In this document: positions 1-37,180 of the stretch, in pieces
How the letters are laid out: each line of letters starts with the position of its first letter
How positions within the stretch are numbered: the stretch's first letter is position 1
Source of the DNA: a virus
DNA length: 37,180 bases
IMG/VR virus record: IMGVR_UViG_3300031920_000103
Coordinates: 74,694 to 111,873 of that record
Strand: one strand, 5' to 3'
Notes under the pieces: model-generated
What the model was told of the DNA's origin: nothing
What the model saw: only the letters and a program-made list of their open reading frames with translations
The model's database searches: none
Program-made: the position numbers and the translations under genes

Positions 1-417
1 GATATGCGAAAGTTGATCGTCGTAACCGTTCTCGGCTGCGATAGTTCGGATCATGTCAGAGCGTGTTTGGTTTACGAACGTGCGATCACGCGGGATCGTG
101 TCCATGGCGAACGCCTTGTTTGTGCCCTCAACCTTTAGCTGCGTGGAACCCTTAACGCTCTTGATAACCATCGTTCGCGCCGGCGACATATTGCCGACGT
201 AGCCCCACGAAATTTCCAGCGTATTGCCTTTCGCCCAAACCTCGTGATCGAAATTCGCTAAATCCCAGTTGTCGACAACGAGAGAAAACTTGTCAGCCTT
301 GCGCTCGTTGTCCTCAAAGGTAAACGACAACACGCGCCCGCTAACGTCGATGCGCGTCTTTACGTTTCGGCCTTTAATTAGCCGAACGTAAAAAACCATT
401 TCGGTTCTGTTGCTCAC
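1..417 (-). CDS. Baseplate hub / phage late control D (GpD/Afp8-like) protein, N-terminal part, runs off the window
   Basis: Not in the ORF track; translated by hand from a GTG at 417 that overlaps the upstream TGA: MSNRTEMVFYVRLIKGRNVKTRIDVSGRVLSFTFEDNERKADKFSLVVDNWDLANFDHEVWAKGNTLEISWGYVGNMSPAR. The 'SFTFED..ADKF.L.VDN' and 'ISWGY' motifs and the position after the LysM-like gene fit GpD. Confidence 0.8.
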   Translation of the reverse strand, partial: MSNRTEMVFYVRLIKGRNVKTRIDVSGRVLSFTFEDNERKADKFSLVVDNWDLANFDHEVWAKGNTLEISWGYVGNMSPARTMVIKSVKGSTQLKVEGTNKAFAMDTIPRDRTFVNQTRSDMIRTIAAENGYDDQLSHI

Positions 418-758
418 CTAACGCGAGACTCCGCGCGACGGTCGGTAGCAAACACCTCTTCCGTAACCGTTCGCAGTGAGGGGATAAAGATAGTACGACC
501 GAGCGCAAGCGATAGCGTTGGGTCGATAATTGGGTCGGGTTGGAAGTCCGCGAGCACCCACCAAAGCCCCGCCGGCCGGGGTGCGCCGGCGTAGAATTTC
601 GCCGCAAGTGTGAAAAGCGTATCGCTCGTTTTAACCGTGTGCAAAATCGTGTCGGGATATTGCGCGTACCTAAAAGGCTCGCGATCGGTGAGTTGGAAAA
701 CGTCGTCTTTGTCGAGCCCGGAAGTAAACGAGTACCGCGATAGTCTGTGCACTGCCAT
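414..758 (-). CDS. LysM-like / tail X-like baseplate protein
   Basis: HTVKTSDTLFTLAAKFY...LWWVLADFQ..IIDP...GRTIFIPS is the LysM-like baseplate pattern; lies between the tube-initiator and GpD genes. Confidence 0.8.
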   Translation of the reverse strand: MAVHRLSRYSFTSGLDKDDVFQLTDREPFRYAQYPDTILHTVKTSDTLFTLAAKFYAGAPRPAGLWWVLADFQPDPIIDPTLSLALGRTIFIPSLRTVTEEVFATDRRAESRVR

Positions 759-760
759 GG

Positions 761-1369
761 CTACTCGTCCTCGAATACGATTTGGCTAGGGTCGGTTGGT
801 GCGAGGCCGGAACGCTCAAGCCCCTGCATGATCACGTCGTCGGATAGTAGCCGCGCGTCGCGCGTTTCTTCCATAGCGAGCGACAAGGTAAACCCGATCG
901 GTGTGCCGTCCGAGGCAAACTTTGTAAACGTCTCAGTTACGGACGTGATCAACGTAGTGAGCGAAATGAAAGTTGGCCACACGAAAAGAACGCGAGGCGG
1001 GCCACCGTCGACGATCGAGTTGACACCGCGCGGATAGCAAAGCGACTCGATAAAACGGCGTGTCGCTAGATTCTGCAAAATTTGATCTCGGTTGTCTGCG
1101 TCGAAAAACAACTCCATCTCGAAAGCAGAGTTTCCGGTCGAGACGTACTGCATGATTTTGTGTGATAGACCCGGCACGGTTTGCTTTGCGTACTCGACCT
1201 CTAACGTGCGCGAGAACTCGGTAGGGTTGAATTGCACAACGCGCTCGATACCCGTTGCGAGATTTACCAAGTACATTTTGGCTACGGGCACGCCGCCGAA
1301 TGGGATCGCTAGGCTACCGTCAGCGAAAGTTCTGACGCCGCCCGGTGGGGCTATGTCTCTTTGCGCCAT
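761..1369 (-). CDS. Tail tube initiator, CIS_tube/gpU-like
   Basis: QFNPTEFSR...VPGLS...QYVSTG...ELFFDA...PPRVLFVW...FASDGTP motifs; directly follows the tape measure gene. Confidence 0.8.
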   Translation of the reverse strand: MAQRDIAPPGGVRTFADGSLAIPFGGVPVAKMYLVNLATGIERVVQFNPTEFSRTLEVEYAKQTVPGLSHKIMQYVSTGNSAFEMELFFDADNRDQILQNLATRRFIESLCYPRGVNSIVDGGPPRVLFVWPTFISLTTLITSVTETFTKFASDGTPIGFTLSLAMEETRDARLLSDDVIMQGLERSGLAPTDPSQIVFEDE

Positions 1370-1371
1370 GT

Positions 1372-3483
1372 CTAGGTGTCCTCACCCTTTGCGTTGCCAA
1401 AGCTGCGATTCTTCTCGTCTGCCATAAATTTCTTTGTAGCAGACGCGACGATCTCACCGTCTACATTTGTGTTTAGCGTGAGGTTGATCGGTGTTGCCTT
1501 AGAGCCGCCGGCCATAGCGTTAAACACGTTGTTCTGCGACGGGGCTACTTGTGCGGATATGCCCTCTTGCTGCCTCTGTGCTGATATGGCGTTCTCGATC
1601 ACGCTGCTATTGCTACCGCCAACGATGTCACCCGCGAAGTCGCCAACCGCGCCGATGCCGTCCATAAAGCCGCCGCCGATATCGCTAAAAACGCCGCCAA
1701 CCGCTTCCGCCTTGCTGATCACCCACTCTATTTTTCCGATCAGCCAATCGATAAAATCGCCGATACTACTCATTATTCCCATCACGAAATCGAACACCGG
1801 AGTAAGCGCGCTGACAATACCCTCCCAAACGGTAACGATAAACCCGCCAACCGCGACAAAGCCGTCTCGGATTTTTCCGAGGATCGCAACAACGATATTG
1901 AACGCCGTTATGTATGGCTGTATGAAAATCTTAAATAGGATTTTCCCGATCGTCTTGAACATGCCGACTAGCCACAAAAAACCGTCAGCGATTTTGTCCG
2001 TTACCCACTCGAAAGCGTCGACCATAAACCCGGAGATAGCTTCCCAGTTATCCCAGATTAGGTAAGCGGCACCGATTATCAAACCGATGATCGCGAGCCA
2101 CCAAAACGCGACCATAAAAGACGCGCCGATCGTAGCGCCCGCCGTTGTAGACAGGGCCGCCGCTGACACCATAGCGAGTTTGTAAAGAGCCAGAACGCCC
2201 ATGACAACTTTAATTGTGCCGACGACGATCAGCAATATTGGGGCTAGGATCATAAGCGCGCCAATAACTTTTTGCACCGGGCCTGGTAGCGTCTGAAAAG
2301 CGGTGATAAGCCAGTTTATCCCCGCGATCATTTTTTTGATTACCGGCAACAGTGCCGCCGCGATCGGTTTGCCTAGCGTAACGCCTAGGGTTTGGATCGA
2401 CCCTTTGAGCAAAGTAACCTGGCCTTTGAAACCGGCTTGCTGCTTACCGACGAAATCTTTTGTCGTACCCGCTGCGCCCGACATTTGATCGCGCATCGCC
2501 TTCGCCGCCTCTGCGCCGAAAACCATATTGCCGGCTGCGTCTTTTACGCCGTTAGCTAGCTGACCGCCGATAGCCTGTGCCGCGCCAAGACCCCTGATGC
2601 CGAATAGCTTAGTGAGTAGCGAGGCTTTTTTAGCCTCGTTGCCCATGGTGTCGGTGTGCTTGGTTACGTCGAGCATCACGTCGATCATTGGCCTGAATTT
2701 TCCCGACGCATCCGTAACGTCGACGCCGATCTTTTTGAATGCTTTTGAGTTCTGCGCCATCTTGATAAGCGCGGTCGAGACACCGGTAGCGGCTGACGAA
2801 ACCTCGACGCCGGTGTTTTTGACAAGACCCATTGCGATCAGCATCTCATCCATGTTTTGCCCTGTGACGGACGCACCACGGGCAACGTTACCTAGGGCAA
2901 GTTGCAAGTCGCCTTGCTGCAACGATGTAAGGTTTGAAATCTTGTTTAGCTTGTCGACCGAAAGAGCCGAGTCTTTTAGATCGAGGTTGAAAATCTTGGT
3001 CGCCGCTGACAGAGTGCCGGTCGCTTGCTCTACCGTAATCATGCCGGCTGCGGCAAGACCTAGCGACGGATCCAAAAGTGCGATCGATTGGTTCGCGTCG
3101 AAACCTACTGACGCGAGTTGTTGCAGACCTAGCACAGCCTCGGTAGGCGAGAACTGTGTAGCTAGCCCTGCCTTGGTTGCCGCCGCCTCTAGTAGCTTTA
3201 GCTCTGCGGGTGTGGACCGCGCGACCGCACCAACACGGGCCAAGCCCTGCTCGAAATCCCCAAAGCTACTCGCGAGGTTTAGCGATCCGCGCAACGCCTT
3301 TGCGCCAACGCCGATCATCACCGCACCGGCCGCGATACTCTTGCCGTGTTGCACAGCGTTGCGCTGATTTGCAGCGCTAACGTCGTCGAGTTCTTTTAGG
3401 TTGCCCTGCAACTTTTTCATCACCTTTGAGGCCATATCTTTGGCGGTGAAAAGAAAGCCCAAGCCCATGTTGTTTAGCGCCAT
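1372..3483 (-). CDS. Tail tape measure protein (TP901-type core)
   Basis: 703 aa, Ala/Gly rich; FEQGLARVGAV, TQFSPTEAVLGLQQLASVG and LFGIRG core motifs; hydrophobic W/F-spaced repeats in the C-terminal half. Confidence 0.92.
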   Translation of the reverse strand: MALNNMGLGFLFTAKDMASKVMKKLQGNLKELDDVSAANQRNAVQHGKSIAAGAVMIGVGAKALRGSLNLASSFGDFEQGLARVGAVARSTPAELKLLEAAATKAGLATQFSPTEAVLGLQQLASVGFDANQSIALLDPSLGLAAAGMITVEQATGTLSAATKIFNLDLKDSALSVDKLNKISNLTSLQQGDLQLALGNVARGASVTGQNMDEMLIAMGLVKNTGVEVSSAATGVSTALIKMAQNSKAFKKIGVDVTDASGKFRPMIDVMLDVTKHTDTMGNEAKKASLLTKLFGIRGLGAAQAIGGQLANGVKDAAGNMVFGAEAAKAMRDQMSGAAGTTKDFVGKQQAGFKGQVTLLKGSIQTLGVTLGKPIAAALLPVIKKMIAGINWLITAFQTLPGPVQKVIGALMILAPILLIVVGTIKVVMGVLALYKLAMVSAAALSTTAGATIGASFMVAFWWLAIIGLIIGAAYLIWDNWEAISGFMVDAFEWVTDKIADGFLWLVGMFKTIGKILFKIFIQPYITAFNIVVAILGKIRDGFVAVGGFIVTVWEGIVSALTPVFDFVMGIMSSIGDFIDWLIGKIEWVISKAEAVGGVFSDIGGGFMDGIGAVGDFAGDIVGGSNSSVIENAISAQRQQEGISAQVAPSQNNVFNAMAGGSKATPINLTLNTNVDGEIVASATKKFMADEKNRSFGNAKGEDT

Positions 3484-3678
3484 CTATCTATTCGCCTTCC
3501 TGATAGCTGCCGCCTCTGCGTTGCGTCGAGTCTGTATCCACTCCACCCATTCGATAAACCTTTTGAAATCGAGAGACCAAACATCGGCTAGGGTCAGCGT
3601 TGTTCCGCTGCCCTCGTGTTGATGCCAACAGAGATGTCTTATGCCTTCCCATAGATCGTCAGAACTCATCATGGGCAT
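3484..3678 (-). CDS. Tail assembly chaperone T segment (probably reached by -1 frameshift)
   Basis: Small ORF between chaperone and tape measure, in the -1 frame of the chaperone; that frame is open back to ~3774. Confidence 0.65.
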   Translation of the reverse strand: MPMMSSDDLWEGIRHLCWHQHEGSGTTLTLADVWSLDFKRFIEWVEWIQTRRNAEAAAIRKANR

Positions 3679-3686
3679 AAGCCCGT

Positions 3687-4448
3687 TTAGACTGCCCCCA
3701 AGGAACGTTGCTTCCTCTTCCGACTCGACGACTGAGTAGGGAAGAAGAAGTTTTGGTCGAAAGGGAGCGTCACGTCACTTAGTGCGTAGCACTCGTTACA
3801 CTCGATCTCGATCGTGGTCTCGACGCCGCAATCAACCTCATCGAATTTGCCAATCAAATCGTTCGCTACGCCTAGCGGCATTTCCTCGATATACTTGCGC
3901 ATGTCGTTTTTGTTTACGCCTTGGATCTCCTCGATGCGCATCCGCAGCGAGAGCGACACGAGAGAGTCCCTGTGCTGCGATTTAAGGGCCAGTGCCCGCT
4001 TTTCGTCGGCACCTACGGGCAGATTGAAAAACACCGGTGTACCGTCAAGCAGGGCCGTCTCGTAGCGGTTCGCATTCTTGTACGCCGCCCGCTGCGCATC
4101 GGTCAGGCTACTTACCGGCATGTCGTCTAGGTTGACTTCCCACTCGAAACGGTTGTTGCACCCGCCCGCGCCGCACTGCGCCTTAAACAGATACTCGGCA
4201 CCGAGAGTTGCTTTGCGGATCTGTAGTAACAAATACGTTCGATCACCAACTAGAACTCGATCCCAGTCTAGCGGGGCTGAGTACGGGCCGTGATCTTCCA
4301 CGGTCTCAACCGCTGCGGTCAGTAGCTTGTTGATCATCGCGGGCATTTTCTTTGCCCCCGATGCGTTGGCCAAAATGTCGGCCTCTTTTGTTTTTAGTCC
4401 GCGCACTGTGCAGACCATCCCCGAGGGGCACGTAACTTGTTCACTCAT
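3687..4448 (-). CDS. Tail assembly chaperone (T4 gp26/baseplate hub assembly-like)
   Basis: ATG at 4448 (MSEQVTCPSG) after a purine-rich RBS; GDRTYLLLQIR, CxxxxC and CxxC motifs; between tube and tape measure. Confidence 0.75.
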   Translation of the reverse strand: MSEQVTCPSGMVCTVRGLKTKEADILANASGAKKMPAMINKLLTAAVETVEDHGPYSAPLDWDRVLVGDRTYLLLQIRKATLGAEYLFKAQCGAGGCNNRFEWEVNLDDMPVSSLTDAQRAAYKNANRYETALLDGTPVFFNLPVGADEKRALALKSQHRDSLVSLSLRMRIEEIQGVNKNDMRKYIEEMPLGVANDLIGKFDEVDCGVETTIEIECNECYALSDVTLPFDQNFFFPTQSSSRKRKQRSLGAV

Positions 4449-4473
4449 GGTTGTTTGGTTCTTTCCCGTCTCG

Positions 4474-4514
4474 AAAAAAGAAAGCACCGAGCCCCTAATT
4501 AGGCCGGTGCTTTC
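4474..4514 (-). terminator. Intrinsic terminator after the tail tube gene
   Basis: Minus strand GAAAGCACCGGCC-TAATTAGG-GGCTCGGTGCTTTC followed by TTTTTT. Confidence 0.75.
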
Positions 4515-4581
4515 GGTAATGTAACTGGCTCAGACCTCGCGATCTTTAGGGCGTGGCCGGCGCACCCGTTTGCTCGGTCTA

Positions 4582-5073
4582 CTAAGCTGCGATCGGCTCA
4601 AAGAAATCGTAGGTGAGAGTCACCATCTCGATCACTTTTTCGTCGGAGTCGTTGTCCCATTCGCCGGCGACAAACTTTTGCGGCCAAGCGTTGTAGAGAC
4701 GCCAACGTCGCAACGTTGTGCCGTCGCGGTCTTGTTGGATCACGTCGAGCGTGCGCTTGTACAAAGGATCGGGAAGACCCGCGCCTTGCCCCGCCGGGAC
4801 CGCGCCCGCGCCAAAGCTCGCAGCGTTTGCTACGTCGTTGAACCAAGCGTACATGTCGAGATCTTCGGTAGCGCCGCGCTCAAGCGTTACGTCTGTGAAC
4901 GTCAAGCGGCCGGGGCTCTTGTGCGGGATAAGGGCACCGCCCTCGCTGTATTCGATTTTAGCGGCCTCGACAGAAAGCTCTGACATTTTGTTGAAACCGG
5001 CCGACTGAATGCCGTCGATCTCAACTATGAATTTGAACTTATCGTGAAAGCTGCGGGGTTGTCCTAGGGTCAT
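4582..5073 (-). CDS. Tail tube protein, T4 gp19 / Afp1-5-like
   Basis: [22 protein letters not shown]...[16 protein letters not shown]...W.LYNAWP.K...W......IE...L.Y family pattern; TAAGGA RBS upstream. Confidence 0.92.
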
Positions 5074-5098
5074 TGATCATTCCTTACGAGGCAAGCTC

Positions 5099-5127
5099 TT
5101 GCCTGCGAAACTTTTTAGGTATATGGT
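5099..5127 (+). promoter_or_regulatory. Putative sigma70-type leaderless promoter of the endonuclease VII gene
   Basis: TTGCCT-17 bp-TATGGT, 5 nt before the ATG at 5133; no Shine-Dalgarno; palindrome AGGCAAG-CT-CTTGCCT (5089-5104) overlaps the -35. Confidence 0.55.
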
Positions 5128-5132
5128 TACGC

Positions 5133-5639
5133 ATGGCATGTCTTTGTGGTTGCGGTGAAACACCTAGTGCGGATACTCGCTCGTTTGTGGCGGGGCATTG
5201 GAACAGACCGTGCAGATCACCGGATGAGTTCGCGGTGTGGAAGCCGGCGCGGGATGCGCTTAGGCTGGAAAATGGCAGAGCGCGCAGTCGTGTGAATGCC
5301 GCGCAGCGTCGCAAGGATTTCCCGGACGACGCTACTGAGCGCCGCAGGATGCAACTGTGGACACGATACCGCATCACGCCAGACGAGTACAAAGCCATGT
5401 TGGCGTCGCAAGGGGGGGTGTGCGCCGTATGCGGGACAGACGATCCGAAGTCGGGTAAAGGCGGATTCGTAGTTGACCACGCGCACGAATCCGGCCCGTA
5501 CAATGGTGGGCGTACTGGTGACATTCGTGGTGCTTTGTGTGGGCGCTGTAACATGGCGTTGGGGCAGTTAGGTCATGATGTCGAGGTACTCAGAGCCGCT
5601 ATCGTGTACTTGAGCAAAGACCCGGCGATTAAACGCTAG
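5133..5639 (+). CDS. Free-standing endonuclease VII-family (His-Me finger) homing endonuclease, antisense to the tail operon
   Basis: N-terminal CLCGCG..F..GH motif; Y.IT..EY..ML.SQGGVCAVC...VDHAH...IRGALCGRCNMALG is the EndoVII signature. Start placed at ATG 5133. Confidence 0.88.
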   Translation: MACLCGCGETPSADTRSFVAGHWNRPCRSPDEFAVWKPARDALRLENGRARSRVNAAQRRKDFPDDATERRRMQLWTRYRITPDEYKAMLASQGGVCAVCGTDDPKSGKGGFVVDHAHESGPYNGGRTGDIRGALCGRCNMALGQLGHDVEVLRAAIVYLSKDPAIKR

Positions 5640-7852
5640 GATGCTAGCTCCTCTTCAAGTGCTCGCGTGTCTTGGCTCACTTTCAAAATCACAAAGTCGG
5701 TTGGCTTGGCAGTCGCGAGACCGATTTTGATAACCATCTGACGGGCGAAGATAACTGACGGCGGGTTTACCGCCTTCGAGGTATCGACAAAGAACGCGGA
5801 CGCTGGATCGTTTGACGCGAAAGCGTTGTTGCGCATCTGGTTAAGCAGGAACAACGTAACCGTGCGGTTGGCAATTGCTCGCGTCGCTTCGGTGTTCGGT
5901 TGGTGCTTTAGAAATTGCAGACCGCGCTTTAGCGATTGCTCAATGAAGATCACGCCGCGCCGCTCTGGGATGCTCGGGAAGTTCCCGCCCTCTTTGAGCG
6001 TCTTGGTTCCATCGAGGTAAATCGGTAGACCCGGCAACGTGGTGATCGGGTTCACCAACTTGGGGTAAAGCAGATCTAGCTTCGCCTCGTCTAGCGCCTC
6101 AAGCGTCTCGAATCCGAGCACGCCAAACAGGCGACCCGTCTCGATACCAGCGGGGGCACGGTAGACGCCGCCCGGAGATGAGCCGTCAGTGCGCGCGTAC
6201 GCACCGGCGATATGCCCGGAGGGCGGTACGACAATGTTTGCGTCGGTCCCGAACACAGCTTTGCTCGGGTTAAGGATCTCAATTCGAGGCCAGTAGATTG
6301 CGCCGAACTCGGATATGTTGACGAGTTGCGCGGTACTCGTCACGTAGGTATCCATCTCGGCAGCGCTCTGATCTTCCGGGGGATCGAGAACCGCAAACAC
6401 TGCTTTGTCGCGTGTGCTTTCGCAGTACGTGATCATAGCGTTGTGCACAGCGGAGGTTGCGCGACCCGGTACCAACAAAAGTGTCAGGTCTTGGATCGTG
6501 TCGAGTGCGCGGATGCCGGTGTCGCCTGCGTCGCTGCCCACAAAATCGGTGTCGTCGAGCGCGGCTAAACCGTCGTTGCCGCCAACCATAAAGCCAGACG
6601 TTGCGACTGCGGGGCGTGGGTCGGTTGCTGTGTTGAGTTGGTCAACAACAGAAACGTAGATCGATGCGCCGTTGATGATTGTCTCAACGTAACGAGTCGC
6701 CGTTGCAACCATGCTCAGGTTCGGGAACTGCTCGACAATCAAACCGTCGTCAACAACGTTTATGTTGAACTCGTCAGCGGAACCGGAGGTCGGAGCCGTG
6801 CGCTGAATCTTGATCGTGTCTGCGTAGCTTCCGTCAGTCTTGCCGCTAAAGATTAGCGTGGGAGCCGCCGCGCCGGTATCGCCCGAGTGCAGCGCGTTGT
6901 CGAAACCAAGCTCGTCGTCAGCGGTAGATATCGCTTCGGCTTGGATCGAGTTTGCGGGGCCGGCTGCACTTGTCGAGTTGATCTGCACTGCGCCGCCAAC
7001 GTCAGTCACCAGAGTGTTGGCAACGTCAGCCTCGACTACCGCTTTGATCTCCGCAACCGTAACCGCAGAGATGTCGGCAACGTCACCGGTGCCGAATACC
7101 GGTGTGATCGATAAGCCGAGTGCTACTAGCGCGGTGCCGCCCGTAAACGATGTTTGCGAGCCGGTGCCCTTCGAGTCGGAGGTTACGCGCACAGCGCCGG
7201 CTGACACGTCAGCATTCGCGCCAACGATTTCGGCGTTGATAACTGCGGCAACTTCGAGAGCCGTAGCCGCGCCGATCGAGACAAACTCTGCGGTGTTGAA
7301 AACGATCGTTTGGACTGCGCCGCCGTCAACCGCGACCGTTAGATCTTGCAGGTCGGCTAGTGCGAAAGGCCCGGCATTAGTGCCGGTGTCGATCGCTGCG
7401 GCTGCGTCGAAAGTAGCAACAAGAGATCCGCCGCCGTCGACTGACATCGATAGCGTATCGGCGGGGCTCATCGCAAACGGCGCAAGAGTTGTTCCTAGTA
7501 GGATGCCAACCGAGGGCGAGCCGGTGGCGGTGTTGAGAGTCACAGCGCCCGGCGCTGATGTCTTCGTGCCTGGTACGGTGATATTCGTGTAGTGGACGGT
7601 ACGCACGATGTACGCTTGTGATCCGCCGTTCTCAAAGAACCCTTGCACTGCGAGGGTTAGATCAGACGCGGAGGTGTACCCGCCGAACACGCGCACGTAT
7701 TCCTCGAAAGAAGTTACGAACGTTGCAACACCAAGCGGGCCTCGCTCTGTGATACCGACGAAACCGGCAACGGCAGTCGGGACGGATGCGATCGTGCGTA
7801 CGCTAGGCTCCTCCTCAACGACGACGACTTTAGAACTTAGTAGTTGAGCCAT
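5636..7852 (-). CDS. Contractile tail sheath protein with a large inserted domain
   Basis: TAVAGFVGITERGP, SFEEYVRVFGG, GFFENGG, FAVLDPP, AIYWP, PPSGHIAGAYARTD, RAPAG, ERR..IFIEQSL and IGLATAKP motifs. Confidence 0.95.
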   Translation of the reverse strand: MAQLLSSKVVVVEEEPSVRTIASVPTAVAGFVGITERGPLGVATFVTSFEEYVRVFGGYTSASDLTLAVQGFFENGGSQAYIVRTVHYTNITVPGTKTSAPGAVTLNTATGSPSVGILLGTTLAPFAMSPADTLSMSVDGGGSLVATFDAAAAIDTGTNAGPFALADLQDLTVAVDGGAVQTIVFNTAEFVSIGAATALEVAAVINAEIVGANADVSAGAVRVTSDSKGTGSQTSFTGGTALVALGLSITPVFGTGDVADISAVTVAEIKAVVEADVANTLVTDVGGAVQINSTSAAGPANSIQAEAISTADDELGFDNALHSGDTGAAAPTLIFSGKTDGSYADTIKIQRTAPTSGSADEFNINVVDDGLIVEQFPNLSMVATATRYVETIINGASIYVSVVDQLNTATDPRPAVATSGFMVGGNDGLAALDDTDFVGSDAGDTGIRALDTIQDLTLLLVPGRATSAVHNAMITYCESTRDKAVFAVLDPPEDQSAAEMDTYVTSTAQLVNISEFGAIYWPRIEILNPSKAVFGTDANIVVPPSGHIAGAYARTDGSSPGGVYRAPAGIETGRLFGVLGFETLEALDEAKLDLLYPKLVNPITTLPGLPIYLDGTKTLKEGGNFPSIPERRGVIFIEQSLKRGLQFLKHQPNTEATRAIANRTVTLFLLNQMRNNAFASNDPASAFFVDTSKAVNPPSVIFARQMVIKIGLATAKPTDFVILKVSQDTRALEEELAS

Positions 7853-7855
7853 TTG

Positions 7856-8203
7856 TTAAGCCTTGCCATTTCGTTTGCCGCTTGCCTTCGGCGTAGTCGT
7901 TGCTTTCGCGTCAACCTTTTCGGCCTCCGCTTTCTGCACAACGATAAGACCCTTGCGAATGGCCTTGCGAATTTCGGGCACCGCTGCGATCTGTGGGGGC
8001 AGACCTGTGCGCTCTTCGCCTGCTAGCAGGGTTAGAGAACCAACGATGTTGCGGCGCACTTCGCGAGGGTACCGGCTACCGTCTTTGTGCTCCTCGACGA
8101 CGATCACGTTGAGTCGCTTAGCGCCCCACTTCTTAGATCGAAAAAAAGGATGGTCGAGATTGAACGTCCTCATCTTCCGGGTTTTGTTAATGAGTGTAAC
8201 CAT
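7856..8203 (-). CDS. Small basic hypothetical protein upstream of the sheath gene
   Basis: AGGAG RBS; operon position; abuts the sheath start. Confidence 0.7.
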   Translation of the reverse strand: MVTLINKTRKMRTFNLDHPFFRSKKWGAKRLNVIVVEEHKDGSRYPREVRRNIVGSLTLLAGEERTGLPPQIAAVPEIRKAIRKGLIVVQKAEAEKVDAKATTTPKASGKRNGKA

Positions 8204-8271
8204 CGGCCTTTTCTCCTACCAAGTTTGGTAGAGGTTGCGCAACTAGCCTACCCCATGGTCCGATCAACACG

Positions 8272-9330
8272 CTACTCTTTCTCTTCTATTGTTATGTCGA
8301 ATGCACCGATGTTTGGTGCCTCGTCTTGTATCGCGTTGTCGTCGAATGGGTGAATAGGATCGTCGGTAGCAACCTCCACAATCGTAAACGGTGGATCAAC
8401 TACCACCAAAACTTCTTGAACTCGATCAGTTAGCTCAATAACGGTATCGTCTGATACTCCCTCGAAATCTTCAAGATCCAATCCGCGAATAAGCATAGTT
8501 CCCGAGAACGATCTGACATTACTCTCGCCGATTCGACTTGTCACGTTCGGCTCGCCGCCCTCTTCTACAAAATCCACCTCGTAGCGAACGTTGCCTAGCT
8601 GCGGGTTTGCGGGGTCGCAAAGCACGTTTAGGTACCGGTTGCGGTGGAAATACTGCATTGTCGCGTGCATCAATTCCATGAGTTGAAAGGTCAACTCCGC
8701 GATCCCAATGACCTGAAATTGCAGGTCAATCGTGTATGGCTCGCGCGTTATCTTGACGCCACTAGACGACTCGGATTGCTTGTATGAGTTGGTCGAGTGA
8801 AACCGGTTGCGCACAACGTCGGGACCGACCAAGATCAAGCCCGGCATTTTGCTATCTTGTGCGATGTTGCGATAGTCGCCAGTTTCGTCGTCGTAGTCGG
8901 TGTGCGTCGTCATCGCAACGTTTGCGATCACTTGGCGCTTTAGGTCTCGGATAAGCGCGCGCACTACACGAGTAAAATCAGACTCGGCTGTTAGGTCAGG
9001 GCGCACGTAGGTGTACGCGGCAGGCTTTGTGTACTCCTCGCCCGGAATCGGAACGGCGTTGTCGTCTAGGTTTTTTATCGTAACGTCAACCGTGCCGTCG
9101 CCATTGATCGGCGCGCGGCAAATTACACGACCGCGCGAAATTACCTGCACGTTTGTGCCCTGCTCGTCGCCGAAAAATACCTGCACGGTCTCGGGCACGA
9201 TGCCGTTAGTCTTGCCTAGTGCGGCCGGGGAAGGGGGCACGCGCGCATTGTTGGTCTTGATGTCGACAATAGCGTTGCCCATTGTGATGCCCGTATTGGG
9301 CGTCAGCGTTAGTATGTATGGAACTGCCAT
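8272..9330 (-). CDS. Putative tail terminator with an N-terminal IPT/TIG (Ig-like) domain
   Basis: PYILTLTPNTG...G...V.I....VFFG....V.....V.C.AP...GTVDVTIKN...AYTY fits IPT/TIG; the C-terminal part and position before the sheath fit a terminator. Confidence 0.65.
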   Translation of the reverse strand: MAVPYILTLTPNTGITMGNAIVDIKTNNARVPPSPAALGKTNGIVPETVQVFFGDEQGTNVQVISRGRVICRAPINGDGTVDVTIKNLDDNAVPIPGEEYTKPAAYTYVRPDLTAESDFTRVVRALIRDLKRQVIANVAMTTHTDYDDETGDYRNIAQDSKMPGLILVGPDVVRNRFHSTNSYKQSESSSGVKITREPYTIDLQFQVIGIAELTFQLMELMHATMQYFHRNRYLNVLCDPANPQLGNVRYEVDFVEEGGEPNVTSRIGESNVRSFSGTMLIRGLDLEDFEGVSDDTVIELTDRVQEVLVVVDPPFTIVEVATDDPIHPFDDNAIQDEAPNIGAFDITIEEKE

Positions 9331-9944
9331 TATCCGCCGAAATCCTTGCCGAGATTTTTGCTCATGCGTGCCTGCACTCTTTTTGCGCGACCCTTGCGCA
9401 ACTTCAATTCGACCGGCCGCATAAACGGTCGCGCCGGAATTTGGATCACCATGAGGGTACCGCCACCCGCTCGCCCTCCGCTGGCTTTCTGCGCGGCCTT
9501 GCTACCCGTCTTGCGAAACATAGCCGCTAGAAGTCTGCGCATCTTTGGCGTTATTTTTATGACGATAGGACGCGACCCAAACTCGTGCACGCGCGCGATG
9601 TTCACCAAGCTCCGACCGTCTTTGCCTTTGGCGGATCGAGGTACGCCAACAAACACAGCGGCAGACCGCTTAACGACTTGCACAGAGTTGCGCAGATCGC
9701 CGGTACGGATCAGCGGTTTTGTTCCGCCAAACTTTTTGAACTTCCGCCCCTGCTTAGTCGACTTTGCGATCGGCTTAAATTTCTTGCCGCCCGGTGCGCC
9801 CTTGCGCAAACCCTGCACAATTTCTTTGCGGTATAGATGCGCCTCTTGCAATAACGTCTTGTTGATCGCGCGATCCATCTTTGCGGGGCCGGCAGCTAGG
9901 ATGCGCTTTGCAACGCCCCACTCGCCTACTTGTTTAAAGCCCAT
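9330..9944 (-). CDS. Virion morphogenesis / tail completion protein (Mu gpG / HK97 gp10-like)
   Basis: KPLIRTGDLRNS, NIARVHEFG and IPARPFMRP motifs; very basic. Confidence 0.85.
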   Translation of the reverse strand: MGFKQVGEWGVAKRILAAGPAKMDRAINKTLLQEAHLYRKEIVQGLRKGAPGGKKFKPIAKSTKQGRKFKKFGGTKPLIRTGDLRNSVQVVKRSAAVFVGVPRSAKGKDGRSLVNIARVHEFGSRPIVIKITPKMRRLLAAMFRKTGSKAAQKASGGRAGGGTLMVIQIPARPFMRPVELKLRKGRAKRVQARMSKNLGKDFGG

Positions 9945-10489
9945 TAGCTCGCCGTCCTCGTGCGTACGCCTTGCTCTCGCTCCTCGAATGACATTAGCAA
10001 AAGGTTTCGTGCTAGCCCAATACCGAAAGCCATAGGGCTAACTTGGATCGCGTATAGGCCGGGCGGGTTTGGTATCGTTTGGATCAGCTTTTTGTTGCAG
10101 TCGTAGATCGCACACAACCGATCGTTGTGGTTCAGCGTTGGTAGCCCGGTGTCGTAATCGATGAGCCCTAGACTTTCCAAATCCTTGAAATGGAAAACGC
10201 ACTCAAGTGATGCGTTTCGGTTAGCACCGGAAAAGAATTGTTGCAGATCGTTGAACTGGCGATCCTCGATTTGAGCGGGCAGGAATATCTGACGCTCGAC
10301 TCTGTGCACAACTCCGCTAGTCGATCCGGCAGACGTGTCGGTGCTATCGATGATCGCTACCGGCTCGCGGAAATCGTCATCATAGCCAGACGTGCGGGGG
10401 CCTGCGTCGCCGTCAGGATCCGCCTCTGTTGCCTCCGTGTCTAGTTGCGCTATCTCGACGACGAAAGGATCTATAAGCCGGCCGCGCAC
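9944..10489 (-). CDS. Putative head closure (stopper) protein
   Basis: Position between adaptor and morphogenesis genes; GYDDDFREP motif; coupled stop/start. Confidence 0.6.
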   Translation of the reverse strand: MRGRLIDPFVVEIAQLDTEATEADPDGDAGPRTSGYDDDFREPVAIIDSTDTSAGSTSGVVHRVERQIFLPAQIEDRQFNDLQQFFSGANRNASLECVFHFKDLESLGLIDYDTGLPTLNHNDRLCAIYDCNKKLIQTIPNPPGLYAIQVSPMAFGIGLARNLLLMSFEEREQGVRTRTAS

Positions 10490-10492
10490 GAC

Positions 10493-11623
10493 CTAAGCGG
10501 CCCCCATTGCGGGCGGGCGTAGATACCCGATCAGAATGTTATCGATAGTTGGATCACCGGATAGGTAGCCCGCAGACGCTACGTGCGCGCCGCCGCCGCT
10601 ACCGGCGATCGGGCTCAGCTTGTAACTCTGGTCTCGCGTCGTTTCTGATAGCAAGCGCCAGCGCTTTTGTGCGTCTTCGCGCTTGTCGGTGTCGGTCAGC
10701 TTGTACAACTCGCGCATAACGAGCAACGCGGTAGCGTGCTCAAGCGCGCGAGGCGTGCGCCCGTATAGCGTGCCGTTTGCGTCGGTGTACCCGAACACGC
10801 CAGAGACTCGCATGTTTTGTGCGCCCATCGGAAATTTCAAATGGTCGTGCCCGTGCGCGCTCGTGTCGGAACTAATGAAAGATGCGGTCGCGAAAATGTC
10901 GCCGCGACCCGCCACAAATTCGACTTTTGGATTGTTGCGATCGTCGGGCGACATTAGCCCGCGCGAGATATGCCGGTTGTAGACTCGGTACGATTCCGGA
11001 TCTAGCAACGACTCGTCGCCGTCTTGCGGAGATGCCCCCGCAGCTATCTCGCCGATATAGATTATCGGGTGGTCGAGCAAAATCTTTTTGCCGCCGCGAC
11101 CGTCAACAAACAGGTCGAGCCAACGCGGCTCAAAATGTCGTTTAGTCCAGCCCTCTACCATGCGGCTAGCGAGGCCGATGCGATCTAGCAAACGCGCGTC
11201 GCTAGCGTCAGCCGCCGTTACGCCCTCGTCTCGCAGCTTGGCAATGCTGACGTAGTACGGTGCGATCGGATCCTCGATTACTCCAACGCCCAACACCTCA
11301 AAGCGCACAGTCGTCGTGTGCTCCACTGTGTCGGTCGCCAGTAGCTTCCAATAGAACTTGATCGTGTGTGCTCCTAGCGGCTCGGTAGCGGGCACTAGGT
11401 GGCGCACAGCGTAGCGCCCCGCGCCTAGTCGATCACCCGTTGGGCAATCGGCAACGTCGATAGCATCGCGAGCGGGTTGCGAGGCGTTTGTAGGGTTCCC
11501 GTCCGCGTCGAAAATCTCGTACTCGACAACCTCGCAGTCGACAACGAAACCGCCCACAACGGTAAACACTTCCAAGATCGGAAGTGTGCAGCCTAGCGAG
11601 TGTGAGCGTTCAACGTATTTCAT
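10493..11623 (-). CDS. Head-tail adaptor/connector with an N-terminal beta-rich extra domain
   Basis: Y.SIAKLRDEG...IGLASRMVEGWT.R.F...VDGRG...GVFGY...P.ALEHATALLV is a connector-like pattern; ~120 aa beta-rich N-terminal extension. Confidence 0.7.
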   Translation of the reverse strand: MKYVERSHSLGCTLPILEVFTVVGGFVVDCEVVEYEIFDADGNPTNASQPARDAIDVADCPTGDRLGAGRYAVRHLVPATEPLGAHTIKFYWKLLATDTVEHTTTVRFEVLGVGVIEDPIAPYYVSIAKLRDEGVTAADASDARLLDRIGLASRMVEGWTKRHFEPRWLDLFVDGRGGKKILLDHPIIYIGEIAAGASPQDGDESLLDPESYRVYNRHISRGLMSPDDRNNPKVEFVAGRGDIFATASFISSDTSAHGHDHLKFPMGAQNMRVSGVFGYTDANGTLYGRTPRALEHATALLVMRELYKLTDTDKREDAQKRWRLLSETTRDQSYKLSPIAGSGGGAHVASAGYLSGDPTIDNILIGYLRPPAMGAA

Positions 11624-11640
11624 TGGTGCATCCTAACAAG

Positions 11641-11671
11641 ACAAAAGCCGCCCATATAGGACGGCCTTTGT
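11641..11671 (-). terminator. Putative intrinsic terminator after the capsid genes
   Basis: Minus strand ACAAAGGCCGTCC-TATAT-GGGCGGCTTTTGT followed by CTTGTT. Confidence 0.55.
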
Positions 11672-11704
11672 AGGGTACCGAGAGGCTGTTAAAGCCCAGC
11701 GGGT

Positions 11705-12082
11705 TTACTCCGACCGTCGTGTGCGTCGCGCGCGCTTCGCGGGTTTATCTTCGTCCACCGGCTCGGCCGATGGTAGTGACGCGGAGGTCAGGGTTTTGTC
11801 GAGTGCCGCGTCGATCGGGTCAGAGGCTTTCGCCTTTTCTTCGAGCTTTTTGGTCTCAACTTTTTCGAGGTTGCGTGCGTCGGCTTCCGTCATCACGTCA
11901 AAAGCCAAAGGCGATTCGAGATCGTTTTGGTCTTGGTGTACAGAGGAAATAACCGCTGCGGTCGCATCGTCGACACGATACCAGCCTTTCGTAGCGTCAA
12001 ATTTGATGCCTCGGTAATTGAGGATGCGTACAAGGTGTCCGCGTCTTTTGTTGTACGGTTTGATCCGTGCGAGCATTGTCAT
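11705..12082 (-). CDS. Hypothetical head-associated protein
   Basis: ATG 12082 (MTMLARIKPYN) after GGGAAGG; basic C-terminal tail, typical of small genes between capsid and adaptor. Confidence 0.7.
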   Translation of the reverse strand: MTMLARIKPYNKRRGHLVRILNYRGIKFDATKGWYRVDDATAAVISSVHQDQNDLESPLAFDVMTEADARNLEKVETKKLEEKAKASDPIDAALDKTLTSASLPSAEPVDEDKPAKRARRTRRSE

Positions 12083-12130
12083 AGTTTTTGCGCCTTCCCG
12101 TCGTGGTTTTGGTTCGCCGTGTAATAACAC

Positions 12131-12172
12131 ACCCGGCCCCTAGTAGGGTTCGCCGCCCACTAGAGGCCGGGT
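12131..12172. other. Intergenic GC-rich stem-loop
   Basis: ACCCGGCC-C-CTAGT ... ACTAG-A-GGCCGGGT inverted repeat; no U-tract. Confidence 0.5.
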
Positions 12173-12191
12173 ATGGTAGACCTGTTGCCGG

Positions 12192-12509
12192 CTACTCGCA
12201 GATACAGAGTAGATTGTAGGTGATCGCGGACTGGTCGCCGGGGGCGACTTCGAGGCCGGTAGAGCCTACGATAACCTTGAGCTTGTCGTTTGCTGCGTCG
12301 TAGACCGGGGCGTGCAGCCCGCAATCTTGGGGGACGACGGCAAGGATCGTCAGGTTGCCACGGCCGATCGCAGCCGACAGGCTAGCGGCAAAGCCGGGCG
12401 TGCCACCGGTCGGGTATGCGGCGTCGCCAAGAAAGGAGACGAGCTTGCAAATGACATTGCTGCCGTCTTGCCCGTTCTCGTTTACGGAAGTGATAATTGC
12501 TAGAGCCAT
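12192..12509 (-). CDS. Putative capsid decoration protein
   Basis: 105 aa directly after the capsid gene; Y.TGG and YD..NDKLKV motifs; strong AGGAG RBS. Confidence 0.65.
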   Translation of the reverse strand: MALAIITSVNENGQDGSNVICKLVSFLGDAAYPTGGTPGFAASLSAAIGRGNLTILAVVPQDCGLHAPVYDAANDKLKVIVGSTGLEVAPGDQSAITYNLLCICE

Positions 12510-12596
12510 GATAATTTCTCCTGAAAAATAGTAGCGGTGTGTGGTGAAAAGCCAGCCCCCTTAGAGGCCGGCAACAACTAGCGTAGCGGTCAGCTA

Positions 12597-13541
12597 CTAG
12601 CTGACCCTAACGCCGGTCGTCTTCACGACAGCATCCTCTTGCTGGTACTTGAAATCGAACCGCATCGTCGCGACGATCAGCAAGACGCCCTCGGAAACCA
12701 ACTTGTCGGTGTCGATTTTGATCTTGCGCCAAACACCAACGTTGATGTTTTTCGGGTCGGTCAAAATGATGTTGGTCTCGTTGGTACCACCGCCGAGATT
12801 TTCCGGGAAGAGCGGAACGTCAACAAGCGGGATTCCGCTGTAACGAGGATCGTGATCGTTCTCAAGCGCGGTGTCTCCGAGCGTAGTAGAGCGGTCAGAA
12901 ACGAGATCTTGGTAGTCGATCCGAGCGTCGACAGACGTGATGTACTTCATCGCCGTCTTGTTGCGTAGGTACTCGCTCGGCATGGTCTTGAGCATGTTGC
13001 GCAAGAATGTCTTGTTGATGGTAGCGGTGCCACCAAGAACAATGTTTGACGTAGCGGCTTTGAGCATACCGTCAAACTGAGCGAGGAAAGGATCTGCGGA
13101 AGCGGTGTCGCCGTTAACGATCACCTCGTCCATATCGCGAGCGATGCTCTCGGACATAAGCTGCATGACCGTGTTGCGAAGTTGATCGCGCTCGATCGAA
13201 TCTTCGAGAACTTCGTCAGAGAGTCGGACCTCTGCTTTGAATAGCTTTGCGTCAAGCTCGACCTTGGATAGATCGGGCTTGCTGCGATCGGCTTTCGGCA
13301 ACGCGGTTGCCTCTGCGCCGGCGCGCAAAATGCGGCTACCAAAACGGATTTTCTCAAGCAATTGCTTGGGCGACTTCATAGGGGTGACGGTTGCCATCCC
13401 CATCACGACGGATTCCTTGATCAGAATCCGGATGAATCGCTGCGCCTGTGCAGGCTGTAGAACGCCGCCGTCGCTGGTCAGCTCCCCTAGCGCCAAGTCG
13501 GCTTTTTCTAAAATTGATCGGTTGTTTGTAACTTGCGACAT
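12597..13541 (-). CDS. Major capsid protein (HK97 fold, XkdG-like)
   Basis: ILEKAD...[42 protein letters not shown] and MRFDF.Y..EDAVV motifs; GGAG RBS. Confidence 0.93.
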
Positions 13542-13594
13542 GGTGTTTCTCTGCTCCGTGGTTTGGTGTTATTCGATTCCGTCCGCGACAAGGG

Positions 13595-14830
13595 CTACTC
13601 GTCTACGGTGAACCAATAGCCTTCGGGCGATTCCGCCTTACTGATTGGTTTGTTCATATCGGCGGGCCATGAAACGTTCTGCGTTTCTGGCGCGGCTATT
13701 GTCGGGCTACCCTCATCGGTGCTCGAATTCGGAAGATCGAAAGTTTTTTTGAGCCGCATGATCTCGACGTTCGCTTTTGCGAGTGCGTCGGTTGTTTCGG
13801 TCAGCAACTCTGTCGCCATCACCTCGCCCTTGGCAACAACTGCGGGGGCGTCGGTCTCTGGTTTCTCTGGTTTCTCTGGTTTCTCTGGATCGGCTGCGGG
13901 TGCGGCCTTGTCAGTTTTTGCGCGACGCTCTGCGGCGTCGGCAACAAGTGAGTCGAACTCTTCGGGGGCAATTTCTGCGAGCAAGTCGATCAGGTCAGTT
14001 GCGATCGAACGCAATTTGGTGAGTCGGTCGCCGGCCATTTTGCGGCCTGCCTTGCTCATGGGCTTGATCACTTGCGCGGCTTTCGCCAACGCCGCAAGCG
14101 TGTCGTCGCTCTTGTCGACTGCGGCGGGCTCGCGGCCCCAAGATTTTTTCGCGGGGGTCGGGTCGGCTGTGGGCTCGCTCTTTGCGGCGGGCTCGGGCTC
14201 TACGGTGTAGCGCTCGATCAGACCTGACACGAGGCGGGCAACCGCCATCAATTCTTTGGTGACAACATCGGGCACGCCGTCGTCGCTTTTCTCGACGCCC
14301 TCTGCGCCCTCAACAACTCCGACAAGAGCTACAAGGCGCTCAAGGGATTCGGTTGCCATGCGTACGGTCTGCGCTTTGTCGACTGGCGCGATTCCTTTTT
14401 TTGCCTCGTCGTCAACAGCGCTGTACTTTTCAGAAACAGTAAAGAGAATGTCGCGAGCTACCGATAGCTCTTTTGAGATCTCGGCGGGTATACCCTCTGC
14501 GGTCGAGTCGTCGTCTTCTGCCTTGATCAACTCGGATGCCTTGGTAACAAGTGCTAGTGCTTTCGTTGCGACTGACAAGATCTCGGTCTTGTCGTCGTTC
14601 TGAATCGAAAGAGAAGCACCTTTGCCAGTGTCGACGATCGTTGTGAGTTTGCCGCTCTCATCTTCGACGACTTCTGCACCCGTAGTTTTGTCTGACATAT
14701 CTGCGCCTCTTTTTAGCATCAAAAATTTTTGTTTGTTTGCAGCGCGATCGACTAGAGAAACCTCCTGCACGAGTATGTCGTGCAAACGGTTTACGTCTGG
14801 TCCGTCGATCTTTCCGATTGCGTCACTCAT
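13595..14830 (-). CDS. Scaffold-like head protein with an N-terminal protease-strand motif (EVSLVDRAAN)
   Basis: Acidic, helical, low complexity; directly upstream of the capsid gene; possible internal start at ATG 14698 with AGAGG RBS; TTG 14842 is an alternative start. Confidence 0.75.
   Translation of the reverse strand: MSDAIGKIDGPDVNRLHDILVQEVSLVDRAANKQKFLMLKRGADMSDKTTGAEVVEDESGKLTTIVDTGKGASLSIQNDDKTEILSVATKALALVTKASELIKAEDDDSTAEGIPAEISKELSVARDILFTVSEKYSAVDDEAKKGIAPVDKAQTVRMATESLERLVALVGVVEGAEGVEKSDDGVPDVVTKELMAVARLVSGLIERYTVEPEPAAKSEPTADPTPAKKSWGREPAAVDKSDDTLAALAKAAQVIKPMSKAGRKMAGDRLTKLRSIATDLIDLLAEIAPEEFDSLVADAAERRAKTDKAAPAADPEKPEKPEKPETDAPAVVAKGEVMATELLTETTDALAKANVEIMRLKKTFDLPNSSTDEGSPTIAAPETQNVSWPADMNKPISKAESPEGYWFTVDE
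13855..13888. repeat. 9-bp coding tandem repeat (PEK linker)
   Basis: TCTCTGGTT, three full copies plus a partial copy. Confidence 0.85.
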
Positions 14831-14875
14831 TCTGCTAGTCAAGTCTCTGAGCTTTTCGGCCCGTTGTCAATCGCG

Positions 14876-14904
14876 ACTCTATACGCGAGCGCAAAGAGTT
14901 ACAA
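14876..14904 (-). promoter_or_regulatory. Putative promoter between protease and scaffold genes
   Basis: TTGTAA-17 bp-TAGAGT on the minus strand. Confidence 0.55.
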
Positions 14905-14917
14905 CAATCGATGCGAC

Positions 14918-16435
14918 TCAGTTTGCTGAAAACTCGGGACGTTCGGGCACGCGTACTGCACTACCGCCAATCGAGAACCCGGTCAGCCCGCCCTCTTTGA
15001 CCTCTCCCCAAAGGTCGTCGTCGAGTACGCGCACGGCCAAAAGCCACGTGCCTTTTTTGACGGCAATACCGCCCATCGCGAAATCTTCGGGCGCAAGATA
15101 GCTCTCCAAAATCTTGACCTGATCGTTCACAACTTTGTTGTGCATCAGTCCAATGTTCTGAAATTGCTCCATGAATCTATGCGCGGACTGCCTGACCTCT
15201 TCCGCAGAATAGATATCGTCTTGCGCGTCGATCACCTCTGGCTCAAGCACGATGCCGAGAACAAAGCGCTCCTCGACTTCGCCGGCAGCGGGCATGATTG
15301 TTTTTGTGATCGCGTGCTCGACGACCTCCGGATCATGCGCGGGCTCTGCCGCCACCTCTGCCGCCACCTCTGCCGCCACCTCTGCCGCCACCTTGTCAAC
15401 TATGGCCAAAAAAGAAACGTTCTTAGCCTTGGCTACTGCGCCAGAATAGACCCAAATAATTTCCTCGTCGCCGTCGATCAGAAACGGCGTGCTTACTTTG
15501 GCGAGAGCTTGTGCGCTCTCGGGTGTGTTGCGTACGCCTAAGAGAAAATCGTTTGCAACCTTTGCAACCGCGTCGACTAGATCGGCAACGTCTGCATTTT
15601 CGCGCGAGTCAGTCACTACGATCGCAACGTCCTTTTCGATGTCGTCTGCGCAGTCTGCGATCGTGTCGCTCCACGTGTCGTCGCCGTCAGGTGGTGAAAC
15701 GATCGCAAAGTCTTTTGTGTCGCCAAGCACTATGTCGATGCGCTTGCGTACTTTTGGTCGCGGCTTTGCGTCGACCTCTGCGCACTCTGCGGGCGGATCG
15801 TACAGATATGTTTTTGTAACGACCCGGCATAGGTCGCCGTTGACTAGCCGGATATTGTCCTCGGTGAAAAACTTAGACGTGAGCAAAGCTGCGTGCGACT
15901 TTGCGATTTCGTCTCCCTCTTTTTCCCAGTACCGATGATCCTTGCTAATTACACGCGCGAGAGATTCGGGCAGCATCGATTCGCCCTCGACCAAGCTAGC
16001 CTCGAAACCGGGTTGCAGGATCGCCGGTAGTAAACTTTTGGTCAGCGTAACGTCGCAAATTTCACCAACGCGCTCGATCCGTAGGATGCCCGCTAGCTTG
16101 TCGCCCTTTACGAAAAACTCTCGGTACGCTTGCGCGTCGGTCTCGTACAGTACGCCGGTCTCGATCGTCATAGAAGCGGCGACCGCCGCTTTGATCTTCT
16201 TGATGTCGCGATCTACTCGCTTGGCTAGAACGCCCTGACGCAACGAGTGCGAACAACGATCGCCGTCAGCGTTGAAAGTCTCGACCGCCTTTGCGACTCC
16301 GATCGACTCGGTGCCGTCACGCGAAAGCGACAAATCCCAGACATCGAGAGAGTCGTGGGATTCGATAACTAGCGACGCCGTGCGGGCAGCGTCATCGGCC
16401 ATGACAAGCGCGGCCTTTTTTGGTTCGGTTGGCAT
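14918..16435 (-). CDS. Prohead maturation protease, XkdF-type C-terminal domain with a long N-terminal extension
   Basis: ERFVLGIVLEPEVIDAQDDIYSAEEVRQSAHRFM, GLMH, ILESYLAP, KKGTWLL, LWGEVKEG.LTGFSIGG. Confidence 0.88.
   Translation of the reverse strand: MPTEPKKAALVMADDAARTASLVIESHDSLDVWDLSLSRDGTESIGVAKAVETFNADGDRCSHSLRQGVLAKRVDRDIKKIKAAVAASMTIETGVLYETDAQAYREFFVKGDKLAGILRIERVGEICDVTLTKSLLPAILQPGFEASLVEGESMLPESLARVISKDHRYWEKEGDEIAKSHAALLTSKFFTEDNIRLVNGDLCRVVTKTYLYDPPAECAEVDAKPRPKVRKRIDIVLGDTKDFAIVSPPDGDDTWSDTIADCADDIEKDVAIVVTDSRENADVADLVDAVAKVANDFLLGVRNTPESAQALAKVSTPFLIDGDEEIIWVYSGAVAKAKNVSFLAIVDKVAAEVAAEVAAEVAAEPAHDPEVVEHAITKTIMPAAGEVEERFVLGIVLEPEVIDAQDDIYSAEEVRQSAHRFMEQFQNIGLMHNKVVNDQVKILESYLAPEDFAMGGIAVKKGTWLLAVRVLDDDLWGEVKEGGLTGFSIGGSAVRVPERPEFSAN
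15344..15391. repeat. 12-bp coding tandem repeat x4 (VAAE linker before the protease domain)
   Basis: CTCTGCCGCCAC, four exact copies. Confidence 0.9.
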
Positions 16436-16497
16436 GGTGTCCCGTCGTTAAAGTCGAACGGAAAAGCGGCCACCCGCATGGATGGTCGCGATCCGGC

Positions 16498-17286
16498 TTA
16501 CTCGGCTGCGGCTTCGGCGGCGGGCTCTTTTGGAGAGTCAAAGCCCCACTCGGGCGCGTCGGGCGCGTCGTCGGCGTCAACCGATTTCGCCATATCGAGC
16601 GGCCAAACGTCGGAGTCGGCAGACTTGGCAACGGTGTCTTTGTCGTCGTCGTCAGCCTTATCCACTGCGCTAGCGTCTGGTACTGCGTCGTCAGCGGGTG
16701 CTGCGCCAGTCTCGCCTGTCGGGGCGTCGTCAGCGGGTGCGGCGTCGTCAGCGGGTGCGGCGTCTGCGGCCGGTGCTGCGTCGTCAGCGGGTGCTGCGTC
16801 TGCGGCCGGTGCTGTGTCGTCATCCTCGCCGCCATCAGCTACCGGTGCTGACTTTGTGACAAGCGGCAACGGCAACGAAAAGCTGCGTGCTGCGTTGTCA
16901 CCCTTGAAAAGAATTTGCGCAACGTCGAGCGCGGTGCGGAGTGAGTCAAGCGCGTTGCCCTCGATCCCGTCTTCTGCGGCCTTGGCAATTTCGCCGGCGG
17001 CGTACGTCTCGAATTCGGCTTTGTTCATGGTGCGGTAATCCGCAACATGATCGCCGCTTGCGACAAGCAAAAGCGCGGATGCGCTCTTGAGAAGATCGCG
17101 CACGTCGTCAACGCTCTTGCCGTCTTGCAGTCCGCAAAAAGCGTCCCACATTCTTTGGCCGGCAACGTCGACTAGCAACGGTGCGGAATCGGATTTCTCG
17201 GTCCCTACAACTGCGGCCAGAGCTTGCGCAACGGGGCTATCACTGTCGAGGGTACGGAGAGCTTCTGAGATTGTGTTTAGGCTCAT
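16498..17286 (-). CDS. Acidic head-module protein with PAAD(D)AA repeats (second scaffold or core-like)
   Basis: 262 aa; Ala/Asp/Pro repeats at ~16680-16830; C-terminal WPLDMAK motif shared with the scaffold. Confidence 0.75.
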   Translation of the reverse strand: MSLNTISEALRTLDSDSPVAQALAAVVGTEKSDSAPLLVDVAGQRMWDAFCGLQDGKSVDDVRDLLKSASALLLVASGDHVADYRTMNKAEFETYAAGEIAKAAEDGIEGNALDSLRTALDVAQILFKGDNAARSFSLPLPLVTKSAPVADGGEDDDTAPAADAAPADDAAPAADAAPADDAAPADDAPTGETGAAPADDAVPDASAVDKADDDDKDTVAKSADSDVWPLDMAKSVDADDAPDAPEWGFDSPKEPAAEAAAE

Positions 17287-17289
17287 GAC

Positions 17290-17886
17290 TTATTCTTTCG
17301 TGGCTTTCAAGGATGCGACTACTTCGCGGGCCTTGGCGACCGTTTCCTCGGTATCAAAGTGCAGCGAATTGGTTGCGGGTAAGTTGGGCGGGGTATCCAT
17401 GAATCTGGTACTCCACCCGGATTGGTCGGTGATAACCGGCCCGACTTCGGGCGGTAAACTTTTTGACATATCGGCAAGCGACGTGTGGTGCCAATGCGTG
17501 CCGTCGATCTGCGTCTCAAGCATAACGCCGTCAGCAACAACGATATGCGAGTGCACACCCTCGTACCGATTGTCGCCGGGCGGGTGCCTGTGCACACCGT
17601 CTTCGCGAGTCTCGACAATGGTGCCGTCTGGCAAACGCAAAACGTGTGTGTGCATTCCATCGGTAGGAAGCACGCCCGGTGCGTTGTCGTCGTAATGTTG
17701 GTACGCGTGCAAGTGGCTACCACCAACCTCTGTCGCGACAACTGTGCCGTCTGCGAGTCGGATCAGATGCGAGTGCAATCCGTGATCGCCCTCGCCTTCT
17801 GCGCCCTCGAAATTATCTTTCGCAACGTCAGCGCCTTTAGCCGCGCCGCGCCTTTTCGAGATGTCGTACCGATTGCCCCAAGTCAT
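17290..17886 (-). CDS. His-rich GxHxH-repeat protein (putative metal binding)
   Basis: Six G-x-H-x-H motifs in three tandem repeats; start uncertain (17886, 17892 or 17922). Confidence 0.75.
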   Translation of the reverse strand: MTWGNRYDISKRRGAAKGADVAKDNFEGAEGEGDHGLHSHLIRLADGTVVATEVGGSHLHAYQHYDDNAPGVLPTDGMHTHVLRLPDGTIVETREDGVHRHPPGDNRYEGVHSHIVVADGVMLETQIDGTHWHHTSLADMSKSLPPEVGPVITDQSGWSTRFMDTPPNLPATNSLHFDTEETVAKAREVVASLKATKE

Positions 17887-17995
17887 GATCATAGAAATAA
17901 CACGTCGCGTTTGAAATATCACGCGGTTTGCGTTTCTGATGTTGCCAAGGATAACTCCACAAGTAGATGGGGAGTCAATGCCCGAAACGCAAAGT

Positions 17996-18304
17996 CTAGT
18001 GCCCGTCAGTCGTCTGCCACGTCATGCGCTTGTCGGGCTCCCACGAAACTCCGTCGAGTTCGTAGCGCAAATACTCGGCTAAGTGATCGATAATTCTCTC
18101 GATACCCCAACTCAGGTCGCCGCGCAGTTGCTTAAAAAGACGCTCACAGATCTGAAATCTGCGCTTTACCTCGTCGGTCGTCATGGTGCTCCCGTCGATC
18201 GCAAAGCTCGTCGTGATCGCCATCTCGAAACCTAGCGTCACCTTGCCAACGTTGGCGGGGCTGCCAACCAACTCTTTGAATGATCCCGTAAATTCCATCG
18301 CCAT
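17996..18304 (-). CDS. Hypothetical protein in the head module
   Basis: 102 aa ORF with its own putative leaderless promoter. Confidence 0.7.
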   Translation of the reverse strand: MAMEFTGSFKELVGSPANVGKVTLGFEMAITTSFAIDGSTMTTDEVKRRFQICERLFKQLRGDLSWGIERIIDHLAEYLRYELDGVSWEPDKRMTWQTTDGH

Positions 18305-18310
18305 AGCGGC

Positions 18311-18339
18311 ACTCTAAGGCGGGTGCGGGTTTGTGGCAA
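18311..18339 (-). promoter_or_regulatory. Putative leaderless promoter
   Basis: TTGCCA-17 bp-TAGAGT, 6 nt before ATG 18304. Confidence 0.6.
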
Positions 18340-18342
18340 GAC

Positions 18343-18990
18343 TTAGACAACCGGGACAACCGCTTGTTGTGCCCGGTGCGCGGTGTCCTCATCCGGGTAC
18401 CGGCCTATGTAGACCTTCTTGCCGTCTTTGCGGCCCCACGCCTCCCAAGCGCCATTCTTGAAACGCACGCCGGGGTACTTGTTGCGCTTGGGTTTGATCT
18501 TTGCCTCTGCGACTTCCGCGTAGTTGTTGCGCCGCTTGGGAAAGTTGAGCGGTGCTGTTGGGTGGTGCTTGCACACGTACTCGTCGCGGGCAAGCGCGGC
18601 GAGTCGGTCGGTAGGCCACGAGCCTAGGTGCACTTGCTTATTGCCGTAGTTGACGTACGCGCTGAAGTTCCCCCCGTCGATCATACGCACGCCGCGAAAA
18701 CCGAGTGCAGCCTTTGTCGGTTTGGTTTGGTTGTGCGGGTTTTCGGATGCGGTAACGATCCGAAGATTCGAGCGGCGGTTGTCGAGCTTGTCGCCGTTGA
18801 TATGGTCGACGTGCTTTGTTGCGGGTGAGCCCATGATCCAGCGGTGCAGATAGACTCGGTGCCCGCCTATGTCTGCCGCCGCGTACCCGTTCTGTGTGTT
18901 CCAGCGCTTCTCCAAGAGCAACAGGGAGCTGAACACGTCTGCGTCTACGAGGGTGAACCCGCGATTTAGCGGCCATTTGTTTAGTGCCAT
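18343..18990 (-). CDS. Free-standing HNH homing endonuclease with AP2-like DNA-binding domains
   Basis: YLHRWIM...VDHINGDKLDNRRSNLR.VT..EN.HN (HNH), then FRGV...HLG.W....AALARD...LNFP and KYPGV...YIGRY..E..AH.A (two AP2-like units). Confidence 0.93.
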   Translation of the reverse strand: MALNKWPLNRGFTLVDADVFSSLLLLEKRWNTQNGYAAADIGGHRVYLHRWIMGSPATKHVDHINGDKLDNRRSNLRIVTASENPHNQTKPTKAALGFRGVRMIDGGNFSAYVNYGNKQVHLGSWPTDRLAALARDEYVCKHHPTAPLNFPKRRNNYAEVAEAKIKPKRNKYPGVRFKNGAWEAWGRKDGKKVYIGRYPDEDTAHRAQQAVVPVV

Positions 18991-18996
18991 GCCGTA

Positions 18997-19025
18997 GCGC
19001 TAGCACGTGCGCAACACACGGTCAA
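18997..19025 (-). promoter_or_regulatory. Putative leaderless promoter of the HNH-AP2 gene
   Basis: TTGACC-17 bp-TAGCGC with an extended TG, 6 nt before ATG 18990. Confidence 0.5.
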
Positions 19026-19039
19026 GGTGCGAATACGCA

Positions 19040-20125
19040 CTAAACTACGGGTACAATGGTTGAGCGGCACATTCCGTGAAGTGGGGGCATTTGGATCCCG
19101 GCCGCCTCAAGTTGTGAATTGTTCAGCCCTTTCGAGTAATCGCCAACCCGATCTTTTCCGCCTAGGCCCGGTTTGTCTATCTGCGCGACGCGTTGCTTGT
19201 CGCCTTTGTCGTCGCGGTAAACGATCACCTTGTTGCCGTCGTCGTCGGTGGAATCCCAAGACCACGGGGCCTCGGTCTTTACTTCTTTGGGCTCGGGTAG
19301 CGCATCGAGTTGGTCGTATTTGTTGAGCCCGGATTTTGTCGTGAACTCGCGCCCGTGCATGTAGCGGCAAATCTCGGTTGTGCGCTCATCAAGCACAGCG
19401 TCGAAAGTGTAGGTCTCGATCCCCGCCTCATCGTACGAGGCTAGCTGACCGTAAACTCGCGATCGGTTGGTGTGCGCAGCGGCAACAACCGTCCAATAAC
19501 TTTTGTTCCGCCTTATCGCGCCGCCGCCAATTTCCCGTCTAAGATTTTTTCCGATGTCGTCGCGGCTGAGTCCGTTGTTTAGCCCATCGCCAACAATGCG
19601 CCGCGCCTTGACAGAGTAGGCGTCAATGCGCCGCCCGTATTCGTCGGTGACAAAGTTTGTTTGCGACGTAACAAGTTTGTCGACGATCGCTGCGTCGCGT
19701 TCGTTGAACGCCAACCCGATGTCTAGCACGAGCCGCCGCGAGGTTGAAACCTTAGCGCCGTTTACTACTTTCTCGCCGGTGGCTTGCAGCGTCGTCGATA
19801 TCTTTGGGAGCGTCTGCGCGGCAATCGGTGCGAGCGATTCACTCGACGCTAGGATCACCTCATCCATTTGCGCGACCGTCATGTTTGGCCAATCAACGTC
19901 GAGTGCGTCTAGTGCCTCGCGCAATGCCTTTGCCTCGACACCCGCGTTTGTGCGGCGCATCGAGTTAGATAGCGTTGTGACGATCTGTTTGTAGTCGTCT
20001 GGATCGAGAGGGTCGAGTGCTTTGGCTAGGTGCACGCTGTAGTAGTTTTCGATCAGATCGTCGGCTGCGTCTGCGGCCTCGCGCAGCAATCCAAGATCTT
20101 CGAGCACTGCGTCAGTAGTGCACAC
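19040..20125 (-). CDS. Head morphogenesis / minor capsid protein (Mu F / SPP1 gp7 family)
   Basis: AVLDERTTEICRYMHG and PPLHGMCRSTI motifs; directly after the portal gene. Confidence 0.9.
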   Translation of the reverse strand: MCTTDAVLEDLGLLREAADAADDLIENYYSVHLAKALDPLDPDDYKQIVTTLSNSMRRTNAGVEAKALREALDALDVDWPNMTVAQMDEVILASSESLAPIAAQTLPKISTTLQATGEKVVNGAKVSTSRRLVLDIGLAFNERDAAIVDKLVTSQTNFVTDEYGRRIDAYSVKARRIVGDGLNNGLSRDDIGKNLRREIGGGAIRRNKSYWTVVAAAHTNRSRVYGQLASYDEAGIETYTFDAVLDERTTEICRYMHGREFTTKSGLNKYDQLDALPEPKEVKTEAPWSWDSTDDDGNKVIVYRDDKGDKQRVAQIDKPGLGGKDRVGDYSKGLNNSQLEAAGIQMPPLHGMCRSTIVPVV

Positions 20126-20126
20126 G

Positions 20127-22088
20127 TTAGCCCTCGTTTGCGTCGTCGTCTACGTCTGCCTTTGTTGCCATGAATTCGTCGCTAGCCATTTGCAACTCGG
20201 CCTCGTGTATCGTGTTGCGGAACTGGATCAATTTCTTGGCGCTATCAAACAACTCGTCTTTTTCGATCGGAGGTAGTCGACGAAATTTGCGCGGCTGCTT
20301 TTTCTTTTTCTTGCCGCCCGCTTTGAGGTCGTCTGTCGAGGTGTCGGCCGCCTCTTTGCCGTCGCTCGCGCCGCCCGTTGCCTTCGGCGCTTTTGGGTCT
20401 TTGGTGTCGCGCTCTGCGGGCGGTGTGTTCGGTTCCGCGCGCGTTGCGGGATCGAAAGCCTCCTCGGGAATGAACCCGGAAGCGGTCATCACTAGCGGCT
20501 GATTTGCCCAGAACTCGTCGATCTGCGGAAACGGTTTGTTGAAAACGTCTTCGGCAAGGTTGCGCGCCTCGCCCGGCAGGATGATGCCATCGCGTACCAT
20601 GCCGCGAATCATCTCAGACAGCCTTGCGGGGTCTTTCGAGATCGGGCCTAGGCTCGTGAACTTCCAAAAGCGTATACCAAGATCGGTCAGAATCTTGCGA
20701 TTCATCGTCCAATCAAACTCCTCTCGCTCGGGCTGGAAAACCTGCATCTCGGCAAAAAGTAGTGCGGCCTCTGCGGTCGATCTATTGAAATCGCGAATGT
20801 CACCGCGAAGCATACGAGGCAAACGAAACGACTGCCCAACCTTGTCGATGTTGCGCTCATCATAATTCTGAAATAGCGCGTCGCTTTGTTGTGCTTGCGT
20901 TAGCGGCTTGATCTCGATCTTCACTTGTCCGGAGTTTGGCGTTGCGTTGCTATCCGCCTCAATAAACAAAATCTTGTGAAAGTTTTTCTTTCCCTTGATC
21001 TCGTTGTCTACAAAATCTTGGATGCGCGTTACAGCCTCGTCGGTCATGCGCCCGCCAGATACGAGAACGGCAAGAGGCGGCACGCTCTTGTTCTCGAAAT
21101 ACATAAAGTTGACCTCTTCGGCCTGACGGTTTCCGAGCACTGCGAGCAACGCGCCGATCCAACGTGGCACGCCGTACGACGATCGCGGTGAATGTATTTT
21201 GAAGTGCAACATCTCGGTTGCGGGGCCGGTAAGCCCGAGACCGTCCGGATCCTCTGCGGCCTTCAGCGCGTCTTCGTCTACGAACGTCTCGCCGGTTCTG
21301 CGAGACATAACGCGTTCGTCGCCTAGCTCTTTGAAGTACACTTTTCCGCTAGTGTTGCCGGCGATGATCTGCACGTACCTACGAAACTGTTTTGGGCGCT
21401 CGACGACATCAAGCGAAAGCTCTGATACACGCACGCGCTCTTGCACAACAACGCAATCTTTTTTGCGCTGCGGCATTAGCCGCATTGTGTGCGACGGCAC
21501 GAAAGTAAACTGCGCGATCTTGCCGCCTTTGTTGCGCACGATTTCCCAGTAGCTATTTCCCGTTACCTCGATGTCTTGCCGGGTCTTGCGTCGGTGCGTG
21601 ATAAAGCTGGAATCAGCGCAGCAAAAATCAAAGAACGCGTTTACGCGCGCTTTCTCTTGGCGCATCTCGCGCACAAGTTTTTCTTTCGCGGCCTCGACTT
21701 CTTTGTCAGTCGGCATGGTCGCTTTGTCACTACCTTGCGCTACGCGGTCGACGAAAATTGCGTTTGCGATCCGCTCGTCAGCGTCCTCTGCCATCGGGTC
21801 GATAACAGGCTCTAGCTTGTAGCCAAAGCCGTCGATGTTCGTTTGGTACGCGTCGATGTTTTGGCGTAGCGCGTTCGAGTGCTCAAGCAACATGCACAGC
21901 GTCTCGGGACTGTGCGGCGGTACTAGCGCGCCGGCACTTTCAAAGCTCGCGTGCTTGTCTTCGTACGGCAGCGAATTGGTCGCCCCGCCTTTCGCAACTG
22001 CGGTTTTTTCGGATACGAAATGAACCTTTACGATCTCAGCCCGATCGTCTTCGGCCTTAACGACTGCTAGCTCATGCCCTTTATCCAC
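20127..22088 (-). CDS. Portal protein (PBSX XkdE-like)
   Basis: DIEVTGNSYWEIVRN, EMLHF...SSYGVPRW, YFENKSVP, FRLP..LRG...FNRSTA and F.PER motifs. Confidence 0.93.
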   Translation of the reverse strand: MDKGHELAVVKAEDDRAEIVKVHFVSEKTAVAKGGATNSLPYEDKHASFESAGALVPPHSPETLCMLLEHSNALRQNIDAYQTNIDGFGYKLEPVIDPMAEDADERIANAIFVDRVAQGSDKATMPTDKEVEAAKEKLVREMRQEKARVNAFFDFCCADSSFITHRRKTRQDIEVTGNSYWEIVRNKGGKIAQFTFVPSHTMRLMPQRKKDCVVVQERVRVSELSLDVVERPKQFRRYVQIIAGNTSGKVYFKELGDERVMSRRTGETFVDEDALKAAEDPDGLGLTGPATEMLHFKIHSPRSSYGVPRWIGALLAVLGNRQAEEVNFMYFENKSVPPLAVLVSGGRMTDEAVTRIQDFVDNEIKGKKNFHKILFIEADSNATPNSGQVKIEIKPLTQAQQSDALFQNYDERNIDKVGQSFRLPRMLRGDIRDFNRSTAEAALLFAEMQVFQPEREEFDWTMNRKILTDLGIRFWKFTSLGPISKDPARLSEMIRGMVRDGIILPGEARNLAEDVFNKPFPQIDEFWANQPLVMTASGFIPEEAFDPATRAEPNTPPAERDTKDPKAPKATGGASDGKEAADTSTDDLKAGGKKKKKQPRKFRRLPPIEKDELFDSAKKLIQFRNTIHEAELQMASDEFMATKADVDDDANEG

Positions 22089-22094
22089 TGCTCG

Positions 22095-22123
22095 ACTCTA
22101 GTTGTCTTGTCGTGGTTTGTCTA
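22095..22123 (-). promoter_or_regulatory. Putative leaderless promoter of the portal gene
   Basis: TAGACA-17 bp-TAGAGT, 6 nt before GTG 22088. Confidence 0.6.
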
Positions 22124-22131
22124 GGTTGGTC

Positions 22132-22437
22132 CTAGGCGGGGTCGTGCCCAAACAGGTTCGCGAACGGTGCGCCGCCCGCAACGTTGGTAACAATGCGCAT
22201 GAAACCAACAGCTTTGGGGAGTACGTTAGCGCCCGAATCTTCGGTGCTATAGAATTTCTCGACAGAGATGTTTGTGATCAGATTGATCCAATTTGTGCCG
22301 TCAAGAGAAACGTCGATCGAGTAGTTCCCGCCGTCAGGTTTGATATGGATCGACTTGAACGAGTAGCGATCGACCGGTAGCGCTGTGCCGACTGCGACTG
22401 CGCCGTTGATGTTGAAAGTTTCGTGGTTTGCTTGCAT
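22132..22437 (-). CDS. Small beta-sandwich (discoidin/jelly-roll-like) protein, possibly virion-associated
   Basis: YSIDVSLDGTNW...FMRIV pattern. Confidence 0.6.
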   Translation of the reverse strand: MQANHETFNINGAVAVGTALPVDRYSFKSIHIKPDGGNYSIDVSLDGTNWINLITNISVEKFYSTEDSGANVLPKAVGFMRIVTNVAGGAPFANLFGHDPA

Positions 22438-22440
22438 CGT

Positions 22441-22704
22441 CTAGCCCTGCCTAACACCTAGGTTTGACGCCGCGATCGATCGCTTGCGTCGTGTTGGTGC
22501 GAGCCCTTCGGTGTACACGAGGATCCGACCGTCTGTGCAAAACGAGACCGTGCGGACGCTGTAGCCTTTGGCCTCAACCGCCTTGCGCGCCGCCTTGCGC
22601 GTGTTGTCGTGGCCGATAGCCCTCACGTACAGATCCTCAAGCCTAGCCGTTGTGCCCTTGGCACGGTCGACTAGGAAAAGTGACACTGTGTGCTTGGTCG
22701 CCAT
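22441..22704 (-). CDS. Small basic hypothetical protein
   Basis: ATG 22704 preceded by TTGGCC-17 bp-TAGGGT (22713-22741). Confidence 0.6.
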   Translation of the reverse strand: MATKHTVSLFLVDRAKGTTARLEDLYVRAIGHDNTRKAARKAVEAKGYSVRTVSFCTDGRILVYTEGLAPTRRKRSIAASNLGVRQG

Positions 22705-22827
22705 CGGCCACGACCCTAGCGCATTTCGCCGCGTAGGCCAAGCAACTGATCGAGTCGATGCGAAAGGTAGATCCCGCTTCATCTCGATTTTTAGAAAAGA
22801 AATTTTCCGGTGGCGAACGCCGCCGTG

Positions 22828-22847
22828 TCTTTTTCTTTAGAAAAAGA
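22828..22847. promoter_or_regulatory. Perfect inverted repeat, operator-like
   Basis: TCTTTTTCT-TT-AGAAAAAGA. Confidence 0.5.
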
Positions 22848-22877
22848 ACTTACTGTATAAGCTAAAAGGGGAACGTC

Positions 22878-22926
22878 TATGTAGTCCACTTTGATTAACG
22901 CCCCTTATGTAGTCCACTTTGATTAA
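22878..22926. repeat. 21-bp direct repeat x2
   Basis: TATGTAGTCCACTTTGATTAA at 22878-22898 and 22906-22926. Confidence 0.9.
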
Positions 22927-22950
22927 AATATTAGCAACCTTGGCCAGTTT

Positions 22951-23463
22951 CTACTGGTCTAATCGCGGCAAAGGCGCGCTCTTGGCCTCGCGCTGCACGG
23001 TGTCGTAATCTGGGAGTTTCGGCGATGTAAATGCTTTGCTAGCCGACTTGGTAGCCTTGTCTAGTCGCCTGTTTGCCTTGCTCGCCCGGATCGATGCTAG
23101 CCTCTTTTCGCGTTCCGCGCGCTCTGCTCGGGTGCGTGGTGAGTCGTCTTCGATCGCGTCCTCTACCCACTCCTCAAGCTCGACTACCCAACCCTCTAGA
23201 TCGTCGATGCGCTGCAAATGGTTGTCTAGCTCGTTGTCGTACGAGTCGAAAGTTTCTTGTATGCTGTCGTACGCCGCGCGTGCGCGCGTATCGCTTAGCG
23301 CCGTAGACTCAGCCATTGCAACATCAGCAACTTTTGTCGCTTTGCTCGATGCGTCTTGGCCTGTCTCGCGTGCGTCGTACCAACCGAGGATCGCGACAAC
23401 TACCGCCGCCCATGGTATAGAATCTTTTGCAGCCTTGGCCGCTTTGCTTTTAGTCTCCCCCAA
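22951..23463 (-). CDS. Membrane-anchored coiled-coil protein
   Basis: IPWAAVVVAILGWY hydrophobic segment, then heptad-like helices; likely TTG start at 23463 after GGGGGA. Confidence 0.6.
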   Translation of the reverse strand: MGETKSKAAKAAKDSIPWAAVVVAILGWYDARETGQDASSKATKVADVAMAESTALSDTRARAAYDSIQETFDSYDNELDNHLQRIDDLEGWVVELEEWVEDAIEDDSPRTRAERAEREKRLASIRASKANRRLDKATKSASKAFTSPKLPDYDTVQREAKSAPLPRLDQ

Positions 23464-23492
23464 AATCGTGTCCCCCAGGATACTGTACCACC

Positions 23493-24095
23493 ATGCAAAC
23501 ACCACAAGATGCGTTTAACGCGATGATGTCCAAATTGAGATCGGAGGGCGTGCGCGTTTCCGACAAGACCGGTTGGTTTTGGAACGCGATGCACTACGCG
23601 GTCATGCTGATAACGTTCGGCGGGAATCGGAGATTCCGAGAATACTACACCACGATCGGGCCGGTGATCGGCGTGCCGCTTGGTTGGGAAAAGCGCGGCT
23701 ATGCCGACCGATACGCAACGCTAAAACACGAGTATCGGCACGTCAGGCAATTCCGAAAAGGCGGGCTCGGGTCTGCGTGGCTCGGAATTCTTACCACCGG
23801 CACCGCGTATCTTTTGCTACCTTTGCCGGTTGGCTTTGCTTGGTGTCGTTGGCGCATGGAGCGCGCCGCATACGCGGAGGGGATCCGCGCGTACCTATCG
23901 CTCAAGCCTAGCGCCTCTGAGCGCGACCGCCGCATTGCTAGCGCCACCGATCAACTTACGGGTGGCGCGTACGCGTGGACCGCCGCGCTATGGCCCGGCC
24001 GCAAACGCGTAGAGGCTTGGTTTCAGAGCGCTGTGCCCCTCATCCCTAGCGCCAACTCGCCGCGCCTGCATCTCGCGGTCGCCGATAACGAGTAG
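23493..24095 (+). CDS. HExxH zinc metallopeptidase-like membrane protein, antisense orientation
   Basis: YTTIG...TLKHEYRHVRQ...YLLLPLP...RMERAAY (HExxH plus a downstream E); TACTGT 6 nt before the ATG. Confidence 0.75.
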   Translation: MQTPQDAFNAMMSKLRSEGVRVSDKTGWFWNAMHYAVMLITFGGNRRFREYYTTIGPVIGVPLGWEKRGYADRYATLKHEYRHVRQFRKGGLGSAWLGILTTGTAYLLLPLPVGFAWCRWRMERAAYAEGIRAYLSLKPSASERDRRIASATDQLTGGAYAWTAALWPGRKRVEAWFQSAVPLIPSANSPRLHLAVADNE

Positions 24096-24311
24096 CCCAA
24101 CAGCGCGCCGCCTGACGATCGTGTCGGGCCGGTGCGGGCCGTTTACGAATTCCAGGCAACGACCGACCATTGCGGTCAGGTCGCCGTCAGCGAGCGCTGA
24201 CAAGTCCTTACGGGGTAGCTCGAAAGCACAACCGGCGCAGATTAGGATTTGCGCGCTGTGTTGCCGATTGCAGTTTGCACAAGTCTCGAAGGTGTGGATT
24301 GTGTTCGTCAT
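23988..24311 (-). CDS. Zinc-ribbon hypothetical protein
   Basis: CANC and CAGC; GGGGG RBS; 3' end overlaps the convergent plus-strand gene by 108 bp. Confidence 0.5.
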   Translation of the reverse strand: MTNTIHTFETCANCNRQHSAQILICAGCAFELPRKDLSALADGDLTAMVGRCLEFVNGPHRPDTIVRRRAVGLLVIGDREMQARRVGARDEGHSALKPSLYAFAAGP

Positions 24312-24358
24312 GGTTTGACCCCCCACCGCCTGCGAGATTGGATTTCAACGAATCCGAT

Positions 24359-24385
24359 CCCGCCACAAATGGCGGGGTTTTTCTT
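24359..24385 (+). terminator. Intrinsic terminator on the plus strand
   Basis: CCCGCCA-CAAA-TGGCGGG followed by GTTTTTCTT. Confidence 0.6.
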
Positions 24386-24443
24386 GGAGTCTTTGATCGC
24401 TGCGGTGCATGTTTCGAGTCAATGGTTGGCCCCCTTTGCAAGT

Positions 24444-24710
24444 TTATTTTTTCTCGGCCAAGCGCGTCTCAGAATCGCACCGCAAAATCGTGTTCGCGAG
24501 GTCGATCGCTATGGTGGGATCTCCGGGGTCCGCTAACTCGTAGGTAGCCGGGAATCCCGGATCCCCTATTGCGCGCGATATGCCTTGCGCGCCAGACCAC
24601 AAAATCGTCAGGCGTGTGGTGTGTGCGTCTAGCTCGAAATCCTCTGCGAGCCTGTCGGCGTGGTACGGGATCGAAAGCGCGTCAGCGAGTAGTGCGGTTT
24701 TGTGGCTCAT
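24444..24710 (-). CDS. Hypothetical protein
   Basis: ATG 24710 overlaps the upstream stop (ATGA). Confidence 0.55.
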   Translation of the reverse strand: MSHKTALLADALSIPYHADRLAEDFELDAHTTRLTILWSGAQGISRAIGDPGFPATYELADPGDPTIAIDLANTILRCDSETRLAEKK

Positions 24711-24979
24711 ACTTTTCGTTTCCTCATGCAAGGTGCGCACTTCTGCGGCTTGCGGTTTACTGCGGGCATTTTGCAGTCTGTTGTTTTGCACCGGTACGGA
24801 ATGATCGCGGTGATTCCGCGAGAAGACGGTTTCATAAACTTACCCGCGATCTTTGCCGACATCGATCGCCCGTCGTCTAGTTGGTTCGCGATCCCGCGAT
24901 ACCCGAGCGCGTAGCATACCGCGCACCGATAGCGTCCCATGCCGCCGCCCGGTTTCCAGTCGTGAGTTTCACAGAGCAT
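24707..24979 (-). CDS. Cys-rich zinc-binding hypothetical protein
   Basis: CETH, CAVC, CKTTDC and CAPC motifs; coupled to neighbours. Confidence 0.6.
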   Translation of the reverse strand: MLCETHDWKPGGGMGRYRCAVCYALGYRGIANQLDDGRSMSAKIAGKFMKPSSRGITAIIPYRCKTTDCKMPAVNRKPQKCAPCMRKRKV

Positions 24980-25286
24980 CAGTAAGAATATTTATTAGTA
25001 GTTTGCGGTCGTCGGAATCGTCGAGGCAAAGCGCCTCTGCACCCTCGACCGCAATCGTGATTCGCATCTTTCGGTTTCGTAGATAGAACGCGTCAAAGCA
25101 TTGGGCAAGTTTTTGATCTTCGATGTAGAACAATTTTTGTGGCTCCTCGTGCCCCATCAAAACGGGTGGGTGCTTAGCGTCGATCAACACTTGCCCTAGC
25201 CGTAGCTCCGGTGCCGCCGTCCACGCCTTGCGCAACGCGGCTAGTACCGCGTCTATTTCTTGCTCTCGTTTGTTTGCTTCGCTCAT
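24969..25286 (-). CDS. YihD/DUF1040-like small phage protein
   Basis: IDAVLAALRKAW...PELRLGQVL...FYIED..L pattern. Confidence 0.6.
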   Translation of the reverse strand: MSEANKREQEIDAVLAALRKAWTAAPELRLGQVLIDAKHPPVLMGHEEPQKLFYIEDQKLAQCFDAFYLRNRKMRITIAVEGAEALCLDDSDDRKLLINILTDAL

Positions 25287-25307
25287 CGATCATCGATCAT
25301 CGATCAT
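25284..25307. repeat. 7-bp tandem repeat over a start codon
   Basis: (CATCGAT)x3 plus CAT. Confidence 0.85.
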
Positions 25308-25337
25308 ATACTTGATCGAGAGTTGTGCTTTTGCCAG

Positions 25338-27887
25338 CTACCTGACTAGCGCAAGTTTTGGTTTCGACTTGCCAAAGATGCGAACACCAACGCCATCCGA
25401 TCGACGCGAGTTGCGCCTAGCTCCCTCACGCGCCAACCACAACGACATAAGACGATCGCCCGTGTGCGCGTCGGGTTGATAGTAGAGCATTTCGGTGATC
25501 AGCTTTTCGACTTCCGGATCTAGCTTGCCGCCCTCGTTGGGTAGCACCCATTTGTCGTTTGCGAACTCGGCAGCAAGCGACTCGACCCCGAACTCAGGGT
25601 GTAGCTTGTTGCGCCCGGTTGTGAACGGTTGCACGGGTACTGCGCTTGTGTCGCGAGTAAACTGCAAAATGAAATCTTGCGCTGCGTTGTTCTCGACCGT
25701 GACGATCGAGTTGTACCGCTCGTGCGTGTCTATGATGCGATCGACGATCTCGGGTCCAGACCAACGCCCGGCCTCTACGCAAAGCAGCCGCCGATCTTGG
25801 TTGGGCATAACCATGATAGTCGAGATCGCCGTGTAGTCAGCGGCAGCGTGCTTTTGCACCGCCATGTCGACCCCAGAAAAACACGCATACCCGGAGTCGC
25901 CGCCAAGCCTTGTCACCGACGCGTGATACGCCGCCATCTCTTCGGCTACGATGTCCTCGGTCAGTCGGTGGATAACCGGCCACGAGTCGCCGGCCGATAG
26001 CGCCTTGTCGATGTACTCACGTTTAAATCGTGCGTCGCTCTCGTCGCGTGCCTCGCACATCATTGTGCGCGCGAATTCCAAAGGCCCACGCTCGATCCGC
26101 TCTTGCGCGATACGGGCCAGCGGCCAACGGTCTAGCCACGTCGATTCGCCCTCTACGTTTAGCACCGGGAATCTGTGCGACTGGTAAAGCGCGTTTGCCT
26201 CAAGTCGATGGTACAGATCTTCGGGGTGCCACGGTGTGCCGATCGCAATGACTGTCGCGTCTTTTGTGAGTCGAGATGCAACGGTCGACCGGTACCAATC
26301 GAAAAGGTCTTGCCGTGCGCGCGGCGTTTGGCAGTTTTCAAAATCGAGAACATCGTCGAGGATCAGGTGATCGATACGGGCACCAACGACCGCGCCGTGC
26401 ACGCCGAACGCCTGCAAGCTCGGATCTTTCGACACGTTTGTGCGCTCGATCGAGATAGCGTTTGCGCGCCATAGTTCGCCCGGCTTTAGGTGCGGGAACA
26501 CAAGCCGCAACTCTTTAGATTCTGCGATGTACTTACCCACCGCGAGGATGATTTTAGACGCCTGCTCGCGGGTGTTTGATATGACCGCGATCCGCATCTT
26601 CGGGTTTCGCCCGAGCAACCAAAGCGTGCGGCCTATGCAGATCTGCGAGGTGTTGTGCGTGACCGTGAAATCGTCCAATAAGAAACGCCCGTCCCCGTCT
26701 AGCGTGAATCCCGCGTACTTGCCCCGCCCAACAGGCTCAACCTTGAATCCCGTACGCAAAGGGTTTTTACCGGTGCCCGATTTCTCGGTGGTTGGGCACT
26801 TCCGCGCAATACGGATTGGTATGCGGGAGAAGTCCCCCTGCATTCGCACACGCCAGTAGATGCCATAACCCGCAACAGTGCGCGGTTTGATCGACGTAGA
26901 CAGACCGAGAGAACGCGCTATGCGTACAATCGCACGTGCCCAATCCTCGCGTTTCTGCGTGATCTCTGCGCCGCTATTTCCCGCCTCGCCGTCTGTGTCT
27001 ATGTAGCCGGCGAGGAAATTTGCGCGTGTGTCCCACGGTGCTGTTAGCAGAGCTTGCGGAATCGCAATATCATGCCCAACAAGATCGCGCATAGCGTCTA
27101 GCAAAGGGTTGTTTCTACCGGGTGCACTCGACGAAATGCGGTACGTCGGGCACTTGTCGGGATTGGTGCTCGTCGTAAATTCCAGCCCCCAAGAGATAGC
27201 GGTAGCGCGAACGCAATCCGCTATCTCTGCGTCTGGCTTAGACACTGCGACCCCGCGTAGTTTGTCGTTCTCCACGCGCTTAGTGCCATCGCCGAACCAA
27301 ACGCCTAGGAAGTACGGGTCGACGCTTAGCGTAGCCTCGCCGTCAAAGCACTCTACGTGGGATCGGAAAAGCTTGTATAGATGCTTCCAGTATCCGGATT
27401 TTTTTAGGTACTCATCGAGCGGGATATCTATGATCTCACCCGTAGTTGTGTGCACCAGCGTGAGCACGTGCACAGAGTTACACTCCCACGCGTCCCCCTT
27501 GTTCGGCACGATCCGAAACATCTCGTCTGTGCCGCTTGTCGTGCTTAGAACTGTGCGTGGCCCACCCGGCCCCATAACGCGATCACCAGCGCTCACGTCT
27601 TTGGCTAATATGGTCGATCCGTTTGCACGCAAGATCGCGGTGTCTGGTGCTAGGCATTTCCCGGCCTCGGTGTGCGACCACAACACGAGACGCTTGCTAC
27701 CCTCGCACAGTTGGTGCCAGCGTTCGTGGATCGGTGCCTGCTCGATCGGCTTGCCGGTTTCCTCGTCTTTCAGCACGAGTTCGCAGAACTCGTTTACGTC
27801 CTCGCGTGCGATACGAGCGCGCATTGCTAGGTGCGTTTTCGATCGCTCTAGGATCTCCGCTAGAACCTCGTGCTCGGACTGAGACAT
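25338..27887 (-). CDS. terL: Terminase large subunit, intein-containing (849 aa precursor, ~514 aa spliced)
   Basis: Spliced Walker A HTEAGK/T; Walker B LILDDV; IGTPWHPEDLY; nuclease motifs GVDMA, ENNAAQ and GDRLMS. Confidence 0.93.
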   Translation of the reverse strand: MSQSEHEVLAEILERSKTHLAMRARIAREDVNEFCELVLKDEETGKPIEQAPIHERWHQLCEGSKRLVLWSHTEAGKCLAPDTAILRANGSTILAKDVSAGDRVMGPGGPRTVLSTTSGTDEMFRIVPNKGDAWECNSVHVLTLVHTTTGEIIDIPLDEYLKKSGYWKHLYKLFRSHVECFDGEATLSVDPYFLGVWFGDGTKRVENDKLRGVAVSKPDAEIADCVRATAISWGLEFTTSTNPDKCPTYRISSSAPGRNNPLLDAMRDLVGHDIAIPQALLTAPWDTRANFLAGYIDTDGEAGNSGAEITQKREDWARAIVRIARSLGLSTSIKPRTVAGYGIYWRVRMQGDFSRIPIRIARKCPTTEKSGTGKNPLRTGFKVEPVGRGKYAGFTLDGDGRFLLDDFTVTHNTSQICIGRTLWLLGRNPKMRIAVISNTREQASKIILAVGKYIAESKELRLVFPHLKPGELWRANAISIERTNVSKDPSLQAFGVHGAVVGARIDHLILDDVLDFENCQTPRARQDLFDWYRSTVASRLTKDATVIAIGTPWHPEDLYHRLEANALYQSHRFPVLNVEGESTWLDRWPLARIAQERIERGPLEFARTMMCEARDESDARFKREYIDKALSAGDSWPVIHRLTEDIVAEEMAAYHASVTRLGGDSGYACFSGVDMAVQKHAAADYTAISTIMVMPNQDRRLLCVEAGRWSGPEIVDRIIDTHERYNSIVTVENNAAQDFILQFTRDTSAVPVQPFTTGRNKLHPEFGVESLAAEFANDKWVLPNEGGKLDPEVEKLITEMLYYQPDAHTGDRLMSLWLAREGARRNSRRSDGVGVRIFGKSKPKLALVR
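26652..27656 (-). mobile_element. Intein (335 aa) with LAGLIDADG endonuclease, inserted in the terminase Walker A motif
   Basis: Begins CLAPDT, has block B CNSVHVL, LAGLIDADG blocks YFLGVWFGDG and FLAGYIDTDG, and ends FTVTHN followed by Thr. Confidence 0.95.
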
Positions 27888-27892
27888 CTTTG

Positions 27893-28309
27893 CTAGGTTA
27901 GCCGCTTTGTGCTGACTTGTCCAGATGCGCTAAAGTAGTCGCGCTGTGCCGGTGCTGTGCCGAACACTTTGACGTATTCGGTGTAGCTCTTGATCTCGAT
28001 AATGTCGTTAGGCTTGTGCAGCCTGCACAGCGACTCGGTGTGCCTGAGAGTGCCCACGACCTCTTCCCACAAATTTGGGTGCGATACCCGCACAAACTCA
28101 AGCACGCGATCCCAGCCGTCTGCGTCGGTAACGTTTCGTTTCTCTTCGCGCAGAATACCAAGCTCGCGCAGTTTGCTAATCGCTACACCAAATTGGGAGT
28201 TGTAGAAAAGCACCGTGTGGTCGACGCCGGCTTTTTCGCAAAGCTCTTCCAACGTCAGCCAACCCTTTGGCGATTCCGCGCGCATCCTATCCGTAAAATC
28301 CCCACGCAT
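27893..28309 (-). CDS. HTH-like hypothetical protein directly upstream of terL (small terminase candidate by position only)
   Basis: WLTLEELCEKAGVD helix-turn-helix-like start. Confidence 0.5.
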   Translation of the reverse strand: MRGDFTDRMRAESPKGWLTLEELCEKAGVDHTVLFYNSQFGVAISKLRELGILREEKRNVTDADGWDRVLEFVRVSHPNLWEEVVGTLRHTESLCRLHKPNDIIEIKSYTEYVKVFGTAPAQRDYFSASGQVSTKRLT

Positions 28310-28321
28310 AGCGGGCGATTT

Positions 28322-28882
28322 CTACCACTCGTAGCAAAATTTGTCACGCAAGAATTTTGATTCCGCGTCGCTAAGCACGATCCGATTTTCGGGGCAGCGG
28401 TGTTGGTTCATGATCCCGATCGATCGTTTGCTCGACGCGTCTTCTAGCCCGAGCGCGTGCCCTAGCTCGTGCGCCACGATGCAAACTTGTGTGTGGATAT
28501 TGCCGGGCTGCTCTACATGCAACTCCCAACGGTACCCGCGAAAATTTGGGGCGTCAGGGCTGCACGCGTACGCCATCGCGCTGTGCCCTGACTCGATGTT
28601 TTCGTGGAACGCAAGCCCGCACGGTTCGCCATCGGTCGACATAACCATAGCCGACTCGCCTTGAATCAAAAACTCGCAACCGACAAAACCGTTTATGAGA
28701 TCCATCGCTGCGCGTGTCGGTTCGCTGTAGTCGCCATCAGACGCGACGCCAAAAGTTGCGCGCGCCTCCGGTAGTTTCATGCACGCTGACCTGAAAACCA
28801 ATCCGCCCATAACGAGCACACCAACGATCGTCAGCACGATGTACGCGTAGTACCGAAATTTTCTGAATCGCTTACCCATCAT
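28322..28882 (-). CDS. Membrane-anchored or secreted metzincin (matrixin-like) metalloprotease
   Basis: N-terminal basic residues plus a TM helix; HELGHALGLED zinc motif and GIM Met-turn. Confidence 0.8.
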   Translation of the reverse strand: MMGKRFRKFRYYAYIVLTIVGVLVMGGLVFRSACMKLPEARATFGVASDGDYSEPTRAAMDLINGFVGCEFLIQGESAMVMSTDGEPCGLAFHENIESGHSAMAYACSPDAPNFRGYRWELHVEQPGNIHTQVCIVAHELGHALGLEDASSKRSIGIMNQHRCPENRIVLSDAESKFLRDKFCYEW

Positions 28883-29133
28883 ACTAGCTTCCGCATTCCG
28901 CTAAGTTTTTGCAAGCACGGTGTGCAAAACGCAATCGGTAGATCGAACGTTATCGGGCGTAGATCGACAGAGCTAAGCCCGCAAAGCGTGCGGTTAGGCC
29001 CGCCCGAGTAGTGCCGTAAAATCTTGTGAAAAAGGTTCTCCTCATTCTTACCGACGATTTTCGTCAATGTATCGATCGATGGAATGCCCGGATCGAAACC
29101 GAGCATCAGCATACTCTCAAGCCGTCTGTGCAT
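28879..29133 (-). CDS. H-C-CxxC zinc-finger protein
   Basis: FH...TLCG...CTPC. Confidence 0.6.
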   Translation of the reverse strand: MHRRLESMLMLGFDPGIPSIDTLTKIVGKNEENLFHKILRHYSGGPNRTLCGLSSVDLRPITFDLPIAFCTPCLQKLSGMRKLV

Positions 29134-29392
29134 GGGCCTCGCCCGCCGTCACCGCGCGCACTACAATCGCGGCGCAGTCCTCACAAACTCGATACCGTGG
29201 CAACGACTCGCCCCACGAAAACGGCAACGCGTCGCGGTGCCAGTCATTGCGGCATAAACTAAGCCTTGCCCCGGCTTGGAACGCGTGCACGATCTTAGGG
29301 TGGTGTTTTACGCGCGTGCTCTTGAGCCAATCGATCCGTTTTACGTTTCCGCCCATACGGTACAACGAGTCTATGTAGACCGCCGCGCTCAT
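29117..29392 (-). CDS. H-C-CxxC zinc-finger protein
   Basis: VH...SLC...CEDC; ATGA-coupled start at 29392. Confidence 0.6.
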   Translation of the reverse strand: MSAAVYIDSLYRMGGNVKRIDWLKSTRVKHHPKIVHAFQAGARLSLCRNDWHRDALPFSWGESLPRYRVCEDCAAIVVRAVTAGEAHAQTA

Positions 29393-29685
29393 CTTCCGCC
29401 CGGCAGGAACGTAACGATGTCCCCGATCTCGAAATCGAAAACACACTTGCGCCACTTGTTGCCGATTTGCACTAGGTAGATCTTTCGGTTGCCGTTGTTG
29501 GTGTCTTTGATGCTCATCGCCTTACCCTCGCGTACTTGCTTTAGCGCTCCGCGTCGTTGCTCGGGTGTGATCGCGCCTTCGTCGAATCGTTCCGCGTAGC
29601 GTTGGTTTGAGTGTCGCTTGGCTTTCAATTTTCCCTTTTTCCTTTTGCGTCGCCGCGCGTCCGCTGCGGGATTAACGACAGCCAT
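29389..29685 (-). CDS. Small basic protein, possible BECR/RelE-BrnT-like RNase fold
   Basis: H...RYAER near the N-terminus and a C-terminal VFD....IVTFLP strand. Confidence 0.55.
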   Translation of the reverse strand: MAVVNPAADARRRKRKKGKLKAKRHSNQRYAERFDEGAITPEQRRGALKQVREGKAMSIKDTNNGNRKIYLVQIGNKWRKCVFDFEIGDIVTFLPGGR

Positions 29686-29776
29686 AGTACAGCGCCCCAA
29701 CGCTTGCGCCCACTATCGAAATAATCGTTGCCAACCGTATAAGAGAAATTTGCATGTCGGATAAATTGTGCACGAG

Positions 29777-30634
29777 TTAGCCCACGTCCAGTCGCCGAAC
29801 TGAATTCGCAAATTTCAAATCTTCCGCAAGCGCCAAAAGAGGCGAGTACAAAGTACCGACGTTGGGAAAGATTTTGCCTAGCCGTTGTATCTCCTCGCGA
29901 CCGCCACCGGGGCACAGAATTCTACCTAGTGCCAAAACGTTAGCACGTAGCTCAACAAGCATAGGAACCTCCCCCCACCGGTTTGCGATGGGCATGTCTG
30001 GTACGCCGTTCATGTTGTCGCAAACCCTTGCGGCGATCACGGCGTCTAGGCGGCAACAATGGCAAGGCTTGATCGCTGTGGTCATTAGGCTAACCGTAGT
30101 CTCTGCGCGACGCGTAGGCGCATGGTAGATCCGTAGGTACTGCGGTGCCCGCGCAACTCGCGCTTCCCAAGCCGCTGCGTGGTCGTCGTGTTTTTTATCC
30201 TGTACCCACCAACCGATCAGCATCTCCTCGATCCGGTCAGCGTGCTCGCGCTGCGGTAGGTGATCAGCCCAAACTAGATCCGCGTACCACGACTCGTCGT
30301 AATCCTCGCCGTACATGCCGCAACGCGACGACTCGACCGACACCAAAATGTAGAACACTTGATCCGGTGCTATGCCTCTGCGCATACACCAACCCAAGTC
30401 GTCGTTGTGCCACTCGTTGTTCTCGTCTTCGCTAAAAAAATCCCAACCCTGATCGTCGGTGTACATCTCGATCCAAGAATCTTTTGGCAGGCTAGTTACA
30501 GGCGTGATCGTAGCGTCGCCCTCGTCTAGCTCAAGCACGCAAGGCACAAGCCACGAGGTAGAATCACACGCGACAACCGGGAAGCCCTCACGCGCGAGCA
30601 CACTGCACAAAGCTCGGTCGTACCAGTCAGGCAA
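29777..30634 (-). CDS. Hypothetical protein (Trp- and acid-rich)
   Basis: 285 aa ORF overlapping the upstream gene end; no recognisable family. Confidence 0.65.
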   Translation of the reverse strand: MPDWYDRALCSVLAREGFPVVACDSTSWLVPCVLELDEGDATITPVTSLPKDSWIEMYTDDQGWDFFSEDENNEWHNDDLGWCMRRGIAPDQVFYILVSVESSRCGMYGEDYDESWYADLVWADHLPQREHADRIEEMLIGWWVQDKKHDDHAAAWEARVARAPQYLRIYHAPTRRAETTVSLMTTAIKPCHCCRLDAVIAARVCDNMNGVPDMPIANRWGEVPMLVELRANVLALGRILCPGGGREEIQRLGKIFPNVGTLYSPLLALAEDLKFANSVRRLDVG

Positions 30635-30839
30635 CTAGCGCCTTGACGTAATCGACGATTTCGCCCTCTGTCATGTCGCGCGTCCAACACGATTCGTTTA
30701 TCGCGTAGTACGCAAACGCTGCGCGCGCCTCGTTTATGTTTGACGATTTCGCAACGCACGCCGACCAAAAAATCTCAACGTCGAGCTTGCGCATTTTCAT
30801 GCGTCGCGCCCTAAGAAGTTTTCTTAGTATCCGGATCAC
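30627..30839 (-). CDS. Hypothetical protein
   Basis: GTG 30839 overlaps the upstream stop (GTGA). Confidence 0.6.
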   Translation of the reverse strand: MIRILRKLLRARRMKMRKLDVEIFWSACVAKSSNINEARAAFAYYAINESCWTRDMTEGEIVDYVKALVA

Positions 30840-31333
30840 TTTTCCCCGTTTGCGCCGGCGGTAAGGGGGCTCGGGTTGCTTCCGCAATTCGGGTGCTGCG
30901 GCGGTGTCGACTGCGGCATGGTGTCGGGCTCGCGCTCTGACAAGCGCAATTGTGCCTCGTACGCCTTGCGGCAATCCTCGGAGCACGTAGCTAGGTGATC
31001 ACTTTGCTCGGTGTACCCGTCGATCCGCAATTTGCTAGACGATCCGGATTCAATACCCCACGCGAAACCTTGCCCCTGCAACAAGCCGCCGCCAAGCGCC
31101 GATCGATCACCTTTTTCGATCATCGCCGCAATGCGCGCGGCCTCTACTTTGCGCGCCTCTTCTGCGGCCTCATTGGCTAGCATTGTTCGATACTCGGATC
31201 GAGTTTCGAGTTTCCAACCTGACGGCAAATCAACGGGCACGAATGCCACCGGGCCAACCTGCTCGACCCAACACGAAATCGGTTTGCGCGAACAAACGTC
31301 ACACTTGACCCGCCCTTTGATTTGCACACCCAT
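30836..31333 (-). CDS. Cys-motif hypothetical protein
   Basis: CDVC and CSEDC motifs; coupled to neighbours. Confidence 0.6.
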   Translation of the reverse strand: MGVQIKGRVKCDVCSRKPISCWVEQVGPVAFVPVDLPSGWKLETRSEYRTMLANEAAEEARKVEAARIAAMIEKGDRSALGGGLLQGQGFAWGIESGSSSKLRIDGYTEQSDHLATCSEDCRKAYEAQLRLSEREPDTMPQSTPPQHPNCGSNPSPLTAGANGEK

Positions 31334-31602
31334 TAGTTTGGCGTTCTGCTACCGCGCACCGGAACCCAAAAGCCCATCTCGCCGGCTTGGTTCTGCGCGC
31401 AATACGCGGCGTAGGCTTGCTGCGCGTCCTCGTGTGCGTGGCGCATGTTGTCTTGTGCGTCTTGCGCGTGGTGCTGTGCACACGACTCGGCTAGGCTCGC
31501 CTCTACGTCTTCCACGTGCATAAGCGGTCGACCGTCGAAACGAAACGCGACCTCGCGCAAAGCCTCCGCAATTCTACCCCGCAACTTTTTTATTCTGCTC
31601 AT
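31333..31602 (-). CDS. Hypothetical protein
   Basis: AGGA RBS region; stop overlaps the next start. Confidence 0.55.
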   Translation of the reverse strand: MSRIKKLRGRIAEALREVAFRFDGRPLMHVEDVEASLAESCAQHHAQDAQDNMRHAHEDAQQAYAAYCAQNQAGEMGFWVPVRGSRTPN

Positions 31603-31780
31603 CCTGTTTTTCTCCTGCCCCTACGATCGACAACTCGACCGGTACAATCAGCTCTGAGAGCGTCGCCTCGTAGTCCAAAACTGCGCGCGCTAGACCTACC
31701 GTTATCGGATCAAATATTTTACATCTCGCGATCACTGTGCGCGCATTGCTAACCGCCGCCGCCCGTTGTTTTTCAGTCAC
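31574..31780 (-). CDS. Hypothetical protein
   Basis: Part of a chain of overlapping minus-strand ORFs. Confidence 0.5.
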   Translation of the reverse strand: MTEKQRAAAVSNARTVIARCKIFDPITVGLARAVLDYEATLSELIVPVELSIVGAGEKQDEQNKKVAG

Positions 31781-32082
31781 TATTGGCCCCCACCTAAGCG
31801 CTTGATCGACTCGCGCATCTTGTGGTAGTCGATCACACTTTGCACGGTTGCGTCTAGGGAATGAATCCTGACGCGCGGCGTTTTGCGGATCCCGTCGTTG
31901 CGGTACCTAGACCACTCAACGCAAGGAATATTTCGCAGCACGTAAAAAACGCGGGCGGAACTTAACCGCCAACCCTGATCCCTCGCGCACTTGGCGGCAC
32001 GCTCTGCGACCAAGTAAGGATCGAAAAACTCCGGTGCCCACTCGTGCCCGCAGTCGGTGCAATGCGTGGTGCCGCTAACCAA
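31780..32082 (-). CDS. Hypothetical protein with CxxC
   Basis: CTDCG; GAGG upstream; coupled. Confidence 0.5.
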   Translation of the reverse strand: MVSGTTHCTDCGHEWAPEFFDPYLVAERAAKCARDQGWRLSSARVFYVLRNIPCVEWSRYRNDGIRKTPRVRIHSLDATVQSVIDYHKMRESIKRLGGGQ

Positions 32083-32425
32083 GCCGCCTCGCCGCCGCTA
32101 TGTCTAGCCGGTGCATTGCGATCGTTACGCACGCTTTGCAAACGCCGTGCACGCCGTACCCCCGATCCGCTGTGTTCTGCTCTCCGTCAAACGGGTTTGT
32201 GCGCAGCCGATGCACGCGAGATTCGCGACCGCAAACCGTTGTGTCCATGCCGGAAAAACGCGCGGCCGGTTTGTGCAAGTGCACTCGGTACCCCTCGCCG
32301 CTTACCCTGCCTAGCACCGCTTGCCACTTGTTGACAAACTCGCCCAACCGCCAACGCGTCTCGAATTCCTTACGTCGATCTCTGCCGCGTCTGCGACGAC
32401 TTTGCTTTGTCGGCCTAGTCATCAC
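32075..32425 (-). CDS. H-C-CxxC zinc-finger protein with a basic N-terminus
   Basis: VH...TVCG...CKAC. Confidence 0.6.
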   Translation of the reverse strand: MMTRPTKQSRRRRGRDRRKEFETRWRLGEFVNKWQAVLGRVSGEGYRVHLHKPAARFSGMDTTVCGRESRVHRLRTNPFDGEQNTADRGYGVHGVCKACVTIAMHRLDIAAARRLG

Positions 32426-32822
32426 CCTTTTGGTGTGGCGCGGTTTTTCCAGGTTCTCGCGTCTTGTGACAAGCGAGACAACTTGCGCTCAGCCACTTGT
32501 TCTCTCCGGAATTGAAAACTGTATATCGCGCCTCGCCATCGCTCGACGTTTCGCCGCACTCCGCGCACTGGATACCATCCGGCAAAACGAACACGACGCG
32601 CCAAAGTTTATTGTCAGCCGTTGGTGGTTTTGGGATCACGCTTCCCGCGACTAAACCTTTAGACTCGAAACCCCCGAGAACGGTTTTGCCCCACTCGCGG
32701 ATCACGTGCGGCAACGCCGCGAGATTTTGCAGCCGGTGCCGCATAAATCTTTTGTCTTTTTTCTTTTGTGCGAGCACGCCTTTTTTCTTCGCGCGCAACA
32801 TTTTTCTTGCCGGGTTCGTCAT
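32415..32822 (-). CDS. Basic C4 zinc-finger hypothetical protein
   Basis: CAEC and CLAC; ATG at 32822. Confidence 0.6.
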   Translation of the reverse strand: MTNPARKMLRAKKKGVLAQKKKDKRFMRHRLQNLAALPHVIREWGKTVLGGFESKGLVAGSVIPKPPTADNKLWRVVFVLPDGIQCAECGETSSDGEARYTVFNSGENKWLSASCLACHKTREPGKTAPHQKGDD

Positions 32823-32901
32823 AGGTTTACTCTCTTGGTTTGAGGTGCGTAGCACCGAAAAACAACGCGATTTTTTCTCTCACTTTGGCGTACATGTACG
32901 A

Positions 32902-33096
32902 TCATTTTGCGAGCCACGGGGCATAGTCACGCATCGTTATCGCTACGGCGTCTGTCAAGTCGACGCGGGACACCAACACGCCGACAACGCGCACCCCTTG
33001 CGGTGCGCGCGCCTCTGCCTCGCCCCAGTTGTCGGCCTCAATATCGTAGCCAGCCCAAATAGACCCGTCTCGTGTGTAGTCGGTTAGGAAAATCAT
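32902..33096 (-). CDS. Small hypothetical phage protein
   Basis: IEADNWGEAEARA..V.V.G.L pattern; ATGA-coupled. Confidence 0.6.
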   Translation of the reverse strand: MIFLTDYTRDGSIWAGYDIEADNWGEAEARAPQGVRVVGVLVSRVDLTDAVAITMRDYAPWLAK

Positions 33097-33464
33097 CGCG
33101 CCGTCACGTCAAAGCGATAGCTCTGCCCTAGTTCTAGCTCTTCGGTAGTCACGAGGTGCAAACGATCGTTCGCATCCGCCGCCCAAATCTGAAACGAAGT
33201 AGCGCGCAACGCCTCAACGTAGACCACGGCGGGGATCATGCGTTTGTCGAGGCGCAAGCTCGGGCCGTCGCAAGTAGCGGCCGGCATTTTGTCGGAGATT
33301 CGCAGCGCCATAGAAAATGTAATTTCGCCCTGCACGTAATCGGATTGATACCGCGCCGTAAACGATTCCGCCGACGCTGACAACCGCCTGACCGAATCGC
33401 TAAAAGCCCGCTCTTCCGCGCCGTCGCCTAGCGCCTGCATTACCTGTTTGAAAGTGTCGCTCAT
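33093..33464 (-). CDS. Hypothetical protein
   Basis: 123 aa ORF coupled to the downstream gene. Confidence 0.6.
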   Translation of the reverse strand: MSDTFKQVMQALGDGAEERAFSDSVRRLSASAESFTARYQSDYVQGEITFSMALRISDKMPAATCDGPSLRLDKRMIPAVVYVEALRATSFQIWAADANDRLHLVTTEELELGQSYRFDVTAR

Positions 33465-33505
33465 GCCCTACATCTCAACTTGCCCGCGAGTTGTCTTTTA
33501 CTGCG

Positions 33506-33549
33506 ACCGAACGCGCGCACTCGCAACTCGTACCGAACGCGCGCACTCG
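33506..33549. repeat. 18-bp direct repeat x2
   Basis: ACCGAACGCGCGCACTCG at 33506-33523 and 33532-33549. Confidence 0.85.
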
Positions 33550-33746
33550 TCGCTAGATCTGCGCCGTGCCGGTAGATCACTTGCTGCGGCTCTCGCCGAT
33601 CGTGCCAACTCGCCAACAATCACGTTGTCGCCGTAGGCGGGCAATCGTCAGAGCATGTCGCGTCGTGTGGATTGACCGGCGAAAGTTTCCACCCCGTCGA
33701 CCCGTCGATCTGGTAGCCGATCAGCACGGTCTTTTCCTGCAACCGA

Positions 33747-34187
33747 CTAGCCCACCGGCCCGCGCAAATCAAGACCCGCACGTTTGAGCAACTCGATAGC
33801 TAGATCGGTGTTGCGACTGTCGTAATACGCCGCGTACGTCACAACGGATATTCCGGCAGACACGATCCGCTTAGCACACTCGTAGCACGGCGTGACCGTC
33901 ACGAAAAGCTGCGCGCCATTCATAGCCGCCCACGGCGCACGATCGATAGCGTTGCTCTCCGCGTGTAGCGAACGCACGCAAGAATCCTTGCCGCCTACGT
34001 TGACCATCTCGCAGCCTACGTCAGCGCAGTGCGGCGTGTGTCTAGCCGCACCGTTGTACCCTGTGCTCACTATGCGATCGAACGCGTCAACGATCACCGC
34101 ACCAACGCCCAATCGCGGGCAAGTTGCACGTGCCGAAACTGCGCGTGCTATGTCTAGATAGTATTCTGTTTTGGTTGGTCTTGTCAT
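33747..34187 (-). CDS. dCMP deaminase (ComEB-like)
   Basis: RATC.R..VGAVIV...IVSTGYNG, HAESNAI and PCYEC motifs; ATG 34187 coupled to the upstream stop. Confidence 0.93.
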   Translation of the reverse strand: MTRPTKTEYYLDIARAVSARATCPRLGVGAVIVDAFDRIVSTGYNGAARHTPHCADVGCEMVNVGGKDSCVRSLHAESNAIDRAPWAAMNGAQLFVTVTPCYECAKRIVSAGISVVTYAAYYDSRNTDLAIELLKRAGLDLRGPVG

Positions 34188-34576
34188 TTTTCCTCTGGTG
34201 GAACCGTCTGCGAAAGCAGTGTGTCGGAAAATGGGATCTCGCCGTGCCATTGGCAACTGATCGCGCCGGTACCGTTCTCAATCGGTAGCCAGTGCACGCG
34301 CGTTTGACATGACAAGCCGGCCTCCCTCGCGCGCATCTCTCGCGCCGGTTTCATACAAACGCGAGGCTCGCCCATTTGCATTCGCGTGTTTTCCTCAACG
34401 CTCAAATCAAAGCAAACGTCGGTGTGCGGGTTTGGTAATCCGTTGCCTGCATCTCTCAAAATAAACTCGCTCCCATTTTTCATTAAAAGTAAAATTGTCG
34501 ACGCGAATTTTAGCGCCCTGCCGCCCGGTGCCGGTAATAACTTTTCCGGGTAGTGTTTTACACGCGTGCCCCTCAT
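34184..34576 (-). CDS. Hypothetical protein
   Basis: ATGA-coupled at both ends. Confidence 0.6.
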   Translation of the reverse strand: MRGTRVKHYPEKLLPAPGGRALKFASTILLLMKNGSEFILRDAGNGLPNPHTDVCFDLSVEENTRMQMGEPRVCMKPAREMRAREAGLSCQTRVHWLPIENGTGAISCQWHGEIPFSDTLLSQTVPPEEK

Positions 34577-34848
34577 CGGAAGATCGACGATTGCAAAAAC
34601 AGCGCTGTGCGCTTCGGCTTTGGCCCTGCGATCGGGAAGGTGTCAGACCATGAAACCTCGCCATGCGATACGCACGCGATAATGCCGGCCGTGAATTGTC
34701 TAGGCGCAAACATGATAGTACCGCCGCAACACGAATGCCCCCGGTGCTCACCTAGCCGCATTCGCGTGCCCTGCGCATCGGTCAGGTATAGCGTAGGTTT
34801 TCCGTCGCGCTCGCTCAACCCCAAGCCCCTGCGATGCAACCCCAACAA
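34573..34848 (-). CDS. Hypothetical protein (start uncertain)
   Basis: Stop coupled to the downstream ATG; weak TTG start. Confidence 0.4.
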   Translation of the reverse strand: MLGLHRRGLGLSERDGKPTLYLTDAQGTRMRLGEHRGHSCCGGTIMFAPRQFTAGIIACVSHGEVSWSDTFPIAGPKPKRTALFLQSSIFR

Positions 34849-34864
34849 ATGCTTTCGCGGTCGT

Positions 34865-35083
34865 TCATTTGTTTAACCGCCTCACGCTATCAACGCGCCG
34901 TGCTACGTCTAACCAATCCTCGTTGAATCGGCACAGCGCGGCCCCACTATGCACGACCCACCCGGCCGGCTCCGCAATGCCTAGCGCTTGAAGCTCGCCG
35001 CGATCGATCGTAGTGATGCCGTACACGTCTAGCCGTACCATTAAAGTCTCGACACGAAGTGTTTTTGGCCAACGCGTGCTCAC
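34865..35083 (-). CDS. Hypothetical protein
   Basis: GTG 35083 overlaps the upstream stop. Confidence 0.5.
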   Translation of the reverse strand: MSTRWPKTLRVETLMVRLDVYGITTIDRGELQALGIAEPAGWVVHSGAALCRFNEDWLDVARRVDSVRRLNK

Positions 35084-35253
35084 CGCTCGACAACCTTTGC
35101 GACGGGTAGTTGTGTCGATCTGCATGACTTGCGCGTGTGCCTGCAACCAACCGCGCGCCGGTAATTACTCAACCACGATCGCACAAGCCCGCCCGCGCCT
35201 AGCAGTATGAAGCACTGCACGATCGATGGTAGGCGTAGGAACTCGTCGATCAT
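35080..35253 (-). CDS. Small membrane protein
   Basis: ATG 35253 (ATGA overlap); IVQCFILLGAGGLV hydrophobic stretch. Confidence 0.5.
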   Translation of the reverse strand: MIDEFLRLPSIVQCFILLGAGGLVRSWLSNYRRAVGCRHTRKSCRSTQLPVAKVVER

Positions 35254-35483
35254 TCTATTGCCTCGATACACGCAACGCAAAGAAGCGCTTTTAGAGACGG
35301 CCATTCGACCACTCCCCGGCAATCTACCCGCAAAATGTCATAGCGCGAAATACGCTCACCGGTGCACAGAAAAGCCGCGTCGGCACTTAGGCAATGGATC
35401 TTGTTGCCGTCATCGATATCGCGGTGTAGCTCCACGCCCGACCACCCGAGCCGTAGCCGCGTATCGAATTCTTGCGGGCTCAC
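35250..35483 (-). CDS. H-C-CxxC zinc-finger protein
   Basis: IH...FLC...CVAC; GTG 35483 overlaps the upstream stop. Confidence 0.6.
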   Translation of the reverse strand: MSPQEFDTRLRLGWSGVELHRDIDDGNKIHCLSADAAFLCTGERISRYDILRVDCRGVVEWPSLKALLCVACIEAIE

Positions 35484-35794
35484 AGAATCGACCTCGCGAA
35501 CGCAACCCAACAGTGTTGGCAATTGTCGGGCTCGTCAGCGGCCTTGAAACCAAACGGGTGTATGCCCTCGGTCTCGCCAAACGTCGTCATTTTACAATAC
35601 GACTCGCGACCCTTTGCCCTCGATTTGCTGCGGTCGAATAGGTGCACCCAACCAACTTTGTCGTCGCGGCGAAACGAGAACTTGCGTTGCATCCGGCCTT
35701 TTAGCGGTCGGTCGCCTAGCTGCAATCGCGTCGCCACTAGCGCGATTGCGTCGGAGTCGGTAAGTAGCTCGCTCAAGGCTTCCACACTTGCCAC
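35480..35794 (-). CDS. H-C-CxxC zinc-finger protein
   Basis: VH...SYC...CQHC. Confidence 0.6.
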   Translation of the reverse strand: MASVEALSELLTDSDAIALVATRLQLGDRPLKGRMQRKFSFRRDDKVGWVHLFDRSKSRAKGRESYCKMTTFGETEGIHPFGFKAADEPDNCQHCWVAFARSIL

Positions 35795-35879
35795 GCTCTA
35801 AGCCCGCGCCCCATGGTTGCTAGCACGCTTTGCCCCTTGGCGGCATTGCCCGGCCTCGACCCACCGCCCGCGTTGTGCA

Positions 35880-36389
35880 TCATGTTGGCAAGCTCGGTAT
35901 CAGCCCCAAACTCACGCGACCGAAACCCCCGAGTCGATAGGTAGACTCAATAAATGCAAGTTGTGCCGAACGACTCGACTTGTTCCACCGATCGACCCTC
36001 CCTATTCCGTAGGACGCGCCCGCCCACACAATAAAATTGACGGGGAACGGCAACACAAAGACAAACACAATGCAGGATAGCGCTAGGGCTGCGAGCACTA
36101 AGCCGCGCCGGCAATACCGCTGCAACTCGCGGGTCTTTGCCGTCACAAACCGGTACTCAGTAGCCATCTGCGGATGCGTTGGCACTGGCCCCGGTTTGTA
36201 GGGCAGGAACAACAGCGCGATTAGGTGCGGCGTGCCGTAGCGCTTGCGGTTCGGCGCTTTGACGCGCTTAAAAATCCCGCCCACGCTCTTGAGGTTCGCA
36301 CGGGTTAGCTTTGCGCACCGCCGTTCGTAGCGGTGCGCGCCCCACCGGTTGCGCGCCCGCTTTAAAGCGCCGGTGATTCCCGTCCCCAT
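35880..36389 (-). CDS. Basic membrane protein
   Basis: ATG 36389 after a TTGACA promoter; hydrophobic hairpin GLVLAALALSCIVFVFVLPFPVNFIVWAGASYGIG. Confidence 0.55.
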   Translation of the reverse strand: MGTGITGALKRARNRWGAHRYERRCAKLTRANLKSVGGIFKRVKAPNRKRYGTPHLIALLFLPYKPGPVPTHPQMATEYRFVTAKTRELQRYCRRGLVLAALALSCIVFVFVLPFPVNFIVWAGASYGIGRVDRWNKSSRSAQLAFIESTYRLGGFGRVSLGLIPSLPT

Positions 36390-36396
36390 AGCTAAA

Positions 36397-36425
36397 TTTT
36401 TACGAGCTTTAAACCGGCATGTCAA
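36397..36425 (-). promoter_or_regulatory. sigma70-like leftward promoter
   Basis: TTGACA-17 bp-TAAAAA(T) with an A-rich upstream region, 7 nt before ATG 36389. Confidence 0.6.
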
Positions 36426-36968
36426 AAGGTATTTTGCAATTTTGGTATTTTTTGCAACCTTAGTCCTAAGAGGTAAAAAGTTGTTGCGCAAATTCAGGGC
36501 GGCAGAACATCCCGTTTTATAGGCTGAAAACGGCCGATCTTGGGGGGGTAACTACCTTTGCCTACCCCGCTAAGTGCCTGTAATTACTAGGGTAGGCAAG
36601 GTGTGCAAAGGAAGGTGCCTTGTCCCCCAGCGGATACCTTGCGCACCTTGCCTACACGCTTTGCGCTTTTTGCCGTGCCAAGTAGTGCCCTGTGCCGAGC
36701 CGCCTTGCTGTGGGGGATCTTCTTTGTCCTACTCGCGGCCACCTTGCGCCCTCTGTGCGCTGTGTGGGTTCGAGCCCTGTGCGCTCTTTGCGCATGTTGC
36801 CCCATGTTGCGCCATTATGAATTGCAAGAGCGACCCCCCCGCCCCCTCACGCGCGCCCCGCTTTATATGCAGCGCGCTAAAATAAAAATGATCGAGGTGC
36901 CCCCGCCCCTGTATAGCGGGGAGATCTGCACGCCTTGCAAGTTATCTCGATCAGCACGACTTTAACCC

Positions 36969-36997
36969 TTGCGCTCTTCCCCGTTTATCTGCATAAT
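36969..36997 (+). promoter_or_regulatory. sigma70-like rightward promoter
   Basis: TTGCGC-17 bp-CATAAT with TG immediately upstream of the -10. Confidence 0.55.
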
Positions 36998-37180
36998 AGA
37001 AAGCATGGAAGGGAACAACACAGGGAACGGGCTTTGAGAGCGTGACTGCTCACCCCCTCGATTGGCTTATGGTCGAGGGGATAGCAGCCGAATCAAATAG
37101 CAAATGCGACGGTCAGCTACCCGGCCTTAATACGGTAGCCCACGCATAGGTCTAACGCGGATCTCGACACCGGGCAGCGA

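Follow-up and report, generated by a model that had tools for sequence, protein, structure and literature searches.

An inverted Endo VII-type nuclease gene between two synonymous copies of a phage tail sheath 3' end points to homing by 3'-end replacement

In an uncultured myovirus, a free-standing Endo VII-type nuclease gene is inserted in inverted orientation between the tail sheath and tail tube genes, and the last codons of the sheath gene, together with a stop codon, are present on both sides of it. The copy on the tube side has the character of the native sheath end, and the insertion is patchily distributed among close relatives. We consider it likely, with a probability of about 0.8, that the insertion is a selfish cassette of ~550 bp (about 5099-5650), which lies inside the 3' end of the sheath gene and homes by replacing that end. 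The cassette would comprise its own upstream control region and the inverted Endo VII/DHHRN nuclease gene, together with a synonymous version of the sheath tail.

Results

Organisation of the locus

The window, i.e. the whole stretch of 37,180 nucleotides that was analysed, is the terminal 37 kb of a 111,873-bp IMG/VR virus record, the 112-kb genome of an uncultured myovirus. The features of the region of interest are collected in Table 1. The sheath gene was identified from its homologues, which bear the name phage tail sheath or contain PF04984, and from its synteny with the tube gene, seen at 33 related loci.

Table 1 Features between the tail tube and tail sheath genes (positions in the window)
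Feature	Position	Strand	Basis or remark
Tail sheath gene, 738 aa, intact	5636-7852	minus	ORF; ends ...QDTRALEEELAS-stop
Attached (recoded) sheath tail, last four codons and stop	5636-5650	minus	minimum extent of the putative cassette-borne tract
CTAG shared by the convergent sheath and nuclease stop codons	5636-5639	both strands	L039 has the same overlap
Endo VII-type (DHHRN) HNH nuclease gene, free-standing, 168 aa	5133-5639	plus	antisense to the tail operon
Conserved element upstream of the nuclease ATG, cassette end	5099-5132	plus	conserved position in four diverged cassettes
Scar: displaced native sheath 3' end, E-L-A-S-stop, now non-coding	5084-5098	minus	matches empty-allele tails
16-bp palindrome, 7-bp arms, across the scar/cassette junction	5089-5104	both strands	homologous arms present in L039
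Native spacer with tube Shine-Dalgarno (TAAGGA overlapping the scar stop)	5074-5083	minus	9/10 bases identical to the L046 spacer
Tail tube gene, gp19 family, 163 aa	4582-5073	minus	PF06841, E 4e-32

An earlier note, made from the sequence of the window, had described E-L-A-S-stop on both sides of the inverted nuclease gene, as well as sheath and nuclease stop codons that overlap in one CTAG, and both features are indeed present at the positions given in Table 1. The sheath ORF itself terminates in ...E-E-E-L-A-S-stop. The second copy, hereafter the scar, shares strand and reading frame with the sheath and lies 552 nt downstream, 10 nt before the tube ATG (5073). The two copies of E-L-A-S-stop differ at 4 positions, the stop codon included, all of which are third-codon positions and all synonymous.

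Empty and occupied alleles

Sheath relatives are encoded in 36 viral loci, 33 of which hold both sheath and tube genes. The sheath-to-tube gap measures 8-43 nt in all 33 two-gene loci except L032, where a different HNH gene, co-oriented, is found in the gap, suggesting that the sheath-tube site has been invaded repeatedly. The closest sheath relatives (L045, L046 and L047/L048) are all empty, with the sheath gene followed directly by the tube gene; sheath identities of L045-L047 to the window amount to 73-75% at the amino acid level overall and 79-83% over the C-terminal half. The sheath genes of L045 and L046 end GAG CTT GCA TCG TAA and that of L047 ends GAA CTC GCC TCG TAA, in each case continuing with ggagtgatc... 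and the tube ATG. It had been predicted in the earlier note that nuclease-free relatives would end like the copy at 5084-5098 directly before the tube gene; indeed, the window scar and its spacer are identical to L046 at 23/25 bases, vs ~71% for the whole sheath genes.

Among the empty alleles, the last 16 codons form the most nucleotide-conserved window (87.5%, L045 vs L047). This conservation of the native tail would fit a nuclease target, a requirement of the neighbouring tube start, or a combination of the two. Deposited phages gave no DNA match to the region, the exact scar-junction pattern was absent from the viral contigs searched, and the genome collection contained distant sheath relatives only, from which no host could be assigned.

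The three closest homologues of the nuclease, P0002, P0003 and P0004 (58, 49 and 47% identity, respectively), are all encoded by inverted genes between sheath and tube (3/3), on contigs from other samples. Scans of metagenome and viral contigs with the nuclease alignment gave no further occupied alleles, and beyond P0003 the representative search returned distant multi-domain Endo VII proteins only. Four occupied loci thus stand against more than 35 that are empty at the same sheath-tube junction, a presence/absence pattern at a fixed site. In L041 and L043 the cassette is present without a scar, indicating that the scar is not obligatory.

Occupied alleles fall into two separate pairs in the sheath tree, each of them beside empty alleles. 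The sheath of the window shares 75% identity, and that of the occupied locus L039 77%, with the empty L045/L046, and the two occupied alleles share 68% with each other. When the closest relatives were added, the window, L039 and L045/L046 fell into one clade (support 1.0) in which occupied and empty alleles are interleaved. PF02945, the family of the nuclease, is single-copy in this genome and absent from 4/5 related genomes, three of them complete, which makes the nuclease gene an accessory one. The same genome contains ~5 HNH_3 genes (six PF13392 matches, two of which fall in one 230-aa frame).

Divergence of the nuclease parallels that of the sheath, which would also fit long vertical inheritance with losses. 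An alternative to recent homing is therefore a single old insertion that is now inherited vertically, with a nuclease that is non-homing or domesticated, empty alleles that arose by precise recombinational loss between the two tail copies, and a scar kept as part of the tube translation start region. We regard this as unlikely. It agrees with nuclease identities that track those of both sheath and tube, with window and L039 scars that are alike at 14/15 bases, with the conservation of the last 16 codons among empties, which suggests constraint by the tube ribosome site, and with the presence of direct repeats that would permit clean excision. It is opposed by the position of the occupied alleles in two separate clades, interleaved with empties in the nearer one; by the spacers beside the two scars, each of which is native to its own lineage and unlike the other; by the other HNH gene in the same gap of L032, marking a site of repeated invasion; and by a nuclease whose ORF and catalytic residues are intact.

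Identity of the native copy

Comparison of the tails with those of the empty alleles separated the two copies. The window scar matches empty-allele tails at 13-14/15 bases and the L039 scar at 26-28/30, vs 23-24/30 for the attached tail of the window and 20-22/30 for that of L039. Since the scars match the empty tails and adjoin spacers typical of their own lineages, the tube-side copy appears to be the resident one and the attached copy the replacement. This supports the proposal of the earlier note that the original 3' end had been displaced to the tube side, the scar being native-like and the attached tail more altered. The attached tail of the window uses CTA, TCC and TAG at positions where the closest empties have CTT or CTC, TCG and TAA, and the leucine codon CTA also occurs in the attached tail of L039.

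The reverse polarity, with a resident tail attached to the sheath and a tube-side copy imported at the far end of the cassette, is in our view very unlikely. After a first event, co-conversion would move both copies together, making polarity hard to read, and the attached tails are no more diverged than the sheath gene average; against this, the spacer and tube start directly adjoining the tube-side copy match those of the closest empty relatives, and it is this copy that shares their TCG TAA, the attached tail having TCC TAG and the CTA leucine.

With displacement of the native end towards the tube as the preferred reading, the same lack of excess divergence has a second consequence, namely that recoding of the attached tail for immunity is inseparable from ordinary synonymous drift after loss of the constraint beside the tube ribosome site. 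Sliding-window identity, compared in order to look for co-conversion of flanking markers, gave no step near the sheath 3' end at about 72% divergence, a distance at which such a tract would not be resolved. A switch of serine codon family at codon -13 hints that the replaced tract may be longer than ~5 codons.

A longer repeat in L039 and shuffled controls

A longer version of the repeat is found in L039, in which a 16-codon scar beside the tube ribosome site reads SFSQDTRALEEELAS-stop, a peptide identical to the tail of its own sheath. The base differences between the two L039 copies (15/48) are all synonymous and include a change of codon family at three serine codons. When 15 changes were placed at random on the L039 tail, the peptide was kept in 0/200,000 trials. 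As a drifting non-coding copy would not stay synonymous, either the L039 copies must have evolved as coding sequences in separate alleles, or the attached copy must have changed under protein constraint while the scar was nearly frozen. The near-native 48-nt scar of L039 might be expected to be cut by its own nuclease if the site lay wholly inside it.

For the window, ELAS-stop appeared in 15/100,000 dinucleotide shuffles of the 562-nt gap (1.5e-4), and in 1/100,000 when the search was limited to the last 62 nt of the gap. Such shuffled controls had been put forward in the earlier note as a check on the tail repeat, and its rarity there (15/100,000) does not favour chance. Chance resemblance, a drifted target-site duplication or an assembly artefact can be regarded as refuted: the window repeat is only 15 nt long, but it is rare in shuffles, the 16-codon scar of the L039 cassette rules out a chance origin with differences that are all synonymous, unlike drift in a non-coding copy, and the same architecture recurs in independent assemblies from different samples.

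The whole 112-kb genome was then screened for ORF tails (4 residues plus stop) repeated at most 1.5 kb downstream, giving 4 matches vs a control mean of 0.33. Two of the 4 are real genes, both of which flank nuclease genes: the sheath with the Endo VII gene and a Mu-F gene with an HNH-AP2 gene. The same tail-plus-stop duplication thus accompanies two unrelated nuclease genes of this genome, the Mu-F / HNH-AP2 pair being a candidate second case within the window. The other 2/4 matches are antisense ORFs, one of them within a tandem-repeat gene, and were discarded as not real cases.

The nuclease and its expression signals

The nuclease matches PF02945 (recombination endonuclease VII) with an E-value of 7.6e-20 and 71.1 bits, at a cut-off of 23.6; the six-frame search gave 72.3 bits. 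Its start codon is most likely the ATG at 5133, not the TTG at 5073 chosen by the ORF finder. Over its C-terminal half the nuclease can be aligned with the T4 Endo VII catalytic core (residues 10-71, E 2e-5), and the C-x-x-C, D-H-x-H, Arg and C-x-x-C-N catalytic and zinc residues are all kept. Zinc cysteines, D-H-x-H, Arg and Asn define the DHHRN homing family (PMC6083498). In the four cassette nucleases the catalytic residues are invariant, except that P0003 and P0004 have Lys in place of the second His. Also invariant among the four proteins are the N-terminal 80 residues (C-x-C-G-C-G ... GHWNRPCRSP), which probably constitute the DNA-recognition part.

Other explanations for the presence of this gene were considered and rejected. 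No Rfam match to an intron-like RNA was found at E up to 1 over positions 4400-6200, and the nuclease gene is opposite in strand to its host gene, so that housing within a self-splicing intron or an intein was dismissed. Read-through or splicing from the sheath to the scar is unsupported, given the extra stops in frame between the two tails. A role as the resolvase of the phage was ruled out because related complete genomes lack the PF02945 family.

Upstream of the nuclease, weak -35 (5099-5104) and -10 (5122-5127) hexamers were found, the latter ending 5 nt before the ATG. All four cassettes have a TTGCCT-like hexamer, a gap of 16-17 nt and TAnnnT ending 5-7 nt before the ATG, so the layout of the 34 nt preceding the start codon is conserved, and none has a Shine-Dalgarno sequence, which suggests that the nuclease transcript may be leaderless. 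A consensus scan detected neither a sigma-70 promoter nor a terminator in the gap. Terminator-like matches were weak and confined to the sheath gene, and with no terminator between sheath and tube, transcription of the tube presumably still continues from the sheath across the antisense nuclease gene.

The earlier note had placed a -35 element and a 16-bp palindrome at the junction of cassette and scar; the palindrome is there, and the hexamer taken as -35 matches weakly, in a gap where the consensus scan gave no sigma-70 site. The palindrome forms because the 7 scar-adjacent bases of the cassette are the inverted complement of the Leu-Ala-Ser codons of the scar. The homologous arms of L039 are separated by 33 nt and keep their complementarity through one A/T swap. 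An RNA hairpin at the junction was no better than in shuffles (z 0.02 and -0.89). The palindrome could be an operator that resembles the homing site, of the kind reported for I-TevI (PMC2988022); it could also have been left behind when the junction formed, or have arisen by chance.

Discussion

Proposed mechanism

We propose the following scheme, in which the nuclease target, the position of the cut and the immunity given by the recoded tail are inferred from sequence. During a mixed infection, the nuclease would cut nuclease-free sheath alleles in or near their nucleotide-conserved 3' end, and repair from the occupied genome would copy the cassette into the cut allele. Homology within the sheath gene would give rise to the left junction, and the right one would form just upstream of the remaining tail codons of the recipient. 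The altered tail supplied by the cassette would complete the sheath and would no longer match the target. The old tail, pushed downstream, would become the leader of the tube gene and so keep the native stop and ribosome-site context of the tube.

That 3'-end replacement homing is a general, so far undescribed strategy of phage nuclease genes, with immunity conferred by a synonymous copy, is a tentative proposal to which we give slightly less than even odds. Under such a strategy the scar may be kept for the tube translation start, and possibly also as an operator of the nuclease. The operator idea derives from the 7 bases of the cassette that repeat the native tail in inverted form and co-vary with the tail in L039.

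Relation to known homing systems

The closest parallel in design is provided by the WHO elements of Torulaspora yeasts, which consist of a nuclease gene and an alternative 3' part of the host gene (PMC7282813; bioRxiv 10.64898/2026.08.13.744650). Both systems would home without splicing and leave the host gene intact with its old 3' part displaced downstream as a relic; carriage of an alternative 3' part and downstream displacement of the old one are the WHO-type features found here. WHO relics tend to decay or be deleted (PMC7282813; bioRxiv 10.64898/2026.08.13.744650). The WHO nucleases are LAGLIDADG and zinc-finger proteins related to HO that reside at the host nuclear gene FBA1, whereas the present nuclease is of Endo VII type and sits at a phage sheath gene, so that the cassette can be said to work like a WHO element without being a member. 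WHO elements further differ in replacing half a gene, vs 5-16 codons for the phage cassettes, and in forming clusters of successive insertions. Their cleavage and allele-specific resistance are experimental, whereas the phage cassette is known from comparison of genomes.

Duplications of C-termini across nuclease ORFs downstream of an intact gene also occur in fungal mitochondria, at atp6 and cob (PMC6279837). In contrast to the phage locus, these cases are organellar, have longer duplications and involve LAGLIDADG or GIY-YIG nucleases, which are frequently in-frame fusions of the same orientation (PMC6279837).

In phages, the seg and mob genes of T4-like viruses, which spread by 'intronless homing', resemble the cassette in placing a nuclease between conserved genes with a patchy distribution, in some cases antisense (segD), and the target of such free-standing nucleases is expected in the neighbouring conserved gene (PMC2988022). 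They differ in being mostly co-oriented with their neighbours and in encoding GIY-YIG or HNH nucleases, not the Endo VII type. The review of T4 mobile elements makes no mention of duplicated, displaced or remnant host-gene ends (PMC2988022). F-CphI of cyanophage S-PM2 is free-standing, with a C-terminal Endo VII motif and a separate N-terminal part (PMC6083498). However, it targets the psbA intron insertion site, its N-terminal region is unrelated, and replacement of a host-gene end is not described for it (PMC6083498). T4 endonuclease VII (gp49; PDB 1e7d, 2qnc) shares the conserved zinc cysteines, D-H-x-H, R and N; unlike gp49, an essential junction resolvase, the window gene is accessory, has an extra 80-residue Cys-rich N-terminal region and interrupts an operon. 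A full-text literature search of incomplete coverage found no phage example of 3'-end replacement homing, and neither the Xanthomonas phage HNH paper nor the ICP1 nuclease paper describes duplication of a host-gene tail.

Significance

On the reading favoured here, an essential phage structural gene can be invaded at its coding end by a selfish nuclease that uses neither intron nor intein but supplies a replacement end, and a mechanism familiar from the nuclei of yeasts and the mitochondria of fungi would be extended to viruses of bacteria. Its signature is simple, the final codons of a gene being repeated at the peptide level across a nuclease gene, and could serve for dating insertions, mapping likely cut sites and finding active elements in metagenomic phage genomes. 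Caution is also warranted in annotation, since a short 'orphan' tail lying in frame ahead of a ribosome site can be a scar. Finally, the pair of scar and empty allele offers a concrete substrate for an uncharacterised nuclease of the Endo VII type.

Nuclease genes at the sheath-tube junction

A different HNH nuclease gene, which carries repeated C-x-C-G-C-G motifs and stops 3 nt short of the tube ATG, occupies the same gap between sheath and tube in the related viral locus L032; the sheath-tube junction is therefore a recurrent insertion site. In L043, a phage locus with a homologous inverted nuclease, the nuclease gene and the sheath 3' end overlap by 60 nt on opposite strands, whereas the overlap is only CTAG in the window and in L039, another locus of this kind. 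The scar (the displaced sheath end) and the sheath share one reading frame in both of the latter genomes, 552 nt (window) and 582 nt (L039) apart, with one additional stop between them besides the sheath's own in each case.

No match was found for the sheath protein of the window in the Pfam search (threshold E 0.01). It is approximately 210 residues longer than its PF04984-carrying homologues of 530 aa, suggesting that it may contain an inserted domain.

Coordinates of the features (window positions unless another sequence is named)
Feature	Sequence	Position	Strand
Sheath protein	window	5636-7852	
Scar and sheath end, shared frame	window	5084-5638	
Scar and sheath end, shared frame	L039	4919-5503	
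Nuclease-sheath overlap	L043	4148-4207	opposite strands
HNH nuclease gene	L032	5582-6337	same as neighbours
Second tail duplication	window	18343-19057	minus
Mu-F end, ...IVPVV-stop	window	19040-19057	minus
HNH-AP2 gene, ending ...VVPVV-stop	window	18343-18990	minus
TGA region	L084, L085	3540-3590	
PF13392 (HNH_3) matches	genome C1	5.6-6.0, 17.7, 30.7, 44.7 and 93.4 kb (last = window 18343-18990)	

A second tail duplication

A second tail duplication was observed in the window, where the C-terminal end of the Mu-F head protein is repeated at the end of an HNH-AP2 gene, inserted after Mu-F and co-oriented with it. The two copies differ in the third base of all five sense codons. In Mu-F relatives, Mu-F is followed by the next gene and the nuclease is missing; these relatives (64% or less) are too distant to assign the native copy of the tail. 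In the two closest, L084 and L085, the called gene ends at a TGA that coincides exactly with the codon for the conserved Cys in the motif HGxCRST, and the same frame goes on beyond it as RSTIVP(L/I)V-stop, which could reflect read-through, selenocysteine or recoding.

Nuclease gene load

Six PF13392 matches, representing about five genes, are present in the whole genome (C1) in addition to the Endo VII gene, and the genome is therefore rich in nuclease genes.

Follow-up and report, generated by a model that had tools for sequence, protein, structure and literature searches.

A viral head-maturation protease whose fold is probably completed by a hairpin of the neighbouring scaffold-like protein

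The viral DNA analysed here, hereafter the window, is a stretch of 37,180 nucleotides (positions 74,694 to 111,873 of IMG/VR record IMGVR_UViG_3300031920_000103). Its features of interest are the gene of a protease, that of a scaffold-like protein and, directly downstream of the latter, that of the major capsid protein; they are collected in Table 1.

Table 1. Features of the protease-scaffold locus in the window
Feature	Position	Strand	Basis or remark
Protease gene, 505 aa	14918..16435	(-)	ORF list; PF14550, E 8e-29; full-length relatives P0004-P0008
XkdF-type protease domain (aa 387-495)	14951..15277	(-)	Pfam match; invariance of His and Ser; fold nearest T4 gp21
75-nt spacer, in frame with both ORFs	14843..14917	(-)	Translation and sequence
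Scaffold-like gene	13595..14842	(-)	ORF list; same position in relatives; no Pfam family
Hairpin NRLHDILVQEVSLVDRAANKQKFLMLKR, scaffold N-terminus, aa 18-45 from TTG	14708..14791	(-)	Predicted trans-complementing element of the protease
Major capsid protein, HK97 fold family	12597..13541	(-)	PF05065, E 7e-15

The 505-residue protein starts with 365 residues without assigned function, for which a search of the protein atlas returned no informative family, and continues with a linker of AAEV repeats and a C-terminal protease domain of the XkdF type; its full-length relatives share 39-57% identity with it. The domain matched profile positions 10-124 of the 126 in PF14550 (Peptidase_S78_2, or XkdF-like putative phage serine protease) with 100.6 bits against a cut-off of 24, and with 103.9 bits in the genome search, and its comparison with PDB sequences gave no meaningful match. 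His432 of the GLMH motif (codon 15142-15140) and Ser488 of the GFSIGG motif (codon 14974-14972), which are H67 and S123 in domain numbering, are invariant in 49 of 49 aligned domains, and also across the relatives that carry a hairpin C-terminally in the same chain. An earlier note, made from the sequence, had claimed that the ORF with these two motifs ends soon after them. It indeed does: the C-terminal end reads ...GLTGFSIGGSAVRVPERPEFSAN and the stop follows 18 residues past the Ser motif, leaving an XkdF-type domain that is complete apart from a hairpin. In the named members of PF14550 this hairpin (VS.V...A) lies in the same chain, outside the Pfam model, but it is absent from the 505-residue ORF, and likewise from the best 120 protease homologues, all but six of which stop within about 55 residues after GFSIGG; the claim that the protease chain holds no such motif is thereby upheld.

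The missing strand had been placed at the N-terminus of the next gene, where the hairpin of Table 1 is indeed found close to the start of the scaffold ORF, which reads ...NRLHDILVQEVSLVDRAANKQKFLMLKRG. This ORF has 415 residues from the TTG at 14842, or 411 from the ATG at 14830, the start chosen by the gene caller (P0124 is the 411-residue form); in TTG numbering the Glu of the hairpin is Glu27 (codon 14764-14762). The hairpin motif occurs once in the six frames of the 111,873-bp genome, against 0.005 occurrences expected per shuffled genome. Among 69 scaffolds its median identity is 58%, compared with 20% for the rest of the protein, which points to stronger constraint on the hairpin than on the remainder of the scaffold. 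A tblastn search of cultured phages with the scaffold found no match.

The hairpin and the protease domain are known together in single chains. The proteins BMBtp14 gp58 (Bacillus phage), 28201 gp33 (Lactococcus phage) and psiM2 ORF12 (Methanobacterium phage) are XkdF-type fusions of protease and scaffold, to which the window domain is 36-41% identical; they share with the window the same hairpin motif and the genome position, with the portal/Mu-F genes on one side and the major capsid gene on the other. In BMBtp14 and 28201 the hairpin is N-terminal, the placement that the earlier note had given for Bacillus XkdF, and in psiM2 ORF12 and 56 further distinct proteins it lies C-terminally, 27-55 residues past the Ser motif. 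Hairpin, protease and scaffold thus form one chain in the fusions, with the hairpin either first or after the protease, whereas in the window the break falls after the Ser strand and before the hairpin, and the protease lacks any scaffold portion. Moreover, a single PHROG profile, phrog_3017 ('head maturation protease'), is split over the two window genes: its positions 4-36 match aa 19-51 of the scaffold (E 2.7e-5), and its positions 39-156 match aa 377-497 of the protease (E 1.6e-36). The arrangement is also unlike that of P2 gpO, lambda C/Nu3 and herpesvirus UL26, since protease and scaffold are here neither one polypeptide nor nested in-frame genes.

A more distant comparison is offered by HK97 gp4 (Peptidase_S78, PF04586), which has the same order of motifs, i.e., a first strand with D.DGD, then His, G.S.G and E(I/V)S.V..PAN. 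In gp4, GMS(114)VGF is followed by LREISVCTFPANEQ at residues 139-152, so that the motif given in the earlier note for the stretch after the Ser is accurate. Alignment by hhalign of the split-clade profiles and of the mixed profile A3 to gp4 was collinear and not significant (E 0.03-0.15). PF04586 had no match at E <= 10 in the protease, the scaffold N-terminus or the same-chain relatives, and none genome-wide at E <= 1; a search of viral contigs for diverse S78 members, meant for a profile, yielded only copies 96-100% identical to HK97 gp4. HK97 gp4 differs from the window layout in being a single chain. It reportedly bears its own C-terminal capsid-targeting tail (Duda, Oh and Hendrix 2013).

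Conservation of the split was examined in 85 loci, comprising the window, L005-L008 and 80 viral contigs. Pattern scans of the viral contigs with single proteins had found no close relative of protease or scaffold; the contig relatives were then retrieved with the domain alignment, a single protease-domain profile finding 329 contigs. In 84 of these 85 loci (76 scored by the first script and eight on re-inspection) the hairpin was located downstream, in an ORF distinct from that of the protease; in none was it within the protease ORF. A hairpin profile retrieved 2,907 cluster representatives at E <= 0.001, and in 140 of the 150 best profile matches the match started within the first 21 residues. 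Among cultured phages the same two-gene layout is present in PaoP5 (Pseudomonas, genus Pakpunavirus; gp054 and gp055) and RHph_Y1_11 (gp149 and gp150). The split is conserved in hundreds of relatives and is no accident. The literature on XkdF, on Pakpunavirus scaffolds and on protease strands supplied in trans contained no description of it that we found, and PMC5512222 does not mention XkdF.

These data also bear on whether the gene is really split, as the two ORFs might be joined by stop-codon read-through or other recoding, or might be the halves of a broken or misassembled gene. The ORFs do share a frame, in the window as in 17 of 76 scored loci (the window counted). In the other 59 the frames differ, often with an ATGA overlap, which makes in-frame cases no commoner than chance. 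As the earlier note had stated, the window ORFs are separated by three in-frame stops, which lie within 78 nt: the protease's own TGA (14920-14918) and, inside the spacer, TAG (14881-14879) and TGA (14869-14867). The spacer has no unusual RNA fold that would speak for recoding (z 0.72). Other genes may also intervene between the two, such as an opposite-strand gene in locus L036 and an ORF of more than 1000 residues after the protease in L017. The few 'fused' database proteins resemble frame errors: P0240 and P0351 were considered as natural fusions and rejected because of their Arg-rich out-of-frame stretches. Given the three stops, the 59 of 76 relatives in different frames and the gene between in two loci, read-through is unlikely, as the earlier note had held, and an artefactual or recoded split, for which the cultured phages with the same layout also leave little room, is barely credible. 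A promoter had been claimed in the gap as well, but a consensus scan of the spacer found no sigma-70-like site there on the minus strand.

Docking of the scaffold N-terminus on the protease domain was examined by complex prediction, in which the hairpin was placed against the Ser strand and the His loop with an ipSAE of 0.84, 0.86 and 0.86 in the runs, the best of three controls reaching 0.00. Of 80 solved complexes, 58 attain the mark used for ipSAE, as do 2 of 110 mismatched pairs. The runs share at least 79% of their contacts, and pLDDT of the partner was 55-57. The Val of EVS was predicted at a buried core position between Ser strand and His loop, with contacts to protease residues 31, 56, 62-64, 101 and 122-125. 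When the domain was modelled alone by AlphaFold2, mean pLDDT was 82, with block means of 58 for the Ser strand and 79 for the His block; when the hairpin was joined in one chain through an artificial read-through linker, the block mean of the Ser strand rose to 96, a long strand formed at residues 113-124, and the hairpin itself scored 87-97. It is to be noted that the structural statements made here are all drawn from predictions, and that such models may simply reproduce a same-chain arrangement learned from the relatives; they would then speak for likeness of fold and not for binding in the cell.

The models were then compared exhaustively with 48,161 chains by VIA-align. The domain alone matched T4 gp21 with Z 6.5 (106 residues aligned, chain 24-152) and the VZV protease with Z 4.4. 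With the hairpin added, the match to gp21 rose to Z 10.9 (rmsd 3.4, 125 aligned, chain 24-172) and that to VZV to Z 8.3 (chain 11-158), HCMV scored Z 6.5, and these three were the top three of all the chains; Foldseek gave a probability of 0.99-1.00 for the match to this assemblin-like fold. The best structural matches are thus T4 gp21 and the herpesvirus assemblins (5JBL, 1VZV, 8J3S), in which the hairpin maps onto the stretch after the catalytic Ser. In all of them this stretch belongs to the same chain, and the herpesvirus proteases are fused to their scaffold. Overall, the earlier proposal that the scaffold completes the protease in trans gains support, as far as a piece of the fold is concerned, from the conserved split, the same-chain relatives, the split PHROG profile, the predicted docking and the improved match to gp21.

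The same proposal had assigned the catalytic acid to this strand. The Glu of EVS is indeed invariant in 53 of 53 aligned split-type hairpin sequences, but its position is occupied by His in the N-terminal same-chain forms and by T, A, F, P or Y in the C-terminal ones; it therefore cannot be a universal member of the triad. Together with the Asp of VD, it is invariant in the split clade only, both being variable in the C-terminal forms. The third residue of the triad, some 20-25 residues past the Ser, is Asp in gp21 and His in herpesviruses. SPN3US gp245 H77, S153 and D178 have been aligned to the gp21 triad (PMC5694885), and by arithmetic from these positions the third residue of gp21 is expected some 25 residues past the Ser, within the stretch that the hairpin adds. 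The Glu falls within the stretch aligned with gp21 residues 152-172, which is an alignment of segments and not a superposition of residues. The earlier assignment of the catalytic acid is only partly supported, and a catalytic role of this Glu is putative.

We consider it likely that the head-maturation protease is a two-gene enzyme whose hairpin is supplied by the scaffold. The 505-residue protein would bring the catalytic His and Ser and would lack the hairpin that, in related proteases, trails the Ser strand or is N-terminal, while the scaffold protein would have the hairpin (RL.D...EVSLVDRAANK..FL..KR) as its first folded element. Once the two proteins have been translated separately, the hairpin would insert beside the His loop and the strand that bears the Ser, completing the assemblin-like fold, this non-covalent join standing in for the covalent fusion of protease and scaffold in the relatives. 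The protease, along with any N-terminal cargo domain, would be tied to the scaffold, and both would consequently be built into the procapsid. The hairpin probably also orders the active site, in which case full activity would need engagement of the scaffold. Thus, from the models, the protease is probably tethered on meeting the scaffold; perhaps it is also switched on only then, so that activation would be coupled to assembly. We infer binding in the cell, hairpin-dependent activity and a role in encapsidation. Other viral proteases offer an analogy: in flavivirus NS2B-NS3, HCV NS3-NS4A and the adenovirus protease with pVIc, a short strand of another viral protein enters the protease sheet, full activity depends on it, and the pVIc peptide derives from a capsid precursor, linking activation to assembly. 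Their folds (chymotrypsin-like, papain-like) are unrelated to that of the window, and the likeness is one of analogy only.

How far the hairpin governs activity can be read in more than one way. In the strictest version, the enzyme would be an obligate heterodimer, to which the protease gene contributes His and Ser and the scaffold the invariant Glu and an ordering strand, with no proteolysis before it is scaffold-bound in the assembling procapsid; we advance this tentatively. At the other end, the docked hairpin could be a recruitment device that brings into the procapsid a domain folded and active without it, and no switch. Since the domain alone was modelled at a mean pLDDT of 82, it could be stable and active without the hairpin; T4 gp21 is already its best match, the protease chain holds both His and Ser, and the same-chain forms do not conserve the putative third residue. 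Against this, no part of the core is modelled less confidently than the Ser strand and His loop when the hairpin is absent, and they become confident once it is present, the predicted complex buries the hairpin against both of them, and the matching stretch in the solved homologues is core and should contain the third triad residue of gp21 (arithmetic, PMC5694885). A pure tether is therefore rather unlikely.

A different role would be that of substrate or pseudo-substrate, the scaffold N-terminus occupying the active-site groove as first cleavage site or as inhibitor. Proteases, as is generally known, bind substrates as extended strands, and the predicted contacts of the hairpin include the Ser strand. 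There is also a precedent in T4 gp21, which is controlled by self-cleavage of its N-terminus, a segment that blocks the catalytic centre before activation (PMC9958956). In the relatives, however, the hairpin sits in the same chain, N-terminally or after the Ser motif, and belongs to a profile named 'head maturation protease'; in the predicted complex, six distinct segments of the domain bury its Val; and the hairpin adds about 4 Z units against gp21 and the herpesvirus proteases through residues that are core strands there. Considering these points, such a role is very improbable.

How a prohead protease is kept silent until the shell is built has a different answer in each model phage, and the split layout suggests a simple structural one for a very large group. 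This group includes Pakpunavirus, Pseudomonas phages such as PaoP5 that are studied as therapy candidates (e.g., PMC12846349). If the split fold is complemented as proposed, Dam methylases, InPase and the other cargo domains fused N-terminally to the protease could enter the head without being covalently linked to the scaffold. The finding also corrects annotation errors, in which stand-alone protease domains are named 'DNA methyltransferase' and scaffolds 'hypothetical'. If the obligate heterodimer is true, this lock would prevent premature cleavage, and it could shield the protease activity from CBASS, a form of host immunity by which prohead proteases of phages are sensed (bioRxiv 10.64898/2026.03.04.709575).

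Translation of the ORFs bore out the sequence observations of the earlier note: the EVSLVD-type β-hairpin expected in the protease fold is missing from the protease chain, its motif lies on the next ORF, the scaffold, and three in-frame stops separate the two. All genes concerned are encoded on the minus strand. Peptidase_S78_2/XkdF was the sole Pfam domain of the protease ORF (residues 387-495, E 8e-29), and since positions 10-124 of the 126-position profile were covered, the protease domain is complete by Pfam's definition. The scaffold begins with a short leader, followed by the hairpin NRLHDILVQEVSLVDRAANKQKFLMLKR; in six-frame translation of the full 111,873-bp record the hairpin motif was found once, against 0.005 expected per shuffled genome. 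The ORFs share one frame and are 75 nt apart, the intervening stops being TGA, TAG and TGA. The promoter that the earlier note had placed in this gap was not reproduced, and the gap RNA showed no unusual structure.

Coordinates of the protease and scaffold features in the window and in related loci
Feature	Coordinates	Strand	Remarks
Protease gene	14918-16435	-	505 aa, ending ...GLTGFSIGGSAVRVPERPEFSAN*
N-terminal part of protease protein	15341-16435	-	365 aa; conserved in full-length relatives P0004-P0008 (39-57% identity)
Tandem AAEV repeat VAAEVAAEVAAEVAAE	about 15335-15395	-	Linker, N-terminal part to protease domain
Scaffold gene	13595-14842	-	415 aa from TTG; 411 aa from ATG 14830 (P0124, gene caller's start)
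Scaffold C-terminal motif region	13595-13720	-	WPADMNKP
Major capsid gene	12597-13541	-	PF05065; next after scaffold gene
Pseudomonas phage PaoP5 gp054	L089 2896-3366		157-aa stand-alone XkdF protease domain; annotated 'DNA methyltransferase'
PaoP5 gp055	L089 3363-4280		Scaffold with divergent hairpin, start ...AHVALVSKLQGGAANGHTTLITK; annotated 'hypothetical protein'
Gene between protease and scaffold genes	L036 3512-4528	-	338 aa; opposite strand
Double Dam-protease fusion	L017 3285-6374	+	939 aa; then ORF >1000 aa with HEAAHVVQQ motif

A single PHROG profile, phrog_3017 ('head maturation protease'), was split over both genes, its positions 4-36 matching scaffold residues 19-51 (E 2.7e-5) and its positions 39-156 matching protease residues 377-497 (E 1.6e-36); this is the most direct evidence that the hairpin is a piece of the protease. 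Bacillus phage BMBtp14 gp58 and Lactococcus phage 28201 gp33 (cis-N forms) each have, in a single chain, the hairpin (I/VSYVDKAANKKQFFLTK), then the protease domain and a scaffold-like tail. In psiM2 ORF12 and 56 further distinct database proteins (cis-C forms), the domain is followed by the hairpin (VS.VD.PAVPKAKF.A.K), 27-55 residues past the Ser motif, and then by the tail. The window has the psiM2 order, but with a break after the Ser strand and before the hairpin. HK97 gp4 presents the same motif order as the window pair, i.e., FEGYASVFNNTDSDGDI, His65, GMS(114)VGF and LREISVCTFPANEQ; nonetheless, the local alignments, while collinear, were not individually significant and the window proteins did not match PF04586, and HK97 is therefore a likeness and not a fellow member.

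The hairpin was absent from all of the best 120 of 379 protease homologues retrieved by protein search, and all but six of these 120 ended no more than about 55 residues past GFSIGGSA.R. We then examined 85 loci, comprising the window, the surroundings of four homologues (L005-L008) and 80 viral contigs drawn from 329 that matched a domain alignment. In 76 loci, a script located the motif R-L-x-D-(M/I)-x-V-x-E-V-S-L-V-D-R-A-A-N-K-x-R-F-L-x-V-K-R near the beginning of the next ORF, and in none of these inside the protease ORF; with the loci that the script had missed re-inspected, the hairpin lay in a separate downstream ORF in 84 of 85. Conservation of the split, a check proposed in the earlier note, was thus found, and the split is the rule in a large clade. 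The L017 locus stops short of any scaffold gene, the >1000-aa ORF directly following the protease. Relative to the protease, the scaffold was in frame +2 in 52 of the scored loci, +1 in 7 and the same frame in 17; the same-frame layout is therefore no commoner than chance, and that of the window is a coincidence. In the +2 loci the two genes often overlap by ATGA, which usually signals coupled translation, and the same-frame loci have 1-6 stops between the genes. Among cultured phages, PaoP5 has the two genes, and Rhizobium phage RHph_Y1_11 has gp149 and then gp150, starting ...VNIVSMVKRGANRIPFRIVK, in the same layout as the window. The 'DNA methyltransferase' label of the protease domain recurs in many Pakpunavirus records, having probably spread from Dam-protease fusion proteins.

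The hairpin is also the constrained part of the scaffold: over 69 distinct scaffolds, median identity to the window was 58% in the 36-residue hairpin block and 20% elsewhere, and L16, E23, V27, D28, A31, N32 and K40 (numbered from ATG 14830) were invariant in 53 aligned N-termini. A profile of these 53 matched 2,907 representatives of 50%-identity clusters at E <= 0.001 (705 at <= 1e-10), and 140 of the 150 best hits started within the first 21 residues. In the same alignment, a nearly invariant K-R closes the hairpin, with a Met a few residues on (..VKRxDxM..); this may be a site at which cleavage separates the scaffold body from the protease-hairpin unit. One metagenomic scaffold-like protein (P0211, 281 aa) has two tandem hairpins, VSEVSLVDNPANNRRFLLYK and VHEVSLVDQPANMRKFLLFK, and could hold two protease molecules. 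At the scaffold C-terminus, W-P-x-D-(M/L)-N-x-P is conserved in the window and at the scaffold ends of L005-L008 (WPSDMNNP, WPLDLNRP, WPVDMNSP and WSLDMNNP in relatives), and is probably the capsid-binding end; the motif was also noted earlier in a 262-aa acidic protein upstream.

To our knowledge, XkdF has no solved structure. Complex prediction was performed with the protease domain (alignment of 49) and the scaffold N-terminus (alignment of 53), the docking that the earlier note had proposed. Since the matching strand lies within the same chain in the solved gp21 and herpesvirus proteases, the resulting ipSAE of 0.84, 0.86 and 0.86, against 0.00 in all three controls, shows that this fold is reconstituted by the pair, and not that the two bind in the cell; in calibration, 58 of 80 solved complexes attained this mark, as did 2 of 110 mismatched pairs. 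Contacts agreed between runs to at least 79%, and partner pLDDT was 55-57. The predicted interface comprises the first strand (26-32), His loop (62-67) and Ser strand with tail (117-134) of the protease, and scaffold residues 11-30 and 35-39. In AlphaFold2, the domain alone had a mean pLDDT of 82 (Ser-strand block 58, His block 79). For a joined chain, in which the window was read through the three stops, the alignment comprised 12 in-frame relatives plus 39 natural cis-C forms, and the mean was 83; here the Ser strand was long (113-124, block mean 96), and the hairpin gave two strands, 176-189 and 200-202 (block means 87-97).

When compared exhaustively against 48,161 solved chains, the domain alone matched T4 gp21 with Z 6.5 (106 aligned, chain 24-152) and VZV protease with Z 4.4 (chain 11-125), HCMV protease not being listed. 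With the hairpin added, these three were the top chains of the whole search, at Z 10.9 (gp21; 125 aligned, chain 24-172), 8.3 (VZV; chain 11-158) and 6.5 (HCMV), and Foldseek concurred (TM normalised to gp21 rising from 0.41 to 0.53). The hairpin thus fills the place that, in those proteases, belongs to some 20-30 residues after the catalytic Ser. By our own arithmetic from the alignment of SPN3US gp245 (H77, S153, D178) with the gp21 triad in PMC5694885, the third triad residue of gp21 should lie about 25 residues past the Ser, inside the added stretch.

These models support a protease fold divided between two genes, with its restoration predicted upon docking of the scaffold N-terminus. That the split reflects read-through or an artefact is scarcely credible, given the genes that can lie in between, the two-gene cultured phages, the three stops and the 59 of 76 scored loci in other frames; the earlier note had likewise judged read-through unlikely. 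It is also very improbable that the scaffold N-terminus is a pseudo-substrate, as the Val of EVS, which contacts protease-domain residues 31, 56, 62-64, 101 and 122-125 in the predicted complex, is modeled as buried among several core elements and not in a surface groove. Whether the hairpin is needed for catalysis is less one-sided. The modeled ordering of the Ser strand and His loop with the hairpin argues for it, as would an invariant Glu at the place of gp21 Asp and HK97 Glu140. The catalytic acid proposed in the earlier note is supported only in part: the Glu is invariant in the 53 split-type N-termini, but cis-N forms and PaoP5 have His at this position, and cis-C forms have T, A, F, P or Y, conservation within their hairpin being confined to Ser, Val, Ala and Lys. 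This variation counts against a catalytic Glu as a general rule. That the hairpin is a tether only seems rather unlikely.

No paper describing a protease-scaffold hairpin split was found in the literature. Strands donated by another viral protein are known in flavivirus NS2B-NS3, HCV NS3-NS4A and adenovirus protease with pVIc; we know of none in assemblin-like capsid proteases. The N-terminal parts of the protease homologues vary (none, Dam methylase PF02086, InPase PF18823, others), and the 365 residues in the same slot here fell into neither a Pfam nor a PHROG family and had no informative neighbor in the atlas, which suggests that this slot holds a variable cargo that the protease takes into the head. 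In the simplest functional reading, the non-covalent hairpin join would stand in for the covalent protease-scaffold link of the relatives, and would bring the protease into the procapsid together with the variable cargo at its N-terminus.

Follow-up and report, generated by a model that had tools for sequence, protein, structure and literature searches.

A duplicated gene end at an HNH-AP2 nuclease gene in a tailed phage, probably the scar of a homing cassette

RESULTS

Organisation of the Mu-F/HNH-AP2 junction

The window analysed here is the whole stretch of 37,180 nt at positions 74,694 to 111,873 of IMG/VR virus record IMGVR_UViG_3300031920_000103. Within its head module, a nuclease gene lies between a head morphogenesis gene and a small conserved gene, with the following features in the order in which they are read.

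19040..20125, minus strand: Mu-F / SPP1 gp7-type head morphogenesis gene, 361 aa, directly 3' of the portal gene
19040..19057, minus strand: in-gene copy of the Mu-F tail, CRST followed by ATT GTA CCC GTA GTT TAG (IVPVV-stop)
19027..19040, minus strand: inverted repeat GTGCG-TATT-CGCAC, of doubtful significance, overlapping the Mu-F TAG
18997..19026, minus strand: weak promoter-like stretch CTTGAC-N18-TAGCGC, 6 nt 5' of the HNH ATG
18343..18990, minus strand: HNH-AP2 free-standing homing endonuclease gene, 215 aa, with HNH_3 and AP2 matches
18343..18360, minus strand: second copy of the Mu-F tail (the displaced copy), GTT GTC CCG GTT GTC TAA (VVPVV-stop), in frame as the last five HNH codons and stop
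18311..18339, minus strand: promoter-like TTGCCA-17-TAGAGT, right after the displaced stop and 5' of the 102-aa gene
17996..18304, minus strand: conserved 102-aa gene, directly 3' of Mu-F in relatives without the nuclease

The head morphogenesis protein matches Pfam PF04233 (Phage_Mu_F) with 32.4 bits against a cut-off of 29.6. This match, the portal gene directly upstream and a C-terminal HG.CRST motif, common to the protein and 119 homologues, place it in the Mu-F family. The family ending CRST-[IV][VLT][AP][DEV][VI]-stop is found in 75 of the 120 Mu-F proteins, and IVPVV conforms to it. The nuclease matches HNH_3 (PF13392) with an E-value of 2e-10 (40.6 bits, cut-off 24.8), and the catalytic-core residues H63, N75 and N84, together with their neighbours, are invariant in its six closest homologues. 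Its AP2 match (PF00847, E-value 1.4e-6) scores 28.9 bits, under the Pfam gathering cut-off of 33.3; AP2 is listed in the precomputed Pfam annotation for this protein and for many homologues. The AP2 match stops at residue 210, so that the terminal VVPVV (residues 211–215) lies outside the domain.

The Mu-F C-terminus is present twice around the HNH gene, at a spacing of 697 nt. A preliminary description of the window had read the two genes as ending in IVPVV-TAG and VVPVV-TAA, and re-reading both endings confirmed this; the HNH frame has GCG as its preceding codon and closes A-V-V-P-V-V-stop. The repeat covers only five codons. The two copies are identical at 12 of 18 nt and at four of five residues, and their stop codons differ. 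It had further been stated that all five sense codons differ at the wobble base. This holds for four of the pairs (GTA/GTC, CCC/CCG, GTA/GTT and GTT/GTC), but in the first pair, ATT/GTT (Ile versus Val), it is base 1 that differs. The wobble differences are at the level expected of saturated synonymous divergence, and thus do not demonstrate deliberate recoding.

The smaller signals ascribed to the junction fared less well. The inverted repeat reported beside a promoter does exist, although shuffled sequence folds equally well (z 0.02, not significant). The leaderless promoter suggested for the HNH gene fails a sigma-70 consensus scan, and its motif, picked post hoc, has three sites in the window; the only sigma-70-type match within 17900–19200 is the site at 18311..18339. 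The change from an old TAA to a new TAG had been taken as part of the signature, and this is weak, TAG being the stop of 21 of the 40 genes in the window.

Mobility of the HNH gene at the Mu-F junction

Comparison with relatives bears out the earlier proposal that the HNH-AP2 gene was inserted between Mu-F and the 102-aa gene. Homologues of the two flanking genes adjoin each other in L003 and L001, whilst in L004 the small gene comes after another ORF; the HNH gene is absent from all three. Orthologues of the HNH gene are found at the same Mu-F/small-gene junction in the L006, L007-9, L010 and P0126 contigs, representing four or more (five) distant lineages. SRR1971621 contains an identical contig of 7.5 kb. 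For the same genome pairs, identity is 44–52% between HNH orthologues and 30–36% between the Mu-F proteins, and the closest relatives, with 60–65% identity in Mu-F, are without the HNH gene. Missing from the closest relatives and better conserved than its flanks, the gene is mobile: its presence is patchy at one conserved site, with empty alleles.

The preliminary description had proposed looking at the Mu-F end in such nuclease-free relatives. In L003 and L001 that end does adjoin the 102-aa gene, but the tails of the nearest relatives, at 61–65% identity, read IVPLV and IVPIV. At the nucleotide level they match the in-gene copy at 14 of 18 positions and the displaced copy at 10–12 of 18; with silent sites saturated at this distance, they speak clearly for neither copy. 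A codon-wise comparison of Mu-F with L003 and L004 was uninformative as to a foreign 3' tract, silent sites being near saturation throughout. The displaced tail with its downstream bases had no exact match in viral contigs. Searched against cultured phages, the region had no nucleotide match, and at the protein level only distant Mu-F relatives, with at most 30% identity, were returned.

A separate observation concerns Mu-F itself. Two relatives of the L003/L004 type have TGA at the invariant cysteine of Mu-F, followed by a SECIS-like hairpin. Rfam gave no match on L003 or L004, and viral contigs contained no match to a degenerate pattern designed on the TGA-bearing form of Mu-F.

Tail repeats across the genome and the sheath/EndoVII locus

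The 111,873-bp genome was scanned for further repeats of this kind. For each ORF of at least 200 aa, all frames of the following 1500 nt were searched for its last four residues and stop; opposite-strand, permuted or reversed tails served as the null. Only Mu-F (VPVV) and the tail sheath gene (ELAS) were positive, against a null mean of 0.11 (P = 0.004). In both instances the repeat marks the distal boundary of a nuclease gene and shortly precedes the next conserved gene. Two other tail matches, LMFP and SFRR, were rejected as lying antisense to a repetitive fibre gene and to another genuine gene.

The sheath locus is arranged as follows.

5636..7852, minus strand: tail sheath gene, with in-gene tail GAG CTA GCA TCC TAG (ELAS-stop) at 5636-5650
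5133..5639, plus strand: inverted EndoVII-type nuclease gene between sheath and tube genes, Pfam PF02945, E-value 7.6e-20
5084..5098, minus strand: displaced sheath tail GAG CTT GCC TCG TAA (ELAS-stop), then GGA and the tube start codon
4582..5073, minus strand: tail tube gene, Pfam Phage_T4_gp19, E-value 4e-32

The stop codon of the EndoVII gene overlaps that of the sheath gene, the two sharing CTAG. Sheath proteins of relatives end in EEELAS, EEEVASA or DEELAG, and relatives of the EndoVII gene were found at one distant locus. This locus had already been cited as a parallel to the Mu-F case, and the parallel is real: in the empty allele L013 the sheath gene closes GAA CTG GCC TCT TAA and runs through GG..ATG into the tube gene, and this tail is identical to the displaced copy at 14 of 17 nt, compared with 11 of 17 for the in-gene copy. 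The empty allele shows the displaced copy to represent the ancestral arrangement.

A nine-codon example in an unrelated phage

A third instance, L057, was found in a blind scan of 80 HNH loci and lies on an unrelated phage contig. A helicase gene ends in YPEILGYEY-TAG, and is followed by an HNH-AP2 gene and then by a displaced YPEILGYEY-TAA of nine codons, within which the HNH ORF likewise terminates. The displaced copy is identical to the empty alleles L180 and L181 at 27 of 30 nt, as against 21 of 30 for the in-gene copy. Over the first five codons of the tail, the displaced copy is spelled as in L180 and L181, whereas the in-gene copy differs in all five. In a control covering 178 loci, four-residue tail matches were at background (5 observed, 3.4 expected), chance matches amounting to ∼0.002 per long ORF, and only L057 stood out, with its nine residues. 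The architecture seen at Mu-F recurs, verified by empty alleles, at two other loci.

DISCUSSION

A replaced gene end

We consider it probable that the Mu-F/HNH tail duplication is a scar left when a homing-endonuclease cassette took the place of the end of Mu-F. The preliminary description had supposed that the nuclease brought a recoded end with it and displaced the original. In favour of this, the tail fits the Mu-F family and is foreign to the HNH family, although the tails of relatives are slightly nearer to the in-gene copy.

The cassette would be the 697-nt stretch 18361-19057, placed five codons ahead of the natural Mu-F end. The in-gene IVPVV-TAG copy is proposed to be part of it; because the cassette would open with its own last five Mu-F codons and stop, Mu-F would stay complete. 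After these would come a short spacer and then the HNH-AP2 gene without a stop of its own, whose reading frame would continue into the resident Mu-F tail. That tail (VVPVV-TAA), pushed downstream, would still abut the promoter of the next conserved gene. The predicted cut falls within or close to the conserved 3' end of Mu-F in relatives that lack the nuclease. To the left of the break, homologous copying from a nuclease-carrying genome would extend across its Mu-F end and on through the nuclease gene. On the right, joining would take place at or near the break, with the result that the last codons of the recipient, the putative native Mu-F end, would persist as the displaced copy. The silent differences between the copies would then stem from two diverged source phages, each selected for the same peptide, and repeats so dissimilar may also resist deletion and re-cutting. 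The empty allele predicted by this scheme would run from TGC CGC TCA ACC directly into the displaced tail, GTT GTC CCG GTT GTC TAA, and on into GTCTTGCC.

The preliminary description had also put forward a 'tail-swap' mode of homing. The same footprint is indeed present at the sheath locus and at L057, but four sister HNH genes that occupy this junction end in EFPV, ASRSG, FSDRSDAS and ARDAF, none of them Mu-F-like. Since sister genes at the same site are tail-less, the footprint appears to be an occasional scar rather than an obligatory mode of the HNH family. A stronger form of the idea, which may hold but which we think less likely than not, is that selection has made tail-swap insertion a general route by which free-standing nucleases of unrelated families (HNH-AP2, EndoVII and others) settle in the final codons of essential phage genes. 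The cassette would in each case consist of a re-spelled end and stop followed by a stop-less nuclease ORF. The re-spelling would give self-immunity and protection against deletion, the length of the displaced tail would reflect the distance from cut site to gene end, and termination of the ORF in the tail would preserve expression downstream.

Alternative explanations

VVPVV might instead be the nuclease's own C-terminus, resembling the Mu-F tail by coincidence, with an ordinary free-standing homing endonuclease lying in the gap after an intact, native Mu-F. We regard this as unlikely, though it has to be taken seriously. The match extends over only four or five residues, all of them common hydrophobic residues or proline, yet the variant of the Mu-F tail that it matches is rare, being found in one of the 120 Mu-F proteins. 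Orthologues of the HNH gene at this very site lack the tail, which would suit coincidence; the preliminary description, however, had asked whether HNH-AP2 homologues elsewhere lack VPVV, and a Mu-F-type terminal pentapeptide is found in none of 119 (0/119). Residue V211 is aligned to a conserved Phe of the HNH family and P0124 ends in FPV, so that part of the tail could be native to the HNH protein. The background of four-residue tail matches is not negligible, and the very many windows viewed for the preliminary description will have selected for chance finds; against this, the excess in the genome-wide test (P ∼0.004) comes from two matches that both sit at nuclease boundaries. Finally, the displaced copy is not backed by empty alleles at Mu-F, but the same footprint was verified at the sheath locus and at L057.

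Another reading reverses the polarity. The HNH gene might have captured a Mu-F tail in an earlier phage and have arrived with this inherited scar, leaving the local Mu-F end native and untouched. The tails of the nearest relatives, which are nearer to the in-gene copy in both residues (IVPVV compared with IVPLV and IVPIV) and nucleotides, would be explained in this way, and the HNH family evidently moves among very different phages. We nevertheless think it improbable: at the sheath locus and at L057 it is the downstream copy that is native, the displaced stop abuts the promoter region of the next gene, as expected of a resident end, and the tail is found in no other HNH relative.

HNH proteins encoded beside terminase and portal genes aid DNA packaging in some phages (HK97 gp74 type), and the HNH gene described here sits in the head module; even so, it is most improbable that VPVV is a shared C-terminal signal (for portal/procapsid docking or proteolysis) on a packaging-associated rather than selfish protein, as the gene is patchy and missing from the closest relatives, an AP2 DNA-binding domain is typical of homing endonucleases, the orthologues are tail-less, and the sheath/EndoVII duplicate is not translated within any needed protein.

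Relation to known systems

If a replaced gene end is the right explanation of the Mu-F duplication, phage homing endonucleases can do without introns and inteins and still occupy the coding ends of essential structural genes, given a few replacement codons. It would account for some of the puzzling short repeats at C-termini, and of the nuclease tails that look fused, among annotated phage genes. It would also offer a sequence-only route to the target of a nuclease and its approximate cut site, and would mark the boundaries of recent gene exchange between diverged phages.

Prophages and islands that insert in the 3' ends of genes and supply a replacement end are known from tRNA genes and, in icd, from e14 and phage 21. 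As in our model, a diverged 3' end of the target is carried by the element, the gene stays intact and the original end is left as a displaced fragment. Those elements are, however, far larger and depend on site-specific recombinases acting on identical core sites, whereas nuclease-triggered repair is envisaged here.

In intronless homing by the free-standing endonucleases SegF, SegG, SegB and MobE of phage T4 (reviewed in PMC2988022), a nuclease gene likewise lies between conserved genes, and presumably in both systems a nearby cut in the nuclease-free allele leads to spread by break repair together with flanking markers. The T4 genes are intergenic and no gene end is duplicated; here the insertion would be inside coding sequence, with the element supplying the missing codons. 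HNH-AP2 homing endonucleases are known from phages, cyanobacteria and protists, including ICP1 gp59 and gp209 (PMC10448857). Our protein shares with them an N-terminal HNH_3 domain, a putative C-terminal AP2 domain and a position beside essential phage genes, but the last AP2 domain is short in this sub-family and falls below the Pfam cut-off. A term search of PMC10448857 found no mention of duplication of a target gene end, and for phages we found no description, in the open-access literature, of gene tails duplicated by homing endonucleases.

The arrangement is of a known kind, having its counterpart in the gene hybrids made by mobile endonuclease ORFs (mORFs) in fungal mitochondria, described for atp6 of Allomyces macrogynus, for atp6, atp9, cox2 and nad3 of Glomus sp., for atp9 of Rhizopus and for cox2 of Mortierella (PMC3630166). 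In these hybrids too, an endonuclease ORF has entered a conserved gene close to its 3' end and supplies a foreign copy of the C-terminus, near-identical in protein but diverged in DNA, and the native copy lies displaced further downstream. The cases described here differ in that the host is a tailed phage rather than an organelle, the nucleases are of the HNH-AP2 and EndoVII types rather than LAGLIDADG or GIY-YIG, the tails span 4–9 codons rather than tens of codons, and one cassette (EndoVII) is inverted relative to its target gene. They comprise two very short cases from a single genome and one clean nine-codon case for which empty alleles exist; if our interpretation is correct, they carry a fungal mitochondrial mechanism over to tailed phages and add two nuclease families to it.

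The HNH-AP2 gene carries a Mu-F-like tail

The window forms the last 37 kb of the 111,873-bp IMG/VR virus record of a myovirus-like phage, in which every structural gene is encoded by the minus strand: terminase with intein, portal, Mu-F, protease/scaffold, capsid, sheath, tube and tape measure. An independent Logan assembly of 7,490 bp (L011) shows complete identity across the whole region. The genes discussed are:

5133-5639, plus strand: EndoVII-type gene (PF02945, E 7.6e-20), inverted, between sheath and tube
18343-18990, minus strand: HNH-AP2 nuclease gene, 215 aa
19040-20125, minus strand: Mu-F head morphogenesis gene, 361 aa
25338-27887, minus strand: large terminase gene with an intein (Hom_end_hint, Hom_end and LAGLIDADG_3 matches at residues about 78-347)

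With the terminase intein, the HNH-AP2 gene and the EndoVII gene, the genome appears unusually rich in selfish nucleases.

Mu-F ends ...HGMCRST ATT GTA CCC GTA GTT TAG. The HNH-AP2 gene starts 49 bases beyond this end, at 18990, and finishes at 18343 as ...AQQA GTT GTC CCG GTT GTC TAA, 38 nt before a conserved 102-aa gene. The preliminary description held that both genes end in VPVV, which these sequences bear out, and that the last five codons all differ at the wobble base, which is true of four; in the first pair the change is at base 1 (Ile/Val), and the two stops are not the same. The protein matches HNH_3 in Pfam (E 2e-10) and, slightly under the cut-off, AP2 (E 1.4e-6); similarity to AP2 extends no further than residue 210, which leaves VVPVV as an appendage.

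By family comparison, VVPVV is a Mu-F-type ending and an unusual one for the nuclease. The 119 Mu-F homologues end five residues past an invariant CRST, typically in IVAEV, IVADV, ILPDI or IVPEV, and the two nearest relatives in IVPLV and IVPIV. As the preliminary description would lead one to expect, no Mu-F-type ending was found among 119 HNH homologues. The five closest (47-52% identity) stop 0-8 residues beyond a conserved Phe aligned with V211, their tails being FATDT, SRSG, FPV, FSDRSDAS and F; V211, although part of the repeat, may thus belong to the nuclease itself.

How often such repeats arise was gauged by asking, across the whole genome, in which ORFs the final four residues and the stop occur again, in any frame, within 1.5 kb downstream. 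Two ORFs of at least 200 aa were returned, Mu-F (VPVV) and sheath (ELAS), against a null expectation of 0.11 (P = 0.004), and among 1,775 long ORFs taken as a control from 178 loci, four-residue matches came to about 0.002 per ORF. A lone match of this length is weak evidence; the weight comes from there being two in one genome, each falling right on the far boundary of a nuclease gene. Two matches in shorter ORFs were antisense artefacts; one of them, the LMFP tail repeat, arises in antisense frames of a 694-aa tail-fibre-like gene with long internal tandem repeats, outside the window (genome 62107-64190; L012:1107-3191, minus strand).

Mobility of the HNH-AP2 gene

All close HNH-AP2 homologues sit at one junction, between homologues of Mu-F and of the next small gene, in other phage lineages (L006, L007-9, L010 and the P0126 contigs). 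For the same genome pairs, the HNH proteins are 44-52% identical and the Mu-F proteins only 30-36%. The gene is absent from the window's nearest relatives (Mu-F identity 62-65%): the small gene directly follows Mu-F in L003 and overlaps it in L001, and in L004 an unrelated 83-aa ORF (4817-5086) fills the gap. With its presence patchy, its site fixed and its conservation above that of its flanks, the HNH gene has the character of a homing element. No sister copy at this junction carries a Mu-F-like tail, which makes the duplication specific to the window's lineage.

The portal/Mu-F module seems to be a place where selfish elements of several kinds accumulate. In other lineages having the same HNH gene, a 765-aa Mu-F (L007:1691-3988) contains an intein (Hint, Vint and Intein_splicing matches), and a 1009-aa portal gene (L010:1-2890) has a faint LAGLIDADG match.

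L003 and L004, the two nearest Mu-F relatives although only 60% identical to each other, have TGA at the invariant Cys codon of HG.CRST (L003:5484-5535, L004:4790-4841; window equivalent 19016-19067, minus strand), beyond which the frame runs on as RSTIVPLV or RSTIVPIV to the usual end. A hairpin 12-14 nt past the TGA, in which three base pairs have changed in a compensatory way from one contig to the other, has a conserved GUU in its loop and a bulged base, and it resembles a bacterial SECIS element. These Mu-F proteins are candidate phage-encoded selenoproteins; the window's Mu-F has TGC and lacks the hairpin. An Rfam search of L003 and L004 gave no match, and a literature search turned up nothing about selenoproteins occurring naturally in phages. 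The 83-aa ORF of L004 is in frame with Mu-F across the TGA that serves as Mu-F's stop, and read-through there would give a fusion.

Comparison with nuclease-free relatives

At the junction that holds the EndoVII gene, the sheath ends GAG CTA GCA TCC TAG (the in-gene copy), and the minus strand past the EndoVII gene reads GAG CTT GCC TCG TAA GGA (the displaced copy), seven bases ahead of the tube ATG. In L013, the nearest nuclease-free relative (tube 72% identical), ...EEELAS is encoded by GAA CTG GCC TCT TAA GG, 13 bases before the tube ATG. The displaced copy therefore retains the ancestral stop as well as the GG behind it and its place beside the tube start; it matches L013 at 14/17 nt, the in-gene copy at 11/17.

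A scan of 80 viral contigs with HNH relatives, for an upstream gene's tail recurring at the nuclease gene's far edge, gave a single match, L057 (2450-2990). Here a 552-aa helicase (ResIII and Helicase_C domains) ends TAT CCA GAA ATA CTA GGG TAT GAA TAC TAG (YPEILGYEY-TAG), its TAG overlapped by the GTG start of an HNH-AP2 gene. The displaced copy, TAC CCG GAG ATT TTA GGC TAT GAA TAC TAA (YPEILGYEY-TAA), coincides over 24 nt with the end of the nuclease ORF, read in a different frame, and includes the next gene's start codon, the nuclease stop (TGA) overlapping that ATG. Two nuclease-free contigs, L180 (3090-3140) and L181 (2940-2990), with helicases 89% and 85% identical, have the tail TAC CCG GAG ATT TTA AGC TAT GAA TAT TGA, overlapping the start of the next gene as in L057. 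The displaced copy matches this tail at 27/30 nt and the in-gene copy at 21/30; the first five codons are spelled identically in the displaced copy and differently in all five in the in-gene copy. On this comparison L057, a phage contig unrelated to the window's, is an independent and unambiguous nine-codon example, which argues that the mechanism is real for an HNH-AP2-type nuclease in phages. It also shows a tendency of the nuclease ORF to end inside the displaced tail.

Proposed mechanism and limits of the Mu-F case

The simplest account would be the following. The nuclease would cut a nuclease-free allele a few codons ahead of the stop; homologous repair on the gene side would copy in the nuclease gene together with the donor's version of the target gene's end; repair on the other side, non-homologous or by microhomology, would leave the recipient's last codons in place; and the silent differences would stem from the divergence of donor and recipient, with selection keeping the peptide the same. 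Over the three cases 13 of the 18 comparable wobble positions differ, matching saturated divergence, so that deliberate recoding need not be invoked. Dissimilar repeats should be favoured, being resistant to deletion and re-cutting.

The Mu-F repeat is short, at five codons. The suggestion that the nuclease inserted near the Mu-F end and brought a new tail is partly supported, in that the tail is atypical for the HNH family and the gene mobile; the available empty alleles (relatives' loci without the nuclease gene) have diverged too far to tell which copy is native. Their likeness to the in-gene copy is slightly greater, so the scar might date from a previous invasion of another site and have been passed on. 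That the HNH-AP2 tail is a homing scar we nevertheless consider likely.

Other proposed signatures fared less well. A new TAG beside an old TAA says little, TAG ending 21 of the 40 minus-strand genes in the window; it is the preferred stop of this phage group (7-8 of 11 genes in L003 and L004), which is unusual for bacteria-like genomes at 55-56% G+C. Neither the inverted-repeat hairpin (z 0.02) nor the HNH-gene 'promoter' was significant. The motif CTTGMC-N18-TAGNGY precedes both the HNH gene (18997-19026) and the 102-aa gene (18311-18340) on the minus strand, in each case stopping 6 nt ahead of the ATG, a layout that would yield leaderless transcripts; it was picked post hoc from these two sites and has just one more match in the window.

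Comparison with known systems

The searchable literature on phage homing endonucleases describes intergenic 'intronless homing' and gene splitting, and tail replacement was not found there. The architecture of the cases described here matches that of mORF gene hybrids in fungal mitochondria, where insertion displaces the native C-terminus, the ORF in some cases lies in phase, and the inserted C-termini share 64-81% DNA identity and about 91-100% protein identity (PMC3630166). The HNH-AP2/Mu-F case would be a phage variant of this mitochondrial arrangement.
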